Positions 1 through 64,000 of a DNA stretch of 64,000 bases are shown piece by piece. How positions within the stretch are numbered: the stretch's first letter is position 1; each line of letters starts with the position of its first letter. The stretch is from the sequence record NC_047979.1. One strand, 5' to 3'. Both the position numbers and the translations under genes were made by a program. The notes beneath the pieces are model-generated. The model was not told the origin of the DNA, made no database searches, and worked only from the letters and a program-made list of their open reading frames with translations. The stretch is from Escherichia phage Gostya9.

Positions 1-408
1 AATACAGTAACGTCTATTATTTTCCAGTTTAAGTCAAGGTGACTTAGTGGTTATGCCCTGCGGTATACTGGGGACTCGGTTAGGTTAGGGTCATGACTTC
101 CTACCTTTTTGCTGCTACTCAACAGGAGTTATCGCGAATTACCTGTGCTATTGTGCACCATTAGTGGCATCTCTCATGCCAGCATTTCCCACTTTGTGGA
201 TAGTTTGAAAAACTACTCCGATATGGAGGGAGAACTTCACTATCCTAGAATACCTTCTAAAGTTCTTCTTTAGCCTGGACATAGTTAAATCGTAATAAAA
301 CTATTCAGCAGACTGGTTGGTTAGCCTGGAACCAACTACCGCGTGGTTTAGGCAGTGCGCAACTAACCTCGGAAGCTTTTACGTTAAAAGCACCAGTTAT
401 CCAGTTCT

Positions 409-480
409 TACCGATCGTAGGATTCGAACCTACATCTTCCACCAGTTACGGCTTGATAATACCGTTTATACTAGATCGGC
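409..480 (-). tRNA. tRNA-like element (possibly degenerate tRNA or pseudo-tRNA); anticodon not assignable
   Basis: Minus-strand sequence GCCGATC...GTAGG-TTCGAAT-CCTAC-GATCGGT-A gives a canonical T-arm (5-bp stem, TTCGAAT loop) and a 7-bp acceptor stem with G1-U71 and discriminator A. The 40 nt between them do not fold into standard D and anticodon arms by hand (only an ACGG/CCGT 4-bp stem with a 10-nt loop). It lies directly downstream of an early-type promoter at 557-585. Confidence 0.4.
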
Positions 481-556
481 AGTGTTACTACATAAGTGAT
501 TTCCACACCCCACTATTTATAACTTAGAGAAGAATTACTCTCTAATTTATGAATAT

Positions 557-585
557 ATTATACAGAATTTATAAGCATTTAGCAA
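557..585 (-). promoter_or_regulatory. sigma70-type early promoter (TTGCTA-N17-TATAAT) directed toward the tRNA-like element
   Basis: Minus-strand reading gives TTGCTA, a 17-bp spacer, TATAAT, then the conserved box ATATTCATAAATT. Confidence 0.5.
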
Positions 586-1036
586 ATGAATTTTTAGAAA
601 ACTCGCTAGCAATCAAGGCGGCTGTTTTACCATCATAACGCCCTGGAAATTCTGCCTTAATAGTTTTCATTAAGAGAGCTTTGGTAATGCCTGGGTTTAG
701 TTTAACTAATTCTGCAAAGTATTTACGAATTTCAGTATCAGATAACTGAGGAGGCAGATACTCCTGCAACCACTTATTTAGAATGTATTCATACTGAGCG
801 GACTGCAAGCTATAACTATCAAGATCTTGACCATGAAGTTTAGCTTTCATTTGGTTAATGCTTTTTAGTTGAGCTTTGAGATAAGACACAAATTGTTCAG
901 AAGTGATGAAATCTTTATCAATACGCTGAAGATCCCCGATTATGGTCTGGTAGCTTTTAGCGACTTCTTTATCAGAACCATTAAACTTAGAATCCTGCAA
1001 AGCTCTACGCAAAACAGCTAAAATATTCTCTTCCAT
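569..1036 (-). CDS. hypothetical protein (155 aa)
   Basis: ORF with ATG start at 1036 whose ATG overlaps the TAA of the upstream small ORF (TAATG). No recognisable motif. Confidence 0.6.
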   Translation of the reverse strand: MEENILAVLRRALQDSKFNGSDKEVAKSYQTIIGDLQRIDKDFITSEQFVSYLKAQLKSINQMKAKLHGQDLDSYSLQSAQYEYILNKWLQEYLPPQLSDTEIRKYFAELVKLNPGITKALLMKTIKAEFPGRYDGKTAALIASEFSKNSFAKCL

Positions 1037-1206
1037 TATTTCATCCCCAATGCTTGGTTGAAAGATTGTTCTGTCATAACTGCTGAGACTTTGGCGAAAT
1101 CAAACTTTTTAGGGTTCGTAGTGATCTCAGCAACGTTGGAAGTTTTAACAGTTTTCGTAGTACGAATACCGCGAGTGTTAACACCAATGACGACCAAGTT
1201 TTTCAT
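1036..1206 (-). CDS. small hypothetical protein (56 aa, below the 60-aa ORF-track threshold)
   Basis: ATG at 1206-1204 preceded by GAGAGGAAG RBS and the promoter at 1238-1266. Translates MKNLVVIGVNTRGIRTTKTVKTSNVAEITTNPKKFDFAKVSAVMTEQSFNQALGMK. Its stop overlaps the next ATG. Confidence 0.45.
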   Translation of the reverse strand: MKNLVVIGVNTRGIRTTKTVKTSNVAEITTNPKKFDFAKVSAVMTEQSFNQALGMK

Positions 1207-1237
1207 ATTTCGCTTCCTCTCATTAATTTATGAAAGT

Positions 1238-1266
1238 ATTATACAGAAGTTTAAGTATTTAAGCAA
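1238..1266 (-). promoter_or_regulatory. sigma70-type early promoter (TTGCTT-N17-TATAAT)
   Basis: Minus strand TTGCTT, 17-bp spacer, TATAAT, followed by the CATAAATT box and an RBS. Confidence 0.5.
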
Positions 1267-1281
1267 ATAAATTTTTAAGTT

Positions 1282-1731
1282 TTAAGTTTTAGTGACAGCA
1301 GGCTTATAAAATGTATGCCCCTTAATCTTAGTTGTTTTCTTAAACTTCTTTGTCCAGTACGGTTTATCTTTACCACTATGGAAGTATAAGGCTCCATGTG
1401 TAGGATCTTGTGGTAAATCAACGTAGTATATCACTCTAGCTAAATTCTTGGCGGTTTGCCAAGCCTCATCGGTTTTATCAACTTTTGGTCTCTTAGATAC
1501 CCAAGAGAACTGGTTAGACTGATATACTACTTTACAGTAGGAATCTGGGAATTTACCGGAGTTTACACGGTTTTTAGTAACATGTGCAATCGCCGTCATT
1601 CCCTTTATGCCCTCACCACGACTTTCGAAATAGATATTTTTAGCAATGCAATCTATTTCTTTTGCATCGTGCGATGCCTGACTACTAAAGCTGAAGGTAA
1701 GGGCAGCTACTAAAAGCAAAGCTGCCTTCAT
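1282..1731 (-). CDS. secreted cell-wall hydrolase, SleB-like (Hydrolase_2 family) with N-terminal signal peptide
   Basis: MKAALLLVAALTFSFSSQAS signal-like N-terminus, then NIYFESRGE...AIAHVTKNR..YCKVVYQ..QFSW motifs typical of SleB/CwlJ-type hydrolases. ATG at 1731 has a GGAG RBS; the track start at 1749 is 6 codons upstream. Confidence 0.6.
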   Translation of the reverse strand: MKAALLLVAALTFSFSSQASHDAKEIDCIAKNIYFESRGEGIKGMTAIAHVTKNRVNSGKFPDSYCKVVYQSNQFSWVSKRPKVDKTDEAWQTAKNLARVIYYVDLPQDPTHGALYFHSGKDKPYWTKKFKKTTKIKGHTFYKPAVTKT

Positions 1732-1736
1732 TCTTT

Positions 1737-2054
1737 TTACTCCTGCCAATCGTATTCAATACGATTGGGGTTTTCTTTGTATCCCAAGTCAAGCAAATCA
1801 TTACGCATAGTTTGCTTAGCTACGGGATTCGAGGTTACTAGTACCACTTTCTTTGGTCTCTGCCCAAATTCTAAGAGTAAACGAAGAATTTGATAACCTT
1901 CCATACCATCTACAGCCAAATCGTTGTCGAAATAAACAAAATGGCCAGTGGTATCAGTCTTATTCAGAAACTCAACAGCGGCTTCTGGGGTTCGAATGAT
2001 AATGTCCATTCCGTGAAGATTACGCACATCATCAATCAAAATATGAAAAGTCAT
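1737..2054 (-). CDS. stand-alone receiver (REC)-like domain protein, putative
   Basis: 105 aa with REC-like landmarks: ILIDDV (acidic pair), VYFDNDL (acceptor-Asp position), VVLVTSNP (Thr), then Lys. Motif-level only. RBS GAGG; promoter at 2084-2112. Confidence 0.4.
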   Translation of the reverse strand: MTFHILIDDVRNLHGMDIIIRTPEAAVEFLNKTDTTGHFVYFDNDLAVDGMEGYQILRLLLEFGQRPKKVVLVTSNPVAKQTMRNDLLDLGYKENPNRIEYDWQE

Positions 2055-2083
2055 AATAGCCTCGTTTCACCAATTTAAAATAT

Positions 2084-2112
2084 ATTATACAGAAAACTTA
2101 ATAAATTAGCAA
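2084..2112 (-). promoter_or_regulatory. sigma70-type early promoter (TTGCTA-N17-TATAAT)
   Basis: Minus strand TTGCTA, 17-bp spacer, TATAAT, about 30 nt upstream of the ATG at 2054. Confidence 0.5.
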
Positions 2113-2495
2113 ATACATTTTTAAATTGTGAAACTAGTAAACCGATAAACAGCCTAGGGGCGCCACAGGCCATATCTTATGAGCCATGTACCTTTGATCT
2201 AGGGTTTGAATCATCAACGAATACTTTGCATCTTTTAGCTTTAGAAGTTTAGAAGTTTGAGTTCTTTAAACTTTTCAGCTTTCATACTTAAATGTTGATC
2301 TTTGAAGTTGTGTCGGTAATATCAACGACGCTTTGTTTTTACGTGTCAGATTAAATGTCTGATGTAATAAACATAATCTCCAATAGATTATACTTTATAG
2401 TATGGTCAGCGGTCTTATTTAACCTCGTATTTCAACCGCTGCTGCGAGGTAAGATGCTTGGGCTTTCGTCTACCGATTTACTAGCTTTTAAATTA

Positions 2496-3134
2496 TTACT
2501 CTACTTCAATGAAAGTAGAGGCATTGGACTCAGACAGAACAAAGTCAACATTAGTTGCAAAGTCCTGGTATTCTTCGTCGTGCTGCTTGATCAGCTTTTC
2601 CAGCTCCAGCGGATCAATCAAGAATGGGGTATTCTTGAGTTCCAACAGGTTGAGCTGCATTTTAACTTCATCTTCGGAAGTTTTCTTATCGCGGGTAGCC
2701 ATGCTATCCTGCAAACGCTCATATTTAGCATCAAACTGTGCTTTCTGCGTATTAAACTTAACCGTAGCGGCATGGAACTGCTTACGCATATTAGCCAGCA
2801 ACTGAGCTTTAAGTTCCATAGAACGTTTAGCTTCAATTGCTTCTGCAACAGTCATTTTACGAGAACCAATCTCAACGATTGTTTCCGCATTGCTCTTAAT
2901 CAATGCTGCTTTGATACGATCACGTTGGGACAGCATATCTAGTAGGGATTGGAAATCTGTCTTAATACGATTAGACAGATCTTCTACTTCGATTGCGGCA
3001 CCAACTACAACCTGGTTTTTATCCTTACCTTCACCAACAGCGATCAGAAGCTGTTGTTCAGTAGCTTTACGGATTTTAGCTTCCAGAGATTTGATGGTTG
3101 CCAGAGCACGAGTTTTAGAGATACGAGTGGTCAC
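2496..3134 (-). CDS. hypothetical protein (212 aa), probable GTG start
   Basis: Long ORF with AAGGAAG RBS 7 nt upstream of GTG at 3134 and no in-frame ATG nearby. Charged, coiled-coil-like composition. Confidence 0.5.
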   Translation of the reverse strand: MTTRISKTRALATIKSLEAKIRKATEQQLLIAVGEGKDKNQVVVGAAIEVEDLSNRIKTDFQSLLDMLSQRDRIKAALIKSNAETIVEIGSRKMTVAEAIEAKRSMELKAQLLANMRKQFHAATVKFNTQKAQFDAKYERLQDSMATRDKKTSEDEVKMQLNLLELKNTPFLIDPLELEKLIKQHDEEYQDFATNVDFVLSESNASTFIEVE

Positions 3135-3186
3135 TGTTTCTTCCTTACATGAAGTTTAAGGTTTGAATTTGTTTAAAGTTGGTCTA

Positions 3187-3369
3187 TTACAGACCCATTG
3201 CCAGTAAGGTACGCAGAACAGTATCTTTACTATTATCAATTTTAGGATTAGCACGATTTAGCAGATCAAAGATTTTCTGGACACCTGATTGACGTTCAGC
3301 CATACGACGGATACCCAGATTACGAGTAGCTTTCTTACCATTTTTACGAACATTTTTAGATACTGGCAT
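3187..3369 (-). CDS. small basic hypothetical protein (60 aa)
   Basis: ATG-initiated ORF immediately downstream of the promoter at 3411-3439; Lys/Arg-rich. Confidence 0.45.
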   Translation of the reverse strand: MPVSKNVRKNGKKATRNLGIRRMAERQSGVQKIFDLLNRANPKIDNSKDTVLRTLLAMGL

Positions 3370-3410
3370 ATTTGTTTTCCTTTTATTGTTTTCTCAAATT
3401 TATGAAATAT

Positions 3411-3439
3411 ATTATACAGAATTTTGGAGCCGGAAGCAA
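3411..3439 (-). promoter_or_regulatory. sigma70-type early promoter (TTGCTT-N17-TATAAT)
   Basis: Minus strand TTGCTT, 17-bp spacer, TATAAT, CATAAATTT box. Confidence 0.5.
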
Positions 3440-3440
3440 A

Positions 3441-4142
3441 TCAAATTTTCATTTTTTCGATCATAGCTGCAACACAATAGCTCTCAACTAAGGCATCGAA
3501 TGCTGGGTCGTGCTTAACCGGATATATCCCGTAACGAATGGTGTCCATCTTCTCCATTTTAGCTATTGCCCAGCTAATACCTTCGGTCTCTAGAGCCTTA
3601 TAACTGTATCCAGCTTGCATCCAGAGATTACGAAGGGATCGAACATTACCCAAATTCCAGAATTTCCACGGAACTATTTCTTCATTGGTTCCAGCATGGA
3701 AAGTGTTTGCAGAGTAGATAGTCATATCAAACTCTGGGCCATTGCCATAATACAAAGCATTTTCGCCTAGAGCCAATTCCATAATGTTTTTAGCCATAGA
3801 ATAAGCTGCATAGTTAGAGCCGAGCTTATTAGTACAGTGATGTTTACCATCTTGAAAAGCAATCAGCTTTGGATTACGCTCGTTCATAGCTTCCATAATG
3901 TGGAAAGCAGACGGACTATTTTTAGCTTGATCCATCCAGAATGCTAGAGTAGATGCTGTAACTTTGGCACCAGAATTAAGCTGATCCTGCACATCCAAAG
4001 TAACAAACACTAGATCAGGGTCTTTATCAATTCCGTGCATAGCCACAAAAGCGAAAGAAGGCATTACGATATGAGTAGTACCACAATCTCCCGGAGTTCC
4101 TAGAGATTCAATATCTAACATACCAAATGGTTTTACTTTCAT
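3441..4142 (-). CDS. putative 3'-5' exonuclease (DEDD / DnaQ-like fold)
   Basis: N-terminal FGMLDIESLG resembles DEDD exonuclease motif I (D-x-E); 233 aa. Motif-level inference only. Confidence 0.45.
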   Translation of the reverse strand: MKVKPFGMLDIESLGTPGDCGTTHIVMPSFAFVAMHGIDKDPDLVFVTLDVQDQLNSGAKVTASTLAFWMDQAKNSPSAFHIMEAMNERNPKLIAFQDGKHHCTNKLGSNYAAYSMAKNIMELALGENALYYGNGPEFDMTIYSANTFHAGTNEEIVPWKFWNLGNVRSLRNLWMQAGYSYKALETEGISWAIAKMEKMDTIRYGIYPVKHDPAFDALVESYCVAAMIEKMKI

Positions 4143-4170
4143 AACTTATCCTTTATTGTGTAGAAAACTA

Positions 4171-4407
4171 TTAAAGAGCTGTCTCTTTAATAGACTCCCA
4201 CTTCTTGGGGTCTTTAAAACCAGGAAGCATATCTTCACTAACATCCCAGTTTTCTTCCGTAGAAAAGTCTGGCCATTCATTCCAACTATCTTCCAGCTCT
4301 TCATACCAGGTATCCATTACCTCATGACTAGAAAGTCGTGTATAATCTCTAGCGGATTTATGAGTGCTAGCACGGTTAAAATCATTCTTTGCTACAAAAT
4401 TACGCAT
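4171..4407 (-). CDS. small acidic Trp-rich hypothetical protein (78 aa)
   Basis: ATG at 4407 with GGAG RBS; strongly acidic (EELEDSWNEWPDFSTEENWDVSED). Confidence 0.5.
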   Translation of the reverse strand: MRNFVAKNDFNRASTHKSARDYTRLSSHEVMDTWYEELEDSWNEWPDFSTEENWDVSEDMLPGFKDPKKWESIKETAL

Positions 4408-4415
4408 AGTTTCTC

Positions 4416-4442
4416 CAAAAATATGAGGGGCTTTCGCCCCTC
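4416..4442 (-). terminator. rho-independent terminator
   Basis: Hairpin GAGGGGC-TTTC-GCCCCTC followed on the minus strand by a U-rich tract. Confidence 0.5.
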
Positions 4443-4449
4443 TTATCTA

Positions 4450-4965
4450 TTACTTCGCTTTACGTTTACGAGCTGGTTTAGCGGATTTACGAGCAGAATC
4501 ACCCGTAAATTTAATACCCACACCATAGCATAGAGCACGAACGTTATCTTTGCTATATTCTACGCCGAAGATATTTGGCTTAACAGAACCAAACTGGCCA
4601 CGAGTATCACGCAGTACATCTGCCGTTGGTTTACGCTTCTGGTTAACTGCTTTCTCATAGTCTTTCATGGCCATGCCATTACGAGGGAACAACTCAGCTC
4701 CAGCATTGAAACTCAGTGTTACTGGAACAGATTTGTGACCGTAACCCTGTACATAGGTTACGAGGCGGACTACAGAACGAGTAGCATTCTTAGCCTTCGG
4801 CTTTTGACGAATCGGAGCCGGACGATTCAGTGCCTGTGCAGCTTGAGCATCAGTAGGATGCTTGCGCAGGTGGCGTTCCAGACGAGCTTTGCGGTTAGCC
4901 TCAGTCTGTGGGAAAGTTTTAACTGCCGGAGCTGCTTGAGTTTTTGCGTTTTTCTGCTTAGCCAT
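4450..4965 (-). CDS. basic hypothetical protein (171 aa)
   Basis: ATG start 39 nt downstream of the promoter at 5004-5032; Lys/Arg-rich N- and C-termini. Confidence 0.55.
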   Translation of the reverse strand: MAKQKNAKTQAAPAVKTFPQTEANRKARLERHLRKHPTDAQAAQALNRPAPIRQKPKAKNATRSVVRLVTYVQGYGHKSVPVTLSFNAGAELFPRNGMAMKDYEKAVNQKRKPTADVLRDTRGQFGSVKPNIFGVEYSKDNVRALCYGVGIKFTGDSARKSAKPARKRKAK

Positions 4966-5003
4966 TATTTGTTTTCCTTTTTGTTTATCAATTTATGAAG
5001 TAT

Positions 5004-5032
5004 ATTATACGAGAATTTGAAGCGTTTAGCAA
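5004..5032 (-). promoter_or_regulatory. sigma70-type early promoter (TTGCTA-N17-TATAAT)
   Basis: Minus strand TTGCTA, 17-bp spacer, TATAAT, CATAAATTGATA box. Confidence 0.5.
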
Positions 5033-5048
5033 ATGAATTTTTTAAAAA

Positions 5049-5327
5049 TTATCTGCCAACCATCTTAGCTTGTTCGGCATCTGAGACATATTGATACGCT
5101 CCTTTATTATACGCTGGAGCAGTACACATTTTCTTACGCTCAATCTCTTCTTGAGCTTTTCTTTCGCGTTCAGCTAATTCTTCATCCAGATAAACTAAAC
5201 GTTGTTCTGGAGGAGGTGGAAGACGTGTTTCTGGCTCCCCAATATTAGCCTTTCTTATTTGACGAGGTGATTGTACACGTTTTCTCAACGGTTTAAATCC
5301 TAATGAATTTGAGTTATAAATTCGCAT
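5049..5327 (-). CDS. hypothetical protein (92 aa)
   Basis: ATG with strong GAGGAGG RBS; promoter at 5355-5383. Confidence 0.55.
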   Translation of the reverse strand: MRIYNSNSLGFKPLRKRVQSPRQIRKANIGEPETRLPPPPEQRLVYLDEELAERERKAQEEIERKKMCTAPAYNKGAYQYVSDAEQAKMVGR

Positions 5328-5354
5328 AAAGCCCTCCTCACTTTCAATACGAAT

Positions 5355-5383
5355 ATTATACTAAATTAGAGGGCTTTAAGCAA
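5355..5383 (-). promoter_or_regulatory. sigma70-type early promoter (TTGCTT-N17-TATAAT)
   Basis: Minus strand TTGCTT, 17-bp spacer, TATAAT. Confidence 0.5.
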
Positions 5384-5403
5384 CTGAATTTTTAAATTAT
5401 TTA

Positions 5404-5880
5404 TTACATCTCCGCAAGTTCTTGCTCAGTAATAACTGTGTTACACAGTGCATCTACAGCTTCATTACCACTAATACCAGAATGTCCTTTAACCTTAATA
5501 AAGGTAGGATTAGTATTATGAAAGTTGATATACTGCTGTGTTAATTTAAATGCTTCCTGCCACAGCTCTAGGTTAAGAGGAACTTCACCATCTGCTTTCT
5601 TCCAGCCTTTCCTTTGCCAAGAGAACATCCAGCTTTCCATGCCATTTTTGCAATAAGCAGAGTCAGTATAGATAACACTTGGTCTATTATCCTTTTTAAC
5701 GGACCAACGTAGAGCTTCTACAATAGCCGTGAGTTCCATCTCATTATTTGTAGTTTTAGGATTATAACCAGATTTAGAGCCTAAACGATCGTCATTATCA
5801 TCATAGACAATAAAACCCCAAGCACCCGGGCCAGGGTTGGACTTACAAGCACCATCTGTGTAAATGTGGAAAACCGACAT
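5404..5880 (-). CDS. rnh: ribonuclease H
   Basis: N-terminal IYTDGACKSNPGPGAWG is the hallmark RNase HI motif; 158 aa. Confidence 0.85.
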   Translation of the reverse strand: MSVFHIYTDGACKSNPGPGAWGFIVYDDNDDRLGSKSGYNPKTTNNEMELTAIVEALRWSVKKDNRPSVIYTDSAYCKNGMESWMFSWQRKGWKKADGEVPLNLELWQEAFKLTQQYINFHNTNPTFIKVKGHSGISGNEAVDALCNTVITEQELAEM

Positions 5881-5882
5881 TA

Positions 5883-6392
5883 TTATTCCCCTTCGTAGGT
5901 ATCTTCAGGCCAATGTGATGGTTCACTATCTGCTGGTTTATACATTCTAGGTAGTGCTAATAGTGAGAGAAAAGCTGGCTCACTAAAGTAGTGAGTATAT
6001 TCTTTAAACTCTGAGAACCACTCAGTTACCTCTTGAATATCCTCTTCACAAGGTGAGAGAGTTTCTATGGAACAGGTTGCACCCCTCTTAGGTTTGGTTT
6101 TATAATAGTCATCTAGTACTCTTTGAACCTTCTGTGCTGTTTCCTCAGCAGTTAAAGATTCATCACACTCTATACTATCTATCTCCTCTGCTAGATAGTC
6201 CGGCCATTCCTCTCCCTGACCTACTCCATCATAACGAATGACTGGCTGGCAGTCCTCATCACTATTTAGTGCATGTAGTTCCATATAATGGAACGTTTGG
6301 GCTATTACATCTAGCAGCAACTTTAGTTGCTCTTTTGAGGCTGTCCCTTCTTTGTACTTAATATAGGCATTAGCTACTTTTGGATTAATCAT
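5883..6392 (-). CDS. acidic hypothetical protein (169 aa)
   Basis: ATG-initiated ORF downstream of the promoter at 6427-6455; very Asp/Glu-rich. Confidence 0.55.
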   Translation of the reverse strand: MINPKVANAYIKYKEGTASKEQLKLLLDVIAQTFHYMELHALNSDEDCQPVIRYDGVGQGEEWPDYLAEEIDSIECDESLTAEETAQKVQRVLDDYYKTKPKRGATCSIETLSPCEEDIQEVTEWFSEFKEYTHYFSEPAFLSLLALPRMYKPADSEPSHWPEDTYEGE

Positions 6393-6426
6393 ATTCGTAT
6401 TTATCCTTTGTTTATTAATTGAGTAT

Positions 6427-6455
6427 ATTATATTTAAATTTCACTAAATAAGCAA
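6427..6455 (-). promoter_or_regulatory. sigma70-type early promoter (TTGCTT-N17-TATAAT)
   Basis: Minus strand TTGCTT, 17-bp spacer, TATAAT. Confidence 0.45.
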
Positions 6456-6493
6456 ATGAAATTTAAGTATAATAGCCCCGAAGGCTATTTAAA

Positions 6494-7267
6494 TTATACA
6501 AACTCATACGCCGGGAACTTAGGTGAACGAACTCTATTACCTATAGTCGCTGTGGAACACCCCAATGCTCTAGCTGCTGCACTCATACTAACGTATTCCA
6601 CACCATCCACACGTACTGCCTTAAAGTGAGTAGGAATGGGTGTCTTTCCCTCTCTAATACTTTCTTGGTACTGCTTAGAAGCCTGAGACATCTTGCTCAG
6701 AGCCTCTTCAGTGTGCTTCTTCCCATAAAAGGAGTTATTCTCACCTGTTCGATCCCTACAACTATTACAGTACTCCCCATTAGTGTTATTAAGGGCTAGT
6801 AGGGAACCACAATCAATACATGTTTTTGAGCGAGTAGATACTCCTCCCTTCCAGTTATAGTTTAGCTCGCCTGGTCTACTCCACCGGGCTTTTCTTTCTT
6901 CTTTAGATAAGGACGCTATATGCTTTCTAACACTCTCACTAATTCTCTTAATAATCTCCTCTCTTCGAGGATTATTTGTGAGATTATCCCCGCCACCGTA
7001 GCTACCTATGTTGAACTCTGCTCCCAGCTCCTTAGCCCACTCTTCTTCTAGTAAGAACTGCTGATCTACTTCTTCAGTAGTATCTAAGATGTCAAATACA
7101 AAGTCTTGCTTTCCGGTTTTATCATAAGCTCTCTGTAGAAAAGCGTTATGGTGGTTCCCCTTACTTAGTGAGTAAAAATGTTTACGCTTTCTAGCCTCAA
7201 TATCCTTAGTCGATCCAACGTACTGTCTTCCCGTAGATAGCTGAGTTATACTATAGATGTAAATCAT
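6494..7267 (-). CDS. GIY-YIG homing endonuclease
   Basis: N-terminal IYIYSI...GRQYVGST...R..KH matches the GIY-YIG catalytic module; C-terminal region has repeated NUMOD-like Cys-containing DNA-binding segments. Free-standing gene upstream of thyA. Confidence 0.75.
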   Translation of the reverse strand: MIYIYSITQLSTGRQYVGSTKDIEARKRKHFYSLSKGNHHNAFLQRAYDKTGKQDFVFDILDTTEEVDQQFLLEEEWAKELGAEFNIGSYGGGDNLTNNPRREEIIKRISESVRKHIASLSKEERKARWSRPGELNYNWKGGVSTRSKTCIDCGSLLALNNTNGEYCNSCRDRTGENNSFYGKKHTEEALSKMSQASKQYQESIREGKTPIPTHFKAVRVDGVEYVSMSAAARALGCSTATIGNRVRSPKFPAYEFV

Positions 7268-8097
7268 GCTGCCATTTTACCAGTTAATTTAGGGTGATGT
7301 TTATATTCTTCCAGGATAAAGTCTTTGGGTGTTAGGGCCAGAAGATCTTCTAAGGAAGAGAAGTTTGGCAGTACTAGTCTAGGTAGCTCCAGGGGTTCTC
7401 TAGTTACTTGCTCCTTTACTTGGTCTAGGTGATTTAAGTAAATATGAGTGTCCACAAGATGTCCTGTTACTGACCCAGGTTTCTTTCCTGTGAGTGCAGC
7501 TAAAATATGACAGAGTAAGGCATAGCTAGCTATATTAAATGGTAATCCTAGAAATACATCACAACTAACCTGGTACCATGTTAAGTGTAGGTGTCCATCT
7601 CTTTGGTTTACAGAGAACATTACGTGGCAGGGAGAAAGCACAACGTCGTCAAGTTTTGCAGGATTCCATGCTGAGACTACCATTTTTCTATTATGAAAAA
7701 TATCGGATTTGATATCCTCGATTAGTTTCATAATCTGGTCTGTACCGAAGAAGTCTCTCCAGTTTTTCCCATAAATATATCCCAGATAACCTTCAGTGTA
7801 GCCTTTTTCGACCCCTTGTTTTTCATAATTAGGATGCCAGATAGTACGCTTCTCTCCTCTAGTCCCATGAGTATACTCTTCTAGATCATACAAGTTAGTA
7901 GATCCTGAGAGGAACCACAACAACTCCCCTACCACGGATTTCCACGCTAGTGCTTTTGTTGTTACTGCTGGAAACCCTTTAGTAAGGTCAAAAGAGACAA
8001 TATTATTTAGGGAAGAGATAGTACCTACACCTGTCCGGTCAGACACGTGGGTTCCCTCAGATAAAACTTTATTAATTAAATCAATATACTGTTTCAT
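7264..8097 (-). CDS. thyA: thymidylate synthase
   Basis: PCHVMF...YQVSCDVFLGLPFNIASYALL matches the ThyA active-site region (catalytic Cys in PCH). Confidence 0.9.
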   Translation of the reverse strand: MKQYIDLINKVLSEGTHVSDRTGVGTISSLNNIVSFDLTKGFPAVTTKALAWKSVVGELLWFLSGSTNLYDLEEYTHGTRGEKRTIWHPNYEKQGVEKGYTEGYLGYIYGKNWRDFFGTDQIMKLIEDIKSDIFHNRKMVVSAWNPAKLDDVVLSPCHVMFSVNQRDGHLHLTWYQVSCDVFLGLPFNIASYALLCHILAALTGKKPGSVTGHLVDTHIYLNHLDQVKEQVTREPLELPRLVLPNFSSLEDLLALTPKDFILEEYKHHPKLTGKMAA

Positions 8098-8630
8098 TAA
8101 TAAGTAACCAATTCCTGTACAAATCGCAGGCTGTTATCACTGTTTGCGCCAACTGCATAGACTAATCTAGTGGATTCATAGTTATAATCCAGTATCATAC
8201 TATCTAGGTATGTATCTGCCTCTAGCTTCTGTTCGCTAAAGATTGTAGATACAAAAGCACTTTCTATATGCCCATGTTGGTACATTTCTAGAAGAAGATT
8301 AGCTCCGCCTAGAACTACTGTTTGCTGATCTTTTAGAAAAGTAGGTAATGTATCACCTATCATTGATATGGGAGTGTAAATATCATGTGTAATATCGTCT
8401 GGCAGTGGACGATCAGCACGAATAAATAGGTCAGAAGTTCCAATCATACGTTCCCTAACGGCGTATGGAAGAGCTAAATAAGTACCTGCCCCAATAATAA
8501 TATTATCAGGATTTAGTACATCTAATTGTGAATAAAAAGCATCTAGTTCTTCTTTAAAAGAACCCCAGGGAAGCTTACCTCGGAGGCCGAACTCCCCATT
8601 CGGCCCAACTGCATACATTGCACTAATCAT
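8097..8630 (-). CDS. frd: dihydrofolate reductase
   Basis: MISAMYAVGPNGEFGLRGKLPW N-terminus typical of DHFR; 177 aa; start overlaps the thyA stop. Confidence 0.8.
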   Translation of the reverse strand: MISAMYAVGPNGEFGLRGKLPWGSFKEELDAFYSQLDVLNPDNIIIGAGTYLALPYAVRERMIGTSDLFIRADRPLPDDITHDIYTPISMIGDTLPTFLKDQQTVVLGGANLLLEMYQHGHIESAFVSTIFSEQKLEADTYLDSMILDYNYESTRLVYAVGANSDNSLRFVQELVTY

Positions 8631-9772
8631 AGGAAATCTCCAAATTCATTGCCCAGATCTTTTAGAGTATCAGTAGAAGTCTCAGTTACCTGACCTACAC
8701 GATAGGCTGCACCAATCTGGATTTCTTGTGGAGCAGGCTGTAGAGAAGTAGTATCCAACCAGTTCATGATCCACGGAATAGGGTTTTTAGTGATTACTGG
8801 TAAGTGACTAGGCCATTCTACGCCAATGTGCATAAACGCGTTACGTCCCACAAAGTACAGGTACTCTTCTAGCAGTTCTGCATTCAGACCAATCAGACTG
8901 CGACCTTTGAAAATGAAATGACCCCATTCAATTTCAGTTTTCAGAGTTTTCAGGAGCTGTGCTGGTGCTTTAGCCACTGCCTCATCTACCAGATCTTTGT
9001 CAAACTGCTGGAACATAATCTGGATGATTGTTTTAGACATCTGGGTGTGCAGAGCTTCATCTTTAGCGATCAATTGCAGATTTTTAGCGATACCTTGCAG
9101 AATATCGTTCTCTGCTAACGCAAAGGTGCACGCAAAGGATGCGTAGAATTGCATTGCTTCCAGACCGTAGATTGCAAAATAAGCATCTAACAGTTTAGCC
9201 TGAGTTTCACGCTTAACTTCAGGGAACTCAGTTTCTGGGTACGTATTGTCACCACGATGATCACGTACTGCGATGAAATACTGACCTAACTGGTACAGTT
9301 CATCGAACAGCTCAACAGAATCTGCGATACGTGCAAATGCTTCTTGGTTTTTAGTTACAGAATCAATAAATTCTGCCGGATCAGTCAGCACATTACGAAT
9401 AATGTTACTATAAGCACGGCTATGCAGGTCTTCAAAGTAGCTCCACTGCTTGAGCATACCTTCTAGTTCTGGACGGCTTACCAGCGGCATAATAGCTGCT
9501 TCAGGCGCTCGACTGATAAAGGAATCAGTTTGAGTCTGCCATGCTAAGTTCAGGAGTGTGATTTCCTGAATTTCACGTGGGAGATTGGGCCATTGTTTCT
9601 TATCGGCTTCTAAACTGATTTCTGTCTCAGTCCAAAATTGCGAGCGTTGCAGAAGTGCCAGACGCTCTAATTCTGGGTGTGCTACGCGTACATAATCTGC
9701 GATACCTAGAGAATCGCCCAGGAAAAGATCAGCGTTAGTATGATCCCAATTCAGGTTTAGTAAAGTAGTCAT
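8627..9772 (-). CDS. nrdB: ribonucleotide reductase (class Ia) small subunit
   Basis: 381 aa ferritin-like R2 protein with conserved iron-ligand and tyrosyl-radical region; promoter at 9804-9832. Confidence 0.85.
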   Translation of the reverse strand: MTTLLNLNWDHTNADLFLGDSLGIADYVRVAHPELERLALLQRSQFWTETEISLEADKKQWPNLPREIQEITLLNLAWQTQTDSFISRAPEAAIMPLVSRPELEGMLKQWSYFEDLHSRAYSNIIRNVLTDPAEFIDSVTKNQEAFARIADSVELFDELYQLGQYFIAVRDHRGDNTYPETEFPEVKRETQAKLLDAYFAIYGLEAMQFYASFACTFALAENDILQGIAKNLQLIAKDEALHTQMSKTIIQIMFQQFDKDLVDEAVAKAPAQLLKTLKTEIEWGHFIFKGRSLIGLNAELLEEYLYFVGRNAFMHIGVEWPSHLPVITKNPIPWIMNWLDTTSLQPAPQEIQIGAAYRVGQVTETSTDTLKDLGNEFGDFL

Positions 9773-9803
9773 TGATTTTCCTCTTTCTCACTATTTCAGG
9801 AAT

Positions 9804-9832
9804 ATTATAGCAAATCAGATAGCGATTAGCAA
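9804..9832 (-). promoter_or_regulatory. sigma70-type early promoter (TTGCTA-N17-TATAAT)
   Basis: Minus strand TTGCTA, 17-bp spacer, TATAAT, 32 nt upstream of the nrdB ATG. Confidence 0.5.
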
Positions 9833-9848
9833 GTAAAATTTCAAAGAA

Positions 9849-9872
9849 AAAGGAGACCCGAAGATCTCCTTA
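9849..9872 (-). terminator. rho-independent terminator after nrdA
   Basis: Hairpin AAGGAGATC-TTCG-GGTCTCCTT followed on the minus strand by TTTCTTT. Confidence 0.5.
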
Positions 9873-9878
9873 TTTTTA

Positions 9879-12209
9879 TTAGATAGTACAACCACCAGAA
9901 GCACAGCCCGCTGCTTCTTCACCAGCCCCACCACCATTTGCAGTGTTGAAGTTAGCATAATACCAAGTCTTCCAACCATATTTAACAGCAGTCATGAAAT
10001 CACGAACTACTACTGGGCCAGGAATAATTTCATTCTCAAACTTGGTGTAGTCATAGTACATATTCGTACTGATAGACTGACTGAAGAATTTCTGCATAGT
10101 TGCTACCCATTTGATCCATTCAATACGATCCACATCATAAGCCAGTTTATAGCTCATGAGAGTATCCCAATCAGTTGCACCTGGAGCGATTGCAATTACT
10201 TTATTCACTGCACTACCCTTGATAGATACAATCTTACGAGGTGGTTCAATAGAGTTAGTAACCCCCAACAGAACGGAAGAACTTTCTCCAGGCATCTGCG
10301 CAGTCAGAACAGAGTTACGCATACCGTATTTCAGAATATCTGCACGCAGAGATTCCCAATCCATTTCTAGACCTACGGATACCAGCTCATCAACAGTTTT
10401 CTTATACGTGTCGATTACCAGTGTTCCTTTAGATGGTTTAGTACGATTAAACCATTCACACGCACCTTGCTCTTTGGCTAGACGTACAGAGGCTTTATGC
10501 AGGAAGTAAGACAGTTTTTCAGCTTCACGATGAATCCAGTTACGTGCTTCAACGCCTTCATAAGCCAAACCTTCCGCCGCCATTGCACCTGCTGCGTTCA
10601 TCAGACCAATACCAACGTTACGACGTTTCTTAGCTGTATATTCCATAGTTGGGAACGGGTAATCCTGAATTTCAATGATGGTATCAACGAATTTCAGAAG
10701 AATATAGCAAGTTTTTTCCCACTCAGCCAGAGATTCCATGCGTCCAAGTACAACACCACCTAAGTTACACAGAGATACTTCCCCAATATCCTCCGGCTTC
10801 ATTTGATCAAGTTGTTCTTTTGTTTTATACAGCTCTGTAATGTGGTGGAATGGGCGTGTAGGCTGAGTAATTTCAAGGCATAAGTTACTCATACGGATCG
10901 GATCAAGGAAGTTACCGTGACGATTAGATTCCCCGATGTGGTGCGCATACATACGTCCTGTTTCCATTCGGATACGTAGCCAAGTATCTAGGATTTCTTT
11001 TGCAGAGACTTTAGGAGCTGCTGGAACTGTTTTTCCTTCGTGGTCGATCTTTGTAAGAGATGCCACACGTTTCTCCGCTGCCGCATAGATTTCTTCAAAT
11101 TTAGCCTCGTCATCACTATAAAACGCTTCATGAACTTCTGGAGCATAGAAGTATGACATTAGCGTAATATCTTCATTTTTCAGATAACGTTTTAACAAAA
11201 GATTATTAAAGTTCAGAGAATAATCCATCTTATCGATTTTATTCTCGTCTGTAGCACGTTGTTGCTTAACCTGCATCAACTGAATGATTTCAGGGTCAAA
11301 GTAAGGATAGGATACAGTAGCAGAACCACCACGAGTTTGCTGAGTATTAGCCTTTACTGATCGGTCAATGTGTCGATAATATGGCAGTTTTCCGGAATGC
11401 GGGAATGCCCCGTTTCGCACCGGATCAGCAATTGATCGGCTTTCAAGATGATACCCGATTCCCGCTCTGGCTGCAACCATTTTGAAGACGATGTGTTCGG
11501 CTGTGTCGATTGAATCCAATGTGTCAGTGGAATCAACGAGGCAACAACTAGCAAATCCACGGTCACTAGAGCGCAAGCCAACCAATGGCGGCGTAGGAAC
11601 GTTGATCTTGTGGAGTGACATTGCATTGTAGAGATCGATTGCATCTAGAATTGTCCAGTTAGGTTGAGATAGCATCGCCATTGCCATGCCCATATAGGCA
11701 AACTGCGGGGTTTCGTAAATTTCGCCAGTTGCGATATTACGACGGGAATACTTATCAAAGAATTGTTTCAGTCCTCCACTAGTGAAAAGACGGTCGCGAT
11801 CATGGTCGATAACCTGATTCAGAGCCTCAAACTGCTCATCGGTAATCCATGCACTCATGTCTTCCCATGCACCTACACTAACCATATGATCGTGGAAGAA
11901 GCGTAGAGAAGGCGGTTCGAAGGAATCATAAAGGCGTTTACGCATCTGCGCAAGACGTAATTCCTTTGCTGGCACGTCGTATGCTGGGTTATCTTTGATA
12001 AGACTTTCAGCAGCTTTAATTAACGCATCCATCAGAGTATCGGAATCTACAACCCCTTTAGGTAGAGTTTTTTGAGCAGCCATAGTAATGGCTGACCAAC
12101 TTACATCAACTGTTTTGCAACCATACTCTGCCCAACCATTGAGTTTTTCAGGAGCAAAGTCTTCTACAGTACCGTCACGTTTAATTACTTTTTCAATGCG
12201 ATGGCTCAT
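9879..12209 (-). CDS. nrdA: ribonucleotide reductase (class Ia) large subunit
   Basis: About 777 aa with ATP-cone-like N-terminus (MSHRIEKVIKRDGTVEDF) and a class I R1 catalytic core. Start placed at ATG 12209 with AAAGGAAAA RBS; the track ORF extends upstream from a non-ATG codon. Confidence 0.85.
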   Translation of the reverse strand: MSHRIEKVIKRDGTVEDFAPEKLNGWAEYGCKTVDVSWSAITMAAQKTLPKGVVDSDTLMDALIKAAESLIKDNPAYDVPAKELRLAQMRKRLYDSFEPPSLRFFHDHMVSVGAWEDMSAWITDEQFEALNQVIDHDRDRLFTSGGLKQFFDKYSRRNIATGEIYETPQFAYMGMAMAMLSQPNWTILDAIDLYNAMSLHKINVPTPPLVGLRSSDRGFASCCLVDSTDTLDSIDTAEHIVFKMVAARAGIGYHLESRSIADPVRNGAFPHSGKLPYYRHIDRSVKANTQQTRGGSATVSYPYFDPEIIQLMQVKQQRATDENKIDKMDYSLNFNNLLLKRYLKNEDITLMSYFYAPEVHEAFYSDDEAKFEEIYAAAEKRVASLTKIDHEGKTVPAAPKVSAKEILDTWLRIRMETGRMYAHHIGESNRHGNFLDPIRMSNLCLEITQPTRPFHHITELYKTKEQLDQMKPEDIGEVSLCNLGGVVLGRMESLAEWEKTCYILLKFVDTIIEIQDYPFPTMEYTAKKRRNVGIGLMNAAGAMAAEGLAYEGVEARNWIHREAEKLSYFLHKASVRLAKEQGACEWFNRTKPSKGTLVIDTYKKTVDELVSVGLEMDWESLRADILKYGMRNSVLTAQMPGESSSVLLGVTNSIEPPRKIVSIKGSAVNKVIAIAPGATDWDTLMSYKLAYDVDRIEWIKWVATMQKFFSQSISTNMYYDYTKFENEIIPGPVVVRDFMTAVKYGWKTWYYANFNTANGGGAGEEAAGCASGGCTI

Positions 12210-12289
12210 TTGGTTTTCCTTTTTATGGTTATCAGAATTTAGGAAATAGTTTACTTTATTCTCAGTCATTTGGCAAATAAAATTTTCTG

Positions 12290-12330
12290 ATAGAAAAGGC
12301 CCGGGTATTTTCATACCCAGGCCTTCTGTG
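12290..12330 (-). terminator. rho-independent terminator / hairpin between phoH and nrdA
   Basis: Stem GGCCCGGGTAT / ATACCCAGGCC with one mismatch and U-rich flanks. Confidence 0.4.
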
Positions 12331-12353
12331 TTGTCAGTCTAGTTTTTGGCCAC

Positions 12354-12551
12354 TTAAGTTCTCAGCAGAATATCTATTGAGGTACTTAGTTCATTATAAT
12401 TGAAGGGCCGATTTGGATTTGAGGTTACAATTTTCCACGCTAGGGTAGTCTTAGGACTATCTTCCCCTTCCTTACGTGTAATCATATTAGCAGCGCTCAA
12501 TGAGGTATGATGAATTTTAGTTTTTCGGCGTAGATGTACAACGTTTCCCAT
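12354..12551 (-). CDS. small basic hypothetical protein (65 aa), uncertain
   Basis: ATG at 12551 with GGAAGGTG upstream, in the gap between phoH and the nrdA terminator. May be non-coding. Confidence 0.3.
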   Translation of the reverse strand: MGNVVHLRRKTKIHHTSLSAANMITRKEGEDSPKTTLAWKIVTSNPNRPFNYNELSTSIDILLRT

Positions 12552-12552
12552 A

Positions 12553-13305
12553 CTACACCTTCCCCATGTCTTTAAAAATATCGTAGAATGCTTTAGACTC
12601 AGCAGAACGAACGTTATCAATCAATTCGATCATTGAGAATGGGGCATTTTCATACTTCTCATAAACTTCCATAAGAAGTGCTAGACCTGAGTCACCTTTA
12701 ATGTCTTTTTGGGCTATATCTCCACAGATAATTAAACGGCAGTCTTGTCCTACACGAGTTAGGAGACAAACCATTGCCTCAACGGAAATATTCTGAGCTT
12801 CATCGACAATTACATAGGAGTTGTTGAAAGTTCTGCCACGAGCATGTTCTATAGCCAAAAATTTAATTTTCTGACGTTCGACATATCCCTTATAGGCGTG
12901 ATCACCGATGGCCCATTTCATACCATCAGCTATTGGCTCCAACCAAGGCTCTAGCTTTTCTGCTAGATCACCAGGAAGCATACCAAGAGACTTACCTAGA
13001 GGTTCATTAGGACGGACGAGAATCACTTGCTCAATATCTGAGTGAGTGTCTACGAGTTCCTGAGCTGCAAGAACGGACGGGATAAAGGTTTTACCAGTAC
13101 CTGGCTCACCGATACCCACAGTCACTGTGTTGTTCTTGATCATATTGATATATGATTTTTGCTCGCGGTTTTTACCTACTAGGGATTTAGCAACTGGGTT
13201 GACGTAATCATTAGAAAAATCAGCCTGAATTACGTTACTCTCATATTTGTTGCCACGCTTTCTTGAACCATTGCGGTTCTCTCTTTTTTGACGTGCTTTT
13301 CCCAT
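12553..13305 (-). CDS. phoH: PhoH-like ATPase
   Basis: Walker A GEPGTGKTF and PhoH signature segments (VRP..PLG..LPGD..EK..PW). ATG at 13305 with GGAG RBS; the track start at 13314 is a GTG 3 codons upstream. Confidence 0.8.
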   Translation of the reverse strand: MGKARQKRENRNGSRKRGNKYESNVIQADFSNDYVNPVAKSLVGKNREQKSYINMIKNNTVTVGIGEPGTGKTFIPSVLAAQELVDTHSDIEQVILVRPNEPLGKSLGMLPGDLAEKLEPWLEPIADGMKWAIGDHAYKGYVERQKIKFLAIEHARGRTFNNSYVIVDEAQNISVEAMVCLLTRVGQDCRLIICGDIAQKDIKGDSGLALLMEVYEKYENAPFSMIELIDNVRSAESKAFYDIFKDMGKV

Positions 13306-13381
13306 AAATAACACTCCTATAGTGTACTTCGCTTCTAACAGAGGATCAACAAAAAGATCTTGTTTATCAACTTACAAATAT

Positions 13382-13410
13382 ATTATACCAGTATATATAG
13401 TAAAAAGCAA
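13382..13410 (-). promoter_or_regulatory. sigma70-type early promoter for phoH (TTGCTT-N17-TATAAT)
   Basis: Minus strand TTGCTT, 17-bp spacer, TATAAT. Confidence 0.45.
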
Positions 13411-13547
13411 CTACAATTTTAAATAAGCCTATGATATTGCATTTAAATAAAAAATTTGCTTGCTTATAAAGGTAGAAATATGATACTAGATAATCATTTA
13501 TTTATACGCGAAATATTACAGTATTAGATGGCGAAAGAAAAATTTAA

Positions 13548-13576
13548 TTGACATAGTGGGTAATATTTAGTATAAT
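13548..13576 (+). promoter_or_regulatory. consensus sigma70 promoter for nrdD (TTGACA-N17-TATAAT)
   Basis: Exact TTGACA at 13548-13553, 17-bp spacer, TATAAT at 13571-13576; divergent from the phoH promoter. Confidence 0.6.
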
Positions 13577-13709
13577 AAGTGTAAAAATTCTGAGGAGAAA
13601 ACTAACCCACAGTAACTACTGTAAAGAGTAGAACTGTCAGTACAGAAGTTTTAACGGGGTATAGAGGTCCTCGGTACTGTAGCTACAAAATTTATAGAGG
13701 AAATAATTA

Positions 13710-15536
13710 ATGACAGAGAATGAATTAATTGAGAATTGCAAAGGTCTGCTCACTCTAACTGCGGATAAAGACTTACAACATAATAATGCTAATAAGCCTA
13801 GTGAGATGTTCCATACTCAAAGAGACTTATTGGCCGGAGAAATCAACAAGTATTTAGTATCGCAGGAATTACCCAAACATCTATTAGACGCCCATAATCT
13901 AGGTAAGATACACATTCATGATATGGATTACAGAGCGCAGGGGTACACTAACTGTTGCTTAGTAGACCTTGGTGGCATGCTGAAGAATGGTACTAAAATT
14001 GGTAATGCAAATATTGAAACTCCTAAATCCATAACTACTGCATGTGCAATCACTGCCCAGATTATTGCACAAGTATCTGGTGCTCAGTATGGTGGCACCT
14101 CTATTGATCGTATCGACGAGGTTCTAGCCCCGTATGTCAGAAAGTCTTACAATAAACATCTGGGTCGTGGTCTACGTTGGCTCAAGGATGAAAGAAAAGC
14201 TGCCGTGTACGCTACTGAGCTTACTGAAAAAGAGTGTTATGATGCATTCCAAGCTCTAGAGTATGAAACTAATTCATTATTTAACTCTAACGGGCAGACT
14301 CCTTTTGTTACGCTTGGCTTTGGGCTAGGACAGGGGTGGGAGGAAAGGATGATTCAGAAAGCCATCCTCCAAAATCGTATTAAAGGTTTAGGTGCTGCTG
14401 AGTCAACCCCTATCTTCCCTAAACTAGTATTCTCAGTTAAAGAAGGATTAAATAAAAATCCAGGGGATCCTAACTACGATATAAAACAGCTAGCACTTGA
14501 GTGTTCTGCTACTCGTATGTATCCAGACTATTTAAGTTACGAGAAAGTTGTAGCTGTTACTGGTGATTTTAAAGCCCCTATGGGTTGTCGTAGTTTTTTA
14601 TCTGCTATCCCCTCTGGAGAAATTGCAGGGCGTAATAATTTAGGTGTAGTGTCTATCAATCTACCTATGGTTGCTGCTGAGGCAGATGGAGTTTTTGAAG
14701 ATTTCTGGGATATTCTAGACAAATATGTGGATGAGGCTTTTGAAGCGCATGACTTCTTCTTAAACAGACTGAAGAAAGTTAAGGCTAAACAAGCCCCTAT
14801 TCTTTATATGCACGGCGGTTTTGGTGTACGTTTAGATGGGGAAGAATATGTATGGCCTATTTTTGAAGGTAGATCTTCTGTATCTCTTGGGTACATTGGG
14901 GTCTATGAGATGTGTCAAATAATGTTTAGTTTACCACAGACTCATAGGGACTGTATTGAGTTTACAGAGGAAGTTCTCACTCACCTAAAAAATCGTTGCG
15001 AAGTTAAAGCTAACGAGACTAATCTTGGGTTTAGCTTGTATGCAACTCCTAGTGAGTCTCTATGTAATCGCTTTAATAAACTACTGGAACGTAGATTCCC
15101 AGAGTATTCTTGGCTAACAGATAAAGGCTATCTCACTAATAGTCACCATTTGGACGTAAGAGAGAAGGTAGCTCCGGATACTAAATTTGAGTATGAAGCT
15201 CATTTCACCAAAATAGCTAATGGTGGTAATATATCGTTTGTGGAACTACCACAAATGAAAAAGTTCCATAAAGCTCTTGAATACGTAGTAGATAAGGGAT
15301 TAGAATGTAGCCATTATATTGGTGTTAATATACCAATTGATGAGTGCTTCAACTGTGGGTATATGGGTGAATCTGTTGCCTCTGAACGTGGGTTTGTATG
15401 TCCGAGTTGTGGATCTGAAGAAATAGAGGTTACACGTAGGGTTTGTGGGTACCTGGGATCCCCGGGCAGTAGGCCTTTCAATTCTGGGAAACAAAAAGAA
15501 GTGCTTGGTAGAGTAAAACACTTAAATCTTAAGTAA
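13710..15536 (+). CDS. nrdD: anaerobic ribonucleoside-triphosphate reductase (class III)
   Basis: 608 aa; C-terminal CxxC...CxxC zinc site followed by the glycyl-radical motif RVCGYLG. Confidence 0.85.
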   Translation: MTENELIENCKGLLTLTADKDLQHNNANKPSEMFHTQRDLLAGEINKYLVSQELPKHLLDAHNLGKIHIHDMDYRAQGYTNCCLVDLGGMLKNGTKIGNANIETPKSITTACAITAQIIAQVSGAQYGGTSIDRIDEVLAPYVRKSYNKHLGRGLRWLKDERKAAVYATELTEKECYDAFQALEYETNSLFNSNGQTPFVTLGFGLGQGWEERMIQKAILQNRIKGLGAAESTPIFPKLVFSVKEGLNKNPGDPNYDIKQLALECSATRMYPDYLSYEKVVAVTGDFKAPMGCRSFLSAIPSGEIAGRNNLGVVSINLPMVAAEADGVFEDFWDILDKYVDEAFEAHDFFLNRLKKVKAKQAPILYMHGGFGVRLDGEEYVWPIFEGRSSVSLGYIGVYEMCQIMFSLPQTHRDCIEFTEEVLTHLKNRCEVKANETNLGFSLYATPSESLCNRFNKLLERRFPEYSWLTDKGYLTNSHHLDVREKVAPDTKFEYEAHFTKIANGGNISFVELPQMKKFHKALEYVVDKGLECSHYIGVNIPIDECFNCGYMGESVASERGFVCPSCGSEEIEVTRRVCGYLGSPGSRPFNSGKQKEVLGRVKHLNLK

Positions 15537-15542
15537 GCTAAT

Positions 15543-15576
15543 CAGCCAGGTTGCTAGTCGACCTGGCTTTTATTTT
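15543..15576 (+). terminator. rho-independent terminator after nrdD
   Basis: Hairpin AGCCAGGT-TGCTAGTCG-ACCTGGCT followed by TTTTATTTT. Confidence 0.6.
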
Positions 15577-15578
15577 AT

Positions 15579-15607
15579 TTGCTTTCAGCTAAAAATATAT
15601 GTATAAT
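15579..15607 (+). promoter_or_regulatory. sigma70-type early promoter (TTGCTT-N17-TATAAT)
   Basis: TTGCTT, 17-bp spacer, TATAAT, then ATAAATTTGAGGAGG box/RBS before the ATG at 15637. Confidence 0.55.
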
Positions 15608-15636
15608 AGATTTATAAATTTGAGGAGGTAGGAATT

Positions 15637-16017
15637 ATGGCTTTAAAACCGTATATAGTGGAGTCTACGTGTGGTGGTTTCCACCTGGGTGTGGATGATA
15701 TTGCTGAGGCTGTCTTTGCTGCCACAGGTGATTACTCTCATATAGAGGGTGCTGGATACCCCACCGTTATTGGTGATTGGGTGGAAACAAATCTAGATGT
15801 ATCGCCTTATAACCCGTATTGCTTGTTTGATGAAGACAGAGATGAAGTAAAATGTAATCTTGAATTTGTGTATAATAGAGTGTTAAAAGTATACCAACGT
15901 AGTCCCGAGGGATACGAAGATATTACTTGGAGTATTAAACAGTATCTTAAAGATGTATACTCTAGTTTTTCTGACGAAGGCCTAGAAACAGTTGCAGTGG
16001 AGTTTAATAATGACTAA
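15637..16017 (+). CDS. acidic hypothetical protein (126 aa)
   Basis: ATG with GAGGAGG RBS; acidic composition. Confidence 0.6.
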   Translation: MALKPYIVESTCGGFHLGVDDIAEAVFAATGDYSHIEGAGYPTVIGDWVETNLDVSPYNPYCLFDEDRDEVKCNLEFVYNRVLKVYQRSPEGYEDITWSIKQYLKDVYSSFSDEGLETVAVEFNND

Positions 16018-16243
16018 GAATGTGAAACACCTTAAATATCGTTTAATCTATAACGGACGTATGGAAACTGAAGAGCTAGCTCAATTAGCTATTAACTCTA
16101 ATGAGGTTATGGTGCGTGCGCTAGCAATTGAAAAGTTGCGGGCTTCTTATGAAAGTCGTATTATGGAACTAGAGGAGAAACTTTATGGACTTCTCGAAGC
16201 CGAAGCTAGAAGCAATTCAGAGGACAGGCCTACTAAGCAATAG
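16010..16243 (+). CDS. hypothetical protein (77 aa)
   Basis: ATG at 16010 overlaps the upstream stop (TAATGA coupling). Confidence 0.5.
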   Translation: MTKNVKHLKYRLIYNGRMETEELAQLAINSNEVMVRALAIEKLRASYESRIMELEEKLYGLLEAEARSNSEDRPTKQ

Positions 16244-16311
16244 AAGGTATGTATATAGGGAGTAATTTTACCTCAAAACATTATTGAAGGATTTAAGAGA
16301 GGGATTGTACA

Positions 16312-17139
16312 GTGCGTAGATTAATTATTATTAGCGGTGCAGGTTTGAGTGTTGAAAGTGGTGTACGAGCCTTCCGTACTGATACTGCTAGTGGTAAAGC
16401 ATTGTGGGATGATTATGATCTAGAAGAAGTATGTAATATTCATGCCTTTCGTGGTAATTTTTATCATAAAACTCATATGTTTTACAACAAGCGTCGTGAA
16501 GAGTTAGAAACTGTTGAACCCAATCTTGCACACTTGCGTATTGGTGAATGGCATAAGAAATACCAGGGTCAAGTAGTAAACTTGACTACCAACGTTGATG
16601 ACCTTATTGAGCGTGCTGGCGTTCCACATAGTGACATTCTGCACATTCATGGGTATTTAAAAGAGGTTGTTGTAGCTGATAGCTACAATAGTAGCAATAA
16701 ACGAGTTATTGATGTTGGGTATAGCTCTATTGACCCAGAGGATTATAAATGGGTTAAACCTAATGTAGTCTTCTTTGGTGAGCATGCTCCAGCGTACGCA
16801 GAAATGTACAATATTTTTGATGGTATTACCAGTCAAGATATGATTATTGTGGTTGGTTGCTCTAACCAAGTAATTAACTTCTACTGGGAATTATTCCCTG
16901 TTCTTAACCGTACTGCTGCGAAACTTATGGTGGTTAACTACTACGATATTACCCTCGCGGCAGAACCAGGCTATCAAGGTATGACTCGTAGTGAGATGTA
17001 CCAACTGGAAGAACGGGGTATTCCTTACTGGGGTAAAGGTGCGGTAGATGCTTTCAGTGACCCTGATTTTATTGCTCGTGTGGAAGCCCATTTAGAGGGT
17101 AGACCTTATATGCCGGGGAACAAATATGTCCATAGTTAA
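16312..17139 (+). CDS. Sir2-family (sirtuin-like) NAD+-binding protein lacking the zinc-ribbon module; probable GTG start
   Basis: Sirtuin motifs in order: GAGLSVESGVRAFR (GAGxS..SG..FR), TTNVDDL (TQNxD-like), HIHGY (catalytic His), PNVVFFGE, VVGCSNQV. No CxxC...CxxC Zn-binding insert. GTG at 16312 with AGAGAGGG upstream; no in-frame ATG before the GAG motif. Confidence 0.7.
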   Translation: MRRLIIISGAGLSVESGVRAFRTDTASGKALWDDYDLEEVCNIHAFRGNFYHKTHMFYNKRREELETVEPNLAHLRIGEWHKKYQGQVVNLTTNVDDLIERAGVPHSDILHIHGYLKEVVVADSYNSSNKRVIDVGYSSIDPEDYKWVKPNVVFFGEHAPAYAEMYNIFDGITSQDMIIVVGCSNQVINFYWELFPVLNRTAAKLMVVNYYDITLAAEPGYQGMTRSEMYQLEERGIPYWGKGAVDAFSDPDFIARVEAHLEGRPYMPGNKYVHS

Positions 17140-17308
17140 ATCTGTATGTACACATCCCGATGATATATTTGTATGGGCGGATGGTAGTTGGTGTTATCGA
17201 TGTGAGCTATGGGAAATGGACTATAAATCCGATGACTATGGTGTCATATATGTTGATACGGTTGAGTATGATACGTTCTTAGAAAGGAACAAAAATGGAA
17301 ATAAGTAA
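17126..17308 (+). CDS. small Cys-containing hypothetical protein (60 aa)
   Basis: ATG-initiated ORF overlapping the Sir2 stop; four Cys residues. Confidence 0.4.
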   Translation: MSIVKSVCTHPDDIFVWADGSWCYRCELWEMDYKSDDYGVIYVDTVEYDTFLERNKNGNK

Positions 17309-17681
17309 TACTCCAATTATTTTTCTAGACATTGATGGGGTGCTTAATTCGAGCATCTCCCATCACCATGCACCTGATGATGAAAAGGTTTTCTTTGGAA
17401 GTGACTGGGTTTTTAAACCGCTTCTCAAGGTTTTTCAGGACTTTATTCGTCCTTCTCCAATAATGATTGTTGGGGTATCCTCATGGTTCTCTGTCAGGAA
17501 TGAGATGGAGAACGTTCAGATTATGACCGGATTAGGTCTTATCGATCGTTTTCTTGGTATAACGGGTTTTACTGGTGGTGGGCTATCTAGAGGTAATTCT
17601 GTTCTTCACTTCGTTGAAAAGCATAAGCTCAAACATTGGTGCTATGATGTATCAGTATCCAACGGTTATAGTCAACGGTAG
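17295..17681 (+). CDS. HAD-like hydrolase, putative
   Basis: N-terminal IIFLDIDGVLN resembles HAD motif I (DxDG[TV]); the rest is unassigned. A second ORF (17575-17781) overlaps in another frame. Confidence 0.4.
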   Translation: MEISNTPIIFLDIDGVLNSSISHHHAPDDEKVFFGSDWVFKPLLKVFQDFIRPSPIMIVGVSSWFSVRNEMENVQIMTGLGLIDRFLGITGFTGGGLSRGNSVLHFVEKHKLKHWCYDVSVSNGYSQR

Positions 17682-17783
17682 AACTGGAATAAATCTTCAA
17701 GATTTAAGAGCTGTTAGCTATATGCTAGAATTTAGTCCAGATCTTGAAATGTGTAAAGCTCTACAACAATTTAAGGTGTAAAT

Positions 17784-18212
17784 ATGTTCAATAATGTATT
17801 CTCTAAAGAAGCTAACCCAATATTGGTTAATTTTTGGCGTACTCTTCCAGCCAACCTGTACAATGAGGCTATTAATGCTCTGAAAATATGGTGTGAGAAT
17901 AATGAAATCTCCTTTGCTTTTAAGGATGAGATTGAAGAAGCTCCCTGTATTGGTTTAATTGTGCAGGTAGAGGATGGCTTTGAAGAGATTGTCGGCTGGA
18001 AAGAGTTGGATGAAATGGGATTGGTTTTTGCATTAAACTATAAGCTGTTTATGCCTAATAAACACCGTATTGTTGTTAATTATAAAACCAGTGAATCTCC
18101 TGGTTTTCAAGTTAATGAACATTACGGTTGGTCTTACTCACCGGAAGAAGTAAATGATGGTATCCAAAGACTTCGTCGTTTTGGTTATCAAATTCCGGGT
18201 TTAACTGCCTAA
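17784..18212 (+). CDS. hypothetical protein, paralog A of a tandem pair
   Basis: 142 aa; shares conserved blocks with the next gene (SFAFKDEIEEAPCIGL / KELDEMGLVFALNYKLFMP / FGYQIPGL). Confidence 0.6.
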   Translation: MFNNVFSKEANPILVNFWRTLPANLYNEAINALKIWCENNEISFAFKDEIEEAPCIGLIVQVEDGFEEIVGWKELDEMGLVFALNYKLFMPNKHRIVVNYKTSESPGFQVNEHYGWSYSPEEVNDGIQRLRRFGYQIPGLTA

Positions 18213-18221
18213 GGGGGCACA

Positions 18222-18614
18222 ATGGAACAAGTATATTGGCGTCAGATTGATCCTAGTTTGGTGAAGAGTGCGGAGAAGCTGCTACAACGTTGGTTGGGGG
18301 TAAGACAAGCCTCCTTCACTTTTCCGGAGCAGCAAATAGACGATCCCTGTGTTGGTGTTTTCCTATCAGGCTACGCTAGGGAAGTGGAATTGGATTGGAA
18401 TGAATTGTCTGCTATGGGTTTAATTGTTGCACTAGATTTCTCTTTGTTCCATCCAAGTGGTTTGGCAATATGTCGTGTGCCTGATGACGGTTGTTCGCCC
18501 CATCTTTTACAGGTGGAAGATAATATTTGGGAGTACCCTCCAGATATTCTCAAAGAAGCTAAAGAACAATTAAATCGTGTTGGGATTTATGTTCCAGGCC
18601 TGAATGATGAATGA
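18222..18614 (+). CDS. hypothetical protein, paralog B of a tandem pair
   Basis: 130 aa; aligned blocks SFTFPEQQIDDPCVGV / NELSAMGLIVALDFSLFHP / VGIYVPGL mirror the upstream gene. Confidence 0.6.
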   Translation: MEQVYWRQIDPSLVKSAEKLLQRWLGVRQASFTFPEQQIDDPCVGVFLSGYAREVELDWNELSAMGLIVALDFSLFHPSGLAICRVPDDGCSPHLLQVEDNIWEYPPDILKEAKEQLNRVGIYVPGLNDE

Positions 18615-18638
18615 TTTTTATTAGCTGAACTCTGATTA

Positions 18639-18664
18639 CCGAGTCATTTTGGCTCGGTTTTCTC
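18639..18664 (+). terminator. rho-independent terminator
   Basis: Hairpin ACCGAG-TCATTTTGG-CTCGGT followed by TTTTCTC. Confidence 0.5.
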
Positions 18665-18705
18665 TATGCTCAAAGACACTGGTAGCAGCATCCGGAAAAT
18701 TTTAC

Positions 18706-18734
18706 TTGCATGATGCCCAAAATCTTGATATAAT
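18706..18734 (+). promoter_or_regulatory. sigma70-type early promoter (TTGCAT-N17-TATAAT)
   Basis: TTGCAT, 17-bp spacer, TATAAT; followed by about 600 nt with no ORF of 60 aa or more before the next gene. Confidence 0.5.
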
Positions 18735-19331
18735 ATTTATATTGAATTGAGAGACATTAGTAAAAATTGATTTTGCTAATTTTTCTTAGTGAAGCTGACA
18801 AGGGATTTACGGCGAGAGGAATCGATGACCCGTAAATAGCTGCATAAGGTACGTTGCTAGAGCTTTACGAAAAAGTTTTTTCTTGTTTACAATCCGCGAT
18901 ACGGAACAGTTAGGCTGCCCCATTAAGGGTTGTTTTAACTGTTACGTGTTAGTTTTTAAACAACTAATTAATAGAATACTTAGCGATCTGCGTCCCATAG
19001 GAACCCTGGTAAGGCCTCGAAGCAACCTAGTATGAGGTGGTTGTGAAGTGAGATGGGAGGAGTGAAAAACTACCGAGACGTGATTCTGTAAGTTATATTG
19101 CATCTAGTATGAGCTAGTATATGAAGCATTAGGTGAGCAAATCTGGCTTAGCGGCCATCCTCAAGGATTTGTGCGGTATAATGAGGCAGCAGCGCAGCGT
19201 GAAAGTGGAAGTTGCCACCCCACTTCAGTATTTGCAATTAATTTGTTGAGAAATTGACAGTAACAGTTGTTCTATTCTTTCTGAATAGTCCTAAAGAAAA
19301 CTTATTTCATTTCCAACACAGGAGTATTGTT

Positions 19332-22121
19332 GTGTTTTCAATCCTACAAGGTCATGCAGGATTTCATCGCGATTTAGCCACGGGCAATTGGCGAGAAGTT
19401 AAAGCAGAAGATTATCTTTTTGCTAAAAGATTTTCCTCAAAGCATCCTGAAGGTAAACCAGCTTCAATGCCCTTCAAGTTTGATGTAATTGACGAAGTTG
19501 ATCCTCAAACCCTAGTAGAAATGCTCCCTCTTATGAGACGTTTAACGTCTGACCCTCATATCGTTGCGGTACGAGGTCGATGTCTTGCACCTAAAAATAA
19601 TGTGCGGCGTAAGAAGGGCAACTTTAATGTATCTAATCCTAGTAATATTATTGCTATGGACGTGGATGGTATTGTAGATACAGGTGGTTGTAACAAGTTT
19701 GATCTTGTTGGCATGGCTCGACATATTATTAGGATGTTAAATAGTATTAGTGAGGATATGTTTCCTCTTGATGCAGGGTTTATTGCTCATGCATCGTCTT
19801 CGGCTGGGCTAAAACCAGGTATCCGAATGCACTTAATACTAGAATCTAATGTTAAAGTAACTCAGGGTCAAATCAAGTTCTTATTTACATCTATCAACGA
19901 AAGTAGTAGACAAAAGTATGGCTTTGATATTGCCGACTTAGCTTATTACTCTTCCGTACAGCTCCATTATTTTGCAGATCCTCTATTTATTGATGGTATA
20001 GTTGATCCGTTTAAAGCGGAGGGTGCTTCACGTCTGGTATTTGTTAAGGGTTCTAAAGTAAATTTACCTAATAATCTAGTTGACTATGAAACAACTAGAG
20101 GAGAGTTTAAAGAGGAATTCTACTCTTTACTCGATCAAATTAAAGGTAAAAAAGCTGCCTCTGATAAAGTAGAGGAAACTATCAGTGAGCTAGAAGAGGC
20201 TGATGATGGGGTATACTTACGTATTATTCCAAAGCTATATCACCGAGCGTTAGAGGATGGGGTAGATTTTGGTTGGCTAGAAAAAGAAATCCGCCCAGCT
20301 TTATCAGAATATATTGCAACTAAAGATAATAGCCGTAATATTCAAGACTACTTTAACAACGGTCGAAAACAGGCTCTGAAAGCATTTGTTAATAATTCTA
20401 AACGTGATATACCCGATGTTTTAAAAGGTATTCCGCTTAAAAAGCTAGAAACTAATTCACTAGAGACCGACAACTTCTTGAAATTAAATACTGTACCACC
20501 AGAAGGCTATATGACTTTTGTAAAAGCAAGTCTAGGTACAGGTAAAACCACGGCGGTTGTGCGTTGGCTGGATTCAGGAGTTATTAAAGGTAATTTCTTA
20601 GCAGTTACCAACACTAGAGCACTGGTATCTTCAAATGCTAAGAAATTTAGTGCAGGACAATACGATAAGTCTGTAGATATGCTTAATTTTAAGCGTGGTG
20701 CTATTGACCGTATGTCCACAACCATTCACTCTTTGCATAAGTTTAAGAGTTTTATTGGTCAAATTGATGCAATCTTTATAGATGAATGTGATGCAGTAAT
20801 GAATGACCTATTATTCGCCCCGGTTGTTAAGCAACGTCGTGAGTGTATTCAGGTTCTTCGTGATATTCTTGCAACTGCAAAAATCATTATACTATCCGAT
20901 GGTGATATTAGTGCCGAGACGATTGAAGCATATGGTTCTTTGATTGAGTTCGATAAACCAGTTGCATTCTATAATCATCACCGTAAGATGCTGTCAAAAG
21001 CTCATGCTTATGAGTTCCCTGATGAGTCCAGTATTTGGGTTGCACTTCAGACTTCTCTAGAGATGGGTGAGAAATCTATTCTAGTATCTGATTGTGGCCC
21101 TGATGAGCTGAATGAGAAGGGTATGGCACTACGTCGTAATACTGGTGCATTAGTTAAAGAAATCCATTCAAACTCCACTTCAGATGTGGATATTCGACGT
21201 ATTCTGGATTATACAACTAATGAGCTAATTGATCAACAAATTGATTGCTTATTATGTAGTCCATCCGTAACGAGTGGTGTTGACTTTAACTATTTCGATA
21301 ATGTATTTGTTATTACTAGAACCAGTAATCAGGCGCCAAACATGCGTTTTCAAGCAATCAGGCGCGACCGTGGTGCTCAGAATATCTATTATTTTATTGA
21401 TAAATCCACTAGTGGATTCTCTGCGGGTTCTGAACAATATAATATCGATGAAGGTTGGCTGGAGTTAGCACAGCAATTATATGCACGTCGCAGGGAGCTG
21501 GAGTCTAGGAACTATACTAGTACTTTACGTTATTACTTGCTTGATCAGGGTGCAACTATTGATATTTTCAGTGAAAGCTGGGGAACTATTGAAGGTGCTG
21601 GTAAAGAATACACAGAAGAGCGAATCAAAGCTATTCTACATTCAACTCCTGATTATTGTGCTCCACGTCATGCGGATGCGTATGAGGCTAAACTACTTAT
21701 TGTTCGCTATTATCATCTTGAGTCTATTAAAGATGTAACAGTTGAGCATGTTGAACAATATATCAAAGATAAGCCGAATGATCGAGCTGCATTCTTCCAT
21801 AAGATGCACGAGATGTTCTGGGAAGATATTAAGAAGTGTTCAAATGTGACCATTAAACCATTCATAGAAGCTCTGAAAGGTAAGAAGAAAGATTTCTTCC
21901 TTAAAACAGGTCAGAGTGCTAACCCAAAATATGCTAGAATGTATCTTGGTATGATGGGTATTGGTAAAGATATGAACACGGAGAATATCGTAGACTGGTA
22001 TAGAACCTACTGCAAAATCGAATGTATGCCAATTCCTTTCAAATTCATGACAGAAGAAGAGAAAGCTATGGCAGAAGAAGCAATGTCAGAGCTAGGTGCT
22101 AGAAATGACAGTGAAGAATAA
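19332..22121 (+). CDS. putative replication initiation protein: N-terminal AEP-like primase domain fused to a P-loop helicase/ATPase
   Basis: About 929 aa. N-terminal IIAMDVDG (AEP motif-I-like hhhDhD) and a His-containing segment (FIAHASSSAGLKPGIRMHLIL); central Walker A SLGTGKTT and Walker B IFIDECD. Start placed at GTG 19332 with AGGAG RBS; the track ORF begins upstream at a TTG. Confidence 0.55.
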   Translation: MFSILQGHAGFHRDLATGNWREVKAEDYLFAKRFSSKHPEGKPASMPFKFDVIDEVDPQTLVEMLPLMRRLTSDPHIVAVRGRCLAPKNNVRRKKGNFNVSNPSNIIAMDVDGIVDTGGCNKFDLVGMARHIIRMLNSISEDMFPLDAGFIAHASSSAGLKPGIRMHLILESNVKVTQGQIKFLFTSINESSRQKYGFDIADLAYYSSVQLHYFADPLFIDGIVDPFKAEGASRLVFVKGSKVNLPNNLVDYETTRGEFKEEFYSLLDQIKGKKAASDKVEETISELEEADDGVYLRIIPKLYHRALEDGVDFGWLEKEIRPALSEYIATKDNSRNIQDYFNNGRKQALKAFVNNSKRDIPDVLKGIPLKKLETNSLETDNFLKLNTVPPEGYMTFVKASLGTGKTTAVVRWLDSGVIKGNFLAVTNTRALVSSNAKKFSAGQYDKSVDMLNFKRGAIDRMSTTIHSLHKFKSFIGQIDAIFIDECDAVMNDLLFAPVVKQRRECIQVLRDILATAKIIILSDGDISAETIEAYGSLIEFDKPVAFYNHHRKMLSKAHAYEFPDESSIWVALQTSLEMGEKSILVSDCGPDELNEKGMALRRNTGALVKEIHSNSTSDVDIRRILDYTTNELIDQQIDCLLCSPSVTSGVDFNYFDNVFVITRTSNQAPNMRFQAIRRDRGAQNIYYFIDKSTSGFSAGSEQYNIDEGWLELAQQLYARRRELESRNYTSTLRYYLLDQGATIDIFSESWGTIEGAGKEYTEERIKAILHSTPDYCAPRHADAYEAKLLIVRYYHLESIKDVTVEHVEQYIKDKPNDRAAFFHKMHEMFWEDIKKCSNVTIKPFIEALKGKKKDFFLKTGQSANPKYARMYLGMMGIGKDMNTENIVDWYRTYCKIECMPIPFKFMTEEEKAMAEEAMSELGARNDSEE

Positions 22122-22338
22122 AAAATGGGAAACAAGGAAGTTTCCAGTAAAAGAACGTAAAGTTCCCATTTATGATACTTCGGAGAAGCTATGTAGGGTG
22201 GTACCGCACAGATTAGCTGGCATCCCTAACATATCCGAGTGGCTACTTAAACAACGGAGGACTAGCGTATCCCTTCGCATAGGGTTTGAGTTAGATAAAG
22301 TATATGCTGAACTTTCTTCTTTGCTCAAAGAATCATAA
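22105..22338 (+). CDS. small basic hypothetical protein (77 aa)
   Basis: ATG at 22105 overlapping the end of the upstream gene. Confidence 0.4.
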   Translation: MTVKNKKWETRKFPVKERKVPIYDTSEKLCRVVPHRLAGIPNISEWLLKQRRTSVSLRIGFELDKVYAELSSLLKES

Positions 22339-22347
22339 AAAATTTAT

Positions 22348-22376
22348 TTGCATAGTTCAAAAAATTTCTGTATAAT
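22348..22376 (+). promoter_or_regulatory. sigma70-type early promoter (TTGCAT-N17-TATAAT)
   Basis: TTGCAT, 17-bp spacer, TATAAT, then CATAAATTTGAGAGAGGAG box/RBS. Confidence 0.55.
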
Positions 22377-22407
22377 AGATTCATAAATTTGAGAGAGGAG
22401 TTTAAAT

Positions 22408-23112
22408 ATGGCTGGTTCTCGCAGAAAGAAACATATCCATGAAATCCCGGATGAAGTCTTTAAAAAGGTTATAGAGCATCTGGAGAACGGCGGTACTAAG
22501 AAAGCAGCATGTGAAATGCTCGGCGTATCATCCAACCCAACTATGGAAAGGATGATAGAAGAGTGGCAAGATCGCCAAATTCAAGTTGCCGAGATGAAGA
22601 AAAAGAAACGTGGTACACTCATTGAAGGCATCGAGTTAGCTAACGTTATTGAACAGTATTTATCTGGTGATTCTTTTGAAGAGATTGCCGATCGTAATTA
22701 CCGCTCTGTAGCAATGGTTAAATCTGTTCTGGAACGATATGGTGCTCTACTTCGTTTGAACGATATTGTAGATCCATTGAATCCACCAATTATTCCTGAC
22801 GATGCTGTAGCAGAAGAATTTGAGGTAGGTGAGCTTGTTTGGGTTCCTGGATACCAGTGTATCGGTGAAATCAAAAAAGCAATGGATAATCCTGTTGGTT
22901 GTTACCGTGTATGGCTTCTATCAGAAGGCAAACAACAGAACGTTCATTATATGAATTACGAGCTGGCTTCTGTTAAACATCTGGAAAAGCTAGGGGTTGA
23001 CGTAAAATCTCTGGGGTATAAATGGTCTCGGGAAGAAGTTATCACACTGATTAACGAAGCTGTTAAGGCCGCCCTGAAACTTGATAAAGAAAAAGGAAAA
23101 CGCCGTGAGTAA
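22408..23112 (+). CDS. putative HTH DNA-binding protein (234 aa)
   Basis: N-terminal helix-turn-helix-like segment (GGTKKAACEMLGVSSNPTMERM); strong RBS. Confidence 0.5.
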   Translation: MAGSRRKKHIHEIPDEVFKKVIEHLENGGTKKAACEMLGVSSNPTMERMIEEWQDRQIQVAEMKKKKRGTLIEGIELANVIEQYLSGDSFEEIADRNYRSVAMVKSVLERYGALLRLNDIVDPLNPPIIPDDAVAEEFEVGELVWVPGYQCIGEIKKAMDNPVGCYRVWLLSEGKQQNVHYMNYELASVKHLEKLGVDVKSLGYKWSREEVITLINEAVKAALKLDKEKGKRRE

Positions 23113-23356
23113 ACTAACTGATTTACTTAAAGATGGGGAAGTAAAAACACTATATCGTAGAAGCTGGGGTAACGATAATAACGGCTTAGTGTTACTAACT
23201 TTAGATGCTGACTCGGATGTAGCTACTCAACATACCTGGGTAGCGGGCAACTATCCATATAGCGAGGTTGTTTCATTAACAGTATGCGAAGCTGTTGCAG
23301 ACGATTGGGAGATTGCCAGCATTGATGATATGCTCGCTGTTGGCCTAGTGGAGTAA
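23105..23356 (+). CDS. hypothetical protein (83 aa), probable GTG start
   Basis: ORF overlapping the upstream stop; GTG at 23105 preceded by AAGGAAAA. Confidence 0.4.
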   Translation: MSKLTDLLKDGEVKTLYRRSWGNDNNGLVLLTLDADSDVATQHTWVAGNYPYSEVVSLTVCEAVADDWEIASIDDMLAVGLVE

Positions 23357-23373
23357 CTACTTAAAAATTTCAG

Positions 23374-23402
23374 TTGCTTAATCCTACAATTCTTGATATA
23401 AT
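23374..23402 (+). promoter_or_regulatory. sigma70-type early promoter (TTGCTT-N17-TATAAT)
   Basis: TTGCTT, 17-bp spacer, TATAAT. Confidence 0.5.
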
Positions 23403-23459
23403 ATTCTCATAGTTTGAAAGAACTATTCTGTTTAATTCTTAATTAAGGAAATATAAAAT

Positions 23460-23870
23460 ATGACTACTCCAACTCAGTGGACTGATGAACTGTTTGAAAA
23501 AATGTCTTCCGAATACGTTGCTCGTATGGAGCAATTCCCAGAGGATGAACGTCCGAGTGTTAGCATGGAAATTGTTAGTGAAATTGCCCAGGAAAATGGT
23601 GTAACTCCGAACGGTTTTCGTATGAAGCTGACTAAAGCAGGTTTGTATATCAAGAAAGCTGCTGGCTCCGCTTCTAAATCTAGTGCATCTACTGGAGAAA
23701 AAGCTTCCGGTGGTTCTCGTACCTCCAAAGCCCAGGCCCATGCGGATCTTCGTTCAGCATTCTCTGATGCTGGCTTAGCACCAGATTTTCTGGATGATGC
23801 AATTATCGACAAACTGACTGGTAAAGCGGCTGCTCATCTGGCTGAAGCAATCCGAGCTATCACTAAGTAA
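23460..23870 (+). CDS. hypothetical protein with Ser/Ala-rich linker (136 aa), codon-optimised
   Basis: ATG with AAGGAAA RBS; low-complexity central segment (AAGSASKSSASTGEKASGGSRTSKA); codons biased toward ctg/cgt/ggt. Confidence 0.6.
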   Translation: MTTPTQWTDELFEKMSSEYVARMEQFPEDERPSVSMEIVSEIAQENGVTPNGFRMKLTKAGLYIKKAAGSASKSSASTGEKASGGSRTSKAQAHADLRSAFSDAGLAPDFLDDAIIDKLTGKAAAHLAEAIRAITK

Positions 23871-23884
23871 TAGGGAGATTATAC

Positions 23885-24172
23885 ATGAATAAACAAGAAA
23901 TTATCTCCGCATGTGAAGCCCATAATGAGTTCTACCTTCATTATGAGAAACTACGCCAAAAGGGTACTACATACCTTCAGGGTACTATGGATTTTTCTGA
24001 TAAGTACCTAAGTAAACGTTTTGCTCAGGAGCGTATCCGTCAACCAAAAGATGACGAAATTCTAGTGTTTAGTCGCACTAATGACAGCTTCCGTTTCATT
24101 CCTGTTGCGAAAGTTCGTCGCATTACGAGCCTTCAGTCAGAGTTAGATCGTGCTTCTCCAGTAGGCCGATAA
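23885..24172 (+). CDS. hypothetical protein (95 aa)
   Basis: ATG with GGGAG RBS; followed by the terminator at 24184-24206. Confidence 0.55.
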   Translation: MNKQEIISACEAHNEFYLHYEKLRQKGTTYLQGTMDFSDKYLSKRFAQERIRQPKDDEILVFSRTNDSFRFIPVAKVRRITSLQSELDRASPVGR

Positions 24173-24183
24173 GATAGCAATTA

Positions 24184-24206
24184 AGCCCCTATATGGGGCT
24201 TTTTGT
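24184..24206 (+). terminator. rho-independent terminator
   Basis: Hairpin AGCCCC-TATAT-GGGGCT followed by TTTTT. Confidence 0.65.
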
Positions 24207-24223
24207 GTATTTGAGAAACGTAA

Positions 24224-24532
24224 ATGAGCGATCAGGTAAACCAAAACTATGAAGGACACGTTGATGATCAGTCAATCCTTCTATGGGAAAAAGAAGGGGA
24301 ACAAATAAGATTGACAGTATCTGAATTTCGTGGGAATCTATACATGGGAATTAGGTATTGGCTCCAGGATATTACTGGAGAATGGTTTCCAACGAAATCC
24401 GGCTTCTCTTTTCCGTACACTCTAGAAACTACTTCGCAGCTATTCTATGCTTTTACGCAAATCCTTAGTGAATCTGAGGTTCTTGCCGAAGTACAGAAAC
24501 GAGCTGAAGAACTCAAAGCCAAGAATGCCTAG
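24224..24532 (+). CDS. hypothetical protein (102 aa)
   Basis: ATG-initiated ORF flanked by two terminators. Confidence 0.55.
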   Translation: MSDQVNQNYEGHVDDQSILLWEKEGEQIRLTVSEFRGNLYMGIRYWLQDITGEWFPTKSGFSFPYTLETTSQLFYAFTQILSESEVLAEVQKRAEELKAKNA

Positions 24533-24546
24533 TTCTTGGCTTTTTC
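24518..24546 (+). terminator. rho-independent terminator
   Basis: Hairpin GCCAAGAA-TGCCTAG-TTCTTGGC followed by TTTTT. Confidence 0.65.
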
Positions 24547-24559
24547 TTTATAAATGTAT

Positions 24560-24588
24560 TTGCTTTCAACTCAGTTTTGTTATATAAT
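24560..24588 (+). promoter_or_regulatory. sigma70-type early promoter (TTGCTT-N17-TATAAT)
   Basis: TTGCTT, 17-bp spacer, TATAAT, 30 nt upstream of the ligase N-terminal gene. Confidence 0.55.
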
Positions 24589-24619
24589 ATTTATATAAAT
24601 TAATGAGAGATATAAATAA

Positions 24620-25591
24620 ATGACTAATGTAAAAGAATTTATTAAACGCTGTCAAGAAGCATATTATCAGGGCATGTCTTTAATCTCTGATGAGGAGTAT
24701 GATCGCCTGGTAAAACGCTTCCCGTTAGAGGAAGAGATCGGGCCTAAGGGTGATATTCCACACCTATATCGTATGTATTCTTTACAGAAAGTTTATTATA
24801 ATCGTGGAGATAAACCCCCATTTGACCCGTTAGGTCAAGTAGAAACTGATAAGTTAGATGGTTGTGCGATTTCCCTGCTATATATTAACGGTGAATTTGT
24901 TCAAGCACTAACTCGTGGTAATGGTATTCTGGGAAATGATGTCACAAGCAACGTAAGATTGCTGAACATCCCTAAAAAGATTTCCCAAAAAGTACCTACT
25001 CAAATCACTGGTGAAGTTCTAATTACAAAAGAAGTAGAAAATAAACGTAACTTTGCCTCTGGTGCTATTAACCTCAAAGATAGTGATGATTTCATGCAAC
25101 GTATCGGGGAAGGTGGTTTAATCTTCGTTGCATACGGTATCCAGTGTTCTGCTGAATCTGTAGGTATTACAGAAGCGTATTTAAAAGATATGCTTTGGCT
25201 AGAGAATGAGAACTTCTTAACAGTTGTTAATGTGCGTTCCTTCTTTAAATGGATTCCGACGGACGGTAAAGTTGTTCGTATTAATGACAATAACAAATTC
25301 TTCCGTGAAGGTTGGACTAATAAATTTCCTCGTGGGGCATTCGCTATTAAAGAGGATGAAGAAGGCGAGATTACAACTCTTACTAAAGTTGAATGGCAGG
25401 TAGGGGCTTCTGGTAAAGTAACTCCAGTCGGTTATTTTGAACCAGTAATTATTGATGATGCTACAATTGTTAAAGCGACTCTTAATAATGTTGATTATAT
25501 TAACTCTCTCGATCTAGAGATCGGTTGCCAGATTCGAGTGATTCGTGCTGGTGGTGTAATCCCGTGCATAGTAGAGCGAGTTTATGATTAA
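24620..25591 (+). CDS. ligA: NAD-dependent DNA ligase, N-terminal subunit (adenylation + OB-fold domains)
   Basis: 323 aa with the KxDG adenylation motif (DKLDGCAIS) and an OB-fold segment (EWQVGASGKVTPVGYFEPVIIDDATIVKATLNN); ends before the Zn-finger region. Confidence 0.75.
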   Translation: MTNVKEFIKRCQEAYYQGMSLISDEEYDRLVKRFPLEEEIGPKGDIPHLYRMYSLQKVYYNRGDKPPFDPLGQVETDKLDGCAISLLYINGEFVQALTRGNGILGNDVTSNVRLLNIPKKISQKVPTQITGEVLITKEVENKRNFASGAINLKDSDDFMQRIGEGGLIFVAYGIQCSAESVGITEAYLKDMLWLENENFLTVVNVRSFFKWIPTDGKVVRINDNNKFFREGWTNKFPRGAFAIKEDEEGEITTLTKVEWQVGASGKVTPVGYFEPVIIDDATIVKATLNNVDYINSLDLEIGCQIRVIRAGGVIPCIVERVYD

Positions 25592-25641
25592 TACATAACC
25601 CTTTGCTACCCCTCTACCATATCGGAATTATAAAGTGGTTA

Positions 25642-25670
25642 TTGACATTTTCGCCGCTTAGGTATATACT
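25642..25670 (+). promoter_or_regulatory. sigma70 promoter in the ligase inter-subunit gap (TTGACA-N17-TATACT)
   Basis: TTGACA, 17-bp spacer, TATACT. Confidence 0.45.
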
Positions 25671-25734
25671 ATTATCATTCAGTTGAGGGATAGAAAGTTA
25701 TGGCGAGGGTAAGCAAAGTTAGTTAAAATTGTAG

Positions 25735-25763
25735 TTGCTAAATGCTTAAATACTTGCTATAAT
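25735..25763 (+). promoter_or_regulatory. sigma70-type early promoter (TTGCTA-N17-TATAAT, extended -10 TGcTATAAT)
   Basis: TTGCTA, 17-bp spacer, TATAAT, then ATAAATTGATAAGGAAG box/RBS before the ATG at 25794. Confidence 0.55.
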
Positions 25764-25793
25764 ATTTATATAAATTGATAAGGAAGAAATTTG

Positions 25794-26573
25794 ATGAAAA
25801 TCGAAATTCCAACACAATGTCCCTCTTGTGGTTCTAAGCTAGATCTTGTCAACGGACAATTATTCTGTCGTAATAAGTCCAACTGTCCAGCGCAATCAAG
25901 TAAGTTAATTGAGAACTTCTGTACAAAAATGAAGTTAAAGGGCTTTGGCCCGAAAACTATTGAGAAGCTGGAGCTGACGAAGATTTCAGAACTATTTTAC
26001 CTAACCGAAGAAGATTTGGTTAGAGCCGTGGGTAGCAAGGTTGCCGCTAAGTTAATTAGCGAATTAAATACTAAAGTTCGCGGAGACATTGACTTTGGTT
26101 CAGTTCTCGGTTCTTTAGGAATCCCTCTAATTGGAGAGGTTGCAGCAAAGAAATTATCCCAAAATTGCACTAGCTTCCACGATGTGAAGGCTGACGGCAG
26201 GGCTGGAGAAAACTATAAAGCCTGGCTAAATTCCCCACAAGGCAAGGATGTTATCGAATTACCGTGGAAATTCACAACCGGTATTAAAGGTGCTAAAGCT
26301 GAGGTCAGCATTACTGATGGTCTAGTAGCCCAACCAAATGGAATCACGGTGTGTATTACCGGATCTTTGCAAGATTTTGCAAATAGAACGGATGCAACAA
26401 ACTATCTAGAAGGTCTAGGGTATACTGTTAAAAAATCAGTTACCAAAGACGTTAAATACCTCATCTGTGAGGATGAATCTAAGCGTTCTTCCTCATCTTA
26501 TAAGAAAGCCGAAACGAATGGGATAGAAATCCTGTCGATTAAAGAACTATTGGAGAAAAATAATAATGTCTAA
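25794..26573 (+). CDS. ligB: NAD-dependent DNA ligase, C-terminal subunit (Zn-finger, HhH, BRCT-like)
   Basis: Starts with the four-Cys zinc-finger region (CPSCGSKLDLVNGQLFCRN...C) that follows the OB-fold in bacterial LigA, then HhH-like and C-terminal BRCT-like segments; 259 aa. Confidence 0.7.
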   Translation: MKIEIPTQCPSCGSKLDLVNGQLFCRNKSNCPAQSSKLIENFCTKMKLKGFGPKTIEKLELTKISELFYLTEEDLVRAVGSKVAAKLISELNTKVRGDIDFGSVLGSLGIPLIGEVAAKKLSQNCTSFHDVKADGRAGENYKAWLNSPQGKDVIELPWKFTTGIKGAKAEVSITDGLVAQPNGITVCITGSLQDFANRTDATNYLEGLGYTVKKSVTKDVKYLICEDESKRSSSSYKKAETNGIEILSIKELLEKNNNV

Positions 26574-27333
26574 ACTGAACTGGAACGTAGAAGGTGTAAC
26601 CGAGTCTCTGAAAGCAAAAGCCACTGCTCTGGGTGTTGCTGTAATCTCTCAAGAACAAGTAGCTGCTATCGCTGCTGAACTGGCTGCTGAAACTGGCAAA
26701 GACGTTACCGCTCGCTCTGTTGGCTCTAAGCTGCGTAAAGAAGGTTTCGAAGTACAGAAAGCTAACGAAGTACAGAAATCCCCGTGGACTCCTGAGCAGG
26801 AAGCTGAACTGGTTGATTTCCTGAACTCTCATGCTGGTCAGTATACTTATGCTGAAATCGCTGCTGCTGTAGCTGGTGGTCAATTTGGTGCTAAGCAGGT
26901 ACAGGGTAAGATCCTGAGTCTGGAAATGACCGCTTCTGTTAAACCAACTGAAAAAGCTGCTGCTGTTCGTTCCTTCACTCCTGATGAAGAAACTGATTTT
27001 GTTAATCAGGTTGTTGCTGGTGCTACTATTGAAGCTATTGCTGCTCACTTCGGTCGTAATATCAAGCAGATCCGTGGTAAAGCTCTGAGTCTGCTTCGTG
27101 AAGGTCGTATCGCTGCTATGCCGGTACAGGAAACTTCAAGTGCTAAAACTCGTGAAGATCTGCTAGAAGGTCTGGATCTGGCTAACATGACTGTTGCTGA
27201 GATCGCTGAGAAAACTGGTAAGTCTGAGCGCGGTGTTAAATCTATGCTGTCTCGTCGTGGTCTGGTTGCTAAGGACTATGATGGTGCCGCTAAGCGTGCT
27301 AAACTGGATGCAAAAGCTGCGGCTGCTGAATAA
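26566..27333 (+). CDS. abundant DNA-binding protein candidate with three internal repeats
   Basis: 255 aa; strongly host-optimised codons; three related segments (AAIAAELAAETGK..., YAEIAAAVAGGQFGAKQVQGKILSL, ATIEAIAAHFGRNIKQIRGKALSL) resembling HTH units. Position before helicase/primase/polymerase would fit a D5-like protein. Confidence 0.5.
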   Translation: MSKLNWNVEGVTESLKAKATALGVAVISQEQVAAIAAELAAETGKDVTARSVGSKLRKEGFEVQKANEVQKSPWTPEQEAELVDFLNSHAGQYTYAEIAAAVAGGQFGAKQVQGKILSLEMTASVKPTEKAAAVRSFTPDEETDFVNQVVAGATIEAIAAHFGRNIKQIRGKALSLLREGRIAAMPVQETSSAKTREDLLEGLDLANMTVAEIAEKTGKSERGVKSMLSRRGLVAKDYDGAAKRAKLDAKAAAAE

Positions 27334-27352
27334 TCTGGTAAATTAAACCTAA

Positions 27353-27382
27353 GGGGTGGGGGCTATGCCTCTACCCCTTTTT
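27353..27382 (+). terminator. rho-independent terminator
   Basis: GC-rich hairpin GGGGTGGGGGC / GCCTCTACCCC (with G-U pairs) followed by TTTTT. Confidence 0.55.
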
Positions 27383-27415
27383 GCATTTAGAAGGCACGAA
27401 AGCGTGCAAAGGAGA

Positions 27416-28888
27416 ATGACCTTGTTTAACGTGCAAGCTGTAGTGTTGAAGATGCTTCTAGCTTCCGAACAGAAGCAAATAGCATTGGAAACATTCTCAA
27501 AACTGCATAAAGATCATTTTAATGACGCTTTCTCCTCAATTTACCAAGCCGTCCAGAATTATTATAAAAAATATAACACAATGCCGTCCATTGACGCACT
27601 GATGCTTGAGGCTAATAGGAACGCCCGCCTTTCTCAAGCTCTAGTCGTTTTAGCTAACACTCAAATTCCAGAAGTTAGCATGGAACAGGCACTTGAAGTC
27701 CTAGAGGCCGAGTATACACAGGATTTATTCCTGAAGCTTCTAGAAACAGACGTGCTTCAAGATTTAACAATGCTGGATCAGGGAGAAATTCTTAACCGAG
27801 TTGCCTCCCTTCACTTAAAATTAGAAGAGAAAGTAACGAATACTGGAAAAGTATTCAACGCAGATAACATGCGTATTTTCCAGAGAGAAGAAGATACCAA
27901 ACTGAACTTAATCGCTCTTGGTATTTGTAATGAGTTCGACGCTCAAATTGGTTTAGCTCGCACAGAAACGTTACTGCTTGGTGGTTGGCGTGGTACTGGT
28001 AAATCCATTATCTGTTCAAACATACAGGTTCAGCAATATTTGAATGGAGATATTGCTCCATACTTCTCAATTGAGATGAAAGAACATGAAGTATTTAGAC
28101 GTAATCTAGCTATGTTAGCTGGTGTATCAGCACTAGCAATGCGTAATAATACTCTAGAAGGTGCAGCTCTGTTGAGATTAGCCAGAACTAGAGCTAGGAT
28201 GTTTAACGGTGGTGAAGAGCTTTTCGATAACTTCGTTAAACAGTACACAATGGCTAAGATGAGTGATTTCTACGATATGGAAAGTAAGCTAATAGAAGGA
28301 TATGAGCTACATACTCCTATGATTATTGTTTATGATCCTGAGCTGTCTATTACAACAGTTGACGTAGAATTAAATAAATTAGTTGCTAGATATGGGGATA
28401 AAGTTACAGTAGCTTTACTAGACTATATTAACCAAACCCGACTTCCAGACTCTAAAACCATTGATATGTATGACTGGAAAGAACAGATGGTTGTTAGCTC
28501 GTCTTTCAAATCTATCTGCCAGAAACATAACGTGGCTGGTGTAGCTCCTTACCAGATCGATCAAGATGGTAGAACACGTATGTCGAAGGGGATTCTTGAT
28601 TCCGCAGACATGGCTGCTAATCTTAATGCTGCAAAAGCTGATAATGGTCAAGGTGCTATTATGTTTGACTTCGTTAAGACTCGGTCTTCTGATAGCGTGA
28701 AGTTTATGCCTAAAATGAACTGGGAAACCCTGCGGATGGATAACACTACCAACCTAGCAATGGAAGATATATCTCAAATGGAAGCTGAGTTCGTTATCCC
28801 TATTGAGAAGGATAAGCCGACTCAATCTAAACGTGCTAAGAAAGACAAAGCTGAAAATTCAACAGGTGAACAGGCCAGCGATATATGA
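27416..28888 (+). CDS. DnaB-like replicative DNA helicase
   Basis: About 490 aa with RecA-like P-loop (LLGGWRGTGKSIIC). ATG at 27416 with AAAGGAGA RBS, downstream of the terminator; the track ORF begins upstream inside the hairpin. Confidence 0.6.
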   Translation: MTLFNVQAVVLKMLLASEQKQIALETFSKLHKDHFNDAFSSIYQAVQNYYKKYNTMPSIDALMLEANRNARLSQALVVLANTQIPEVSMEQALEVLEAEYTQDLFLKLLETDVLQDLTMLDQGEILNRVASLHLKLEEKVTNTGKVFNADNMRIFQREEDTKLNLIALGICNEFDAQIGLARTETLLLGGWRGTGKSIICSNIQVQQYLNGDIAPYFSIEMKEHEVFRRNLAMLAGVSALAMRNNTLEGAALLRLARTRARMFNGGEELFDNFVKQYTMAKMSDFYDMESKLIEGYELHTPMIIVYDPELSITTVDVELNKLVARYGDKVTVALLDYINQTRLPDSKTIDMYDWKEQMVVSSSFKSICQKHNVAGVAPYQIDQDGRTRMSKGILDSADMAANLNAAKADNGQGAIMFDFVKTRSSDSVKFMPKMNWETLRMDNTTNLAMEDISQMEAEFVIPIEKDKPTQSKRAKKDKAENSTGEQASDI

Positions 28889-29418
28889 TAACACAGGAAA
28901 GGCTAAAAGAGTTATTTGATTACTCCCCAGTTTCTGGGGAGTTTACTAGAAAAGTATCTAGAGGTAATCAGAAAGCTGGTAGTATAATAACCAGAAAAGA
29001 CTCTAACGGTTATATAATTATTGGTATAGATGGCAAGGATTACAAAGCCCATCGGATGGCTTTTCTATTTATGGAAAATACATTGCCGGAAAAAGTAGAC
29101 CATGTAAACAGAATACCTTTTGATAATAGGTGGTGTAATCTAAGAGACGCCACAGCTCAGGAAAATAGTAGAAATAAAACCGCATGTAGTAAGTCTGGAT
29201 ATTTGGGAGTTGCTTGGGATATCGAAAAACAAAGATGGAGAGTTCAAGTAAGAGACTCTAATAGCACTCTTAAAAATGGTGGCAGATTTAAGTATGAAGA
29301 GCTAGAGCTAGCTGTAAATTCAGCAAATATATTAAGGACTAAGTTACATGGAGAACGTGCTGTTATAGAAATTTTTGATACATCTAATTATCCTTCACTG
29401 GAGGAGTTAAATTCATGA
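28885..29418 (+). CDS. HNH homing endonuclease
   Basis: HVNRIPFDNRWCNLRDATAQENSRN matches the HNH catalytic motif (H...N...N). 177 aa, inserted between helicase and primase with overlapping start/stop codons. Confidence 0.7.
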   Translation: MITQERLKELFDYSPVSGEFTRKVSRGNQKAGSIITRKDSNGYIIIGIDGKDYKAHRMAFLFMENTLPEKVDHVNRIPFDNRWCNLRDATAQENSRNKTACSKSGYLGVAWDIEKQRWRVQVRDSNSTLKNGGRFKYEELELAVNSANILRTKLHGERAVIEIFDTSNYPSLEELNS

Positions 29419-30305
29419 GTCGAATAACAGAATTACTTGATCTTAAGGGAATTGAGTATAAAGATACTGGTGGAGATATTTTAATCTGTTGTCTAAATCC
29501 AGATCATGATGATAAACACCCAAGTTTGCGTATTGACCCTGAAACAGGTATTATGCACTGCTTGAGTTGTGGCTTCGGTAAAGGTATACCGAGCATTTAC
29601 CATTATTTTAATGAGACTCAGTACCGACAGTCCCCAAGACTATCCCAAGTACGTAAAAAGATTTCAGAGATTAGAAATGGATCTACAAATCTTGCAATCC
29701 CAGAATCTGCTTTTCTTTTTGAAGGTGATTTCCGAGGTATCAGTTCTAAGACCTTAAAGAAATATTTTGCTTTCCAACACCAAGAGGACTGGGAGGGCAG
29801 AATTGTATTCCCAATCACAGATGCTGTTGGACGCAATATCCTATTTTTGGGTCGTTCTATAAACAGTTCTGCCCCTCCTAAATACTTAGTAAAACCAAAA
29901 CAAGTTTCACCACCAATTTTCCCTGTACGATATAATACTCCAGTTCTTATTCTAGTTGAAGGCATCTTTGATATGCTGAAGCTAGAGGATAATGGTATAG
30001 ACTATGCTTCCTGCTGTTTTGGTACACATCAGTTTACTTCCGATAACATTGCAGATAAGTTCAGTCCTTATATTATTGCCGGTGTAAAAGTTGTTGTTAT
30101 CTTACTAGATAATGATGCTTCTGGTAATAAAGCTGCCCAGTCTCTAGCGAAGTTAATTCGTACAAAAACGCGTTTAACACCTGTAGTTGCTAACTTTCTT
30201 CTGCCTGAAGGTAAAGACCCTGGTGACTTAAATAAAGAAGAAGTCGATACGTTAGCAAAACGTATTGAAATTTTAGTTGCTGAATCGCTTAAAGATTTGG
30301 TATAA
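29415..30305 (+). CDS. DNA primase (DnaG-type: CHC2 zinc finger + TOPRIM)
   Basis: CLNPDHDDKHPSLRIDPETGIMHCLSCGFGKG (CHC2 Zn-binding) and VLILVEGIFDMLKLEDNG (TOPRIM acidic motif); GGAGG RBS. Confidence 0.75.
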   Translation: MSRITELLDLKGIEYKDTGGDILICCLNPDHDDKHPSLRIDPETGIMHCLSCGFGKGIPSIYHYFNETQYRQSPRLSQVRKKISEIRNGSTNLAIPESAFLFEGDFRGISSKTLKKYFAFQHQEDWEGRIVFPITDAVGRNILFLGRSINSSAPPKYLVKPKQVSPPIFPVRYNTPVLILVEGIFDMLKLEDNGIDYASCCFGTHQFTSDNIADKFSPYIIAGVKVVVILLDNDASGNKAAQSLAKLIRTKTRLTPVVANFLLPEGKDPGDLNKEEVDTLAKRIEILVAESLKDLV

Positions 30306-30367
30306 TATATTGGTAAGTTAGAGAAGAAACACTGAAGTTATACTTACTTACCAAGAGGAGATTAAAT

Positions 30368-33300
30368 TTGAAAATTGCAGTAGTTGATAAAGCTCTAAAC
30401 AACACTCGTTATGATAAACATTTCCAGCTATACGGCGAGGAAGTTGATGTATTCCATATGTGTAACGAGAAGTTATCCGGTCGTTTGCTCAAAAAGCATA
30501 TTACTATCGGGACCCCGGAAAACCCATTTGACCCGAATGATTATGATTTTGTTATACTGGTAGGTGCCGAACCTTTCCTGTACTTTGCGGGTAAGAAAGG
30601 TATTGGTGATTATACTGGTAAACGTGTAGAGTATAATGGATATGCTAACTGGATTGCTAGTATCAGCCCAGCCCAGTTACACTTTAAACCTGAAATGAAA
30701 CCAGTTTTTGATGCAACAGTAGAGAGTATCCACGATATTATCAATGGTCGTGAGAAGATTGCAAAAGCTGGTGATTACCGTCCTATTACTGACCCTGATG
30801 AGGCAGAAGAATATATCAAGATGGTGTATAATATGGTTATCGGACCTGTCGCATTCGACTCCGAAACCTCAGCACTATACTGTCGAGATGGTTATCTGCT
30901 TGGTGTTTCTATTTCTCACCAAGAGTATCAGGGTGTATATATCGATTCTGATTGTCTCACAGAGGTTGCAGTATATTATCTCCAGAAAATTCTGGATAGT
31001 GAAAACCACATTATTGTTTTTCACAACTTGAAGTTTGATATGCACTTTTATAAGTACCATCTGGGACTTACTTTTGATAAAGCACATAAAGAACGCAGGC
31101 TCCATGATACCATGTTGCAGCACTATGTTCTAGATGAACGTCGTGGTACTCATGGCTTGAAATCTCTAGCAATGAAGTATACCGATATGGGTGACTATGA
31201 CTTCGAACTAGATAAGTTCAAAGATGATTACTGCAAAGCACATAAAATCAAGAAAGAAGATTTCACCTATGATCTGATTCCGTTTGATATTATGTGGCCA
31301 TATGCATGTCTTACTCACGATTCCCAAGTTCGGATGGCTTCAGGGAATTGGAAGACTATTGGGGAACTTGTTCGCACCAAATCTACAGAAGCTGTAGTAT
31401 CATTCAACGAGTCAACTGGGCAATTTGAGAACAAACCGATTACTGGATGGTATAAAAATGAACATAAATCCAAGCAATGGAAGAAGTTAATAGTTAAATC
31501 TCAGCAAAGAAACTCTAAGGGTACTATTAATGGGCCAGTATTTACACCAGATCATAGGGTATTAACTCAGAATGGATACATAGAAGTCCAAGATATTATT
31601 CCAGGACAGGATAAAATCCTAACTGAAGAACTTGCTTTACCATCTGATAGTAAGCAAGTATTAATGGCATCCCTATTTGGGGATGGTGCTCTGGTATCTA
31701 GAAATAATTGGGGCGCGGGTCTACAACTGACACAGTCAGAAGCGCATAAAGAGTATCTAGATTTTAAGGCAGCCTCTCAAGTAGAAACACCAACTCTTAG
31801 TTCCTCTACAAAAGGAGATAAAAAAGCATATACGTATAGTTTCCCCTATACCTCGGAGTATTCTGACTTATTCTCTACCTTAGAGGTACGAGATAATACT
31901 ACAAAATATAAGTTAAAAATTACTAAGAAAAATCTAGAAGGGTTAGATGAAAAAGCACTAGCTATTTGGTATCAAGATGATGGTAACCTGCCACAAGGAA
32001 ACGCACGCATTTGGTCTAGAACAGTTGCTGATTGTAAAGAAGAGCAGCAAAATTTCATAGAATGGTGTAAAAATCTAGGCATTACAGCACGCTACCATAA
32101 CGATGGAGAAAATAACCAGTTCTTTGTATTAGATAATGAAGAACTATTCCCTTTGATTGCTCCATATATGCATAGCTCTATGGCTTACAAGGTGCCAGAA
32201 AGATTCAAGCACTTAGTAGGAACAGGAACTTGGGATTTTTCAACATCTAAGTACTACTATGCAGAAGTGTATGGGGTTGAGGATTGGGTAGTTCCAGCCT
32301 CTAGAAGAGGTTACTCTACCAGTTGGTGTATAGATGTAAAAGATAACCATAACTTTGTAACTAAAGTTGGTGTAGTTCACAACTGTAAAGATACAGATGC
32401 TACCATACGTTTGCACAACTTCTTCTTACCAAAAATTGAGAAGAATGAAAAACTTTGCAGTCTATATTACGATGTTCTAATGCCTGGTTGTGTATTCCTA
32501 CAGCGTGTCGAAGATCGTGGTGTACCTATCTCTATTGATCGTTTGAAAGAAGCTCAGTATCAATTGACTCATAATTTGAATAAAGCCCGTGAGAAACTGT
32601 ATACTTATCCAGAAGTTAAACAGCTAGAACAAGATCAGAATGAAGCATTTAACCCGAACTCTGTTAAGCAGCTGCGTGTTCTTCTGTTCGATTATGTTGG
32701 TTTGACTCCAACTGGTAAGTTAACGGATACTGGTGCAGATTCTACGGATGCAGAAGCTCTGAATGAACTGGCTACGCAGCATCCAATTGCTAAAACTCTA
32801 CTAGAGATTCGTAAGCTGACTAAGCTGATCTCTACTTATGTTGAGAAGATTCTTCTGAGTATTGATGCAGATGGTTGCATTCGTACTGGTTTCCATGAAC
32901 ATATGACTACTTCTGGTCGTCTGAGTTCTTCTGGTAAACTGAACCTGCAACAGCTACCTCGTGATGAATCTATCATTAAGGGTTGTGTAGTTGCACCACC
33001 TGGATACCGTGTAATCGCATGGGACTTAACAACTGCGGAAGTTTATTATGCTGCTGTTCTATCTGGTGATAGAAATATGCAACAAGTATTTATCAACATG
33101 AGAAATGAACCCGATAAATACCCTGACTTCCACTCTAACATCGCCCACATGGTATTTAAATTGCAATGTGAACCTCGTGATGTTAAAAAGTTATTCCCAG
33201 CTCTGCGTCAAGCAGCTAAGGCAATTACCTTTGGTATTTTGTACGGTTCTGGCCCGGCTAAAGTAGCACATTCTGTTAACGAAGCATTGCTAGAACAAGC

Positions 33301-34012
33301 AGCCAAAACTGGGGAACCATTTGTTGAATGTACTGTTGCAGATGCTAAAGAGTACATTGAGACTTACTTTGGTCAATTCCCACAGCTTAAGCGTTGGATT
33401 GATAAGTGCCACGATCAAATCAAGAATCATGGGTTTATCTATAGTCACTTTGGTCGTAAACGTCGTCTACATAATATCCACTCTGAAGACCGTGGCGTTC
33501 AGGGTGAAGAAATTCGTTCTGGGTTTAACGCAATCATTCAGTCTGCTTCTTCTGATAGTCTCCTTTTAGGTGCTGTAGATGCAGATAATGAGATCATTTC
33601 TCTTGGCCTAGAACAAGAGATGAAGATTGTTATGCTGGTTCATGACTCCGTAGTTGCTATTGTTCGTGAAGACTTGATTGATCAATACAATGAAATTCTG
33701 ATTCGTAATATTCAGAAAGACCGTGGTATCAGTATTCCTGGCTGTCCGATTGGTATTGATTCAGATTCTGAAGCTGGAGGTTCTCGTGACTATTCTTGTG
33801 GTAAGATGAAGAAACAGCACCCATCAATCGCTTGTATTGATGATGACGAATATACTCGTTACGTTAAAGAAATGCTTCTTGATTCTGAATTCGAGTATAA
33901 GAAATTAGCTGCAATGGATAAAGAGCATCCAGATCATAGCAAATACAAGGATGATAAGTTTATTGCTGTATGTAAGGATCTGGATAACGTGAAAAGGGTT
34001 CTCGGTGCTTAA
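30368..34012 (+). CDS. DNA polymerase (family A, T5 D7-9-like) interrupted by an in-frame intein
   Basis: 1214-aa ORF starting at TTG 30368 with AAGAGGAG RBS. Removing the 359-aa insert leaves 855 aa, the T5 polymerase size as I recall it. C-terminal region carries Pol I palm-like motifs (KAITFGILYGSG; HDSVV). Confidence 0.85.
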   Translation: MKIAVVDKALNNTRYDKHFQLYGEEVDVFHMCNEKLSGRLLKKHITIGTPENPFDPNDYDFVILVGAEPFLYFAGKKGIGDYTGKRVEYNGYANWIASISPAQLHFKPEMKPVFDATVESIHDIINGREKIAKAGDYRPITDPDEAEEYIKMVYNMVIGPVAFDSETSALYCRDGYLLGVSISHQEYQGVYIDSDCLTEVAVYYLQKILDSENHIIVFHNLKFDMHFYKYHLGLTFDKAHKERRLHDTMLQHYVLDERRGTHGLKSLAMKYTDMGDYDFELDKFKDDYCKAHKIKKEDFTYDLIPFDIMWPYACLTHDSQVRMASGNWKTIGELVRTKSTEAVVSFNESTGQFENKPITGWYKNEHKSKQWKKLIVKSQQRNSKGTINGPVFTPDHRVLTQNGYIEVQDIIPGQDKILTEELALPSDSKQVLMASLFGDGALVSRNNWGAGLQLTQSEAHKEYLDFKAASQVETPTLSSSTKGDKKAYTYSFPYTSEYSDLFSTLEVRDNTTKYKLKITKKNLEGLDEKALAIWYQDDGNLPQGNARIWSRTVADCKEEQQNFIEWCKNLGITARYHNDGENNQFFVLDNEELFPLIAPYMHSSMAYKVPERFKHLVGTGTWDFSTSKYYYAEVYGVEDWVVPASRRGYSTSWCIDVKDNHNFVTKVGVVHNCKDTDATIRLHNFFLPKIEKNEKLCSLYYDVLMPGCVFLQRVEDRGVPISIDRLKEAQYQLTHNLNKAREKLYTYPEVKQLEQDQNEAFNPNSVKQLRVLLFDYVGLTPTGKLTDTGADSTDAEALNELATQHPIAKTLLEIRKLTKLISTYVEKILLSIDADGCIRTGFHEHMTTSGRLSSSGKLNLQQLPRDESIIKGCVVAPPGYRVIAWDLTTAEVYYAAVLSGDRNMQQVFINMRNEPDKYPDFHSNIAHMVFKLQCEPRDVKKLFPALRQAAKAITFGILYGSGPAKVAHSVNEALLEQAAKTGEPFVECTVADAKEYIETYFGQFPQLKRWIDKCHDQIKNHGFIYSHFGRKRRLHNIHSEDRGVQGEEIRSGFNAIIQSASSDSLLLGAVDADNEIISLGLEQEMKIVMLVHDSVVAIVREDLIDQYNEILIRNIQKDRGISIPGCPIGIDSDSEAGGSRDYSCGKMKKQHPSIACIDDDEYTRYVKEMLLDSEFEYKKLAAMDKEHPDHSKYKDDKFIAVCKDLDNVKRVLGA
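31307..32383 (+). mobile_element. intein with LAGLIDADG homing-endonuclease domain inside the DNA polymerase
   Basis: Begins with Cys (CLTHDSQVRMASGNW, block A), TPDH (block B TxxH), two LAGLIDADG-like motifs (LMASLFGDGAL and IWYQDDGNL), ends VVHN followed by extein +1 Cys (CKDTD). Confidence 0.75.
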
Positions 34013-34502
34013 TTTCAAATTGCCCGTCTATGCGTTACGGGCGTTTGTATCAATTGAGCAAGAAGGTGATTATTCCGTAATTACAACAAGATATAATAAA
34101 TATGTGCTAGATAACAGGAAGTTGCCTGGCACGTTTTCTCAACGTAGGCTTATTCTATTTGAGAAACGGAAAGAATTACCATATAAGCTCTATCCTATTA
34201 GAGGTAGAATATCAATGTTGTCTCAATTAGTTGGGTCAAAGCGTAACCAATTTATAGATTCTGATGGAAATCTTATTAATTGGAAGAAAACAACGTTCTA
34301 CGATGTTGTCACCTCTAAAGTTTTGCATTCAGCTAGAATTTACAATGGAAAATACCAATGCTACGTGGCTAAAGTCCCTTATCCATTTGTATTATCCTAT
34401 GTTCCAGCTTATATAAGCTATATTCTGGTAAATAATAGCCCTGTTATTTATCAAGTCCATCAAGAGGAGCCTGAAATTCCTAGACTTAGAATAAAATTAT
34501 GA
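34005..34502 (+). CDS. hypothetical protein (up to 165 aa; start uncertain)
   Basis: ORF overlapping the polymerase stop and the D10 start; first in-frame ATG is internal (about 34215); a GTG/TTG start is possible. Confidence 0.4.
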   Translation: MLNFKLPVYALRAFVSIEQEGDYSVITTRYNKYVLDNRKLPGTFSQRRLILFEKRKELPYKLYPIRGRISMLSQLVGSKRNQFIDSDGNLINWKKTTFYDVVTSKVLHSARIYNGKYQCYVAKVPYPFVLSYVPAYISYILVNNSPVIYQVHQEEPEIPRLRIKL

Positions 34503-35851
34503 AGGTTGTTATATCTAATAAAGCCTATTTCAAGCCCGATGATGAACTTTGGGATTATTGTAGTAAGCAAACCACTTACCACATAGAGACAATGACTAGT
34601 AAATACCCTATTATGTATAAGAATAGTGGTGTTGTTGCCAAAGAGATTAAGTGGATTCCTATTACGCGTCTGGATTTACTAGATGCTAAAGGAATAAAAT
34701 ACGAATTAGTTGATAAACGCACGTTAGCTCCGGTAGATATACCAAAACCGTCGTTTAAACTGCGTGAAGAAGATCAGCTTCCAATATACGAAGAGTGCGA
34801 TGATACCTGCATTATTAATGGTAAGCCTGGATTTGGTAAAACTATCCTAGCACTTGCACTTGCGTATAAATTTGGCCAGAAAACTTTGGTAATCTGTACG
34901 AATACATCCATTCGTGAAATGTGGGCGGCGGAAGTTCGTAAATGGTTTGGGTTTGAACCGGGCATCATAGGTTCTGGGAAATACAATATCGATCCACCAA
35001 TTGTAGTCAGTAATATTCAAACAGTGAATAAGCATGCGAATAATCTTTCTAAAGTATTCGGTACTGTTATAGTTGATGAAGTTCACCATTGTGTAGCTAC
35101 AACTTTCACTAACTTCCTAGAAATATCATGTGCTCGCTATAAAATTGGACTATCCGGCACACTAAAACGTAAGGATGGCTTGCAAGTTATGTTCAAAGAT
35201 TTCTTTGGATATAAAATCTTTAGTCCTCCAGTTAATAATACTGTTGCTCCTACAATCCACAGGTACTCCGTACCAGTTGAATTGTCTGGAAACCAAAACG
35301 TACCGTGGGCATTACGTGCTAACGATGTGTATAACCATCCTGAATATCGAGGGGCTATTATAAACCTAGCACATTTATATGTGAATATGGGGCATAAAGT
35401 ACTCATTGTAAGTGATAGAACAGAGTTAATCCAAACAGTACTAGAAGCTCTTACGCAGCGGGGTGTCACAACCTATGAAATTATAGGGGCAACCCACTTA
35501 GATGACCGATTAAAAATTCAGGAAGATATAGCAAAAGGTGGGCCTTGTGTACTTGCAGCAGCTCAAAGTATCTTCTCTGAAGGTATTTCCCTTAATGAGC
35601 TATCTTGTTTAATAATGGGAAGCCTCATTAATAATGAATCTCTCATTGAACAGCTTGCAGGCCGTGTTCAACGTATTGTCGATGGTAAACTCGACCCTAT
35701 TGTTGTAGATCTAATTATGAAAGGTGGCACTGGACTAAGACAGGCTTCTGGACGTATGGCAGTATACCGTAACAATGGGTGGAAAACTATTACTATGACT
35801 CCTGAGAAAGCAGTTCAATTAGCCAAAATTGCATTTGGCAACAGCTCATAA
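34499..35851 (+). CDS. D10: SF2 DNA helicase (T5 D10-like)
   Basis: Walker A GKPGFGKT and DExH box VIVDEVHH; 450 aa. Confidence 0.75.
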   Translation: MKVVISNKAYFKPDDELWDYCSKQTTYHIETMTSKYPIMYKNSGVVAKEIKWIPITRLDLLDAKGIKYELVDKRTLAPVDIPKPSFKLREEDQLPIYEECDDTCIINGKPGFGKTILALALAYKFGQKTLVICTNTSIREMWAAEVRKWFGFEPGIIGSGKYNIDPPIVVSNIQTVNKHANNLSKVFGTVIVDEVHHCVATTFTNFLEISCARYKIGLSGTLKRKDGLQVMFKDFFGYKIFSPPVNNTVAPTIHRYSVPVELSGNQNVPWALRANDVYNHPEYRGAIINLAHLYVNMGHKVLIVSDRTELIQTVLEALTQRGVTTYEIIGATHLDDRLKIQEDIAKGGPCVLAAAQSIFSEGISLNELSCLIMGSLINNESLIEQLAGRVQRIVDGKLDPIVVDLIMKGGTGLRQASGRMAVYRNNGWKTITMTPEKAVQLAKIAFGNSS

Positions 35852-35863
35852 ATGATGTATAAT
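35835..35863 (+). promoter_or_regulatory. sigma70-type promoter (TTGGCA-N17-TATAAT)
   Basis: TTGGCA, 17-bp spacer, TATAAT, then CATAAATTTGAGAGAG box; no convincing ORF follows for about 200 nt. Confidence 0.45.
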
Positions 35864-35934
35864 ATATACATAAATTTGAGAGAGAAAGTTTCGGATTGAT
35901 AAGAAAGTCCGAAGCAGAAAAATAAAAATTTTAG

Positions 35935-35964
35935 TTGCTAAATTCTCTTGAAATCTAGTATAAT
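35935..35964 (+). promoter_or_regulatory. sigma70-type promoter (TTGCTA-N18-TATAAT)
   Basis: TTGCTA, 18-bp spacer, TATAAT, then CATAAATTCGAGGAG box. Confidence 0.45.
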
Positions 35965-36071
35965 ATATACATAAATTCGAGGAGAAAACAAAAATTAAAT
36001 TCTTCGATTATGAAAGGCTATATTTACTAGCTAGAGGAAATTCCGACCTAATTATTAAGCTATTCAAAAGA

Positions 36072-36356
36072 ATGCTTACAGAGCCTGATGCTCACCAATT
36101 ATTGGTCGGTTCCTCATTCATTTTGAATGAATCAACAATAGTTGATAATCCAAATAAATTGTCTAATAGACAACTGGCAGAATATCTAGGAATTTTAAGT
36201 CTACGAAATTATGCCGAATACAAGTTTACAAACGATCCTAGTTTGGACATACAATATGTTCCAGTATGGATACCACGTTTAGTAATCGACACTAACCCAC
36301 TAATCGCAATTAACAAATCGAAATTAATCTTTAAAGAGGAAATAAAATATGGCTAA
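36072..36356 (+). CDS. hypothetical protein (94 aa), uncertain
   Basis: ATG-initiated ORF without a clear RBS; its stop overlaps the start of the next gene. Confidence 0.3.
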   Translation: MLTEPDAHQLLVGSSFILNESTIVDNPNKLSNRQLAEYLGILSLRNYAEYKFTNDPSLDIQYVPVWIPRLVIDTNPLIAINKSKLIFKEEIKYG

Positions 36357-37122
36357 GTCTTGGGGCGAAACTACTGGCGGTTCTAACGATAAAATCGAAT
36401 TCCTGAAGTTCAATAACGGTATCACTCGTGTTCGTATCGTTTCTGGTGTTCTTCCACGTTATGTTTATTGGCTGACTAATAAAGAAGGTGGCGTAGCTCC
36501 TTTCGAATGTCTCCGTTTTAACCGTGACAAAGAGAGCTTTGTTCGTGGTAAAGCTGATCCGGTTCATGAGATGGGCTTCTTTGAGAAAGAGCTGGATAAA
36601 GATGGTAATCGCGTTCCACTGAAACCGAAGAAAAACTATATCGCTTTTGTTATCGACCGTTCTGATAACAAACTGAAAGTAATGGAAGTCAAAGCTACTA
36701 TTCTGAAAGGCATCCAGTCTATCATGAAACAGTTGAATCTGGCAACTCCGTTTGATATTGATATTTCTATCGAGAAAAAAGGCAAAGGTTTCGATACTGA
36801 GTATGATGTACAGCAGATTGCTGCTATGCAGTTCCAGATTAAGCTACAAGATCCTAACAGTGCAGAATCTAAGCAATATGCTGCAGATGTAGATCTGATT
36901 GGTGAAGCTATGTGTGATGAAGATGGCGACATCATTAAGTTCGAGAAAGTTCCTTCTCTGGAACAAACCTATCCGGTTCCTACCTATGAAGAGCAGAAAG
37001 AAGCAATTCAAGCCTTCATGGAAGGTCGTGAGAATAAAGATGATGATGCCAAGTCTGGTAATAGCAATGCTGGTTCCCAGAAAGGTATTGACCAAGAAGC
37101 TGCAAGCGATCTGGACGACTAA
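36349..37122 (+). CDS. putative ssDNA-binding protein (acidic C-terminal tail), D11-position gene
   Basis: 257 aa; strong RBS AAAGAGGAAAT; host-optimised codons; acidic C-terminus ending ...EAASDLDD as in phage SSBs. Function inferred, not demonstrated. Confidence 0.45.
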   Translation: MAKSWGETTGGSNDKIEFLKFNNGITRVRIVSGVLPRYVYWLTNKEGGVAPFECLRFNRDKESFVRGKADPVHEMGFFEKELDKDGNRVPLKPKKNYIAFVIDRSDNKLKVMEVKATILKGIQSIMKQLNLATPFDIDISIEKKGKGFDTEYDVQQIAAMQFQIKLQDPNSAESKQYAADVDLIGEAMCDEDGDIIKFEKVPSLEQTYPVPTYEEQKEAIQAFMEGRENKDDDAKSGNSNAGSQKGIDQEAASDLDD

Positions 37123-37128
37123 TAAATA

Positions 37129-37153
37129 GAGGGGCTTCGGCCCCTTTCTTTTT
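37129..37153 (+). terminator. rho-independent terminator
   Basis: Hairpin GAGGGGC-TTCG-GCCCC followed by TTTCTTTTT. Confidence 0.65.
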
Positions 37154-37158
37154 AACTT

Positions 37159-38136
37159 ATGAGAATATTATTTAGTGCTGATCATCATATTAAGCTGGGC
37201 CAAGATAAGATACCCAAAGAATGGCAGAAGCGTCGCTTCCTGATGCTAGGGGAACGGTTAAATGATATATTCCATAATCATAACTGTGATCTTCATATTA
37301 TTGGTGGTGATTTATTTGATCATTCCGACCCGTCGTCGGAAGAAGTAGAACTTCTAGAAAAATTTATGTCTAGGCTAGATCATATAGGAATGGTATTTAC
37401 AGGTAATCATGAATTAATAACTAAAACCATTTCATGTCTATACCATTATGCGGGAGTTATTAATAAAGTAACTAGTGGAAAGTGGGAAGTAATTACCAAA
37501 CCATATCGTTCCCCTGAATTTGATATTGTTCCGTATGATGAGATTCATAAACCCAAGTGGAAACCTGCTGAATCAAAACTATGTTTCACGCATGTTCGTG
37601 GCGAAATCCCTCCACATGTAAAACCAGAAATTGATCTAACTAAGTACAACTGTTATGATACTGTAATTGCTGGCGATCTACATTCTTATACTAATAGCCA
37701 GACTATCGGATCTACCAGACTTCTCTACCCAGGGTCTCCATTAACTACATCGTTCCATAGAGAACGCACAAAAGGTACGAATGGTTGCTTTATCATTGAT
37801 ACCGACACATTAAAAGTAGAATGGATTGAACTAGGTGATTTACCACAACTGATTCGTAAAACAATCGGAGCTGGTGAAGAAATGGAACCTAGTGATTATG
37901 ATCGTGTAGTCTACGAAGTTACTGGTGACGTTGTTCAATTAAAGTCTATCAAAGACTCTGATTTATTAGATAAGAAGATTAACCATCGAGTTACTAAAGA
38001 CGCTAAGTTAAATCTTGTTGATCTTGATATGTTAGGTGAACTTGAACTTTACTTCCGTGAAGTTGAGAAGCTACCTCAAGGCGACATTGATAGAATCTTG
38101 GCTAGAGCTGCGAAATATGTCAAAGATTACAATTAA
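37159..38136 (+). CDS. D12: SbcD/Mre11-like nuclease (T5 D12-like)
   Basis: Calcineurin-like phosphoesterase motifs: SADHHI (D-x-H), GGDLFDH (GD), FTGNHE (GNHE). Confidence 0.8.
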   Translation: MRILFSADHHIKLGQDKIPKEWQKRRFLMLGERLNDIFHNHNCDLHIIGGDLFDHSDPSSEEVELLEKFMSRLDHIGMVFTGNHELITKTISCLYHYAGVINKVTSGKWEVITKPYRSPEFDIVPYDEIHKPKWKPAESKLCFTHVRGEIPPHVKPEIDLTKYNCYDTVIAGDLHSYTNSQTIGSTRLLYPGSPLTTSFHRERTKGTNGCFIIDTDTLKVEWIELGDLPQLIRKTIGAGEEMEPSDYDRVVYEVTGDVVQLKSIKDSDLLDKKINHRVTKDAKLNLVDLDMLGELELYFREVEKLPQGDIDRILARAAKYVKDYN

Positions 38137-39955
38137 GACACTAAAATTTAGTAACGTTATGTCTTACGGTAAGGACATCGTAATTCATTTCGATAAGAAT
38201 CCAGTTACTCAACTAATTGGCGGCAATGGGCTAGGGAAATCCACTATCGCCACTGTTATAGAAGAGCTATTCTATAATAAAAATTCTCGCGGTATCAAGA
38301 AGGATGCATTGTTCTCTTGGAATGCCCCTAAGAAAGAATACGATATGCACGCTTATTTCTCGAAAGATGATGATGAGTATGAGCTGCATAAAGTTGTCAA
38401 GTCAACTGCTAAGGTTACACTCATTAAGAATGGGGAAGATATTAGTGGACATACGGCAACCCAAACATATAAGATGATTGAGGAGATTATGGGTGGTGAC
38501 TTTCAAACATTCACCAAACTGATTTATCAATCAGTGGGTTCCAACCTAGACTTTCTAAAAGCAACGGATGCAACACGTAAAGCGTTTCTTGTTAATTTGT
38601 TCAATCAAGAGCAATACAAAGAAATGTCGGAAACTATTAAGGCTGACCGTAAAGAAATAGCAAATACCTTAAATAATTTGCAGGGCCAAATGGCTGTAAT
38701 TACGAAAATCCTTAATGGAAAAAATAATCTAGGAACTTTGCAGGAACCTGTAGAAGTACCGGAGTTTAATGAAGAGCCATTAGCACAAGAACTTACTGAA
38801 TCGAAAATTAAGGCGGCATTAGCCAAGTCTCAAGAGGCTAATATTACTAAGTTGCGTAATTTGGACAAAGCTGTACAAGTTGCCGAACAATCTTTCGAAC
38901 CTTTCAAAAATTTGCCCGCGCCCACCGACCAAAATGAAGAGATCTCAAGTGTTACGCGTGACCTAACGATTGTGACCTCACGTGCGAGCGAAGTTAAGAA
39001 ACGTTATCAGAAGTTCAAGCAAGAGGCTTCAAATACTGAATGCCCTACTTGCGGTACTCATCTGGATACAACTGCTGCTCAAAAAGCAATGGATATGGCT
39101 AGAACAGAATATGATCCTCTGTTCAAAGAGAAGCAGTCTCTTGAAGCTAAGCTAGAACAGTTGAAGAAAGAACAACTTGAGTACGTTGCGTATACTAGAG
39201 CAAAAGATGCTTTGGATAAAGCAGTGGCAGCTAGAGACGAGTTCAAAAATTCAATGAGTGATGCTTCTTTTGAAGAACTCAATGTGCAAATCCTACAGGT
39301 GCAAATCCGACAATTAGAACAGGAAATCGCTGATGGCCGCTCTAAAGTTGCGATTGCCAAAGAGCATAATGCAAATGTCGAATTAGCTAATGCAAAATAT
39401 AAAGCGAAACTAGAACAGATTGAGAAAGCTGAAGCAGAAATGACTGAGATTACTTCCAAACTTGATGGAGTAGCCGAAGCTGTAGCTGATCTTGATATTC
39501 TAATTGCTGCTTTGAAAAATCTGGTAGGATATAAACTAGAGCATAGTGTGAAAGTATTTGAAGAACTAATTAATAAATACCTTTCCATTATGACTGGTGG
39601 TAAATTCGCACTTGGATTTGAGCTTGATGAAACGAAATTACAAGTAGTAATCTTCAATGATGGAAACCGTACCAGTATGGAGAACTGCTCTACTGGTCAG
39701 CAAAGTCGAATTAATCTAGCAACCCTGCTAGCTATTCGGATGCTGTTAACATCTATTAGTAAAGTTAATATTAATCTTCTATTCCTTGATGAGGTAATTA
39801 GCTTTATTGATACGAAAGGACTTGATACTCTCGTTGAACTATTAAATGAGGAAGAAAGTCTAAATTCTATCATTGTTTCTCACGGGCATACGCATCCATT
39901 GGCTCATAAGATTACTGTCAAGAAAGATGCAGAAGGATTTTCCTACTTAGAATAA
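38117..39955 (+). CDS. D13: SbcC/Rad50-like ATPase (T5 D13-like)
   Basis: N-terminal Walker A GGNGLGKST, long coiled-coil with a central CPTCGT zinc-hook-like CxxC, C-terminal signature/Walker B region (LLFLDEVISFID). ATG at 38117 overlaps the D12 end. Confidence 0.8.
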   Translation: MSKITIKTLKFSNVMSYGKDIVIHFDKNPVTQLIGGNGLGKSTIATVIEELFYNKNSRGIKKDALFSWNAPKKEYDMHAYFSKDDDEYELHKVVKSTAKVTLIKNGEDISGHTATQTYKMIEEIMGGDFQTFTKLIYQSVGSNLDFLKATDATRKAFLVNLFNQEQYKEMSETIKADRKEIANTLNNLQGQMAVITKILNGKNNLGTLQEPVEVPEFNEEPLAQELTESKIKAALAKSQEANITKLRNLDKAVQVAEQSFEPFKNLPAPTDQNEEISSVTRDLTIVTSRASEVKKRYQKFKQEASNTECPTCGTHLDTTAAQKAMDMARTEYDPLFKEKQSLEAKLEQLKKEQLEYVAYTRAKDALDKAVAARDEFKNSMSDASFEELNVQILQVQIRQLEQEIADGRSKVAIAKEHNANVELANAKYKAKLEQIEKAEAEMTEITSKLDGVAEAVADLDILIAALKNLVGYKLEHSVKVFEELINKYLSIMTGGKFALGFELDETKLQVVIFNDGNRTSMENCSTGQQSRINLATLLAIRMLLTSISKVNINLLFLDEVISFIDTKGLDTLVELLNEEESLNSIIVSHGHTHPLAHKITVKKDAEGFSYLE

Positions 39956-39958
39956 AAC

Positions 39959-40441
39959 ATGGCCGTAGATAGTAGAGAGAAAGGCAAACGTGGTGAATAT
40001 CAGGTAAGAGATATTCTACGTGAGCGTACTGGTCTTGAGTGGGAACGTGTTCCAGGCTCTGGTGCTTTTGGCCAGAGCCACGGACTGAAAGGTGACATTT
40101 ACCTTCCCCCACAAAGTGGACATATTAGTAAATACTGCTTCGAAGTTAAGTGGTATAAAGACGACGCATTATCAAGTAATTTATTTAATGTTGGTGAATC
40201 CACTCTAGAGAAGTGGTGGCAGCAGTGCTCACGTGAAGGTGAGCAGATGAACTCCAAACCTGCATTAATATTCAAAAAAGACAGAGGACAGTGGTTAATA
40301 GCTTTGGATAGCTCAGACCCGATGGTTGACAACTTAATGAGTCGTACCCATATGGTGTTAAATAAGAAAGATATGGAAATTGTAATAGGGTTGTTTGAAC
40401 CGTGGCTACATCATGCATCTGTTGAGGACTTAATTAAATAA
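39959..40441 (+). CDS. PD-(D/E)xK nuclease, Hjc-like Holliday-junction resolvase candidate (D14-position)
   Basis: GKRGEYQVRDILRERTGLEWERVPGSG ... GDIYL ... CFEVKW reproduces the Hjc-type layout (Gly-rich N-term, SG, catalytic D ... E-x-K). Confidence 0.5.
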   Translation: MAVDSREKGKRGEYQVRDILRERTGLEWERVPGSGAFGQSHGLKGDIYLPPQSGHISKYCFEVKWYKDDALSSNLFNVGESTLEKWWQQCSREGEQMNSKPALIFKKDRGQWLIALDSSDPMVDNLMSRTHMVLNKKDMEIVIGLFEPWLHHASVEDLIK

Positions 40442-41316
40442 TGAGTAAATCCTGGGGAAAATTTATTGAAGAAGAGGAAGCTGAAATGGCTTCCCGTCGC
40501 AACCTAATGATTGTCGATGGAACTAACTTAGGCTTTCGCTTCAAACATAATAATAGTAAGAAACCATTTGCCTCAAGTTATGTTTCCACTATTCAGTCTC
40601 TGGCAAAGTCTTATTCTGCTAGAACTACAATAGTTTTAGGGGATAAGGGGAAATCTGTATTTCGTCTAGAACATCTACCAGAGTATAAAGGTAATCGTGA
40701 TGAAAAGTACGCACAACGTACGGAAGAGGAGAAAGCATTAGATGAGCAGTTCTTTGAGTATTTGAAAGATGCTTTCGAGTTGTGTGAAACTACATTCCCA
40801 ACTTTTACCATTCGTGGCGTAGAAGCAGATGATATGGCAGCTTATATTGTTAAACTCATCGGGCATTTATATGATCACGTTTGGTTGATTTCTACTGACG
40901 GTGACTGGGATACCTTATTAACTGATAAAGTTTCTCGTTTCTCTTTCACAACACGTCGTGAATACCACCTTCGTGATATGTATGAGCACCATAATGTTGA
41001 CGATGTAGAGCAGTTTATCTCTCTAAAAGCAATTATGGGTGATCTAGGGGATAATATTCGTGGTGTTGAAGGTATTGGGGCAAAACGCGGGTATAACATT
41101 ATTCGTGAATTCGGTAACGTTCTGGATATTATTGATCAGCTTCCACTGCCTGGAAAACAGAAATATATACAGAATTTAAATGCTTCGGAAGAATTGCTCT
41201 ATCGAAACTTAATTCTGGTTGATTTACCAACCTACTGTGTAGACGCTATTGCTGCTGTAGGTCAAGACGTATTAGATAAGTTTACAAAAGATATTTTGGA
41301 GATTGCAGAACAATGA
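40441..41316 (+). CDS. D15: flap endonuclease / 5'-3' exonuclease (T5 D15-like)
   Basis: N-terminal LMIVDGTNLGFRFKH and downstream acidic clusters typical of the FEN/5'-nuclease family; 291 aa. Confidence 0.85.
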   Translation: MSKSWGKFIEEEEAEMASRRNLMIVDGTNLGFRFKHNNSKKPFASSYVSTIQSLAKSYSARTTIVLGDKGKSVFRLEHLPEYKGNRDEKYAQRTEEEKALDEQFFEYLKDAFELCETTFPTFTIRGVEADDMAAYIVKLIGHLYDHVWLISTDGDWDTLLTDKVSRFSFTTRREYHLRDMYEHHNVDDVEQFISLKAIMGDLGDNIRGVEGIGAKRGYNIIREFGNVLDIIDQLPLPGKQKYIQNLNASEELLYRNLILVDLPTYCVDAIAAVGQDVLDKFTKDILEIAEQ

Positions 41317-41759
41317 TTAAAATTAAGTTAACTCATCCAGATTGTATGCCTAAGATTGGTTCCGAAGATGCCGCAGGTATGGATCTGCGAGCATTCTTTG
41401 GTACTAACCCTGCAGCGGATTTACGTGCTATTGCACCAGGCAAATCCCTAATGATTGACACCGGTGTCGCGGTAGAAATTCCGCGAGGTTGGTTCGGTTT
41501 GGTGGTTCCGCGTAGTTCTTTAGGAAAGCGCCATTTGATGATCGCAAACACCGCAGGAGTGATCGACTCAGACTATCGTGGTACTATTAAGATGAACCTT
41601 TATAACTACGGTTCTGAAATTCAAACTCTGGAGAATTTTGAAAGACTTTGCCAACTAGTGGTACTACCACATTACTCAACTCATAACTTTAAAATCGTTG
41701 ACGAACTAGGGGAGACTAATCGTGGGGAAGGCGGATTTGGAAGTTCAGGAAGTAAATAA
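41313..41759 (+). CDS. dut: dUTP pyrophosphatase
   Basis: dUTPase motifs AGMDLRA, RSSLG, GVIDSDYRG and C-terminal RGEGGFGSSG. Confidence 0.85.
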   Translation: MIKIKLTHPDCMPKIGSEDAAGMDLRAFFGTNPAADLRAIAPGKSLMIDTGVAVEIPRGWFGLVVPRSSLGKRHLMIANTAGVIDSDYRGTIKMNLYNYGSEIQTLENFERLCQLVVLPHYSTHNFKIVDELGETNRGEGGFGSSGSK

Positions 41760-41775
41760 TTTTACTGATCCTAAT

Positions 41776-41985
41776 ATGGTAGGTATTGATACTAATGTGT
41801 CAACTTATCAGACTAAAACTACTGAACCAGAAACATTTATACTAAAAACAGACAAAGAAGGTAATGTTACTTTCTGGGATCCTGAAGGTTTTGTAGAGCT
41901 TTGTACTAATACAGATAATGAGCAGTTAAAATTACTACTAACTATTTATAATCTTGGTATTATAGAAGGTTGTAGAAGAGAATAA
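41776..41985 (+). CDS. small hypothetical protein (69 aa), uncertain start
   Basis: In-frame ATG at 41776 (a GTG at 41722 is also possible); ends just before the bidirectional terminator. Confidence 0.35.
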   Translation: MVGIDTNVSTYQTKTTEPETFILKTDKEGNVTFWDPEGFVELCTNTDNEQLKLLLTIYNLGIIEGCRRE

Positions 41986-41987
41986 TA

Positions 41988-42022
41988 GAAAACCCCAGTG
42001 GACAAAATCCACTGGGGTTTTA
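41988..42022. terminator. bidirectional rho-independent terminator at the early/late convergence point
   Basis: Perfect 9-bp stem CCCCAGTGG / CCACTGGGG with 7-nt loop, flanked by GAAAA upstream and TTTTA downstream. Confidence 0.75.
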
Positions 42023-42042
42023 TTGTACTTAGCATCATAAAA

Positions 42043-42240
42043 CTATGCTAAGTTCTCTATATTAACAAGTTTATTTACAAAGGCTTTAAGTTCTTCAGCG
42101 AAGTTACCGCGACCACCCAAACCGTTACCGATCCAGGAACCAATTAAACCACCGATCGCACCACCGATACCAGCCGCACCAGCTTCACCGCCGAAACCGT
42201 CGCCACCGAGATTAGTAGGTAAAAGAGTCGTGTCAGACAT
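42043..42240 (-). CDS. small glycine-zipper protein (about 65 aa; a longer 106-aa form from ATG 42363 is possible)
   Basis: ATG at 42240 with GGAG RBS 8 nt upstream. MSDTTLLPTNLGGDGFGGEAGAAGIGGAIGGLIGSWIGNGLGGRGNF carries repeated GxxxG motifs; last minus-strand gene before the convergent terminator. Confidence 0.45.
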   Translation of the reverse strand: MSDTTLLPTNLGGDGFGGEAGAAGIGGAIGGLIGSWIGNGLGGRGNFAEELKAFVNKLVNIENLA

Positions 42241-42275
42241 AGGAAAATCTCCATATATGGATTTGTTAAGCGGAT

Positions 42276-42291
42276 GTAACCAACTGGTTAC
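42276..42291. promoter_or_regulatory. perfect 7-2-7 inverted repeat GTAACCA-AC-TGGTTAC, candidate operator
   Basis: Lies about 40 nt upstream of the small-gene ATG; a second 10-bp palindrome CCATATATGG (42251-42260) abuts the RBS. Confidence 0.35.
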
Positions 42292-42461
42292 GCTGGTAAG
42301 TATACTCGTTAACATATTATTTACCATGATATGCGTGTAAATAAATTGTAAATAGTTTGGCATTGGTACTCTTATAATGCAATGGACGTCACGACTTGAA
42401 CAAAATGAGGAAGCTATGTTTAAACGCGGTGCGGTCGCAGGTAAGGTGAGAAAGTAACAAC

Positions 42462-42486
42462 TAAAAAAGGAGCCAAACGGCTCCTT
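42462..42486 (-). terminator. rho-independent terminator after the tail-fibre gene
   Basis: Hairpin GGAGCC-GTTT-GGCTCC followed on the minus strand by TTTTTT. Confidence 0.6.
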
Positions 42487-42497
42487 AATTATTGTGG

Positions 42498-45167
42498 TTA
42501 TGGCAGATCGTTGTTAACCACATTGCCCTTCAACGCAGCTATCTCCGCTTTCAAACTATCAATTTCTGCTTTGAGCGCTTGAGTGGCACCCATCAAGTCC
42601 ATAATAATAGGGTTAGTATCAATTGAAGGTCTGTCTCGGGTCTTCTGTGAAACAATTTTCTTCTCGACTTCACGACGAATAAATTTATGTTCAATGCGTT
42701 GTTCTTTGATTTGTTCTGTAATACCAGTCTCGGGGTCGGTATGATCTACAGTAACCTCTACAGGTACATCCTCATATATATCCTTATAAACATCCTCGTA
42801 TACATCCTCATAAATCTCTTCATTGTGCTTCACATATTGTGGGGTGACTTTCTCCGATTCTTCTGCAATAATACCAAATCTTATTCTTTCTTGTTCATCG
42901 TCCTTATAAATAAAAGTGACCATGCGTTGTGCCATGATGCGGTTTAAAGCATCAATAGGATTACCGTCATTGATCTCCTTTTTATATGCTAAGCCCGATG
43001 TTCCTTGCAGTGCAAGGGTTCCGGCAGCACTCGGAAGTCTAATCCAATGCTCAGGCGAACCTGCTACGGTATATGTTTGAAATCCATAGCTCCCTACAGT
43101 TTCGCTAAACCCCACACGGTTTCGAATAACTCCATTTGCTGCTAAGTTACAAACATAAGACGCTGCACCATTGGATTTAAACGTTGCAGCGTCGGTTCCT
43201 GCGTCCCCGCCACCCGCTGTAATTCGCCCGGTAATATTGGTAGAGAACGCAATTGCAATCCCAGTACCCGCACCCCCAATGGCTAACGGAGTAGAATGAT
43301 ACGAGCCATCCTCATTGTAGTAGTAGAATGCGTAGCCCCCGCTGATAGCAAGCCCTGATCGCCATCTTACAGTAGATGGACTGGAAGGTCCGGTATAAGC
43401 TGTGTAAGCCGAACCCGGTCCCGTCGCTCTAATTAATACGCTGTCTTGACTATAACCCCCAGTTGTCCTGAGCTGACCAACTTCCCCAAATGAACTAGTC
43501 TTGTGAGCTGGTAGCGTGACTGTTTTAGCTGAAGCGCTGTAGTTAAAGACAACATTAGTGTTACCAGTATCGTTCTCCTGGAGTCGTATGTTACCGCCAT
43601 CCATAACCATAACATAGCCAGTTACATCATCTGGGGCGCCAACTTCTTCAAATTTAATTGCTGGGTTAACACTCTTGATTAAAAGAGGATTACCAGCGTT
43701 CGCCCCAAATTCTGCATTAAGGTTAAACTTCTGCTTTTTGGTAAAAGTATTTTCAGCATCAAGTTTAGCTAGGCTGGAGGGGTCCAGTGAATCCGCATAC
43801 CCTTTCGCGCGGTTAGCTTCCTCTGTTGCTAGGGTGGCTTTCTGCCCTGCGGTTGCAGCGCTGCCTGCGGCTGCTGTAGCTTGTTCCACCGCTTCGGTTG
43901 CACTAGCACCAGCTTGAGCTGCAGAAGCTGCGGCAGCGTCTTTTAGCGGGGTTATTGTATTAATTGCTTCCGTCTTAGCGGTGTTGACCGCAGCAACACC
44001 CGATGTTTTAACTGTATTAACTTCTTCGACTGCGTCGGCTTTAGCTATTGCGACTTCAGTCAACGCGGAGTCTTTAATTGCTTGAGTATCTGTTTTTAAC
44101 TGAGTAACGTCAGCTTTAAGCTGGGTAACTGTAGTTACAGCAGCACTAGCTGTGCTAGCAGATCCCGCCGCGTCAGCTTGTGCTTGGCTAGCAGCGTCTT
44201 CACTAGCTTTTGCGTTAGTTTCTGAAGTTTTTGCAGCAGTTTCTGAGTTTTTTGCTGATTCAGCATCAGCAGCAGCTTGTGTAGCGAATATTTCTGCCTC
44301 ATCCCTAAATCCTTTAGAGTCAGAAGCAGCACTAGCACTATTAGCAGCATTAATCTCAGAAGTTTTAGCCGCAGAAGCAGATGCAGCAGCATTAGTTTCT
44401 GAGATGTTTGCTGCGGAGGCCGCGGCAGCTGCAGTAGTTTCGCTAGCGTTTGCATTAGTTTCTGAAGTTTTAGCTGCCAGTTCACTAGCCTTTGCATTGG
44501 TTTCTGAAGTTTTAGCTGCGGTTTCACTATTAGCAGCCGCAGTAGCAGAAGAAGCAGACTGAGTTGCAGATTGCTGAGAAGATGCTGCAGAGATTTCCGC
44601 TTCATTTTCAGAGTCCTTAGCATTTAGCTCTGACTGCTTAGCATTAGTTTCTGATGTTTTAGCTGCTGAAGCAGAAGCAGCCGCAGCAGTTTTACTACTA
44701 TTAGCGTTGGTCTCAGAAGTTCTAGCTGCGGTTTCACTAGCTTTTGCGTTAGTTTCTGAAGTTTTAGCTGCGGTTTCACTAGCTTTTGCGTTAGTTTCTG
44801 AAGTTTTAGCTGCGATTTCACTAGCTTTTGCATTAGTTTCTGAAGTTTTAGCAGCGGTTTTACTATTGGCAGAAGCAGTAGCAGAAGAAGCAGACTGAGC
44901 TGCGGATTGCTGAGAAGATGCCGCAGAAATTTCTGCGGCATCTTCCGAATCTTTAGCATTTAGCTCTGACTGTTTTGCATTAATTTCAGATTGCTTAGCT
45001 GCTGCAGCAGATGCTCTAGAAGACCCTATTGCAGAGGTTAGCTCTCCTGCAGTAATAGAGCTAATTGTGTTTCCCAGAACTACGGTATACTTAGGGTATT
45101 TACTTGCAGTTATACTATTCTGGTCCATAGTGACCATTTGTTGTAGAATTATTTTAGTTATAGCCAT
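42498..45167 (-). CDS. ltf: L-shaped tail fibre protein (pb1-like) with tandem repeats and C-terminal intramolecular chaperone domain
   Basis: 889 aa; central Ala/Ser/Thr-rich tandem repeats (TSETNAKASE x several, plus two about 70-aa duplicated blocks); C-terminal segment (GLAYKKEINDGNPIDALNRIMAQRMVTFIYKDDEQERIRFGIIAEE ... coiled coil) resembles S74-type self-cleaving chaperone domains. ATG overlaps the upstream stop. Confidence 0.7.
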   Translation of the reverse strand: MAITKIILQQMVTMDQNSITASKYPKYTVVLGNTISSITAGELTSAIGSSRASAAAAKQSEINAKQSELNAKDSEDAAEISAASSQQSAAQSASSATASANSKTAAKTSETNAKASEIAAKTSETNAKASETAAKTSETNAKASETAARTSETNANSSKTAAAASASAAKTSETNAKQSELNAKDSENEAEISAASSQQSATQSASSATAAANSETAAKTSETNAKASELAAKTSETNANASETTAAAAASAANISETNAAASASAAKTSEINAANSASAASDSKGFRDEAEIFATQAAADAESAKNSETAAKTSETNAKASEDAASQAQADAAGSASTASAAVTTVTQLKADVTQLKTDTQAIKDSALTEVAIAKADAVEEVNTVKTSGVAAVNTAKTEAINTITPLKDAAAASAAQAGASATEAVEQATAAAGSAATAGQKATLATEEANRAKGYADSLDPSSLAKLDAENTFTKKQKFNLNAEFGANAGNPLLIKSVNPAIKFEEVGAPDDVTGYVMVMDGGNIRLQENDTGNTNVVFNYSASAKTVTLPAHKTSSFGEVGQLRTTGGYSQDSVLIRATGPGSAYTAYTGPSSPSTVRWRSGLAISGGYAFYYYNEDGSYHSTPLAIGGAGTGIAIAFSTNITGRITAGGGDAGTDAATFKSNGAASYVCNLAANGVIRNRVGFSETVGSYGFQTYTVAGSPEHWIRLPSAAGTLALQGTSGLAYKKEINDGNPIDALNRIMAQRMVTFIYKDDEQERIRFGIIAEESEKVTPQYVKHNEEIYEDVYEDVYKDIYEDVPVEVTVDHTDPETGITEQIKEQRIEHKFIRREVEKKIVSQKTRDRPSIDTNPIIMDLMGATQALKAEIDSLKAEIAALKGNVVNNDLP
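44140..44960. repeat. tandem direct repeats (about 39-42-nt units and larger duplicated blocks) inside the tail-fibre gene
   Basis: Near-identical units such as GCGGTTTCACTAGCTTTTGCGTTAGTTTCTGAAGTTTTAGCT recur at 44721, 44761 and 44801, encoding the TSETNAKASE repeats; these also generate spurious poly-Leu/poly-Ala ORFs in other frames. Confidence 0.7.
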
Positions 45168-45589
45168 TATTGAGTCACCCCATCGCTAATATAAATTTTG
45201 CCTTCCATAATACGGAAAGAACTAGCAGCATTACCAACAGCTGTTCTAGTAATAATTACATCATAGTACCCAGCTAATCTCTGTCTGGGGTTATATCTAT
45301 CTCTTTCTTTGGATGCTTTGGAAGCAATAGTAGCTACAGCACTAACAGGTAGACTTATAGAGGCTACCCCCTGTGCAGCATCAACAATAGATGTAGTAAA
45401 AGATGCTAAAGTTTCAGCCCCATCTTCAAAGCTACTTTTAATACTTCCTCTAAGAGAAAAGCCAGTAAGGTCTACTGGTGTAGATGTAGGGGGATAAACA
45501 CTATCATCTACATCCATAAATTGCATAAGTAAACCATAAGGTACGTTCTCATCTACTACTAAATCAATAACTCTATTTTCTGTACTCAT
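45167..45589 (-). CDS. tail collar-like protein (p132-position, 140 aa)
   Basis: Size and position immediately upstream of the tail fibre match the T5 collar protein as I recall it; no diagnostic motif. Confidence 0.45.
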
Positions 45590-45593
45590 TATT

Positions 45594-47678
45594 TTACCTT
45601 ATATGGATATACCCGTTTTGCAGGTCTATCTTCATTTTGTAAGATCCCTCTGGGTTAGAGGATAGTGCTGCTGCACGATCATATATAATATTTACACCTA
45701 TTTGTGATAAGAAAGCATTATTAGCAACAATTTTACTAGCAGTTACCGTACCATTAACTATCATATCACCATGTAAAACCATTGCAGGGCTAGCCCATGC
45801 TGAACCATTCCACTGCCTAGTAAACGCTGTTCCAGGTGCATCACTTTTATACTCAGTCAATACATCATACTTAACAGGGCCACTACCGAAGTTAGATGTA
45901 AAAAACGAATTGGCTTGAGAATCATTCCATGCCGTTAAATTAGTAATAGCAACGGAGTACATACCGGGACCACGTTGTCCATTAGCACCTGGACTACCAT
46001 TGGCCCCTGGCCTACCATCAACCCCTTCTGTACCACTCCATTGAACTACATCTGACCAACTGGTTCCAGATACTAACTGATTAGTAACAGGGTCTAAAGT
46101 ACCAGTAGAACAATAAATATTCTGAGTATTAGATGTTCTATTCGGTGGAGTTTTAGACCAACCTGAAGGTGGGTATGCAGGACTTGTTGGTTTAGCAGGC
46201 AATGAAGTACCTAGAATATAGATAAATACTGTCTGCTTACCTTGTATACCTGTTGCTATATCGATGTCACCGTTAGGTGTACCAATTACAACCCCACTAG
46301 AGATTCTTAACGTATCCCCATCATAACGAATGTACTGTGTAGCATTACCAATGTCCAGTTTTGGTTTAGCAGTAGCGTTATCCATGCCCATCCAAATGCC
46401 GGATTTTGTGTCTCCCCAAGTTTTGCCTTGAGTATAGATTGCTGGGTTGTCTTGACCAGTTAAGTTAGTCATTACAAAGTTCGCAGCATTAATGGTTTTA
46501 GTTATTACACTTCCATCAACGTTAACTATCTTTTTAATAGGGTCAAAAGATATTGGTGCTTTTCCTTCTGCATCTAGAAGACCTATATTAATAGCACCGG
46601 TGGCAGCATCTATTAAGAAGGTTTGTTTCCAGGTCGATCCATCTTTAATTTTACCCTTAATGTGCGCGTAATTTACTTCGATACCAGTTTCATTAACAAA
46701 ACTATTATCTAGTGGAGTACTCTCATTTAATATAAATGTCTGTACTGCGGAATCAGTAACATCTTGGGCATCTGGTCCCCAGGCAATAGATGACACTTTA
46801 AATTTATGTTCTACTTTCCACGGGAATGAGATAATTGTTGCAGCTTGAGCAGCACCAACGTTAATCTTTTGAGCTTTAGTCCAACCACTACGTGCGAACT
46901 CTGCTGAGTCTATATAAGAAACAACAAACTCTCTAACGTTAGCACCAGCACCACGTTCCCAGTCCCATTCTACTCTAACATCATATCGTTCCTTACCATC
47001 TGCAATTCGTGCAGCTTTAAACACGATATTAACAGGAGCTGTAGGAGGCACAAAGTTATATTTAACTTCAAAGACGGTAGGATACTCAAAATACCCTGAG
47101 GAATCAACTGTTACCCCGTCAGGTAGGGTTACTTGTCCTGAGATCCTTACTTTATAGAATCCAATAGGTACTCCACCAAACATAATAGTTGGCATCAAAG
47201 CACCCACGTAATATTTAATCCAAGGACTATCTGCACTAGAATTATCTTTTAACTCTATAGTACAATAATCGGCCTCCCCGGTAGTATCTATATAAACTAT
47301 TGGAGAACCAACACCAACGTCCACCGGTTCTGACTCGCATCGAGCACCCGTGATTCTAGGTGCTGATTTCATTCTAAAAGTTTGTTTGTCAGATAAATTA
47401 ATACCTATCTGAGCATTAAGTAGTTCAGAGTCTATTATAGAATCATAAAATGCACCCTGAACTTCATAAGTTGTCGTAGGTTTTAAGTTATTAATAGTTA
47501 CAGAGAATGTATCAACACCAGTAAAATCCCTACGAGTGATGTTGTTACCTTCTTTAAGCCAGAAGGATCTACCAATAACGTCGTAATCCGAGTAAATGGA
47601 GTGCTGGATATACGCTAAGGTATATCCAGTCAGTACGCTATTTAAGACCATCTTGGCTGGTGCATTATTTGAAATCAT
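45594..47678 (-). CDS. baseplate/tail tip protein (pb4-like) with Ig/FN3-like beta-rich repeats
   Basis: About 694 aa, beta-rich Gly/Thr/Ser composition. ATG at 47678 overlaps the upstream stop (TAATG); the track ORF starts 5 codons upstream at a GTG. Confidence 0.5.
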
Positions 47679-50527
47679 TAAATGGATGCCCACTCCACAG
47701 ACTGTTCTCCATCATCTCCTTCAGCTCTAATACGAAAATACAATTTTCTATTTATACCTAGAGCACCGCTGTTCTGGAGAGCAAAGTCTGCCTTATTATA
47801 TATTAATAAATAGTCATAAGTATACTGATTTTCAATACGTACACTTCTTAACATCCTATTTTGCGAATCGTGTATTTCAAGTGTATAAAATATACTATCT
47901 ATTATATCTTCTTCAGGTATTCTATCCCAAGCTAGTTTCACATCTGGGCCAACAAACTCAGTTACATCTCCAGAAGCAGTATTAGTTACCCTAAAATTAG
48001 ATACTACACTAAGGTTTTTAGCAGAATTAAGTTCTATAGACAGAGTCACCGGGGAACTTCTTCTACCATTAATATCTACTGCCCTTATCTCAAATATAGC
48101 CAGACCTGCTGGTTCCCCAATTATCTCTTGGATCATACGTTCGTTAGGATTATTCTCTAACTGTTGTACTATGTAAGGTTCAGCATGACCGGAATGCACG
48201 ATAGAGTAATAAACTACGTTATTAGTTAAGCTTGGAAGCCAGGATAATTCACCATTTTTTCCTATAGAACCAACTAAACCACCAGGTGTAGGAGTATACT
48301 TAAAATCTCTAGGTGGAAGGACATTGTTACTAATATCTGGTATATCATTACCACTATTATCTACTTGATCAGAGTTGATGAATACATCTTCTCCATACTC
48401 CTGTAGAGTAACATTTATCTTACCTTCTCTAGAGTTTTCCACTTCGTCTACTAGGAAGTACTTCCTATCCCACCCATAACGGCCATATGTGAATGCAATA
48501 GCATCGTTAGGTTCAATACCAATGAATTGATACGGCAATGAGAAAGAAAGTGTTCTTGAGTATCTGGATTTCTTAAGTTCTCTATCAGCAAAACTTCTTG
48601 CAGTATAGTAATTAGTAATATTAGCAAAAGATAGTTGTAATTTTTTATCTAGGTTCTTGTCCTGTTCCTTATACTGGGAGTTATAGAATGTAATGGAATT
48701 AGTTTTCCAGCTAAGGGCTGGATCTACGATAGATGCTTGAACTGAGTTGAATTTATTTCTACCAGTAGTATCTGATAGCTCCAAATCACCGTAAGTATCT
48801 AGAAAATTAATCTCTAACGGAGTATTAGAGTATTTTTCTACAGTAACCCTGTACTGGCCAGATAAGTTGTTAATAGCCCCACCAAAGGATTCTAATATAC
48901 CTTGAACGTTTTTAAATACTGATTCAGAAGTGTCTAGTATGGTGTTTAGTTGAACTATTTGACGATGCTCGGAGTAAGAATCTTCCCAACCAACGTAGCG
49001 CCAGTAGGGTTGCCAGCCAACTTGGTAAGATTCATCAATTATATCTAGAATCTTAGCTTCGGCGATTACCTGCTGCAGCGGGAACTGATCAATGGTGATA
49101 TTAGCCCCGTAACGTTCGGAAGTCAAATAATCCATTAACTGCCAGATACCGTTTAAGCTAGTTTTGTTGGCCACTACAGAACCGTCAGAATGGTAGACTT
49201 TTACTTTTTTACCTTGAATTTCAGCACTAACTTCAGGAATATCAGTTCTGTTTTCATTAATAGTAAAACGCACTACGGCATAAGCGGTATCTAGTAGCTT
49301 ATATCTGGCGTCCCAGTACTCCGGTCCATTGCCATTCATATTCTGAAGGTAGAACCCACGTTCTCTAGCTATATCTACTAGTACTTCAGAAGCCGTTTGA
49401 TTAGACTTTCCGTGGTAAGTCCAAATCCTTATATCACCATTTCCATCATTATACCTATACTCTTGACCATGAACGGATGGACTACTAGAGGAAATTCCAG
49501 ATGCTATCCTCTGCATGGTATCTCCTACTATTTTTTTAGTACCGAAGCAGGTTCTAGCGGAGCTATCATTATCGTCTACACAAATCATAGGGTTATCACC
49601 AAAGGAGAAATCAAGAAAACCATCAATCTCTCCCTCAGCAAAGGCGTATACGACATAAACTATGTTGGGATTGTGTAGTTCTGTATCAGCAAAAATAGGT
49701 ATCCCCGGTATTTTCTGTACACCATAAACTACTGGTATATATTTAGCAGCAAGGTTAAAATCTATATCTACTTCCTTAGTAACAGTTTCATAGTATTTTT
49801 TAAGGCTGTAGCTTCTAGATAAACCAAATAATTTTTTCTTTGATTTTAGCTTGTATCTTTCTTCCTGTACTTGGTACTTTGCCAGTATAGATATACTTTT
49901 ATTAGCATGAAAGAACCCATAGTCTTCTTGGTACTCAGGTCTTTTAGCACCGTTAGATGGTACTAGCTGTCCAGCTACAACTTCAAGCCCCCTATGAGAA
50001 GCATCATCAGTATATCTGCCATTAACCCTATCAAAGTCATAGAATTGGTTAGAACAATTCCAGGTAATTGTAGAAGTTCCTACTCCAGAGGTACTAATGT
50101 TATCTTTAATGCCTCCTCCAGTAATCCTTCCCCTAAAGTACAGTAAAGGACCATTTGTATCTGGGTCTACTGGCAGAATAGAACCATCTTCAGTAATAAT
50201 TGCTTGATGAATTGATACGGTTCTATCTAAGAAGGACACGCCATTTTGTACTAGTTTTAGCACTTCATCCTGTGCTGTGCCAGTAATGGTAAAAGATAGA
50301 CTTCCAATAGATAAATCTCTGTTTTGTTTGTGTGGGCTAATAGACTTAACTTTACCCGCTTGGTATAGGATGCCATTATATATTACATCTCTAAAATAAT
50401 CAGTTAAATAAATAAAAGCAGTACTAGTACCAGTAGAGCCAGGTAACTCTAGAGAAATTAGACTAGCAGTTTTTATTCTGCTATTATTTTTTAAGTAGTT
50501 TCTAGCACTATCTAGTATTTTTTTCAT
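47678..50527 (-). CDS. baseplate hub protein (pb3-like)
   Basis: 949 aa, which matches the T5 pb3 length as I recall it; sits between Dit and pb4-like genes; start overlaps the Dit stop. Confidence 0.6.
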   Translation of the reverse strand: MKKILDSARNYLKNNSRIKTASLISLELPGSTGTSTAFIYLTDYFRDVIYNGILYQAGKVKSISPHKQNRDLSIGSLSFTITGTAQDEVLKLVQNGVSFLDRTVSIHQAIITEDGSILPVDPDTNGPLLYFRGRITGGGIKDNISTSGVGTSTITWNCSNQFYDFDRVNGRYTDDASHRGLEVVAGQLVPSNGAKRPEYQEDYGFFHANKSISILAKYQVQEERYKLKSKKKLFGLSRSYSLKKYYETVTKEVDIDFNLAAKYIPVVYGVQKIPGIPIFADTELHNPNIVYVVYAFAEGEIDGFLDFSFGDNPMICVDDNDSSARTCFGTKKIVGDTMQRIASGISSSSPSVHGQEYRYNDGNGDIRIWTYHGKSNQTASEVLVDIARERGFYLQNMNGNGPEYWDARYKLLDTAYAVVRFTINENRTDIPEVSAEIQGKKVKVYHSDGSVVANKTSLNGIWQLMDYLTSERYGANITIDQFPLQQVIAEAKILDIIDESYQVGWQPYWRYVGWEDSYSEHRQIVQLNTILDTSESVFKNVQGILESFGGAINNLSGQYRVTVEKYSNTPLEINFLDTYGDLELSDTTGRNKFNSVQASIVDPALSWKTNSITFYNSQYKEQDKNLDKKLQLSFANITNYYTARSFADRELKKSRYSRTLSFSLPYQFIGIEPNDAIAFTYGRYGWDRKYFLVDEVENSREGKINVTLQEYGEDVFINSDQVDNSGNDIPDISNNVLPPRDFKYTPTPGGLVGSIGKNGELSWLPSLTNNVVYYSIVHSGHAEPYIVQQLENNPNERMIQEIIGEPAGLAIFEIRAVDINGRRSSPVTLSIELNSAKNLSVVSNFRVTNTASGDVTEFVGPDVKLAWDRIPEEDIIDSIFYTLEIHDSQNRMLRSVRIENQYTYDYLLIYNKADFALQNSGALGINRKLYFRIRAEGDDGEQSVEWASI

Positions 50528-51138
50528 AAACTTTCCCGTAAATTTAATGAGATGCCGGAATATGTTCCGTTATTATTTAATGTAGATCCGAAAGCATCAC
50601 CATTCATGAGTTTTGTTCTAAACAGTATCCCATTAAATACTGGTTTTTCAGCTCCAGTGGTGGTTATAAATAGGTCAGGGTATACGTTAATAGACCATGA
50701 ATTGCCAGATCTATTAAATGATGTTATTTTATAAACTTTTGGGTGATTGGATAATTTAAATAAATCACCTGGTTTAGGGATACCAGTAAGAACACCTCCT
50801 GTATTCATAGTAATATTGGAACCTCTTTGTCCTGCTGGTATATTTACTAAGTTAGTATTGCCCCTAACCCTAAAAGCTTCATACTGAGGTAATATAACAT
50901 CTATATAGCCACCGGTCCTTTTGTACTCTAGAATAAAAGCATCTAGAACACTATATTCATCTGGAAATAATTCTGGATAAGAAATATTTATACCCCAGTA
51001 TTGAGCAGATACCTTAACTTCGTTAACTTTACCATTTGGTAACTCATCACGAATTACTGGGTCATTATCAATCAGGTTAACACTTTCGAATCCTAAGCCT
51101 GAAAGTTCTGGATTCGTGTATGGGTCTGGTAATCTCAT
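50524..51138 (-). CDS. distal tail protein (Dit, pb9-like)
   Basis: 204 aa immediately downstream of the tape-measure gene, the conserved Dit position in siphovirus-like tail modules; AGAGGAG RBS. Confidence 0.6.
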   Translation of the reverse strand: MRLPDPYTNPELSGLGFESVNLIDNDPVIRDELPNGKVNEVKVSAQYWGINISYPELFPDEYSVLDAFILEYKRTGGYIDVILPQYEAFRVRGNTNLVNIPAGQRGSNITMNTGGVLTGIPKPGDLFKLSNHPKVYKITSFNRSGNSWSINVYPDLFITTTGAEKPVFNGILFRTKLMNGDAFGSTLNNNGTYSGISLNLRESL

Positions 51139-51165
51139 AGTTAATTTCTCCTCTTTAATAACAAT

Positions 51166-51194
51166 ATTATAATAGTATTAGAAAATTTTATCAA
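51166..51194 (-). promoter_or_regulatory. sigma70-type promoter (TTGATA-N17-TATAAT) within the late tail operon
   Basis: Minus strand TTGATA, 17-bp spacer, TATAAT, 28 nt upstream of the Dit ATG. Confidence 0.45.
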
Positions 51195-51210
51195 GAAATT
51201 TTTATTTTTC

Positions 51211-51240
51211 CATAAAGAAAAGGAGGACTCAAAGTCCTCC
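51211..51240 (-). terminator. rho-independent terminator/attenuator after the tape-measure gene
   Basis: Hairpin GGAGGAC-TTTGA-GTCCTCC followed on the minus strand by TTTTCTTT. Confidence 0.5.
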
Positions 51241-51247
51241 TCCAGTT

Positions 51248-54200
51248 TTAAGAATTTCCTAGTGTTTTTAGGCTAGCACCATTCTCATTCAGAGCTAATT
51301 CTACTGCATCCCTCAGAGCACCGCTATTACTAGAGGCGAACTCTCTAAAACTAGCAGCATCCATAGCACTAATATTCAGGATGATAGGTCTTCCTGAAGC
51401 TGAATTAGAGGAATTTTTTAACTCATCATTAGGTGTAGCTTTCATAGGAACCATAGGAGTAATTACTTCTGTACCGTGTTCTCCCATCTGGTAGCTAACC
51501 CCTGGGTACATATTACCACCTTCGGCACGCGGCACAAATGAGTTGGCATTACCAATACCTTTCTCACCCCGTACATAAGATAGTTCTCCAGCATTAGCAG
51601 ACATAGATACATCAATGCTCTTCTGACGCTCTCCAAGAGTTAAATAACTAGTGGTATTTGCTCCAGAATCCACAGAGGGCATAGAGGATGCATTAGAAGC
51701 AGCGGCTAAGGATAGTGCGCCTGCAGCAGCCGCAGTGGCCATCATCGTTAACCCTAATGGTAAGAACGGTTGGGTAGCTGCAGCGTTCATCATAGCTACG
51801 GCTGTAGATATGATTATTTGCTTTTTAGCTTCTCGCTGCTGTATCTTAGTCTTTTCTGCCTCCAACTTCTTGATTTTAGCTTTAGATTCCTCAGATTTAC
51901 CATCACGCTTCTGTTCTGCTGCAATAGCCTGGTCTATTGCACTTATTTGCTGGTTAGCAGAATATGCCATCATCTGTCCCACCATCTGCATACCTGCAGA
52001 TATGGTTGTTATGCTATCCAAGCTATCTTGTGCATTAGCCACCACTGCTAAGGAGAAATTACCTATGCTGTTAGCCAATGCTGTAGAAGCAGAATCCACT
52101 TCTGACATCTTAGCTATAGCCTGATCATACATAGACATTCTATTCTCAAAATCAGCAAACTCTTTATCAGCACCAGATAATCCATTGGTAGGAGTGAATG
52201 TACCCCCTAGTGAGGATACGACTGATTTGTACGTTTGATCCTCTCTTTGCTTTTTAAGCTGTTCTAGGGCCGCTGAAGTTTTATAAATCTCATTACGATA
52301 CCTGATCTCTTCCTCGGTATTGCCCTTAGATAGTTCCAGCTGTTGCTGCAGAATGGATAGTCTTTCCGTAAGAATTTGGGATTGGCCAGTAACATTTCTC
52401 TGTGTTTGGCTAACCTCTAATGCATCCATGAGGGCTGATACATGTGAGGCAGTTGCCTGATTTTCTGCTTCCCATAGCTCTCTACTTATTTGTGCCTGAG
52501 CGCGCCTTGACTGTTCTACCTTAGCTTGACCATCCGCTTGTTTAGAGTATAATTCCGTTTTTTCCTGCTCTAACTGCAGCTCTAGTCTTAACTGCTCCAA
52601 ACGATACTGAGTACTCGTCATAGTGCGGTCATTAAGAAGAGCTATTTCTCTATCAATACCAAGAATCTTATCTGTGTAATCCTTGACCTTCTTCTGAGCT
52701 TCCATTCCCTGGTTAGTGAGTTTAATTTTCTCCAGCTGAATTTTTTCAATTTCTCTCTCAACAGCTTTGTTCCCCTGGTTTGTTTGAAGAACACGGCGTA
52801 AAGCAGCTTCTTGCTCTTCTAACTGTTGGAGTTCTAAACGCCTACCAGCTTCCTGTGCCTTTTCTTTATCCTTAGTTTGATTATATACATCAGCTATCTT
52901 CTGTTGAACTGCTAACTGATTTTTAGTTTCATTACCAGTTAGTTTAACGTACTCAGATAGAGCCTGGGATGCAGTTTTCATTTCAGACAGGGTGTTATAA
53001 CCCAGGTTAAGGTTTTTAACGTACTCATCTGCACTTTTACCAGTACCTTGAGATAGTGATTCTATATTTTTTATAGCATCTGCTAGTGTAGCACTAGTTT
53101 TAGCGGCGGTATCTGTACTCTGAGCAACGTTCTGTATATCATTAGCTAGGTCACTAGCAGTTTTCTTAGTTTGATTATATGCTTTCTGTTGTTCAGTTAG
53201 TCCTTTTAGTACTGTAGAGTTAAAGTCATATACAGCACCAGGATCAGTAGTATCCCTATGTAGATTAATCTGTTTCTGGAACTCTGGGTTAGCTTTTGCA
53301 GCAGCCGCACCCGCAGCTTGATAGGCTGACTTCCAAGCATTAAGGTTTTCAGTAGAATCCTCTACTTCCTTATCTAGTCTGGCTACTTGTAGACCCATAG
53401 CCGCTGTTTCTTCTACAAACTTTTTATTAGCTTCGGAAGAACCTATGCGCATCCCTCCTACTTCAAATCCCCCAGCAGCTAACCCAACGGGCATTCCCTC
53501 GCCCACCAACCTAATAGCGGCGGCAGTACTAGCGTCTGCTTGCTCCATTCGTTTATCGAACTCAGATTTTAGCTTATTACGCTTATCCAGGGATTCCCTA
53601 TACATATCTAGAGCTTTATTATACCCCTCTTCAGAGGCAGATAGACTTAAAGCAACAGCACCAACGTTGGTAGGATCTATCTGTCTATTAGTTTTTTCTT
53701 GAGCTCTAGCTGCTTCAGCAGATACAGAAGCCTGAGAAGTATAAAATACTGTGTTGATAGCATCAATTACTGGTCCTAAGTACTTAGCAGCAGCTTGTTG
53801 TATTGTTCTTAGTGCAGCATCTGCGTTAGCAGCAAACTGCTCCCACGGAGTAGCACGTAAAACTTCATCTAAGTAACCAAAACGTTTAGTAGACTCTGCT
53901 ATAACAGCATTAGCATACGCTTGCTGTTTCTGGAAAGTAGTGAGACTATTAATATTATAAGTTATACCCGTGTTAGCAGCATTTAGCTGTTTAACATAGT
54001 CAGCATATGCGTCATTAAGACGAATAGTAACACCAAGTTCATCCAGAAGTTCGATTTCCTGTTTTGATACACCCTTAATTACACGGTTAAGTGCATCAGT
54101 CATATCAACACCAAGAACAGCAGCAGCACGACGGGCTACTAGACCAAATTTATTAAGTTGCTCGGCATCAAATCCGTATGCAGAAGCAGAGGATGCTTGT

Positions 54201-54955
54201 CTCATAGCTTCTTCAAAGGAAATAGCGTACCCGGCTGCTTCTTGTAGTGATCTAGCAAGAGACTGAACAGGAGTACCTGTCTGAGTACCCACTATAACAC
54301 CAAATTCTTCTAGACGATTTAGCTGGTCACCTAGTTTAAGTTGTTCGAGTGCAGATTGCAGAACGAAGATGTTAGAAGCAATAGCAGCGTACAGAAGAGG
54401 TAAACCACCACCAACTTTAGCCATTGCCGCAAAGTTACGAGTAGCTCCGCGTGCTGAACCAGAAGTATTACCAATAGCTCTAGAAGCTCTACCAGCGGCA
54501 CCAGCAGTATCATTAAAACCTCTAGCTGTACCGCCTAAAACTCTATTGGTGTCGTACAATCTATCTTGAACTTTCTCTGTTGCAGCTGCAACATCATTAC
54601 CCATTGCTTTAACAGACCTAGATACTCCATCAAATCCAGCCTCTAGTTTGTCTGCTACTTCAATCATTGCAATAGATAGATCATCCAGCTTAGCACCTAT
54701 ACTATCAATAGATTTAGTGATACCAGCCATACCCCTACTAGCTTGCATTTTAGTAAGACTTTTCGCTGCTCTGTCTGCCGCCCTCTCAATGGAGTATAGA
54801 GTTTTGGGCATTTTACCTAACTGTTCATTTGTCAGTTCGGAAGCAGCAGCAGCATTTTCTAATGCATCAGATACGTTTTCGATAGACTTTGCAGTACGGG
54901 TTGCCCCCTTCTGTTTAACGTCTATTAGTAATTCTCGTATTAGCTTATCAGTCAT
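51248..54955 (-). CDS. tail tape measure protein (pb2-like)
   Basis: 1235 aa, largest late ORF; Ala/Gln/Glu-rich coiled-coil body with Gly-rich hydrophobic segments near the C-terminus, the usual TMP architecture. Confidence 0.8.
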   Translation of the reverse strand: MTDKLIRELLIDVKQKGATRTAKSIENVSDALENAAAASELTNEQLGKMPKTLYSIERAADRAAKSLTKMQASRGMAGITKSIDSIGAKLDDLSIAMIEVADKLEAGFDGVSRSVKAMGNDVAAATEKVQDRLYDTNRVLGGTARGFNDTAGAAGRASRAIGNTSGSARGATRNFAAMAKVGGGLPLLYAAIASNIFVLQSALEQLKLGDQLNRLEEFGVIVGTQTGTPVQSLARSLQEAAGYAISFEEAMRQASSASAYGFDAEQLNKFGLVARRAAAVLGVDMTDALNRVIKGVSKQEIELLDELGVTIRLNDAYADYVKQLNAANTGITYNINSLTTFQKQQAYANAVIAESTKRFGYLDEVLRATPWEQFAANADAALRTIQQAAAKYLGPVIDAINTVFYTSQASVSAEAARAQEKTNRQIDPTNVGAVALSLSASEEGYNKALDMYRESLDKRNKLKSEFDKRMEQADASTAAAIRLVGEGMPVGLAAGGFEVGGMRIGSSEANKKFVEETAAMGLQVARLDKEVEDSTENLNAWKSAYQAAGAAAAKANPEFQKQINLHRDTTDPGAVYDFNSTVLKGLTEQQKAYNQTKKTASDLANDIQNVAQSTDTAAKTSATLADAIKNIESLSQGTGKSADEYVKNLNLGYNTLSEMKTASQALSEYVKLTGNETKNQLAVQQKIADVYNQTKDKEKAQEAGRRLELQQLEEQEAALRRVLQTNQGNKAVEREIEKIQLEKIKLTNQGMEAQKKVKDYTDKILGIDREIALLNDRTMTSTQYRLEQLRLELQLEQEKTELYSKQADGQAKVEQSRRAQAQISRELWEAENQATASHVSALMDALEVSQTQRNVTGQSQILTERLSILQQQLELSKGNTEEEIRYRNEIYKTSAALEQLKKQREDQTYKSVVSSLGGTFTPTNGLSGADKEFADFENRMSMYDQAIAKMSEVDSASTALANSIGNFSLAVVANAQDSLDSITTISAGMQMVGQMMAYSANQQISAIDQAIAAEQKRDGKSEESKAKIKKLEAEKTKIQQREAKKQIIISTAVAMMNAAATQPFLPLGLTMMATAAAAGALSLAAASNASSMPSVDSGANTTSYLTLGERQKSIDVSMSANAGELSYVRGEKGIGNANSFVPRAEGGNMYPGVSYQMGEHGTEVITPMVPMKATPNDELKNSSNSASGRPIILNISAMDAASFREFASSNSGALRDAVELALNENGASLKTLGNS

Positions 54956-54970
54956 AATTTATTTTTCCCA

Positions 54971-55003
54971 ATAAAAAAGGCTCTGGGCAAATCACCCAGA
55001 GCC
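54971..55003 (-). terminator. rho-independent terminator
   Basis: Hairpin GGCTCTGGG-TGATTTG-CCCAGAGCC followed on the minus strand by TTTTTTAT. Confidence 0.55.
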
Positions 55004-55038
55004 AAGCCTCATCGTGGAACGCCCATTGGAGGAAACTT

Positions 55039-55530
55039 TTACCGTGCTCGAGATTTGGCATGTGGCTTAACGTTAGGTATTCTACCGTTTTGCGGTTTAT
55101 GCTTCTCAGCACGTTTACGTGCAGCGTCTACAGCTTTAGCATCAAATATATTGATAATGTGTAGAACAAATTCTTTTTCTATAGGATCGGTAATCCCATA
55201 AATATCGAATAAGACACCTAAAGCAGCTTTGTCTTTGCCTATAAATATAGGAAAGTCACCCGGTATGAAACAGTCAACTAGACTGTTATAGATATTCATA
55301 CTAATAGCTACAATAGGTGGAAAGTCTTCAAGTTCAACAGGCATAGCCTTAGGATCAGGTTCTATACCCATTGACTCACAAAGTATTAAGTATTGTTGTT
55401 TAGTCATTTTAGATGCTGAGCTTTTAATACACTTATCTGCAAAATCAGCAACAGCATCTAGTAGTTCTTTACGCTTTTGAGCTACGAAAAGTGTCGAGGT
55501 GGAACACTGTCTGGTTGATCCAAGAATCAA
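55039..55530 (-). CDS. tail assembly chaperone, downstream ORF (T-like; possibly expressed as a frameshift fusion)
   Basis: Directly upstream of the tape-measure gene; overlaps the preceding ORF by about 60 nt in the +1 frame; the track start is a TTG, and the first in-frame ATG (55407) lacks an RBS. Confidence 0.45.
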   Translation of the reverse strand: MILGSTRQCSTSTLFVAQKRKELLDAVADFADKCIKSSASKMTKQQYLILCESMGIEPDPKAMPVELEDFPPIVAISMNIYNSLVDCFIPGDFPIFIGKDKAALGVLFDIYGITDPIEKEFVLHIINIFDAKAVDAARKRAEKHKPQNGRIPNVKPHAKSRAR

Positions 55531-55873
55531 ACGCAGCAGAGTTCTGCATAAGCATTACAGCATTATCACGACTAAATGGAACTTCAGTAGTAGGATCAGC
55601 ATCTGTTTCAATCAGCATCAGCTTTTCAACGTCGCCTACAGTCAAACCAGTCCAACCTTTAATTGCAGCATCAACGAAAGCTTCAATAAACTTATCGTCA
55701 TCCTGTACTTGAATTAGGGTACCATTAACCCATTCATCGCGTTTGGCAGAAGAGATAACACGTTTAGAAGTAGCACGAGACATATAATTAAGCTCTAGCT
55801 TAAAGTTTGGCATACCTGGGTATGAAAGAGTAATAGTACGGGTATCAAGAGTAATATCTTTTAAGTTAATCAT
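55469..55873 (-). CDS. tail assembly chaperone, upstream ORF (G-like)
   Basis: 134 aa between the tail tube region and the tape-measure gene; ATG overlaps the upstream stop. Confidence 0.5.
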   Translation of the reverse strand: MINLKDITLDTRTITLSYPGMPNFKLELNYMSRATSKRVISSAKRDEWVNGTLIQVQDDDKFIEAFVDAAIKGWTGLTVGDVEKLMLIETDADPTTEVPFSRDNAVMLMQNSAAFDSWINQTVFHLDTFRSSKA

Positions 55874-56769
55874 TATTTTCTTTCTCCAAAGAAGTTTATT
55901 TCTACAGGGTCTGAATCAGCAGTAGGGATTACATCATACTCTACCTGATACAAATCTGAGAAGTTTAGGCGTTTTGAAATACGTGCTAAAGGGAATGTTA
56001 TAGAAACATATTTATTTTTAATAATTAGTGGAGTTCTTGTTTCAGGATCTAGATTCAAGAACTTATCTCCTACCAATCTCTTAACATAATAGAAAGCTAG
56101 CGTTGCGGAAGCATTCATCTCATTGACATAAGCTCGTTTATTAGTATAAACTTTGTTTATATCAAATATACTTCTATCCTCTCTCCAAGAACATTGTTGC
56201 TGGAAGGACATAGATGCTGAAACTAATGCAGGCAATGGTGCGCTATTGGTATACACAGCCGGAGGACTATATGGGAGTACCTCACCTTGTGTAATTGTAT
56301 ATCCATCACGGAAAGTAGATACTTCAGAGAATTTTCCAGACTCAATACCAACATTTAGAATCGGTATACTCTTATCTAGAGAAAAGTCAACTGTTGATAC
56401 ATAACAGTTTTCAAAATAAATACAGCTATTATTATGATTAATAATATACATATTGAACATAATAGGTTCAATATTGGGAGTATTTCTTGGCAAAAATAAA
56501 GAATTTCCCTCACGCGTGAATCCCATCCAGTCAAAGAAATTAGACTCAATAAGCGTAGTACTGAAATTTATTGCCAATGAAATAGATGAAGGATCTTGAG
56601 CATTAATAATAGAGTCTGCATAGTTAGTACGATTATGGATAGTACGCCTAAGGGTTTTAAACTCCTGAAAAGACGTACTAGCATCATAGTTAGAGAGGGC
56701 ATCGAAATGATACCCTCTACCGTCATACTCAATAACTATTTTAGACTCTCGCATGAGAGAATAAAACAT
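55873..56769 (-). CDS. tail protein (298 aa), function unassigned
   Basis: ATG-initiated ORF immediately downstream of the major tail tube gene. Confidence 0.45.
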   Translation of the reverse strand: MFYSLMRESKIVIEYDGRGYHFDALSNYDASTSFQEFKTLRRTIHNRTNYADSIINAQDPSSISLAINFSTTLIESNFFDWMGFTREGNSLFLPRNTPNIEPIMFNMYIINHNNSCIYFENCYVSTVDFSLDKSIPILNVGIESGKFSEVSTFRDGYTITQGEVLPYSPPAVYTNSAPLPALVSASMSFQQQCSWREDRSIFDINKVYTNKRAYVNEMNASATLAFYYVKRLVGDKFLNLDPETRTPLIIKNKYVSITFPLARISKRLNFSDLYQVEYDVIPTADSDPVEINFFGERK

Positions 56770-56773
56770 TTAA

Positions 56774-58168
56774 TTAACCACCTGCTGTTACAGTAATCTG
56801 CTTAGTGCCTTTAACTCCAGAACCATCTTTAGCAGTAGCTTCTATGGTTACTACACCAGTTTTACTAGCATCTGCTGTTAACAGTCCTGCTGCACTGATA
56901 GTAGCTGCGTCACCAGCAGTGATAGCCCAAGTAACTTCCTTATTCTGTGCAGAAGAAGGAGTAACTTCAACACTCATTTGGAGAGTAGCCGAGTTGTTTA
57001 CTGTAGTAACATCACCAGCAGATTTAACAGTAATTGCGGTTACAGCATCAGTAGACCCATCACCATTAACAATCAAGTTATTAATAGTTGTTTTAGTATA
57101 CTTGTTAGAAAATCCAAGATAACCTTCGTCACCAGTATCCAAATCTGTAGGAATAGCCTTAAATTCCACTGAGGTACCAAGTACATCATCAGTTTCAATA
57201 GTAGGAATATTAACGTGCGCCTGTTTAGCTACTAGAATAGCTGCAGGACGTTCTTCGTCATATTCACCACCAAGTACCAGAGCGATTTCGAAGCGGTTAA
57301 CTACTTTCAGAGTTTTGATAAGATCTTTATACAGTTCCATAGAACCAAGAGATTTATCATTCAGATAAGCAGTTAATGAACCCGTTAACTCAAACGCACC
57401 AGTAAATGAACCGATAGGAATATTTACACGGGACATAATATTTGGGGTTAGATATGTGATGTTGTTATTAACGGTAAAAGTACCACCAGTAATAGGTATG
57501 TCATATGCCTTACCAGAATCCATATCCTTAATTTTCAGGATAGTTAACTTGTTCTTAATGTAAGAACTCTGAATAGTCATATAAGTTTCATCATCAATAC
57601 CTAGCGCATCTGGATCAAATGGTTGCTCATCCAGTGGGATTAGCTGATTACCATTACCAGACCAAGTTACACGACCAATATCTTCAATATCAACGTTAAC
57701 TTCTGCCTGGTTGATCTGGCAAGAGTCAATGTAACTCCACGCATTGTCAGTCAGAATGTAAATATGCAGCATAGCCAGTTCGTGATATGCGTTATCTTTG
57801 AAGTTAACCATGAAGTTAGTAGCATTATTATGTGCTCCAGTATCTCCATCAAGGTCAATAGCTTTACCACTAGAAAGTGCATGCCATAACATATAGTCAG
57901 GAACAATTTGTTTACCAGTAGTTGTATCCTCGTATGGTAGGATATAGGTGGAAAAGCTCCACTCAGCCGCGTTCAAGGAATCGTTAAAACGTTTAGAACC
58001 ACGAGTAGGACGCGGACCAGCTTCGTTAACAGTAATATCTGTTGAGTTACTGTCCTGACCCCAAGAAATATCATCCTGAACTAGAATCTCTTGCGTGTTG
58101 GTCGTATCATGACCAGTCTTAACCGTAGACACGAAGATTCGAGTATTACGTAATAGTTGTAAAGACAT
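56774..58168 (-). CDS. major tail tube protein (pb6-like) with C-terminal Ig-like domain
   Basis: 464 aa, which matches the T5 pb6 length as I recall it; C-terminal Big_2-like segment (VTAITVKSAGDVTTV...TWAITAGDAATISAAGLLTA...VTIEATAKDGSG). Confidence 0.7.
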   Translation of the reverse strand: MSLQLLRNTRIFVSTVKTGHDTTNTQEILVQDDISWGQDSNSTDITVNEAGPRPTRGSKRFNDSLNAAEWSFSTYILPYEDTTTGKQIVPDYMLWHALSSGKAIDLDGDTGAHNNATNFMVNFKDNAYHELAMLHIYILTDNAWSYIDSCQINQAEVNVDIEDIGRVTWSGNGNQLIPLDEQPFDPDALGIDDETYMTIQSSYIKNKLTILKIKDMDSGKAYDIPITGGTFTVNNNITYLTPNIMSRVNIPIGSFTGAFELTGSLTAYLNDKSLGSMELYKDLIKTLKVVNRFEIALVLGGEYDEERPAAILVAKQAHVNIPTIETDDVLGTSVEFKAIPTDLDTGDEGYLGFSNKYTKTTINNLIVNGDGSTDAVTAITVKSAGDVTTVNNSATLQMSVEVTPSSAQNKEVTWAITAGDAATISAAGLLTADASKTGVVTIEATAKDGSGVKGTKQITVTAGG

Positions 58169-58194
58169 TTAATTATTTTCTCCTAATCTGTAAC

Positions 58195-58680
58195 TTATCT
58201 GCGAAGTGACCTACGTGGAGGCTGATACCTCACTGTTACATTTATTTCTGCTAAACCATATGGGGCCAGTAGACCCTCATCTGTACTAACTGATGTAATG
58301 CTCATATCAGTCGCCTCACATGGGACGGTCGATCCATTAGGTTTACTAACAGTATATTCTAAATTTCCACCTGTGTCAATAACGGTTTTTATATCCGCCA
58401 CGAGTTTTTCAAGCTGCTCTTGAATGTCTGTTTTCTCTTTATCATAGACCAGAATTGGAAGTTCTAAAAACATCCACTGTTGACCTGAAGGAAGATACTG
58501 CCCAGTTTCAGTTCCGATATGAACTGCAACATAAGGAAACTCTCGTATCTCCTCAAACTTATAAGTTTGACGTGAGACGTTTCCATACAAGTTATTAAAA
58601 TATTCATCTGGTTGAGAGCCATCCATTTGTGTAGCTATTCGGTCAACCAGAGCTTGTGCTATACTTGTTCTGTGATCCAT
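58195..58680 (-). CDS. tail completion/terminator-like protein (161 aa), by position
   Basis: Small ORF between the head-completion genes and the tail tube gene. Confidence 0.35.
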   Translation of the reverse strand: MDHRTSIAQALVDRIATQMDGSQPDEYFNNLYGNVSRQTYKFEEIREFPYVAVHIGTETGQYLPSGQQWMFLELPILVYDKEKTDIQEQLEKLVADIKTVIDTGGNLEYTVSKPNGSTVPCEATDMSITSVSTDEGLLAPYGLAEINVTVRYQPPRRSLRR

Positions 58681-58683
58681 TTA

Positions 58684-59451
58684 TTAGGTCCCTTGATTAA
58701 CCTTAATTTTGTATCTGGAGTGAATTAAGTCTCTTGCAGCTTTAGCTATCGCCTCTCCAATTAGTCTTTGAGGGTTTCTAGCACCAGGGTAGGGTCGTAA
58801 TGATAATCTTCGATATGTAGATACTGCAGGATTAAATACTGAATATGGACGTACCATATAATTATATGTAACATTTAATTCAGGAGCACCTTTGCTAGTC
58901 CCAGCATCTCTAAGCATAACATCTTTAACTTTTAGAGAATTTGCAAAACGACCTGTTCTAAATTTAAGTGGAGCTCCTGCTTTTTTCATATCCTTTATTA
59001 AGTATTCTTTGGCAACCAACTCCAGAATAACCTTCATATTACTATTTGATACAAAACGACCAGAAGCCCCTGTTACTGCACCTGAGTATCCATCCTCAAC
59101 ATCACTAGGGTCCCCAAAGTTTACCTCTACTCTACCAGTAGAGCGTTTTTTACCTACAGAAGATTTCTTACCGGCGGTTGCTTGAATAAGGCTTTCTAAG
59201 GCCCCTAGATCTCCAGTTAGGTCTAAGCTAGAAGAAACTGCTTTTAGAATAGAGGCTGTCCTAACACTAAGGAGATCCTGAGATACCGGTTTTGAGAATT
59301 TAAAAGATACTTGAGCAACAGTACCATCTCTAGTAGGATCCTTTAATCCTGTTTCAACAGAATATACAACAGTATTCTTATTGTTCTCGGAACGCCCAAC
59401 ATTATCTAGCTGCTCTTTAATAATTCGTGTAGCTAAATCAGAAAGAGACAT
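58684..59451 (-). CDS. head-tail joining structural protein (255 aa), by position
   Basis: ATG-initiated ORF in the connector region. Confidence 0.35.
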   Translation of the reverse strand: MSLSDLATRIIKEQLDNVGRSENNKNTVVYSVETGLKDPTRDGTVAQVSFKFSKPVSQDLLSVRTASILKAVSSSLDLTGDLGALESLIQATAGKKSSVGKKRSTGRVEVNFGDPSDVEDGYSGAVTGASGRFVSNSNMKVILELVAKEYLIKDMKKAGAPLKFRTGRFANSLKVKDVMLRDAGTSKGAPELNVTYNYMVRPYSVFNPAVSTYRRLSLRPYPGARNPQRLIGEAIAKAARDLIHSRYKIKVNQGT

Positions 59452-59963
59452 TATACTCTCCTGTAAACTTCAATAATAGTACGAATATGCTCTGGAATAC
59501 CAGACTTAGTATTATTAAAAGTAACTGTTTCACCCCCAATAGTCTTGGCTTGACGATAATCTTGTTTATGCCAGTGATCTACTAATAGACATGCTGCAAG
59601 TTTGAGATCTTCAGGGATTGGGTTAAATCCACCTTGTGTGTACTCTACATCCATATAACCTTCTGGGGGATTAAATTTAAGAAGTATAACCCCATCAGAG
59701 TATAATCTGTATTGCTCGGGGTCTATCTCCTTATCATTAATAGTCATTTTGGTTACTGAAGTAGCTGAGGGAGAACTTAAAAAGTATTTTTTACGAGTAG
59801 GTTTTGTATTGATTAACTGGTCTACCGCGTCAGCATCATCCATACCTAAAAGGCTAGTAATCAGCGCATTGGCAGCAGTAATCATCATCTCTACTCCAGA
59901 TTCTAGTTCAGGTCGTTTTAAACCACCGTATAATCTATAGTCTTCAGCTGTGATGATTTGCAT
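59451..59963 (-). CDS. head completion/adaptor-like protein (170 aa), by position
   Basis: First gene downstream of the major capsid gene. Confidence 0.35.
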   Translation of the reverse strand: MQIITAEDYRLYGGLKRPELESGVEMMITAANALITSLLGMDDADAVDQLINTKPTRKKYFLSSPSATSVTKMTINDKEIDPEQYRLYSDGVILLKFNPPEGYMDVEYTQGGFNPIPEDLKLAACLLVDHWHKQDYRQAKTIGGETVTFNNTKSGIPEHIRTIIEVYRRV

Positions 59964-59974
59964 TTATTTTTCCT

Positions 59975-60006
59975 AATAATAAAAAAGGAGAGCCGAAGCT
60001 CTCCTT
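59975..60006 (-). terminator. rho-independent terminator/attenuator after the major capsid gene
   Basis: Hairpin GGAGAGC-TTCG-GCTCTCC followed on the minus strand by TTTTTTATTATT. Confidence 0.6.
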
Positions 60007-60025
60007 ATCGGCTGAAAAGCCTGTA

Positions 60026-61402
60026 TTAAGATGCAGCGTAAGCACCGGATACAACGCCGTTCTCGAAGTAACGTTGCAGGTTAACACGCTGAGTAACGTA
60101 GTATGCGTCACGCTGTTTGCCAGCTTGGCGCTCACGTTCAACAGTAACAGCACGCTGACGTGGCATCACGAAGTTATCTTTATAAACAATAACCGCGAAC
60201 TCTTTACCAGCTGCTTTAGCTGGGAAGTACTCAGAAACTACAACCGGCAGACCATAAATACGACCAACCTGACCCTGCAGTTTAACAGCATCATTACCAA
60301 CCTGAGCAACATCCTGCCATTCTTCGTCTTCCAGCAGATCGTAGTAAGCATCCATAGATACAATCAGTACCAGTTTGGACAGTTTCAGACCATGACGGCC
60401 CAGCTTACGACGCAGTTTAGAGATAGTTTTAGCAGTTACCAGAACAGAACCATCAGCTTTAGCTTCGGTAGTAACTTTAGCACTATCTTCACTAGCAAGA
60501 GTCAGCAGACCTTTCGGCTTACCGGAACCATCACCAGTCATGAAGGCTTCTTCAATAGAAACAGCGTGTGCTTCAATTAGACGCTTACGAAGCAGTGGCA
60601 GCAGGGAGAAGATTGCATCTTCTTCAGTTTCATCAGTAATGAAGGATTTAGCAGCCAGTTTGTAAGTACTGAAGTGGATTTCTGTAAGAGCGCCTGTAAC
60701 TTCGCTACCAGTAGTATTGTCACTACCATAAGCAGAAGCAGCAACCCAAGTAGCTCTACCAGCATCCGGTTCAACCAACATAGTAAGAATCTTACTGGAC
60801 ATCGGCAGTTCTTCGAACAGTGCGCCAACTACCAGCTCTTTCTGCAGGTCACGGATAATACGCTGAGAGAAAATAGTTTCATAGCTTTCACTAGAAACTT
60901 CTACAGAAGAGGACTGATTCACTGCTTTCAGGTGTTTTTGACCGTGTTCGGTTTCAAATACGCCTTTTTCCATTACATAGGACAACAGAACCAGTTTTTC
61001 TACTTCGTCTTCAAAGTTTTCCTGAGTACCATACAGTGCTTTAGCAACACTATTACCAACGAAGGAACGACCTTCACGAGCTGTTAGCAGGGATTTAATT
61101 TCGTCCTGAAGACCAACAATAGTTTCCTGTTGTTTTTCTACAGTTTGTGCAAACAGTTCTGCACTCTTCTTAGATTTTTCATCCAGGGACTTAACCAGTT
61201 CCAGAGCTTGTTCCAGTTTCTGACGATCTTCGCCAACTGCTTTAGAAACCAGGGCATTCATACGAGCCAGTTCTTTTTCTTCCTGCTCTTTACGCATACG
61301 TTCAGCTTCCTGAGCTTTCTGAGCAGCGGTCAGACCTTCCAGAGATTTAGCCAGATCACCCAGACCAAGTTCTTCTTTCAGCTTATTAATATCAATAGTC
61401 AT
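60026..61402 (-). CDS. major capsid protein precursor (pb8-like, HK97 fold with N-terminal scaffolding domain)
   Basis: 458 aa, which matches the T5 pb8 precursor length as I recall it; N-terminal about 150 aa coiled-coil (KLKEELGLGDL...QEEKELARM...), host-optimised codons. Confidence 0.8.
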   Translation of the reverse strand: MTIDINKLKEELGLGDLAKSLEGLTAAQKAQEAERMRKEQEEKELARMNALVSKAVGEDRQKLEQALELVKSLDEKSKKSAELFAQTVEKQQETIVGLQDEIKSLLTAREGRSFVGNSVAKALYGTQENFEDEVEKLVLLSYVMEKGVFETEHGQKHLKAVNQSSSVEVSSESYETIFSQRIIRDLQKELVVGALFEELPMSSKILTMLVEPDAGRATWVAASAYGSDNTTGSEVTGALTEIHFSTYKLAAKSFITDETEEDAIFSLLPLLRKRLIEAHAVSIEEAFMTGDGSGKPKGLLTLASEDSAKVTTEAKADGSVLVTAKTISKLRRKLGRHGLKLSKLVLIVSMDAYYDLLEDEEWQDVAQVGNDAVKLQGQVGRIYGLPVVVSEYFPAKAAGKEFAVIVYKDNFVMPRQRAVTVERERQAGKQRDAYYVTQRVNLQRYFENGVVSGAYAAS

Positions 61403-61419
61403 TTTTAAATAATTCTCCG

Positions 61420-62052
61420 TTATTCTTTAACGTAGCCTAAAGCTATCGCAAGTTTTTCTAGTTCAGAAAGATTACGTTCTTGAGCTGGGACAGCTTTAGA
61501 ACTTATTGCAGTAAAAGATTTACGCCATTCAGTATAATCATGACCATTCATACTCTTAGCGAGATTGAATGTTGAGTCCTGATTACAAGGTACAGAAACT
61601 ACCGAAACTTCGTATAGTTCTAAATCTTTAATAATAAATATATCAGTAGCTTCATCCCATTCTGCATCTAGGCAGCGGAATCCGATACTAAAAGTTTTCA
61701 GTACACCGTTTTTAATTAGTGAAAAGATAGCTGGGTCAGAACTTTCATAGATCTCACATTCAATTTCGAGACCCATTTCAGTAGGGTTAAGATCAATACA
61801 CTTACCGATTGGACGACGATGATCGTGTCCGAAAAGAATAATCGGGTTTTTCATGTAGTTAGTAAGTGCATTAGACGTTTTCCACGCAGAAGCAGGAATT
61901 ACATCACCAGCGCGATCTTTACTAATTGTATTAGCGAATCCACGGATTTTTACAACGCCCTCTTTGGATTCGCTATCAATAGATTTAATATAAGCATCTA
62001 AATGAACGGGTGCTGATTTTAACTTGTTATAGTCAATAGCAGCTTGTGTCAT
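61420..62052 (-). CDS. prohead maturation protease (pb11-like, HK97-type)
   Basis: 210 aa immediately upstream of the capsid gene; the ILFGHDHRRPIGK segment resembles HK97-family protease catalytic regions. Confidence 0.65.
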   Translation of the reverse strand: MTQAAIDYNKLKSAPVHLDAYIKSIDSESKEGVVKIRGFANTISKDRAGDVIPASAWKTSNALTNYMKNPIILFGHDHRRPIGKCIDLNPTEMGLEIECEIYESSDPAIFSLIKNGVLKTFSIGFRCLDAEWDEATDIFIIKDLELYEVSVVSVPCNQDSTFNLAKSMNGHDYTEWRKSFTAISSKAVPAQERNLSELEKLAIALGYVKE

Positions 62053-62055
62053 TTA

Positions 62056-62793
62056 TTAGTCTCCAGGAACAACAGGATTAACTGTCACAGCACATATAGT
62101 AGAGTCCTTGCTTACTTGCTTACTATCTGTTACAGTTACTTTATAAGAGCCGGCATCCTCAGCTGCTGCTGCAGGCTTAGTATAGGTAGCTTCTGAAGCA
62201 TCCGGAATAGGAGAACCATCTTTAGTCCATGCATAAGTATATGGACCAGTACCACCAGTTGCAGTAACAGAAAGTGTTAATGCTGCTCCCTCTTCGACTG
62301 ACATGCTAGCAGCTAAATCTGTAGAAAGAGTTAATGGTGGAATAACTGTAGTCACACACTCAACAGACGTTATACTAGCTTGTTTACTATCAGTAACTAC
62401 TACTTTATAAGTACCAGCGTCTTCCGCAGCTGCTGTAGCTTTAGTAAAGTTAGGTCCTGATGCTTCTAGAGGAGAACCATCCTTAGTCCAAGCATACGTA
62501 TATGGAGCTGTACCGCCACTAACTGTTACGCTTAGATTAATTGCCTCTCCAGTATCAACTTCCAAAGTGCTATCTAGATCCTTAGTAAAAGCCAGAGGAG
62601 GAAATGCTTTATCATAAGCCTCTACAAATTTCTTCCATACTTTACGGTTAGTATGCGCAGATGAAAGTCCTAGTTCTCTACGCAGAAAAGCATAGCTAGG
62701 AACATATTCATGCGCAGCGACCGTAGCAAAGAAGATATGAGATTCTGGCAGGTTTTCACCAAAAATGGTCTTTAGACCATTATAATCAATCAT
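62056..62793 (-). CDS. capsid decoration-like protein with two tandem Ig-like domains
   Basis: Two near-identical about 50-aa repeats (SVTVSGGTAPYTYAWTKDGSP... and SVTATGGTGPYTYAWTKDGSP...); sits between portal and protease. Confidence 0.5.
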   Translation of the reverse strand: MIDYNGLKTIFGENLPESHIFFATVAAHEYVPSYAFLRRELGLSSAHTNRKVWKKFVEAYDKAFPPLAFTKDLDSTLEVDTGEAINLSVTVSGGTAPYTYAWTKDGSPLEASGPNFTKATAAAEDAGTYKVVVTDSKQASITSVECVTTVIPPLTLSTDLAASMSVEEGAALTLSVTATGGTGPYTYAWTKDGSPIPDASEATYTKPAAAAEDAGSYKVTVTDSKQVSKDSTICAVTVNPVVPGD

Positions 62794-64000
62794 TCTTTAT
62801 CTCCCTCGGTGGAACCTTGAGGTCTACCACCTTCTTGACCAGATACACCTGTTGCAGAACCAGCAACGTTAGCAGGAATACGAATCCTATTCATCTGCTC
62901 ATCATCTAAAGGTTCAAGGTTCAGCTCTAAACGAGCTTCGTTACCAGTCATAATACCATTATTAACCAATGAGGTTAAATGTTTAGCCTCAGCTTCTTTA
63001 TCTGGTGTTAATGCAGCTACCTCCTTAGTATTAGGGGTAATCCTATAACCAAAAAAGAAAGTAAGAGAACTAGTCAGTTTGTTCAGCATAGGAATGATAG
63101 TCATATAATAGAACAATTCGATGTTTGGTCGAATATTCGCATTATTACCACCATCAATCAGTACTTGCGGAACACCAAAGGCTAGACAGATAGATTTATT
63201 AAATCCTGCGATGTCTTCCTTAAAGTCTAGATCTTTAAAAGAGGATATTTGGGAGTACGGTTTAGCTTTCATACCACCATCTAGAATCAGGACAGAAGAC
63301 TGACCCGTACTAGGATTATAATCGAGTTGTAATTCTTCTTGTTTACGCTCACGCAATTTCTTGTTCAGGATTTCATCCGTTTCAAGAATAAGACCAATCA
63401 CGGTTCCGTTATCTAGGAACTTCTCTTTAAAGTTAAGCATTTTAGAACGCTTCTCAAGAGAATCAATAACAGTAGCAACACGAGATTGTCCAGAAATTTG
63501 AGAATTTGTGCCACACACGTAACTGTTATCCTTTATAAAGATAATCTCATCTACGCGATAGTTTATCTGATTATTAAATATAAATTTTTTGATAAACTTA
63601 TTGGCATCTGCCTCGACCTGCATAAGAGCGGCCGGGACGTGGTAAAGCGATGTGCCATCCCAATAGATGTATGCACAACCCTCAAAAAGTAGGTCAGTGA
63701 CTACAAGTCTACGGAATGTGCTTATATCCATGAATGGATTAGGTCGTACATTTAAGAGAGTGTCTAGAGTCTTTGTTTTGACGCCATTAGCGTACGTAAC
63801 AATATTATATTTATCTCCGACAGTATAAGAACACTCCGCCGCACTATCTATAACCATATTGGCAGTTCGATTGAGAATCTCAATCTTGCTATAGGCTTGT
63901 CCAGTGGTAAAAGGCTTACGGTTAGTGCGATGACTAACTGGTTCCATGTCTCTTATAATACGTTGACCCGGATTTAGCTTTTCAGTAATCCAGCTTTTAA
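62790..64000 (-). CDS. portal protein (pb7-like), 5' end probably beyond the window
   Basis: At least 385 aa from ATG 63947; the reading frame stays open for the remaining 53 nt to the window edge, so the true start may lie just outside. Confidence 0.6.
   Translation of the reverse strand, partial: KSWITEKLNPGQRIIRDMEPVSHRTNRKPFTTGQAYSKIEILNRTANMVIDSAAECSYTVGDKYNIVTYANGVKTKTLDTLLNVRPNPFMDISTFRRLVVTDLLFEGCAYIYWDGTSLYHVPAALMQVEADANKFIKKFIFNNQINYRVDEIIFIKDNSYVCGTNSQISGQSRVATVIDSLEKRSKMLNFKEKFLDNGTVIGLILETDEILNKKLRERKQEELQLDYNPSTGQSSVLILDGGMKAKPYSQISSFKDLDFKEDIAGFNKSICLAFGVPQVLIDGGNNANIRPNIELFYYMTIIPMLNKLTSSLTFFFGYRITPNTKEVAALTPDKEAEAKHLTSLVNNGIMTGNEARLELNLEPLDDEQMNRIRIPANVAGSATGVSGQEGGRPQGSTEGDKE

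What the first reader, a model, noticed from the sequence alone, without database searches (positions are those of the whole stretch)
16312..17139. Phage-encoded Sir2-family protein without the zinc ribbon, starting at GTG
The sirtuin NAD-binding and catalytic motifs are present (GAGxS..SG..FR, TxNVDxL, HG, VVFFGE, VVGxS), but the CxxC...CxxC zinc module of classical deacetylases is absent. Zn-less Sir2 domains in bacteria are often NAD+-hydrolysing effectors of anti-phage systems (Thoeris ThsA, DSR), so a phage copy could be an NAD+/ADP-ribose-manipulating or counter-defence enzyme. It sits in the nucleotide-metabolism block after nrdD, next to a HAD-like hydrolase. Recorded as a feature; what is worth testing is its activity.
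Basis: partly seen in the sequence, partly recalled or inferred. Interest (0 to 1): 0.65.

Follow-up and report, generated by a model that had tools for sequence, protein, structure and literature searches.

The report
T5-type phage sirtuin lacking zinc cysteines
This is the already annotated Sir2/CobB-like gene of T5-like phages: a seemingly active sirtuin of the ordinary deacylase type that has lost its zinc-binding cysteines, is not related to the NAD-destroying defence sirtuins, and still has no experimentally known function.

Summary
ORF 16312-17139 (+, GTG, 275 aa) carries every sirtuin NAD-binding and catalytic motif. It has only two cysteines, neither in the zinc module.

The window is a Tequintavirus. 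The gene is T5.102 ("cobb"), 92-95% identical to annotated genes, and about 990 phage records hold homologues. Zinc-less phage Sir2/CobB proteins were noted in 2016. This phage sirtuin clade was predicted in 2022 to act in RNA repair.

I confirmed that context. T5-like phages place an RNA-repair-type HAD phosphatase and two DUF7415 genes downstream. rV5-like and related phages place RNA ligase, cREC, a kinase and a phosphoesterase upstream. Other lineages add Nudix, RlaP or NADAR.

The gene is under purifying selection (dN/dS 0.14-0.19). A published T5 knock-down screen scored it as making no fitness contribution.

The most likely role is an accessory NAD+-dependent step linked to RNA-end repair. 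A protein deacylase role is almost as likely. The finding is already known and of low to moderate interest.

The parts
15544..15568 (+). Terminator-like hairpin after nrdD. It marks the upstream boundary of the transcription unit that holds the sirtuin.
   Evidence: T5 has an annotated terminator and the early promoter T5P31 at the matching place.
15637..16017 (+). First ORF of the unit (126 aa, T5.100-like). Function unknown.
   Evidence: phrog_11748, E = 1.5e-73. No Pfam family.
15992..16243 (+). Second ORF of the unit (83 aa, T5.101-like). Function unknown.
   Evidence: phrog_5236, E = 2e-44. Conserved in Epseptimavirus loci.
16299..16302 (+). Shine-Dalgarno-like GAGG, 9 nt before the GTG start codon.
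   Evidence: Read directly from the sequence.
16312..17139 (+). Sirtuin gene (275 aa, GTG start), orthologue of T5.102 'cobb'. Key residues:
- NAD-binding G9-A10-G11-x-S13 and F21-R22
- class III pair Y58/R61
- N94/D96
- catalytic H113
- F155-G156-E157
- S184 and N209
The small domain (residues about 114-150) has no zinc ligands.
17126..17308 (+). Small ORF (60 aa, T5.104-like) overlapping both neighbours. Function unknown.
   Evidence: phrog_5116, E = 2.8e-29. Conserved in T5-like and Sugarland-like loci.
17295..17781 (+). HAD_SAK_2 phosphatase gene (T5.105 orthologue). It is disrupted here by a 20-bp deletion near 17637, so it now reads as two frames: 17295-17681 and 17629-17781.
   Evidence: The intact T5 protein matches PF18143 at E = 4e-20. 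The deletion and frameshift are shown. The deletion is absent from all 12 listed phage records.
17784..18212 (+). DUF7415 protein a (142 aa, T5.106 orthologue).
18222..18614 (+). DUF7415 protein b (130 aa, T5.107 orthologue), a paralogue of the preceding gene.
   Evidence: PF24187, E = 4.9e-29. It is 30% identical to paralogue a. T5.107 scored 'Fit' (p = 0.02) in the T5 knock-down screen.
18638..18658 (+). Terminator-like hairpin that ends the unit.
   Evidence: T5 has an annotated terminator at the matching position.

Best explanation
The ORF is the T5-family sirtuin, T5.102. It belongs to a phage-specific branch of the canonical, CobB/SIRT5-like (class III-like) sirtuins. The branch has lost the four zinc cysteines but keeps the small beta-sheet module and the complete active site.

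It is an accessory early gene in a seven-ORF unit: T5.100-like, T5.101-like, sirtuin, a small ORF, an RNA-repair-type HAD phosphatase, and two DUF7415 proteins.

Shown:
- family, fold and conserved catalytic residues
- purifying selection
- gene neighbourhoods
- no scored fitness contribution in one knock-down screen

Inferred chemistry, ordinary for sirtuins: NAD+ binds, an oxygen nucleophile of the substrate attacks C1' of the nicotinamide ribose, and nicotinamide leaves. His113 then activates the ribose 2'-OH to resolve the ADP-ribosyl adduct.

Inferred substrate: orthologues in several unrelated phage lineages sit inside RNA-healing and RNA-sealing cassettes. I therefore favour a role coupled to repair of nuclease-damaged (t)RNA, which would be a counter-defence function. 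The most specific proposal is the published one: a Tpt1/KptA-like removal of a terminal or junction 2'-phosphate by transfer to ADP-ribose. The neighbouring HAD, Nudix, NADAR or cREC enzymes would then prepare the RNA end or clear the ADP-ribose product.
For: Family and active site:
- PF02146.
- CobB, Sir2Af1 and SIRT5 are the best sequence and fold matches.
- The following residues are invariant in 38 clade members: G9, A10, G11, S13, F21, R22, Y58, R61, R62, N94, D96, H113, G114, F155, E157, S184, N209.
- The AF2 model is confident, with pLDDT 88 and pTM 0.87. Strands 114-122, 131-134 and 147-152 are kept in the zinc-less module.

Evidence that the gene is functional: dN/dS is 0.14-0.19 against T5 and DT571/2.

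Context, all checked here:
- T5-like loci have the sirtuin, a small ORF, HAD_SAK_2 (PF18143, 4e-20) and two DUF7415 genes. The HAD lies 0-460 nt downstream on the same strand in about 28 T5-like loci.
- rV5 has Rnl1 (PF09511), cREC (PF20274) and then the sirtuin, with 8-nt spacing. An AAA_33 kinase and a calcineurin-type phosphoesterase lie alongside.
- FBKp34 and 12 or more related loci have phosphoesterase, Rnl1, cREC, kinase, the sirtuin, and then MazG.
- Jumbo phage 121Q has the sirtuin overlapping a Nudix gene, with cREC 558 nt downstream.
- A T4-like metagenomic contig has RlaP, the sirtuin, NADAR and HD.

The same clade and prediction are published (PMC9503650, section 3.7.3).

The Tpt1 mechanism has two steps: attack on NAD+ C1'', then attack by the ribose 2''-OH. 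These parallel the two sirtuin steps (established knowledge plus my inference).
Against: - No sirtuin is known to act on RNA.
- At about 30 key positions the phage clade matches its zinc-containing cellular relatives. This includes the acyl-lysine pocket: C41, Y58, R61, V95, V152 and F155 correspond to CobB A76, Y92, R95, I131, V187 and F190. Nothing in the pocket looks rebuilt for a nucleic acid.
- All 38 clade members are acidic, with pI 4.6-6.05 and net charge -5 to -20. That is unusual for a polynucleotide-binding enzyme.
- T5-like genomes show no RNA ligase, cREC or polynucleotide kinase by BLAST in the window or in DT571/2 positions 1-62 kb.
- The HAD partner is absent in Sugarland-like phages and broken in this window, while the sirtuin stays intact.
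- About 14 of 66 surveyed loci show none of the partner families.
- Nudix, NADAR and HAD neighbours could equally clear O-acyl-ADP-ribose made by a deacylase.
Confidence: 0.4

Rival explanations
1. It is an ordinary NAD+-dependent protein lysine deacylase, like CobB. Given the Y-x-x-R pair it may prefer acidic acyl groups such as succinyl or malonyl. Expressed early, it would strip acyl marks from host or phage proteins so that acetylated or succinylated hosts, for example stationary-phase cells, support infection. The Nudix, NADAR and HAD neighbours would clear O-acyl-ADP-ribose.
For: - The full deacylase catalytic set and acyl-lysine pocket are conserved, including the class III Y58/R61 pair.
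- The NCBIfam best hits are deacylase models.
- The nearest zinc-containing relatives include cellular proteins. One lies in a Mollicute-like contig next to a lipoate-protein ligase.
- The acidic pI resembles that of CobB.
- The same reading was proposed for Vibrio phage homologues (PMC5107563).
Against: - It does not explain why orthologues sit in the same operons as RNA ligase, cREC, kinase, RlaP and RNA-repair HAD genes in several unrelated phage lineages.
- All NCBIfam deacylase scores lie far below the curated cut-offs, for example 103 against 243 bits.
- The peptide-clamping motifs deviate. The G of FGE is replaced in several members, and V-x-P becomes V-I-N-F. The wider family shares these deviations.
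- The host already has CobB.
Confidence: 0.35
2. It is a free NAD+ glycohydrolase, or an enzyme that manipulates NAD or ADP-ribose signals. It would consume NAD+ or destroy or produce a nucleotide signal to counter NAD-based defences such as Thoeris or DSR.
For: - It is a zinc-less sirtuin domain with intact NAD+ binding.
- Some orthologues have ADP-ribose-processing neighbours, Nudix and NADAR.
- T5-like phages are known to carry NAD+-restoring modules elsewhere (PMC13464706).
Against: - There is no SLOG, TIR, HerA, pAgo or STAND partner or fusion.
- The catalytic His and the acyl pocket are conserved, which points to a co-substrate rather than water.
- A phage that uses an NAD+-dependent DNA ligase gains nothing obvious from wasting NAD+.
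Confidence: 0.08
3. It is a decaying or non-catalytic remnant. Loss of the structural zinc would have inactivated the enzyme, and the ORF persists by chance or as a binding protein.
For: - In classical sirtuins the zinc is needed for stability (established knowledge).
- The T5 knock-down screen scores the gene as 'Not Fit'.
- Phage PSa2 carries it split into two CDS.
Against: - dN/dS is 0.14-0.19.
- All catalytic residues are invariant over sequences down to about 50% identity.
- The zinc-less module is predicted with confidence and has its own conserved D-V-G-Y motif.
- Homologues occur in about 990 phage records.
Confidence: 0.04

Closest known systems
T5.102 'cobb'/Sir2-like protein of phage T5 and the phage sirtuin clade of Iyer et al. 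2022 (PMC9503650); Sir2/CobB of Vibrio phages phiSt2 and KVP40 (PMC5107563)
   Same: - The same gene: 92-95% amino-acid identity to T5 and DT571/2, in the same position after nrdD.
- The same zinc-less small domain that was noted for the Vibrio phage proteins in 2016.
- The same sirtuin plus 'Swiss-army-knife' HAD neighbourhood that was described for the T5-like phage SP15.
   Different: - GTG instead of ATG as the start codon (shared with DT571/2).
- A slightly different C-terminal tail, because about 166 bp present in T5 are missing here.
- The HAD partner is frameshifted in this window.
Class III sirtuin deacylases: E. coli CobB (1S5P, 6RXJ), Sir2Af1 (1ICI), human and zebrafish SIRT5
   Same: - Rossmann domain plus small domain.
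- The GAGxS, FR, N/D, HG and FGE motifs.
- The Y-x-x-R pair that binds acidic acyl groups in SIRT5 and CobB.
- Hydrophobic pocket residues.
   Different: - Only 24-28% identity.
- No zinc ligands.
- TQN becomes TTN, GTSG becomes GCSN, and VYP becomes VINF.
- An extra C-terminal helical extension of about 60 residues.
- Encoded by a phage and linked to RNA-repair genes.
Tpt1/KptA RNA 2'-phosphotransferase
   Same: A proposed functional analogy only. Both use NAD+ as an ADP-ribose donor in a two-step reaction and are associated with RNA ligases (PMC9503650; established knowledge of Tpt1).
   Different: An unrelated fold and sequence. No Tpt1-like match appeared in any search. Tpt1-like activity of any sirtuin is untested.
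Defence-system SIR2 NADases (ThsA, DSR1/2, Sir2-HerA, KomC, Avs5, SPARSA)
   Same: They share the basic Sir2 Rossmann fold and NAD+ binding. Many lack the classical zinc ribbon.
   Different: - A different Pfam family (SIR2_2), with no hit here.
- No PADLOC hit.
- No sensor or partner domains.
Class M sirtuins (SirTM, macrodomain-linked ADP-ribosyltransferases)
   Same: Both are microbial sirtuins whose main activity may be ADP-ribosyl transfer rather than deacylation.

Membership tests
Sirtuin / SIR2 family (Pfam PF02146) | Profile match above the curated threshold | tested here: met
   91.8 bits against a 24-bit cut-off, E = 6.8e-26, covering profile positions 1-178 of 180.
Sirtuin / SIR2 family (Pfam PF02146) | NAD-binding and catalytic motifs: GAGxS, FR, TxNxD and the catalytic HG | tested here: met
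   G9-A10-G11-x-S13, F21-R22, N94/D96 and H113-G114 are present and invariant in 38 homologues.
Sirtuin / SIR2 family (Pfam PF02146) | Structural zinc bound by four Cys (CxxC...CxxC) in the small domain | tested here: not met
   There is no Cys between H113 and K149, and the protein has only C41 and C183. The module's beta-strands are still predicted. Relatives in the same family keep CxxC...CxxC.
Sirtuin / SIR2 family (Pfam PF02146) | Two-domain sirtuin fold | tested here: met
   [not shown]
Class III sirtuins (CobB/SIRT5 type) | The Y-x-x-R pair in the acyl pocket, and a small residue at the CobB A76 / SIRT5 A86 position | tested here: met
   Y58 and R61 are invariant. C41 aligns with CobB A76.
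Class III sirtuins (CobB/SIRT5 type) | Equivalog-level similarity to CobB (NCBIfam cut-offs) | tested here: not met
   The best scores are 103 bits against a cut-off of 243, and 94 against 320. It is a distant relative, not a CobB orthologue.
Class III sirtuins (CobB/SIRT5 type) | NAD+-dependent lysine deacylase activity | not testable with these tools
   No biochemical study of any phage sirtuin was found in the searchable literature.
Phage RNA-repair-associated sirtuin clade (Iyer et al. 2022) | Close sequence relationship to the sirtuins of rV5-like, T5-like (SP15) and jumbo phages | tested here: met
   It is 57% identical to the rV5 sirtuin, 62% to FBKp34, and 38% to 121Q over 74% of the length. 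All fall in one alignment that shares the D-V-G-Y and zinc-less features.
Phage RNA-repair-associated sirtuin clade (Iyer et al. 2022) | Conserved neighbourhood with RNA-end-processing genes | tested here: met
   HAD_SAK_2 lies downstream in T5-like loci. Rnl1, cREC, a kinase and a phosphoesterase occur in rV5 and FBKp34-type loci. Nudix with cREC occurs in 121Q, and RlaP with NADAR in L016. In this window the HAD copy is frameshifted.
Phage RNA-repair-associated sirtuin clade (Iyer et al. 2022) | Activity on RNA 2'-phosphate ends | not testable with these tools
   This is a published prediction only.
Defence SIR2 NADases (ThsA, DSR, Sir2-HerA; Pfam SIR2_2, PADLOC models) | Profile match to SIR2_2 or to defence-system models | tested here: not met
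   No SIR2_2 hit at E <= 1. PADLOC returns only a spurious REase_I hit at E = 0.019.
Defence SIR2 NADases (ThsA, DSR, Sir2-HerA; Pfam SIR2_2, PADLOC models) | Closest structural neighbours are defence Sir2 proteins; a sensor or partner domain is present (SLOG, HerA, pAgo, STAND, tail-tube-binding CTD) | tested here: not met
   [not shown]
Class M sirtuins (SirTM) | QG replaces the catalytic HG; linked to a macrodomain | tested here: not met
   H113-G114 is invariant. There is no macro neighbour. The defining features are taken from PMC4518038.

The most novel reading that the evidence does not exclude
The phage-specific zinc-less sirtuin clade, including this T5-type gene, could be the first sirtuin that works on RNA. 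It would use NAD+ to remove a 2'-phosphate from nuclease-cut tRNA or mRNA, or to resolve some other blocked RNA end, as an analogue of Tpt1/KptA. This would be part of a phage counter-measure against RNA-cleaving host defences. A more speculative variant, without direct support, is deacylation of N-acetylated aminoacyl-tRNA made by GNAT toxins.
Probability: 0.3. Interest if true: 0.8.

Novelty: already known. Interest (0 to 1): 0.3.

Why it matters
Sirtuin genes occur in about a thousand sequenced phages, among them T5-like, rV5-like, phi92-like, Vibrio T4-like and jumbo phages. Many of these are candidates for phage therapy, yet no phage sirtuin has been assayed.

If the RNA-repair prediction is right, sirtuin chemistry would extend from proteins to nucleic acids. 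It would also define a new phage counter-defence step against tRNA- or RNA-cleaving immunity.

If the protein is a plain deacylase, it would show that phages reset host protein acylation.

Either way, the clade shows that the sirtuin zinc site, usually regarded as essential for structure, can be lost while the enzyme stays under selection.

For this particular window the finding adds nothing beyond the existing annotation and literature.

Tried and rejected
- Informative domain fusions. Ten long homologues were scanned. They showed only SIR2, or SIR2 with WG or RHS repeats, which says nothing about function.
- RNA ligase, cREC, kinase, phosphoesterase or Nudix homologues in the T5-like genome. 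tblastn of the window and of DT571/2 positions 1-62 kb found only the HAD gene. The annotations list no RNA ligase.
- Biochemical or genetic studies of phage sirtuins. Seven literature searches found none. The only experimental datum is the T5 CRISPRi-ART screen. That screen has false negatives: the replication-origin-binding gene T5.108 also scores 'Not Fit'.
- Whether zinc loss is special to phages. It is not clear-cut. Zinc-containing and zinc-less forms are mixed within the same family. One 4-Cys relative lies in a Mollicute-like cellular contig and another on a phage-like contig.
- Net charge as a test for RNA binding. All clade members are acidic. This is suggestive but not decisive.
- I did not test whether the window carries the NARP3 (PnuC and NadR) module described in T5-like Bas30. 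None is annotated in the matching 62 kb of DT571/2.
Full report
**Observation.** The window holds an ORF at 16312..17139 on the + strand, with a GTG start, encoding 275 aa. A GAGG motif lies 9 nt upstream of the start. The start codon position is supported by 37 homologues that all begin M-R-R-[LIV]. T5 has ATG at the same codon, and the closest relative, DT571/2, has GTG. Most of these residues are invariant across the 38 aligned sequences; the G of FGE is an exception. The protein has two cysteines, C41 and C183. None lies in residues 114-149, the stretch that aligns with the Cys-bearing zinc module of E. coli CobB.

**What the window is.** The region is a T5-like phage of the genus Tequintavirus. 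Window positions 8000-30000 match Escherichia phage DT571/2 at 96.4% over 94% of the length. The ORF is the orthologue of the T5 gene annotated 'cobb: putative transferase' or 'Sir2-like protein' (T5.102), at 92% amino-acid identity. It is 95.5% identical in DNA to the DT571/2 sir2 gene. By tblastn, 993 phage records hold a homologue. They include T5-like, rV5-like, phi92-like, Mydo-like and Stephanstirm-like phages, Vibrio T4-like phages and jumbo phages.

**Family placement.**
- Pfam gives only the canonical SIR2 family PF02146 (E = 6.8e-26) and no SIR2_2 hit.
- The NCBIfam best hits are CobB-type deacylase models, all far below their equivalog cut-offs.
- PHROG 2162 'Sir2' matches at 2e-119.
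- PADLOC gives no defence-sirtuin match.
- Against PDB sequences the best matches are E. coli CobB (2.7e-18), Sir2Af1, Sir2Af2, SIRT5 and Sir2Tm.
- An AlphaFold2 model built on 38 sequences is confident, with pLDDT 88 and pTM 0.87.
- Foldseek ranks CobB first (E = 1.1e-17, TM 0.84). The next matches are Sir2Af1, SIRT5, SIRT2 and Sir2Tm.

So the protein is a canonical-type sirtuin, not a Thoeris- or DSR-type NADase.

**Active site and the missing zinc.** The clade alignment keeps G9, A10, G11, S13, F21, R22, Y58, R61, R62, N94, D96, H113, G114, F155, E157, S184 and N209 invariant. Aligned to CobB, the pocket residues A76, Y92, R95, I131, V187 and F190 correspond to C41, Y58, R61, V95, V152 and F155. 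All of these are invariant. Y58 and R61 form the class III signature that binds acidic acyl groups in SIRT5 and CobB (established knowledge).

The small domain keeps its beta-strands (114-122, 131-134, 147-152) at high confidence. It has its own conserved D-V-G-Y motif but no Cys or His ligands.

An exhaustive search of 1.84 billion cluster representatives found 3121 relatives. Among the best 150, close relatives have 0-1 Cys in this segment. More distant relatives have CxxC...CxxC around the same 'IGY' motif. One 4-Cys relative lies in a Mollicute-like contig beside a lipoate-protein ligase. Another lies on a phage-like contig. Zinc loss therefore happened inside a family that ancestrally bound zinc. 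Clade-specific changes near NAD+ are TQN to TTN and GTSG to GCSN.

**Is it functional, and is it needed?** dN/dS is 0.14 against T5 and 0.19 against DT571/2, which indicates purifying selection. In the published genome-wide CRISPRi-ART screen of T5, T5.102 is 'Not Fit' (score -4.08, p = 0.72). T5.105 (HAD) and T5.106 are also 'Not Fit', while T5.107 is marginally 'Fit'. The screen has false negatives, because T5.108, the replication-origin-binding gene, is also 'Not Fit'. Phage PSa2 carries the sirtuin split into two CDS. Together these results point to a conditionally useful accessory gene.

**Context.** Terminator-like hairpins at 15544-15568 and 18638-18658 bracket a seven-ORF unit. It matches the early promoter and terminator annotation of T5. 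Its members are, in order:
- two small unknown ORFs
- the sirtuin
- a 60-aa ORF
- a HAD gene
- two DUF7415 paralogues

The intact T5 HAD is PF18143 'HAD domain in Swiss Army Knife RNA repair proteins' (4e-20). In this window the HAD carries a 20-bp deletion near 17637, between TGGTG repeats. The deletion shifts the frame and is not seen in any listed relative.

Orthologous sirtuins in other lineages have these neighbours:
- rV5 has Rnl1-type RNA ligase, cREC and then the sirtuin, with an AAA_33 kinase and a calcineurin-type phosphoesterase alongside.
- FBKp34 has phosphoesterase, Rnl1, cREC, kinase, the sirtuin, and then DNA ligase and MazG.
- 121Q has the sirtuin overlapping Nudix, with cREC just downstream.
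- A T4-like contig has RlaP, the sirtuin, NADAR and HD.

A home-made profile survey covered 66 loci. About 30 carried HAD_SAK_2, almost all of them T5-like loci that also have DUF7415. Thirteen to sixteen carried the Rnl1, kinase, phosphoesterase and MazG set, and 11 carried cREC. About 14 showed none of these families. Many of the loci are close relatives, so these numbers count sequences, not independent events. T5-like genomes themselves show no RNA ligase, cREC or kinase. Sugarland-like phages keep the sirtuin and DUF7415 but lack the HAD.

**Literature.** Skliros et al. 2016 (PMC5107563) already reported that the Sir2/CobB proteins of Vibrio phages phiSt2 and KVP40 lack the zinc ligand. 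They listed T5 as a carrier of the gene and proposed deacetylation of host enzymes. Iyer et al. [quoted passage not shown] They described three neighbourhood types, including the T5-like phage SP15 with the Swiss-army-knife HAD. They predicted a KptA-like role in removing RNA 2'-phosphates. I found no biochemical work on any phage sirtuin.

**Mechanism.** What is shown:
- a canonical sirtuin fold with an intact NAD+ and catalytic centre
- no zinc site
- purifying selection
- an early operon
- a recurrent link to RNA-end-processing and ADP-ribose-processing genes
- no scored fitness contribution in one knock-down screen

What is inferred is the chemistry. A substrate oxygen attacks C1' of the NAD+ ribose and nicotinamide leaves. 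H113 then activates the 2'-OH to resolve the adduct.

The substrate is undetermined. The operon evidence from several unrelated phage lineages favours a role coupled to RNA repair. The specific published proposal is Tpt1-like 2'-phosphate removal, whose two steps parallel the sirtuin steps. I give this about 0.4.

Four points count against it:
- The acyl-lysine pocket is unchanged relative to cellular relatives.
- All clade members are acidic, with pI 4.6-6.05.
- T5-like phages lack an RNA ligase.
- The sirtuin persists where the HAD is absent or broken.

These points favour an ordinary protein deacylase, which I put at about 0.35. In that case the Nudix, NADAR and HAD neighbours would clear O-acyl-ADP-ribose. 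A free NADase or a signal-manipulating enzyme (about 0.08) has little support, and a dead remnant (about 0.04) has less.

**Verdict.** It is an already annotated and already discussed gene. The zinc-less feature and a functional hypothesis are both in print. Interest is low to moderate (0.3). The residual value is that a simple in vitro assay could decide between a protein-directed and an RNA-directed sirtuin.

Noticed in passing
window 17295-17781 (deletion near 17637): The HAD_SAK_2 phosphatase gene downstream of the sirtuin has a 20-bp deletion between TGGTG repeats, relative to T5 and DT571/2. The deletion shifts the frame and removes the W-C-V-L-D-D-A-G region. All 12 listed best phage records span 119-121 nt where the window has 99-101, so none shares the deletion. 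It may be a real loss or a sequencing error.
   Followed up: partly
[not shown]
   Followed up: partly
L002:17790-18296 (DT571/2 gp101), L009:4656-5171 (S114 gp046): RefSeq annotates the HAD gene (T5.105 orthologue) as 'Sir2 (NAD-dependent deacetylase)'. This appears to be an error propagated from the label of phrog_18062, which matches the C-terminal half of the HAD at 3.5e-58. That profile hits the true sirtuin only weakly, at 1.9e-06 over residues 169-216.
   Followed up: partly
window about 17108-17115, against L001:9800-9990: The window lacks about 166 bp that T5 has between the 3' end of the sirtuin gene and the small ORF. T5 therefore has two copies of the phrog_5116 small ORF (T5.103 and T5.104), while the window and DT571/2 have one. 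The sirtuin C-terminal tail differs accordingly.
   Followed up: partly
L008:5001-5815 (Escherichia phage PSa2): In PSa2 the sirtuin gene is annotated as two overlapping CDS, SIRT5_1 and SIRT5_2. That means it is frameshifted in the record. A 64-aa ORF just upstream is labelled 'nicotinamide mononucleotide transporter', which looks doubtful for so short a protein.
   Followed up: no
L011:2060-5427 (metagenomic contig; P0133): A zinc-containing (4-Cys) relative, 46% identical, lies in a Mollicute-like contig two genes after a lipoate-protein ligase (LplA). The tool's translation did not reproduce the protein, which fits an alternative genetic code. The position hints at a delipoylase-type role for cellular members of this sirtuin family.
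   Followed up: no
window 408-481 (-): ARAGORN finds a single tRNA gene in the window, tRNA-Ser with anticodon ACT. It lies at the edge of what is the tRNA-rich region in T5-like genomes.
   Followed up: no
(phage collection): One phage record matches part of the sirtuin gene at >=99% identity. It was not among the listed best-coverage hits. It may be a fragment of the source phage or of a very close relative.
   Followed up: no

What the first reader, a model, noticed from the sequence alone, without database searches (positions are those of the whole stretch)
18640..22121. AEP-primase-like/helicase fusion preceded by a 600-nt ORF-free, promoter-driven leader
The 929-aa protein combines an N-terminal archaeo-eukaryotic-primase-like motif (IIAMDVDG) with a Walker A/B ATPase (GTGKTT, IFIDECD), the architecture of primase-helicase replication initiators, while a separate DnaG-type primase is also encoded at 29415-30305. 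Between the promoter at 18706 and the GTG start lie about 600 nt with no ORF of 60 aa or more and several inverted repeats; this could be a structured leader, an sRNA or an origin-associated region.
Basis: partly seen in the sequence, partly recalled or inferred. Interest (0 to 1): 0.5.

Follow-up and report, generated by a model that had tools for sequence, protein, structure and literature searches.

The report
Structured leader RNA before T5 primase-helicase
In this T5-like phage, the gene for a replication protein that joins a primase-like domain to a helicase is preceded by a transcribed, non-coding stretch of about 590 bases that folds into a conserved RNA structure matching no described RNA family; its function is unknown.

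Summary
The window is a T5-like phage, 97.6% identical to DT57C. ORF 19332-22121 encodes the 929-aa T5 "D2" helicase. It follows a terminator (18638-18658), a strong extended -10 promoter (18706-18734) and about 590 nt with no conserved ORF.

The protein reading is supported. The N-terminus models with high confidence as an archaeo-eukaryotic primase (AEP) fold with near-invariant DxD, S..H and D motifs. It is fused to a UL9-like SF2 helicase. A separate DnaG-type primase and a DnaB-like helicase are also encoded.

The new result is the leader. Across 36 distinct T5-like sequences it keeps invariant islands at fixed spacing. The helices between them covary: 94.7% of cells pair, against 35-48% in slid controls, and 37 of 75 pairs change on both sides. 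A long-range rod of about 45 bp encloses a multi-helix domain. G-U pairs mark the + strand as the folded one. Rfam 15 has no match, and the T5 records I examined annotate only the flanking promoter and terminator.

Function is inferred. Most likely the leader controls D2 expression in cis. It could instead be a processed stand-alone RNA, or less likely an origin transcript.

The parts
18638..18665 (+). Intrinsic terminator-like hairpin with T tract that ends the upstream DUF7415 gene pair
   Evidence: Annotated as a putative rho-independent terminator at the same place in T5 NC_005859.
18706..18734 (+). Sigma-70 early promoter: -35 TTGCAT, 17-nt spacer, extended -10 TGaTATAAT, A/T-rich upstream
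   Evidence: Sequence. Invariant TATAAT and TTGC across T5-like phages. Annotated as a promoter in T5 records.
18741..19331 (+). Transcribed non-coding leader RNA. About 590 nt here, and about 490 nt in phages that lack the insert.
   Evidence: No conserved ORF. Islands at fixed spacing. Covariation. No Rfam match. The start at about 18741 is inferred from the promoter position, not measured.
18746..18790 (+). P1 hairpin: UUGAGAGA, an inner stem-loop, then UUUUUCUU
   Evidence: The inner stem differs compensatorily in the Klebsiella-type and L026 leaders.
18782..18876 (+). Lineage-variable 95-nt insert that forms its own hairpin, bounded by TTTTTCTT direct repeats
   Evidence: Absent from T5 and most relatives. 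Present in 9 of 36 sequences across different central-domain types. Fold. No other copy in the window.
18889..18933 (+). P2 hairpin carrying invariant island C (ACGGAACAGUUAGGCUGCCCCAU)
   Evidence: Helix 2: 16 pairs, 98.4% paired, 3 pairs with two-sided change. Coordinates.
18936..18993 (+). 5' strand of the long-range rod (helix 3, its extension, and helix 4)
   Evidence: Helices 3 and 4, including a G-C to G-U to A-U series. The extension is complementary within each sequence type but not between types.
19137..19172 (+). Island E hairpin: invariant GGCUUAGCGGCC closed by a fully covarying helix
   Evidence: Helix 7: 8 of 8 pairs with two-sided changes, 99.3% paired. Helix 8 also.
19192..19269 (+). 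3' strand of the rod (19192-19200 and 19227-19269), with hairpin P9 (19208-19226) branching off
19269..19299 (+). Island F with hairpin P10 (CUAUUC/GAAUAG, 19272-19288)
   Evidence: Helix 10. Compensated in the Klebsiella-type (CUAUC/GAUAG) and L026 (CUUUCC/GGAAAG) leaders.
19314..19334 (+). Ribosome-binding region: AGGAG sits in the loop of a small hairpin whose 3' arm reaches the GTG start. A possible partner of the CU-rich tract at 18880-18886.
   Evidence: Helix 1 is 99.2% paired but has only one covarying pair, so this is tentative.
19332..22121 (+). D2 gene, 929 aa. AEP-like primase domain at aa ~1-250, helical domain to aa ~390, UL9-like SF2 helicase at aa ~390-710, and a C-terminal region with no family match.
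   Evidence: PMC3632103.
19647..19937 (+). AEP catalytic motifs: DVD (D110, D112), SSSAG..H (S155-H167) and D202
   Evidence: Invariant in 10 Demerecviridae. Invariant (D202) or near-invariant in 68 homologues. Positions.
20535..20792 (+). Helicase Walker A (GTGKTT, 20535-20552) and Walker B (IFIDECD, 20772-20792)
   Evidence: PF02399 match over aa 394-533.

Best explanation
**What is shown.** The locus is one early transcription unit of a T5-like phage. The sequence fits host sigma-70 RNA polymerase starting at about 18741, just after the promoter at 18706-18734. It would then transcribe about 590 nt of non-coding RNA that runs, without a terminator or second promoter, into the D2 gene.

D2 is a replication protein. 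Its N-terminus has an AEP primase fold and its centre is a UL9-like SF2 helicase.

The leader is a conserved, elaborately folded RNA:
- two 5' hairpins, P1 and P2, the second carrying invariant island C;
- a long-range rod of about 45 bp that encloses a multi-helix domain presenting the invariant loop GGCUUAGCGGCC;
- a 3' hairpin, followed by the ribosome-binding site.

**What is inferred.** I think the leader most likely acts in cis to set the amount or timing of D2 synthesis. One possible route is that the CU-rich 3' strand of P1 pairs either with GAGAGA in P1 or with the SD sequence. The balance could be shifted by a bound factor, possibly D2 itself, or by RNase III cutting the rod, as in the lambda N leader.

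I put the existence of the structured RNA at about 0.9 and the cis-regulatory role at about 0.4-0.5.
For: **Identity of the phage and gene.**

**Promoter, terminator and absence of conserved ORFs.**

**Conservation.** The gap recurs in about 530 phage records. The spacing between islands is constant at 57, 240-244, 124-125 and 63 nt, although the central sequence is only 43-70% identical between types.

**Covariation.**
- 94.7% of cells pair, against 35-48% when partners are slid.
- 37 of 75 pairs change on both sides, against 7-16 when slid.
- The covariation score is 0.302, against 0.05-0.09 when slid.
- 0 of 500 shuffles reach the observed values.

**Rod extension.** The two rod segments are complementary within each of 8 representatives (z -2.6 to -5.6). 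Combinations across types give background energies.

**Strand.** 17% of paired cells are G-U. The opposite strand would pair in only 78% of cells.

**Contiguity.** In the 36 distinct T5-like leaders I aligned, the large insertions lie upstream of the promoter. None splits promoter, RNA and D2.

**No internal signals.** No terminator-like site or strong promoter lies between the leader and D2 in the window.

**Anti-SD pairing.** Helix 1 is 99.2% paired.

**Protein.**. Biochemistry of D2 in PMC3632103.
Against: **No experimental data.** Nothing here shows the transcript, its ends or any regulatory effect.

**Size.** About 490 nt is several times larger than typical cis-regulatory RNAs.

**Thermodynamics.** Folding energy alone is unremarkable (z -1.76).

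**Anti-SD helix.** It is almost invariant, with one covarying pair. CU/AG complementarity is also easy to obtain by chance.

**Distant relatives.** In other Demerecviridae the equivalent long non-coding region looks like a separate unit:
- Proteus phage RP7 has a second perfect promoter 37 nt before the D2 start.
- Vibrio phage D233 has two terminator-like hairpins about 85-130 nt before it.

**Homology of those regions is unproven.** The covariance model and nhmmer found nothing significant.
Confidence: 0.5

Rival explanations
1. The structured RNA is a stand-alone non-coding RNA gene. Its product is released from the transcript, for example by RNase III cutting at the rod, and acts in trans on a host or phage target. 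Its position upstream of D2 would then be synteny rather than regulation.
For: - Its size, multi-domain architecture and invariant loop sequences resemble large stand-alone bacterial and phage RNAs more than typical leaders. That comparison rests on my own knowledge of OLE, ROOL and GOLLD.
- A rod of about 45 bp enclosing a folded domain is the geometry by which RNase III excises pre-rRNAs. This is established knowledge, not tested here.
- In distant Demerecviridae the long non-coding region is separated from D2 by terminator-like hairpins or by a second perfect promoter.
Against: - In the T5-like phages examined, no terminator or promoter separates the RNA from D2.
- The spacing from island F to the start codon is fixed at 63 nt.
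- The best-conserved parts are the two ends, next to the promoter and the ribosome-binding site.
- No target or partner is known.
- Homology with the Vibrio, Aeromonas and Proteus regions is not established.
Confidence: 0.3
2. The region belongs to a replication origin. The strong promoter would make a structured primer or R-loop-forming transcript, in the manner of ColE1 RNA II or the T7 and T4 origin promoters. Alternatively the unwound strand would fold into a primase recognition structure like the RSF1010 ssi sites. D2, encoded next door, would act on it.
For: - It lies directly beside the gene for a UL9-like, AEP-primase-containing protein proposed to be a replication initiator (PMC3632103).
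- RepB', which recognises structured ssi DNA, is among the fold matches.
- The locus sits at about 48.5-48.9% of the 121,750-bp T5 genome.
- Electron microscopy reported internal bidirectional origins in T5 (Bourguignon 1976, as cited). I could not read that paper.
Against: - Selection acts on RNA-type pairing, with 17% G-U pairs specific to the transcribed strand and helices spanning up to 330 nt. An R-loop primer needs less than this.
- No iterons or marked repeats are present.
- No antisense promoter lies inside the leader.
- Recombitron editing showed a strand bias in T5 that the authors read as dominant unidirectional replication from one genome end (PMC10055335).
- GC skew follows the direction of transcription and shows no inflection here.
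Confidence: 0.12
3. The gap holds short protein-coding genes that annotation has missed. PHANOTATE called ORFs of 33 and 50 aa here in phage Tennessee.
For: Small ORFs of 20-60 aa exist on both strands.
Against: - No ORF is kept in position, length or sequence across the five central-domain types. The 50-aa ORF of the window is 60 aa in L007 and 21 aa in T5.
- The substitution pattern preserves base pairs, not codons.
- Six-frame proteomics of phiR2-01 added only two genes, g18.1 and g54.1, whose names place them elsewhere in the genome (PMC8624392).
Confidence: 0.02
4. The conservation reflects DNA-level signals only, or recent recombination, and there is no functional RNA fold.
For: - The 5' 110 nt and the 3' 70 nt are almost identical among Tequintavirus and Epseptimavirus phages, so they say little about pairing.
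- The related sequences share ancestry, which inflates the shuffle controls (caveat stated in the output).
Against: - The slid-partner control keeps relatedness and still gives 35-48% pairing against 94.7%.
- Five or more unrelated-looking central sequences each keep the same helices.
Confidence: 0.03

Closest known systems
Bacteriophage T5 D2 helicase (T5.108 / T5p106, 'replication origin binding protein')
   Same: - It is the ortholog: 93% amino-acid identity to T5 and 99.5% to DT57C repA.
- The motif positions are the same: Walker A at aa 399-406 and PF02399 at aa 392-532.
   Different: Nothing essential differs. The 2013 paper, in the passages I read, predicted an HTH motif and coiled coils. 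It did not describe the N-terminal AEP-like fold shown here. Some GenBank records do already call the protein 'DNA primase'.
AEP primase-helicase fusions of phages, plasmids and large DNA viruses (poxvirus D5/E5, ASFV PrimPol, NrS-1, and PriCT-2/D5_N/VapE proteins)
   Same: - An N-terminal AEP fold with DxD, SxH and D motifs is followed by a helical domain and an NTPase helicase.
   Different: - The helicase is a UL9-like SF2 enzyme, not an SF3 enzyme.
- No Prim-Pol, PriCT or D5_N HMM matches D2 itself.
Herpesvirus UL9 origin-binding protein
   Same: The SF2 helicase core matches, with PF02399 above its gathering score and PDB hits 9hgj and 9hgi.
   Different: - Only about 140 residues align.
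- UL9, to my knowledge, has no AEP domain.
- The C-terminal origin-binding domain of UL9 was not matched.
Long structured mRNA leaders processed or regulated at the RNA level (the lambda N leader with its RNase III site, the E. coli rpoS 5' UTR)
   Same: - A promoter-proximal, non-coding, folded 5' region is continuous with the regulated gene.
- There is a long duplex that could be an RNase III substrate.
- An SD-proximal pairing is possible.
   Different: - There is no sequence or Rfam relationship.
- The leader is larger and carries invariant loop motifs.
- Regulation and processing are not demonstrated.
- The comparison rests on my own knowledge of those systems.
Large phage-associated structured RNAs (ROOL, GOLLD)
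   Same: They are phage-borne, roughly 500-800 nt, have many helices and are of unknown function.
   Different: - No covariance-model match even at E up to 10.
- This RNA sits in a 5' UTR position next to a replication gene.
- Exact-pattern scans found it only in T5-like phages.
ColE1 RNA II and the T7 and T4 origin transcripts
   Same: A strong promoter drives a non-coding transcript of about 0.5 kb in a replication-gene neighbourhood.
   Different: - No antisense partner promoter was found.
- No origin has been mapped here.
- The recombitron data point elsewhere.

Membership tests
Archaeo-eukaryotic primase (AEP) superfamily | Motif I: acidic DxD/DxE at the end of a beta-strand | tested here: met
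   D110 and D112 (IIAMDVDG) lie on strand E104-114 of the model. They are invariant in 10 Demerecviridae and near-invariant in 68 homologues.
Archaeo-eukaryotic primase (AEP) superfamily | Motif II (S/G...H) and motif III (Asp) | tested here: met
   S155, G159 and H167 are near-invariant and D202 is invariant.
Archaeo-eukaryotic primase (AEP) superfamily | AEP alpha/beta catalytic fold | tested here: met
   - AlphaFold2 pLDDT 93.8.
- All top Foldseek PDB hits are AEPs, though the E-values are weak at 2e-3 to 0.1.
- BFVD phage primases at E 1e-9 to 1e-4.
Archaeo-eukaryotic primase (AEP) superfamily | Match to a curated AEP sequence family (Prim-Pol, PriCT, D5_N and others) | tested here: not met
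   - No Pfam, NCBIfam or PDB-sequence hit for aa 1-390.
- The only link is indirect: remote homologues of aa ~40-250 carry PriCT_2, D5_N, Pox_D5 or VapE domains.
Archaeo-eukaryotic primase (AEP) superfamily | Primer synthesis activity | not testable with these tools
   The passages of the D2 paper that I read report helicase activities only.
UL9-like SF2 helicases (Pfam PF02399 Herpes_ori_bp; NCBIfam CyRepA1) | Walker A, DExx Walker B and a family HMM match | tested here: met
   - PF02399 scores 29.7 bits against a cut-off of 20.
- UL9 structures match at E 1e-5.
- Motifs located.
- CyRepA1 scores 120 bits, below its equivalog cut-off of 200, so D2 is related but not a member.
SF3 primase-helicases (D5/P4-alpha type) | SF3 helicase domain (D5_N/DUF5906/Pox_D5 or VapE) after the primase | tested here: not met
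   D2 matches none of these families. Its helicase is SF2.
Any Rfam 15 RNA family (riboswitches, group I/II introns, RNase P, tmRNA, 6S, ROOL, GOLLD, ribozymes) | Covariance-model match | tested here: not met
   - At gathering thresholds the only hit in the window is a tRNA at 409-480.
- At E up to 10 on 18500-19450, only four chance-level hits at E of 8 or more.
- ARAGORN finds no tRNA or tmRNA in the region.
Conserved structured RNA (generic criterion) | Compensatory base changes that maintain helices, specific to one strand | tested here: met
Cis-regulatory 5' leader | Lies between the promoter and the regulated start codon, with no intervening terminator or promoter | tested here: met
   True in the window and in the aligned T5-like phages. 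Not true in Proteus RP7 or Vibrio D233.
Cis-regulatory 5' leader | An expression platform: alternative pairing that hides the SD or start codon, or forms a terminator | tested here: inconclusive
   The CU tract at 18880-18886 can pair with ACAGGAG at 19318-19324. The helix is 99.2% paired but has only one covarying pair. The register of the SD hairpin differs between lineages.
Origin-associated primer transcript (ColE1 RNA II type) | A mapped initiation site with RNase H processing, and an antisense regulator | not testable with these tools
   Only indirect points are available: no antisense promoter inside the leader, and recombitron strand bias argues for initiation near a genome end.

The most novel reading that the evidence does not exclude
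The leader would be the founding member of a new class of large (about 0.5 kb) ornate RNAs present throughout the T5 family (Demerecviridae). It would work together with the AEP-primase/SF2-helicase D2 in starting phage DNA replication. For example, it could be a structured primer or a loading platform recognised through its invariant UUAG-type loops. Alternatively it could be excised by RNase III and act in trans on the host.
Probability: 0.2. Interest if true: 0.85.

Novelty: new variant of a known kind. Interest (0 to 1): 0.62.

Why it matters
T5 is a classical model phage, and its relatives are widely isolated for biocontrol and therapy. How T5 replication starts is still unsettled.

The protein half of the finding is largely known. 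The helicase was characterised in 2013, and some records already call the protein a primase. The structural evidence here shows that one polypeptide combines an AEP fold, with its catalytic motifs intact, and a UL9-like helicase. It sits beside a separate DnaB/DnaG pair, which fits a dedicated initiator.

The leader is the new part. It is an RNA of about 490 nt with strong covariation and invariant loops, and it has no Rfam family. It lies in one of the most conserved non-coding stretches of these genomes and is left blank in the records I examined.

If it controls D2, it would be an unusually large regulatory RNA for a replication gene. If it is excised or used at an origin, it would add a new large functional RNA to phage biology. 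All three readings can be tested directly in E. coli infected with T5.

Tried and rejected
**Dead ends and failed attempts**
- **Wrong frame.** My first Pfam and PHROG calls used 19333 and failed. The correct start is 19332.
- **Single-sequence AlphaFold2.** The N-terminus gave pLDDT 34 and was unusable. The run succeeded only with a 68-sequence alignment.
- **The search for homologous proteins.** It returned only two fragments, with both a single query and a profile. The family seems absent from that index.
- **Profile searches of the N-terminus.** Searches against PDB sequences and Pfam found nothing relevant.
- **Extending the RNA to distant relatives.** Covariance model R1, built on the island E domain, found nothing in the Proteus, Providencia, Vibrio or Aeromonas loci. 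nhmmer with the whole-leader profile also gave no significant hit. Only eye-level resemblances remain:
  - GCUUAGCGG inside hairpins at L029:2215, L037:2090 and L041:1197;
  - an island-C-like stretch at L041:1433-1478.
- **Metagenome scan.** The 15-base island C pattern returned at least 120 hits. All but one T5-like contig (L144) lack the other islands.
- **Genome scan.** The single hit, L196 in a Saccharibacteria MAG, has no similarity to the window. About two chance matches are expected by my estimate.
- **Bourguignon 1976.** The paper could not be read.
- **Literature.** Six searches found no description of this RNA.

**Readings considered and rejected**
- Group I intron, RNase P-like RNA, tmRNA and 6S RNA: no Rfam or ARAGORN support.
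- Conserved small ORFs.
- Iteron-type origin repeats.
- A processive-antitermination leader for a very long operon: the unit appears to end at terminators at about 24.2-24.5 kb, and further promoters follow.

Full report
**Origin of the window.** The 3.8-kb region around the finding is 97.6% identical to Escherichia phage DT57C. It matches about 530 T5-like phage records. Gene order is that of the T5 early region:
- nrdD and a Sir2-like gene;
- two DUF7415 paralogues;
- a long gap;
- a gene annotated variously as 'repA/D1', 'D2' or 'replication origin binding protein';
- then ligase, a DnaB-like helicase, a DnaG-like primase and the polymerase.

**Check of the observation.** The ORF is 19332-22121, with a GTG start 7 nt after AGGAG, and encodes 929 aa.
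- The quoted motifs are at aa 106-113 (IIAMDVDG), 402-407 (GTGKTT) and 481-487 (IFIDECD).
- Upstream lie a terminator-like hairpin at 18638-18658 and a promoter: TTGCAT, 17 nt, TGaTATAAT, at 18706-18734.
- Both are annotated at the equivalent positions in T5 NC_005859. AY692264 annotates a putative promoter there. Neither record annotates anything in the roughly 470 nt before the gene.
- No ORF in 18615-19331 exceeds 53 aa.
- The second primase at 29415-30305 is a genuine DnaG type. A DnaB-like helicase lies at 27356-28888.

**The protein.**
- *Helicase half.* Residues 390-710 form an SF2 helicase related to herpesvirus UL9. PF02399 scores 29.7 bits against a cut-off of 20, and UL9 structures match at E 1e-5. 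The cyanobacterial plasmid protein CyRepA1 matches below its cut-off. This is the enzyme characterised as the bipolar helicase D2 of T5, with the same motif positions (PMC3632103).
- *N-terminus at sequence level.* Residues 1-390 match no Pfam, NCBIfam or PDB sequence profile.
- *Conserved residues.* An alignment of ten Demerecviridae orthologues down to 25% identity shows invariant D110, D112, S155, S157, G159, R165, H167 and D202.
- *Remote homologues.* An exhaustive HMMER search found 72 homologues. The remote ones align to residues ~40-250 and carry PriCT_2, D5_N, DUF5906, Pox_D5 or VapE domains. That is the architecture of phage and plasmid primase-helicases.
- *Structure.* With a 68-sequence alignment, AlphaFold2 gave pLDDT 93.8. 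A single-sequence run had failed.
  - Foldseek against the PDB returned only AEP enzymes at the top: ASFV PrimPol, LigD polymerase domain, S-2L PrimPol, RepB', Prim-PolC and HSV UL52. Their E-values are weak, 2e-3 to 0.1.
  - BFVD gave phage 'primase', 'PriCT-2', 'RepB' and 'NrS-1-like' proteins at E 1e-9 to 1e-4.
- *Conclusion.* D2 has an AEP fold with an intact catalytic-type motif set, fused to an SF2 helicase rather than an SF3 helicase. Primase activity itself is untested.

**The leader is conserved as an RNA structure.**
- *Length.* The gap between the upstream gene and D2 is 600-620 nt in most of the relatives I measured. That includes Klebsiella-type phages whose D2 is only 74-78% identical.
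- *Insertions.* Longer versions carry insertions of about 170 or 510 nt upstream of the promoter. Apart from one hairpin insert of about 97 nt just after P1, which the window has at 18782-18876, none lies inside the transcribed part.
- *Islands.* Invariant islands occur at fixed spacing of 57, 240-244, 124-125 and 63 nt: UUGAGAGA, ACGGAACAGUUAGGCUGCCCCAU, GGCUUAGCGGCC and GUUCUAUUCUU.
- *Sequence types.* The sequence between the islands falls into at least five types that are 43-70% identical to the window.
- *Covariation.* An RNAalifold structure derived from eight representatives was scored on 36 distinct sequences.
  - 94.7% of cells pair, against 35-48% when partners are slid by 1-3 columns.
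  - 37 of 75 pairs change on both sides, against 7-16 when slid.
  - The covariation score is 0.302, against 0.05-0.09 when slid. No shuffle of 500 reaches the observed values.
  - The helix that closes the GGCUUAGCGGCC loop covaries at all 8 pairs.
  - The helix at 18983-18993 with 19192-19200 covaries at 6 of 9 pairs.
  - The long-range helix at 18936-18946 with 19259-19269 shows G-C, G-U (T5 itself) and A-U at one position.
- *The rod.* The 36-nt and 32-nt segments that continue this helix are complementary within each of eight representatives. Their duplex energies are -13 to -23 kcal/mol, against -6 to -8.5 for shuffles. Across types the energies fall to background. The result is a rod of about 45 bp enclosing a branched domain of roughly 200 nt.
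- *Strand.* G-U pairs make up 17% of paired cells. The complementary strand would pair in only 78% of cells. The folded strand is therefore the one the promoter transcribes.
- *Alternatives excluded.*
  - No small ORF is conserved.
  - Rfam 15 has no match at gathering thresholds, or at E up to 10.
  - No tRNA or tmRNA is present in the region.
  - There are no iteron-like repeats.
  - Folding energy alone is unremarkable at z -1.76, so the case rests on covariation.

**Distribution.**
- An exact two-island pattern recovers only the roughly 30 T5-like contigs of IMG/VR.
- It recovers one T5-like contig among the metagenome hits I inspected.
- It recovers one match in bacterial genomes that shows no similarity to the window and is consistent with chance.
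- Every Demerecviridae genome examined has a stretch of 700-1600 nt without credible genes before the D2 orthologue. These are Proteus RP7, three Vibrio phages and Aeromonas TS3.
- Neither the covariance model of the island E domain nor nhmmer links those stretches significantly to the T5 leader. Only short resemblances are visible.
- In RP7 a second perfect promoter lies 37 nt before D2.
- In Vibrio D233 the true start is 135 nt upstream of the annotated one. Two terminator-like hairpins lie about 85-130 nt before it.

**How it most likely works.**
- *Shown.*
  - A consensus-quality promoter is present.
  - The leader is non-coding and structurally constrained on the sense strand.
  - It is continuous with D2, with no detected terminator or strong promoter in between.
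  - The unit ends at terminators near 24.2-24.5 kb. A homologue of the classical P-N25 promoter lies at 22347-22376.
- *Inferred.* The leader sets D2 translation or mRNA fate. The CU-rich 3' strand of P1 (18880-18886 in the window) can pair with GAGAGA or with ACAGGAG at the SD. That helix is 99.2% paired but nearly invariant, so it is weakly supported. The rod is a plausible RNase III substrate by analogy with the lambda N leader and pre-rRNA stems, which I recall from my own knowledge.
- *Probabilities.* Cis control about 0.4-0.5; an excised or independent trans-acting RNA about 0.3; an origin-associated transcript or structure about 0.12.
- *The origin idea.* It is attractive because of the neighbouring initiator-like protein and the mid-genome position, 48.5-48.9% of T5. 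But recombitron editing showed a strand bias in T5 that the authors interpret as replication mainly from one end (PMC10055335). The classical EM paper could not be consulted.

**Novelty.**
- The protein is known, and its primase-like nature is already hinted at in some annotations.
- The leader RNA is unannotated in the T5, DT57C and BASEL-collection records I looked at. One PHANOTATE-based record calls short ORFs in it.
- It is absent from Rfam 15, and six literature searches did not find it.
- It is best described as a new structured-RNA family of unusual size in a leader position.

Noticed in passing
window 18782-18876: A 95-nt hairpin-forming insert bounded by TTTTTCTT direct repeats sits between P1 and P2 of the leader. 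It occurs in 9 of 36 leaders, spread over different central-domain types (DT57C, HildyBeyeler, bastian, phiR2-01 and others), and is absent from T5. That suggests either a small mobile or recombining module or repeated loss. No second copy exists in the window.
   Followed up: partly
L004/L010/L023 (about 170 nt extra), L006/L013/L032 (about 510 nt extra), L030 (about 630 nt extra), all upstream of the promoter: The larger length variants of the intergenic region come from insertions between the upstream gene and the promoter, not within the RNA. GenBank records with similar lengths annotate HNH homing endonucleases here (S132, IrisVonRoten).
   Followed up: partly
window 28885-29418: An HNH endonuclease ORF (PF13392) lies between the DnaB-like helicase gene (27356-28888) and the DnaG-like primase gene (29415-30305). 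Its ends overlap both. It looks like a free-standing homing endonuclease inside the replication module.
   Followed up: no
window 17784-18212 and 18222-18614: Two tandem paralogous genes, about 30% identical to each other, each with a DUF7415 domain, sit immediately upstream of the leader. They are conserved down to the Klebsiella T5-like phages at about 36% identity.
   Followed up: no
window 22347-22376: A promoter-like site (TTTGCA, 18 nt, TATAAT) lies in front of the 234-aa HTH protein gene (22408-23112). It corresponds to the site annotated as the classical strong T5 promoter P-N25 in AY692264.
   Followed up: partly
L039 (Vibrio phage D233) 2501-2636; L003 (phage Tennessee); L044 (KKP_3831): Start codons of the D2 orthologue are annotated inconsistently. 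D233 is annotated 135 nt too short: the conserved MF.IL N-terminus begins at 2501. Tennessee and KKP_3831 are extended upstream into the leader.
   Followed up: partly
L040 (Vibrio phage vB_ValS_X1) about 1850-2110: The non-coding region before the D2 orthologue contains a tandem duplication of a module of about 190 nt. The module is rich in short G+C stems with UUCG- or CUCG-type loops, which suggests a different, or highly diverged, structured RNA in the same position.
   Followed up: no
window 16312-17139: The Sir2-like ORF is full length here at 275 aa. DT57C annotates only a 273-nt 'defective' Sir2 fragment at the corresponding place.
   Followed up: no
window 408-481 (- strand): The only tRNA in the window is a tRNA-Ser with anticodon ACU, according to ARAGORN. 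Rfam scores it at 39 bits.
   Followed up: no

What the first reader, a model, noticed from the sequence alone, without database searches (positions are those of the whole stretch)
24620..26573. NAD-dependent DNA ligase split into two genes with two promoters in the 200-bp gap
The adenylation + OB-fold half (KxDG motif) and the Zn-finger/HhH/BRCT half are separate ORFs split at the domain boundary. The gap carries a TTGACA-N17-TATACT promoter, a possible 8-codon mini-ORF and a second TTGCTA-N17-TATAAT promoter, so the C-terminal half can be transcribed independently. The gap is too short and too promoter-rich to be a group I intron.
Basis: partly seen in the sequence, partly recalled or inferred. 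Interest (0 to 1): 0.45.

Follow-up and report, generated by a model that had tools for sequence, protein, structure and literature searches.

The report
Phage T5 two-piece DNA ligase genes
This is the already-described two-gene NAD-dependent DNA ligase of T5-like phages (ligA and ligB), separated by the two annotated T5 early promoters P-K28b and P-K28a; it is real but not new.

Summary
The window is a T5-like phage, 96.9-97.9% identical to T5 and DT571/2 over this region. ORF 24620-25591 encodes domain Ia, the adenylation domain (K78-L-D-G) and the OB fold. ORF 25794-26573 encodes the Cys4 zinc finger, HhH and BRCT domains. The 202-bp gap holds TTGACA-17-TATACT (25642-25670) and TTGCTA-17-TGcTATAAT (25735-25763).

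It is already known. T5 GenBank records annotate ligA/ligB and promoters P-K28b/P-K28a here. [quoted passage not shown] PDB 9HU3/9I5I holds both chains of the Providencia phage PSTCR5 orthologue.

All 70 related loci I fetched carry the split, and 930 phage records carry a ligB-type sequence. The promoter hexamers are nearly invariant across five genera; the 8-codon mini-ORF is not conserved. There is no intron, intein or read-through.

Those genes have near-consensus sigma-70 sites inside the linker or 3' half (6 observed, 0.22 expected), including a perfect TTGACA-17-TATAAT encoded in an extended linker. This suggests the split houses the promoter of the downstream ligB-D5-helicase unit.

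The parts
24515..24543 (+). Terminator-like hairpin plus T-run, ending the upstream PC4-like gene (T5.115 homologue, 24224-24532)
   Evidence: 12-bp stem followed by TTCTTTAT. AY587007 annotates a putative rho-independent terminator at the same place.
24560..24588 (+). ligA promoter, TTGCTT-17-TATAAT (annotated in T5 as an early promoter, T5P35)
   Evidence: Read from the sequence. Promoter features in AY543070 and AY587007. Its -10 and initial transcribed 19-mer is identical to the one in front of ligB.
24620..25591 (+). ligA: ligase subunit A (domain Ia, nucleotidyltransferase, OB fold), 323 aa
   Evidence: Pfam PF01653 and PF03120. 99.4% identical to T5 LigA. E = 1e-103 to PDB 9HU3 chain A.
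24851..24862 (+). KLDG adenylation motif (K78 is the predicted AMP-accepting lysine)
   Evidence: Translation. Aligned to KLDG of PDB 9HU3 chain A.
25592..25793 (.). 202-bp intergenic gap between the two ligase genes
   Evidence: One nucleotide different from T5.
25642..25670 (+). Promoter P-K28b (T5P36): TTGACA-17-TATACT
   Evidence: T5 annotation. TTGAC and TATA.T are invariant across 5 genera.
25700..25726 (+). 8-codon mini-ORF (MARVSKVS*), probably not functional
   Evidence: Sequence. Start codon not conserved outside the closest relatives.
25735..25763 (+). Promoter P-K28a (T5P37): TTGCTA-17-TATAAT with an extended -10 TG at 25755-25756
   Evidence: T5 annotation. TTGC and TTGnTATAnT are invariant across 5 genera.
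25780..25786 (+). Shine-Dalgarno sequence AAGGAAG of ligB, 7 nt before the ATG at 25794
   Evidence: Sequence. The AGGAA core is kept in most of the aligned relatives; G207, A208 and A209 are invariant.
25794..26573 (+). ligB: ligase subunit B (Cys4 zinc finger C9/C12/C25/C31, HhH, BRCT), 259 aa
   Evidence: Pfam BRCT and HhH. 98% identical to T5 LigB. E = 1.3e-79 to PDB 9HU3 chain B.
26566..27333 (+). D5 gene (DNA-binding protein). It overlaps the ligB stop by 8 nt, so it lies in the same transcription unit as ligB
   Evidence: T5 annotation T5.118.

Best explanation
These are ligA and ligB of a T5-like phage (Tequintavirus). [quoted passage not shown] Subunit B (Zn finger-HhH-BRCT) supplies the DNA-binding half. 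The two associate non-covalently on nicked DNA to do what single-chain bacterial LigA does. This step is inferred from LigA biochemistry and from the deposited two-chain structure of the orthologue.

The break lies in the short, variable OB/Zn linker, so no folded element is lost. The gap is a transcription-unit boundary. ligA is driven by its own early promoter. The tandem sigma-70 promoters P-K28b and P-K28a start the ligB-D5-D6 (DnaB-like helicase) unit.

Inferred origin: a strong promoter for the downstream replication genes came to lie in the ligase linker region. The gene then separated into two cistrons around it, which was tolerated because the two halves still assemble.
For: Identity and annotation
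- 96.9-97.9% nucleotide identity to T5, DT57C and DT571/2, where the genes are annotated as NAD-dependent DNA ligase subunits A and B, with promoters P-K28b/P-K28a in the gap.
- Domain content is confirmed by Pfam.
- The split point maps between E. coli LigA residues ~393 and ~400. In an alignment with 10 unsplit relatives it falls in the variable linker.

Two polypeptides
- PDB 9HU3/9I5I contain both chains ('DNA ligase (NAD(+))', 339 aa, and 'DNA ligase subunit B', 248 aa). Chain B is 100% identical to Providencia phage PSTCR5.
- In a full-length LigA-type enzyme, an N-terminal Ia-NTase-OB fragment alone forms the enzyme-adenylate. That experiment was explicitly motivated by the T5 split ligase (PMC1684257).

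Conservation
- 930 phage records carry a ligB-type sequence.
- All 70 fetched loci have ligA followed by ligB as separate ORFs on the same strand.
- The 120 closest LigB homologues are mostly 247-263 aa; the few shorter ones are truncated or partial calls, and none is a fused ligase.

Promoters
- 2 strong sites in the gap against 0.0085 expected.
- Hexamers are invariant across 5 genera (Fisher p = 6e-9).
- The promoters stay at a fixed distance from ligB even when extra genes sit in the gap.

Origin inference
- Unsplit 555-578-aa ligases occupy the same PC4-like / ligase / D5-like / DnaB / primase gene order.
- Those genes carry 6 near-consensus promoter sites in the linker or 3' half against 0.22 expected (0 of 300 shuffles), and none in the 5' half.
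- One of them is a perfect TTGACA-17-TATAAT encoded in an extended linker.
Against: - No ligation assay or transcription-start mapping of this phage's genes could be consulted here. I found no paper describing 9HU3, so heterodimer activity rests on the PDB record plus inference.
- The direction of evolution (fission or fusion) is not resolved. The neighbour-joining tree of the C-terminal halves is star-like, with fused forms scattered through it.
- The promoter sites inside fused genes are consensus matches in metagenomic contigs, not tested promoters.
- Tandem strong promoters about 100 bp apart also occur elsewhere in the window (35835-35964). The arrangement is therefore a general T5 early-region habit, not something specific to the ligase.
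Confidence: 0.9

Rival explanations
1. The ligase is a broken, decaying gene (pseudogene) in this phage, and host LigA does the work.
For: A gene interrupted by stop codons and a frame change looks like a pseudogene when seen alone. E. coli has its own LigA (general knowledge).
Against: - The same two-ORF arrangement is kept in all 70 fetched loci, down to 35-39% protein identity.
- Catalytic and zinc-binding residues are intact.
- Each ORF has its own Shine-Dalgarno sequence and start codon.
- The orthologous pair was expressed and solved as a two-chain structure.
Confidence: 0.02
2. A single full-length ligase is made by RNA splicing (group I intron), protein splicing (split intein) or translational bypass of the gap.
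For: Phage genes interrupted by introns, inteins and a 50-nt bypass (T4 gene 60) exist (general knowledge).
Against: - No Rfam family matches the gap, even at E <= 1.
- The gap has 7 stops in the ligA frame and ligB is in another frame.
- In relatives the gap varies from 53 to 1374 bp and can hold whole protein genes.
- The halves end and begin exactly at the LigA linker, with no extra intein-sized sequence.
- The PDB holds separate A and B chains.
Confidence: 0.02
3. The split was created by insertion of a mobile element (a free-standing homing endonuclease gene), as in other phage 'genes in pieces'. On this view the promoters are secondary.
For: GIY-YIG endonuclease genes sit in the ligA-ligB gap in two unrelated loci: L036 (218 aa, PF01541 E 1.1e-5) and L063 (303 aa, GIY-YIG plus a NUMOD-like domain). 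Other cargo (a NADAR gene, small ORFs) also lands there.
Against: - Endonuclease genes are sporadic: 2 of 70 loci.
- They always lie upstream of an intact promoter module.
- The shortest gaps (53-107 bp) contain only a promoter.
- Unsplit relatives already carry promoter-like sites in the linker. This fits promoter-first and cargo-later better.
Confidence: 0.12
4. LigB has a function independent of LigA (for example a BRCT/HhH DNA-binding or recruitment factor made in excess from its own strong promoters), and the ligase is only one of its roles.
For: ligB has two strong dedicated promoters, is co-transcribed with D5 rather than with ligA, and can be transcribed independently of ligA.
Against: ligB was never found without ligA immediately upstream in the 70 loci. 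Its domain set is exactly the missing part of LigA. It was deposited as 'DNA ligase subunit B' together with chain A. No data here bear on stoichiometry.
Confidence: 0.08

Closest known systems
Bacteriophage T5 ligA (T5.116) / ligB (T5.117), NAD-dependent DNA ligase subunits A and B (GenBank AY543070; dnlj1/dnlj2 in AY587007)
   Same: 99.4% and 98.1% protein identity. Same 202-bp gap with one nucleotide difference. Same flanking genes (PC4-like T5.115 upstream, D5 and D6 downstream).
   Different: Nothing of substance; this is an allele of the same locus. The closest relatives DT571/2 and SP15 have an extra small ORF between the promoter and ligA, which this window lacks.
Two-chain NAD+ ligase of Providencia phage PSTCR5 (Priunavirus), PDB 9HU3 / 9I5I
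   Same: Orthologous subunits (E = 1e-103 and 1.3e-79; about 52-55% identity). Same split point. A 192-bp gap with the same two promoters.
   Different: Different genus. Subunit B lacks about 10 residues before the BRCT domain. The PSTCR5 locus also has a short ORF in the inter-promoter leader, at a different position from the window's mini-ORF; I read this off the aligned sequences by eye and did not check it with a tool.
T5 early promoters P-K28b and P-K28a (as labelled in AY543070). From memory, these belong to the set of strong T5 promoters characterised in H. Bujard's laboratory in the 1980s; I could not retrieve that paper here.
   Same: The window promoter hexamers and spacers are identical to the T5 sequence; the only gap difference is at 25612.
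   Different: None.
Single-chain bacterial LigA (E. coli LigA, PDB 2OWO)
   Same: Same domain order Ia-NTase-OB-Zn-HhH-BRCT, with the KxDG motif and Cys4 zinc finger.
   Different: One 671-aa polypeptide against 323 + 259 aa. The phage enzyme is more compact, with a shorter NTase region and shorter linkers.
Unsplit compact (555-578 aa) ligases of distant T5-like phages from metagenomes (P0150, P0173, P0203, P0207, P0225, P0226, P0228, P0233, P0237, P0247)
   Same: 32-40% identity to both halves. Same gene order: PC4-like, ligase, D5-like, DnaB, primase.
   Different: One ORF. Promoter-like sites, where present, are embedded in the coding sequence of the linker or 3' half.
Other phage 'genes in pieces' (T4 topoisomerase genes 39/60; Aeromonas phage Aeh1 nrdA split by mobE). 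Recalled from memory, not tested here.
   Same: An essential enzyme encoded by two adjacent genes whose products reassemble.
   Different: Those splits are attributed to mobile endonuclease insertions. Here the constant occupant of the gap is a promoter module, and endonuclease genes are only occasional.

Membership tests
NAD+-dependent DNA ligase (LigA family) | Nucleotidyltransferase domain with the KxDG adenylation motif | tested here: met
   PF01653 E = 2.2e-23. K78-L-D-G in the translation, aligned to KLDG of 9HU3_A.
NAD+-dependent DNA ligase (LigA family) | N-terminal domain Ia that confers NAD+ specificity | tested here: inconclusive
   Residues 4-70 align to the N-terminus of the chain deposited as 'DNA ligase (NAD(+))'. 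The motif YYxG...SDxEYD is present and shared with the fused relatives.
NAD+-dependent DNA ligase (LigA family) | OB-fold domain following the NTase domain | tested here: met
   PF03120 E = 4e-22, residues 252-321. Aligns to E. coli LigA 284-390.
NAD+-dependent DNA ligase (LigA family) | Cys4 zinc finger, HhH domain and BRCT domain | tested here: met
   C9, C12, C25 and C31 are invariant in 13 LigB sequences. HhH_2 and BRCT Pfam hits. Aligns to T. filiformis ligase (1DGS) 400-653 and to 2OWO 402-529. These domains lie on the second polypeptide.
NAD+-dependent DNA ligase (LigA family) | Nick-sealing activity with NAD+ | not testable with these tools
   Needs a biochemical assay of the two co-expressed polypeptides.
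Two-subunit ligase of T5-like phages (Demerecviridae ligA/ligB) | Two separate ORFs broken at the OB/Zn linker, same strand, ligA first | tested here: met
   The same arrangement is seen in all 70 fetched loci.
Two-subunit ligase of T5-like phages (Demerecviridae ligA/ligB) | Near-identity and synteny with T5.116/T5.117 (PC4-like gene upstream; D5 and DnaB-like D6 downstream) | tested here: met
T5 early promoters P-K28b / P-K28a | Same sequence at the same position as the annotated T5 promoters | tested here: met
T5 early promoters P-K28b / P-K28a | Transcription initiation by E. coli sigma-70 RNA polymerase | not testable with these tools
   Rests on the GenBank feature labels and the older literature, which I could not retrieve.
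Group I / group II intron | Conserved intron RNA structure between two exons that join in frame | tested here: not met
   No Rfam match in 24000-27000 apart from an unrelated weak hit at 24174, upstream of ligA. The gap holds promoters, and in relatives it holds protein genes.
Split intein | Intein N- and C-fragments appended to the two halves | tested here: not met
   LigA ends 2-5 residues short of, and LigB starts within, the normal linker of unsplit relatives. There is no extra sequence.

The most novel reading that the evidence does not exclude
The ligase gene was divided by, or for, a promoter. On this reading, selection for a strong sigma-70 start site for the D5-helicase-primase-polymerase genes placed a promoter in the DNA encoding the flexible OB/Zn linker. 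The gene then separated into two cistrons around it.

Living stages of the series would be:
1. unsplit genes with a perfect consensus promoter encoded in an extended linker (L073);
2. splits whose 53-107-bp gap is nothing but one promoter;
3. the T5-type double-promoter gap;
4. gaps that later acquired cargo genes.

This would be a documented case of gene fission driven by embedding of a regulatory element rather than by a mobile element.
Probability: 0.35. Interest if true: 0.45.

Novelty: already known. Interest (0 to 1): 0.15.

Why it matters
For this window, little: the locus is an allele of T5 ligA/ligB with the annotated P-K28b/P-K28a promoters, and an orthologous two-chain enzyme already has a deposited structure.

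The wider comparison is of modest interest. It shows that the split is ancient and universal in the fetched relatives. The constant occupant of the gap is a promoter module locked to ligB. Unsplit relatives in the same gene order carry promoter-like sites inside the linker or 3' half. That offers a concrete, testable account of how an essential multidomain enzyme came to be encoded in two pieces. It also points to natural split points for engineering LigA-type ligases.

Tried and rejected
- **Paper behind PDB 9HU3/9I5I.** Literature searches found nothing relevant in the held library. One search failed on a term that was too short.
- **Rfam scan of 24000-27000 at E <= 1.** Only an irrelevant weak hit at 24174, upstream of ligA.
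- **Conserved RNA structure in the P-K28b leader.** The window's leader folds with z = -3.8. The fold is not shared by other genera.
- **Hairpin overlapping the -35 of P-K28a.** It is significant in some genera but not in the window or T5: a 6-bp stem, matched or beaten by 314 of 500 shuffles. I do not claim it for this window.
- **Mini-ORF.** Rejected as a conserved feature.
- **Exact 19-nt repeat shared by the ligA and ligB promoters.** It is real, but it is the annotated 'repeat b' of T5 and is not conserved across genera. It is therefore not evidence for ligase-specific co-regulation.
- **Neighbour-joining tree of 125 C-terminal halves.** Too star-like to tell whether fission or fusion came first.
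- **E. coli LigA in the junction alignment.** The tool-based mapping to 2OWO is.
Full report
**What is in the sequence**

Two ORFs lie on the + strand.
- ORF 24620-25591 (323 aa) matches the NAD-dependent ligase adenylation domain (PF01653, E = 2.2e-23) and the ligase OB fold (PF03120, E = 4e-22).
- ORF 25794-26573 (259 aa from the ATG; a TTG one codon upstream is also open) matches BRCT (E = 1.6e-8) and helix-hairpin-helix motifs. It begins with a Cys4 zinc-finger sequence.
- The adenylation motif KLDG is at residues 78-81 of the first ORF.

Against E. coli LigA (PDB 2OWO), residues 214-320 of the first ORF align to 284-390. Residues 3-122 of the second align to 402-529.

The 202-bp gap is 32% GC. 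It has seven stop codons in the ligA reading frame, and ligB is in another frame.

**The promoters**

The scan finds TTGACA-17-TATACT at 25642-25670 (11/12). It also finds TTGCTA-17-TATAAT at 25735-25763 (10/12, with an extended -10 TG).

Loose promoter-like matches are not enriched in this AT-rich region (4 found, 6.3 expected). Two sites of this quality in 202 bp are not chance: mean 0.0085 in 2000 dinucleotide shuffles, none reaching 2.

No terminator-like site follows ligA, so read-through from the ligA promoter (TTGCTT-17-TATAAT, 24560-24588) into ligB is also possible.

**What it is**

The region is 96.9-97.9% identical to phages T5, DT57C and DT571/2, and 515 phage records match it.
[quoted passage not shown] In the gap it annotates 'promoter P-K 28b' and 'promoter P-K 28a'.
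- AY587007 calls the genes dnlj1 and dnlj2, and the promoters T5P36 and T5P37.
- The window's gap differs from T5 at one nucleotide. The proteins are 99.4% and 98.1% identical.
[quoted passage not shown] It also shows that a C-terminally truncated LigA-type enzyme (Ia-NTase-OB only) still forms the enzyme-adenylate (PMC1684257).
- PDB entries 9HU3 and 9I5I contain both chains of an orthologue (E = 1e-103 and 1.3e-79). Chain B is 100% identical to Providencia phage PSTCR5.

The finding is therefore correct but already known.

**How general the split is**

- A tblastn search with the PDB chain B found 930 phage records, from hosts including Escherichia, Salmonella, Klebsiella, Vibrio, Proteus, Providencia, Aeromonas and Serratia.
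- The 120 closest LigB homologues in the large protein collection are mostly 247-263 aa; the few shorter ones are truncated or partial calls, and none is a fused ligase.
- In 70 loci from annotated phages and IMG/VR, down to 35-39% identity, ligA is always followed on the same strand by a separate ligB. The gap ranges from 53 to 1374 bp.

This excludes a pseudogene. Together with the lack of any Rfam match, the absence of intein-sized extra sequence and the separate PDB chains, it also excludes splicing or bypass.

**What is conserved in the gap**

Six phages from five genera were aligned. Both promoters are conserved while the rest of the gap drifts: 19 of 24 hexamer columns are invariant against 34 of 182 others (Fisher p = 6e-9).

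The 8-codon mini-ORF (25700-25726) loses its ATG in four of the six.

The double-promoter module keeps a fixed distance from ligB. The -10 elements end about 116-128 nt and 25-35 nt before the start codon. This holds even where extra genes lie between ligA and the module:
- GIY-YIG endonucleases in L036 and L063;
- a NADAR-domain gene in L070;
- one to three small ORFs in Vibrio phages.

Distant environmental relatives with 53-107-bp gaps have essentially one promoter and nothing else.

ligB overlaps the D5 start by 8 nt. The promoters therefore head a ligB-D5-D6 unit, of which ligB is merely the first cistron.

**Unsplit relatives**

An exhaustive HMMER search of 1.84 billion representative proteins found well over 100 clusters of stand-alone LigB proteins of about 250 aa. 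Interspersed with them were ten compact one-piece ligases of 555-578 aa at 33-41% identity.

Their contigs show the T5 gene order: PC4-like protein, ligase, D5 homologue, DnaB-type helicase, primase, PolA. Several also have a T5 A2-family gene.

Aligning them to the concatenated window halves puts the T5 break inside the variable linker, between the 'RAGxxIP' strand and the 'CPxCG' zinc knuckle.

In these ten genes, near-consensus sigma-70 sites (at least 11 of 13, counting the TG) occur as follows:

| Region | Observed | Expected from shuffles |
|---|---|---|
| Sense strand, linker plus 3' half | 6 | 0.22 (0 of 300 shuffles reach 6) |
| Sense strand, 5' half | 0 | 0.29 |
| Antisense strand, whole gene | 1 | not computed |

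- In L073 a perfect TTGACA-17-TATAAT (1708-1736) is encoded within an unusually long linker...GVDNLSSDEYNNN....
- In L077/L078, TTGAAT-18-TGcTATAAT lies in the linker.
- Two of the six sites (L076, L080) are in sister sequences, so they are not independent.

**Interpretation**

Shown:
- the domain split;
- the identity with T5 ligA/ligB;
- the promoter sequences and their conservation;
- the family-wide persistence of the split;
- the existence of unsplit syntenic relatives.

Inferred from LigA biochemistry and the deposited two-chain structure: subunit A carries out NAD+-dependent adenylation and catalysis, and subunit B provides DNA binding in a non-covalent complex.

Inferred from the comparison: this position in the replication module is where a transcription unit starts, and the ligase gene was partitioned around that promoter. 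The graded series is:
1. fused;
2. fused with a linker promoter;
3. minimal one-promoter gap;
4. double-promoter gap;
5. gap with cargo genes.

This series is suggestive. Its direction is not established, because the neighbour-joining tree is unresolved.

**Things that did not hold up**

- A hairpin overlapping the -35 of P-K28a is significant in several genera (Eos, L039, L069, Thalassa) but not in the window or T5.
- The window-specific fold of the P-K28b leader (z = -3.8) is not shared elsewhere.
- The exact 19-nt -10/leader repeat in front of both ligA and ligB is the annotated T5 'repeat b'. It is genus-specific.
- Tandem promoters about 100 bp apart also occur at 35835-35964.

**Verdict**

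Novelty: already known. Interest is low for the locus itself. The promoter-in-the-linker reading is a modest, testable addition.

Noticed in passing
L073 1708-1736 (metagenomic contig logan:SRR17165187_794583; protein P0203): A perfect consensus sigma-70 promoter (TTGACA-17-TATAAT) is encoded inside the extended OB/Zn linker (GVDNLSSDEYNNN) of an unsplit T5-type ligase gene. L077 4952-4981 has a similar site (TTGAAT-18-TGcTATAAT) in its linker. Over ten unsplit genes there are 6 such sites in the linker or 3' half against 0.22 expected.
   Followed up: yes
L036 2184-2840 and L063 1766-2677 (IMG/VR T5-like contigs): GIY-YIG homing-endonuclease genes (218 aa; 303 aa with a NUMOD-like domain) sit in the ligA-ligB gap, upstream of the intact promoter module. 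The gap is a landing site for mobile genes.
   Followed up: partly
L070 2177-2809: A NADAR-domain protein (PF08719, E = 1.7e-31), from a family linked to NAD/ADP-ribose metabolism, is inserted between the two halves of the NAD-dependent ligase in one phage lineage. The sister locus L069 has only a 60-aa ORF there.
   Followed up: no
Between P-K28b and P-K28a in relatives: L010 ~1910-1950, L039 ~2910-2950, L069 ~2915-2950, L008 ~1905-1960: An inverted repeat of 9-12 bp whose 3' arm overlaps the -35 (or the spacer) of the ligB-proximal promoter. The arm sequences differ between genera. It is individually significant in several genera (2-11 of 500 shuffles) but weak in the window and T5 (TAAGCA/TGCTTA, 25710-25748). 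It could be an RNA hairpin in the P-K28b transcript or an operator.
   Followed up: partly
window 24583-24601 and 25758-25776: An exact 19-nt repeat, TATAATATTTATATAAATT (-10 plus initial transcribed region), occurs only in front of ligA and in front of ligB in the 64-kb window. Six other early promoters match with 2-3 mismatches. It corresponds to 'repeat b' copies 4 and 5 of T5 record AY587007.
   Followed up: yes
window 35835-35964: A second tandem pair of strong promoter-like sites about 100 bp apart (TTGGCA-17-TATAAT and TTGCTA-18-TATAAT), with duplicated -10/leader sequences, in the gap between ORFs 34499-35851 and 36349-37122. The double-promoter design recurs in the early region.
   Followed up: partly
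L003 719-919 (DT571/2) and L004 719-991 (SP15), compared with window 24590-24620: The closest relatives carry an extra small ORF (66 or 90 aa) between the ligA promoter and ligA. It is absent from this window and from T5.
   Followed up: no
window 26566-26573: The ligB stop codon overlaps the D5 start (ATGTCTAA, an 8-nt overlap). This suggests translational coupling of ligB and D5.
   Followed up: no
Proteins P0251, P0256, P0266, P0268, P0241: A few 269-331-aa LigB-like proteins group with long bacterial-type LigA sequences rather than with the phage clade in the neighbour-joining tree. They could be fragments or independent splits of bacterial-type ligases.
   Followed up: no
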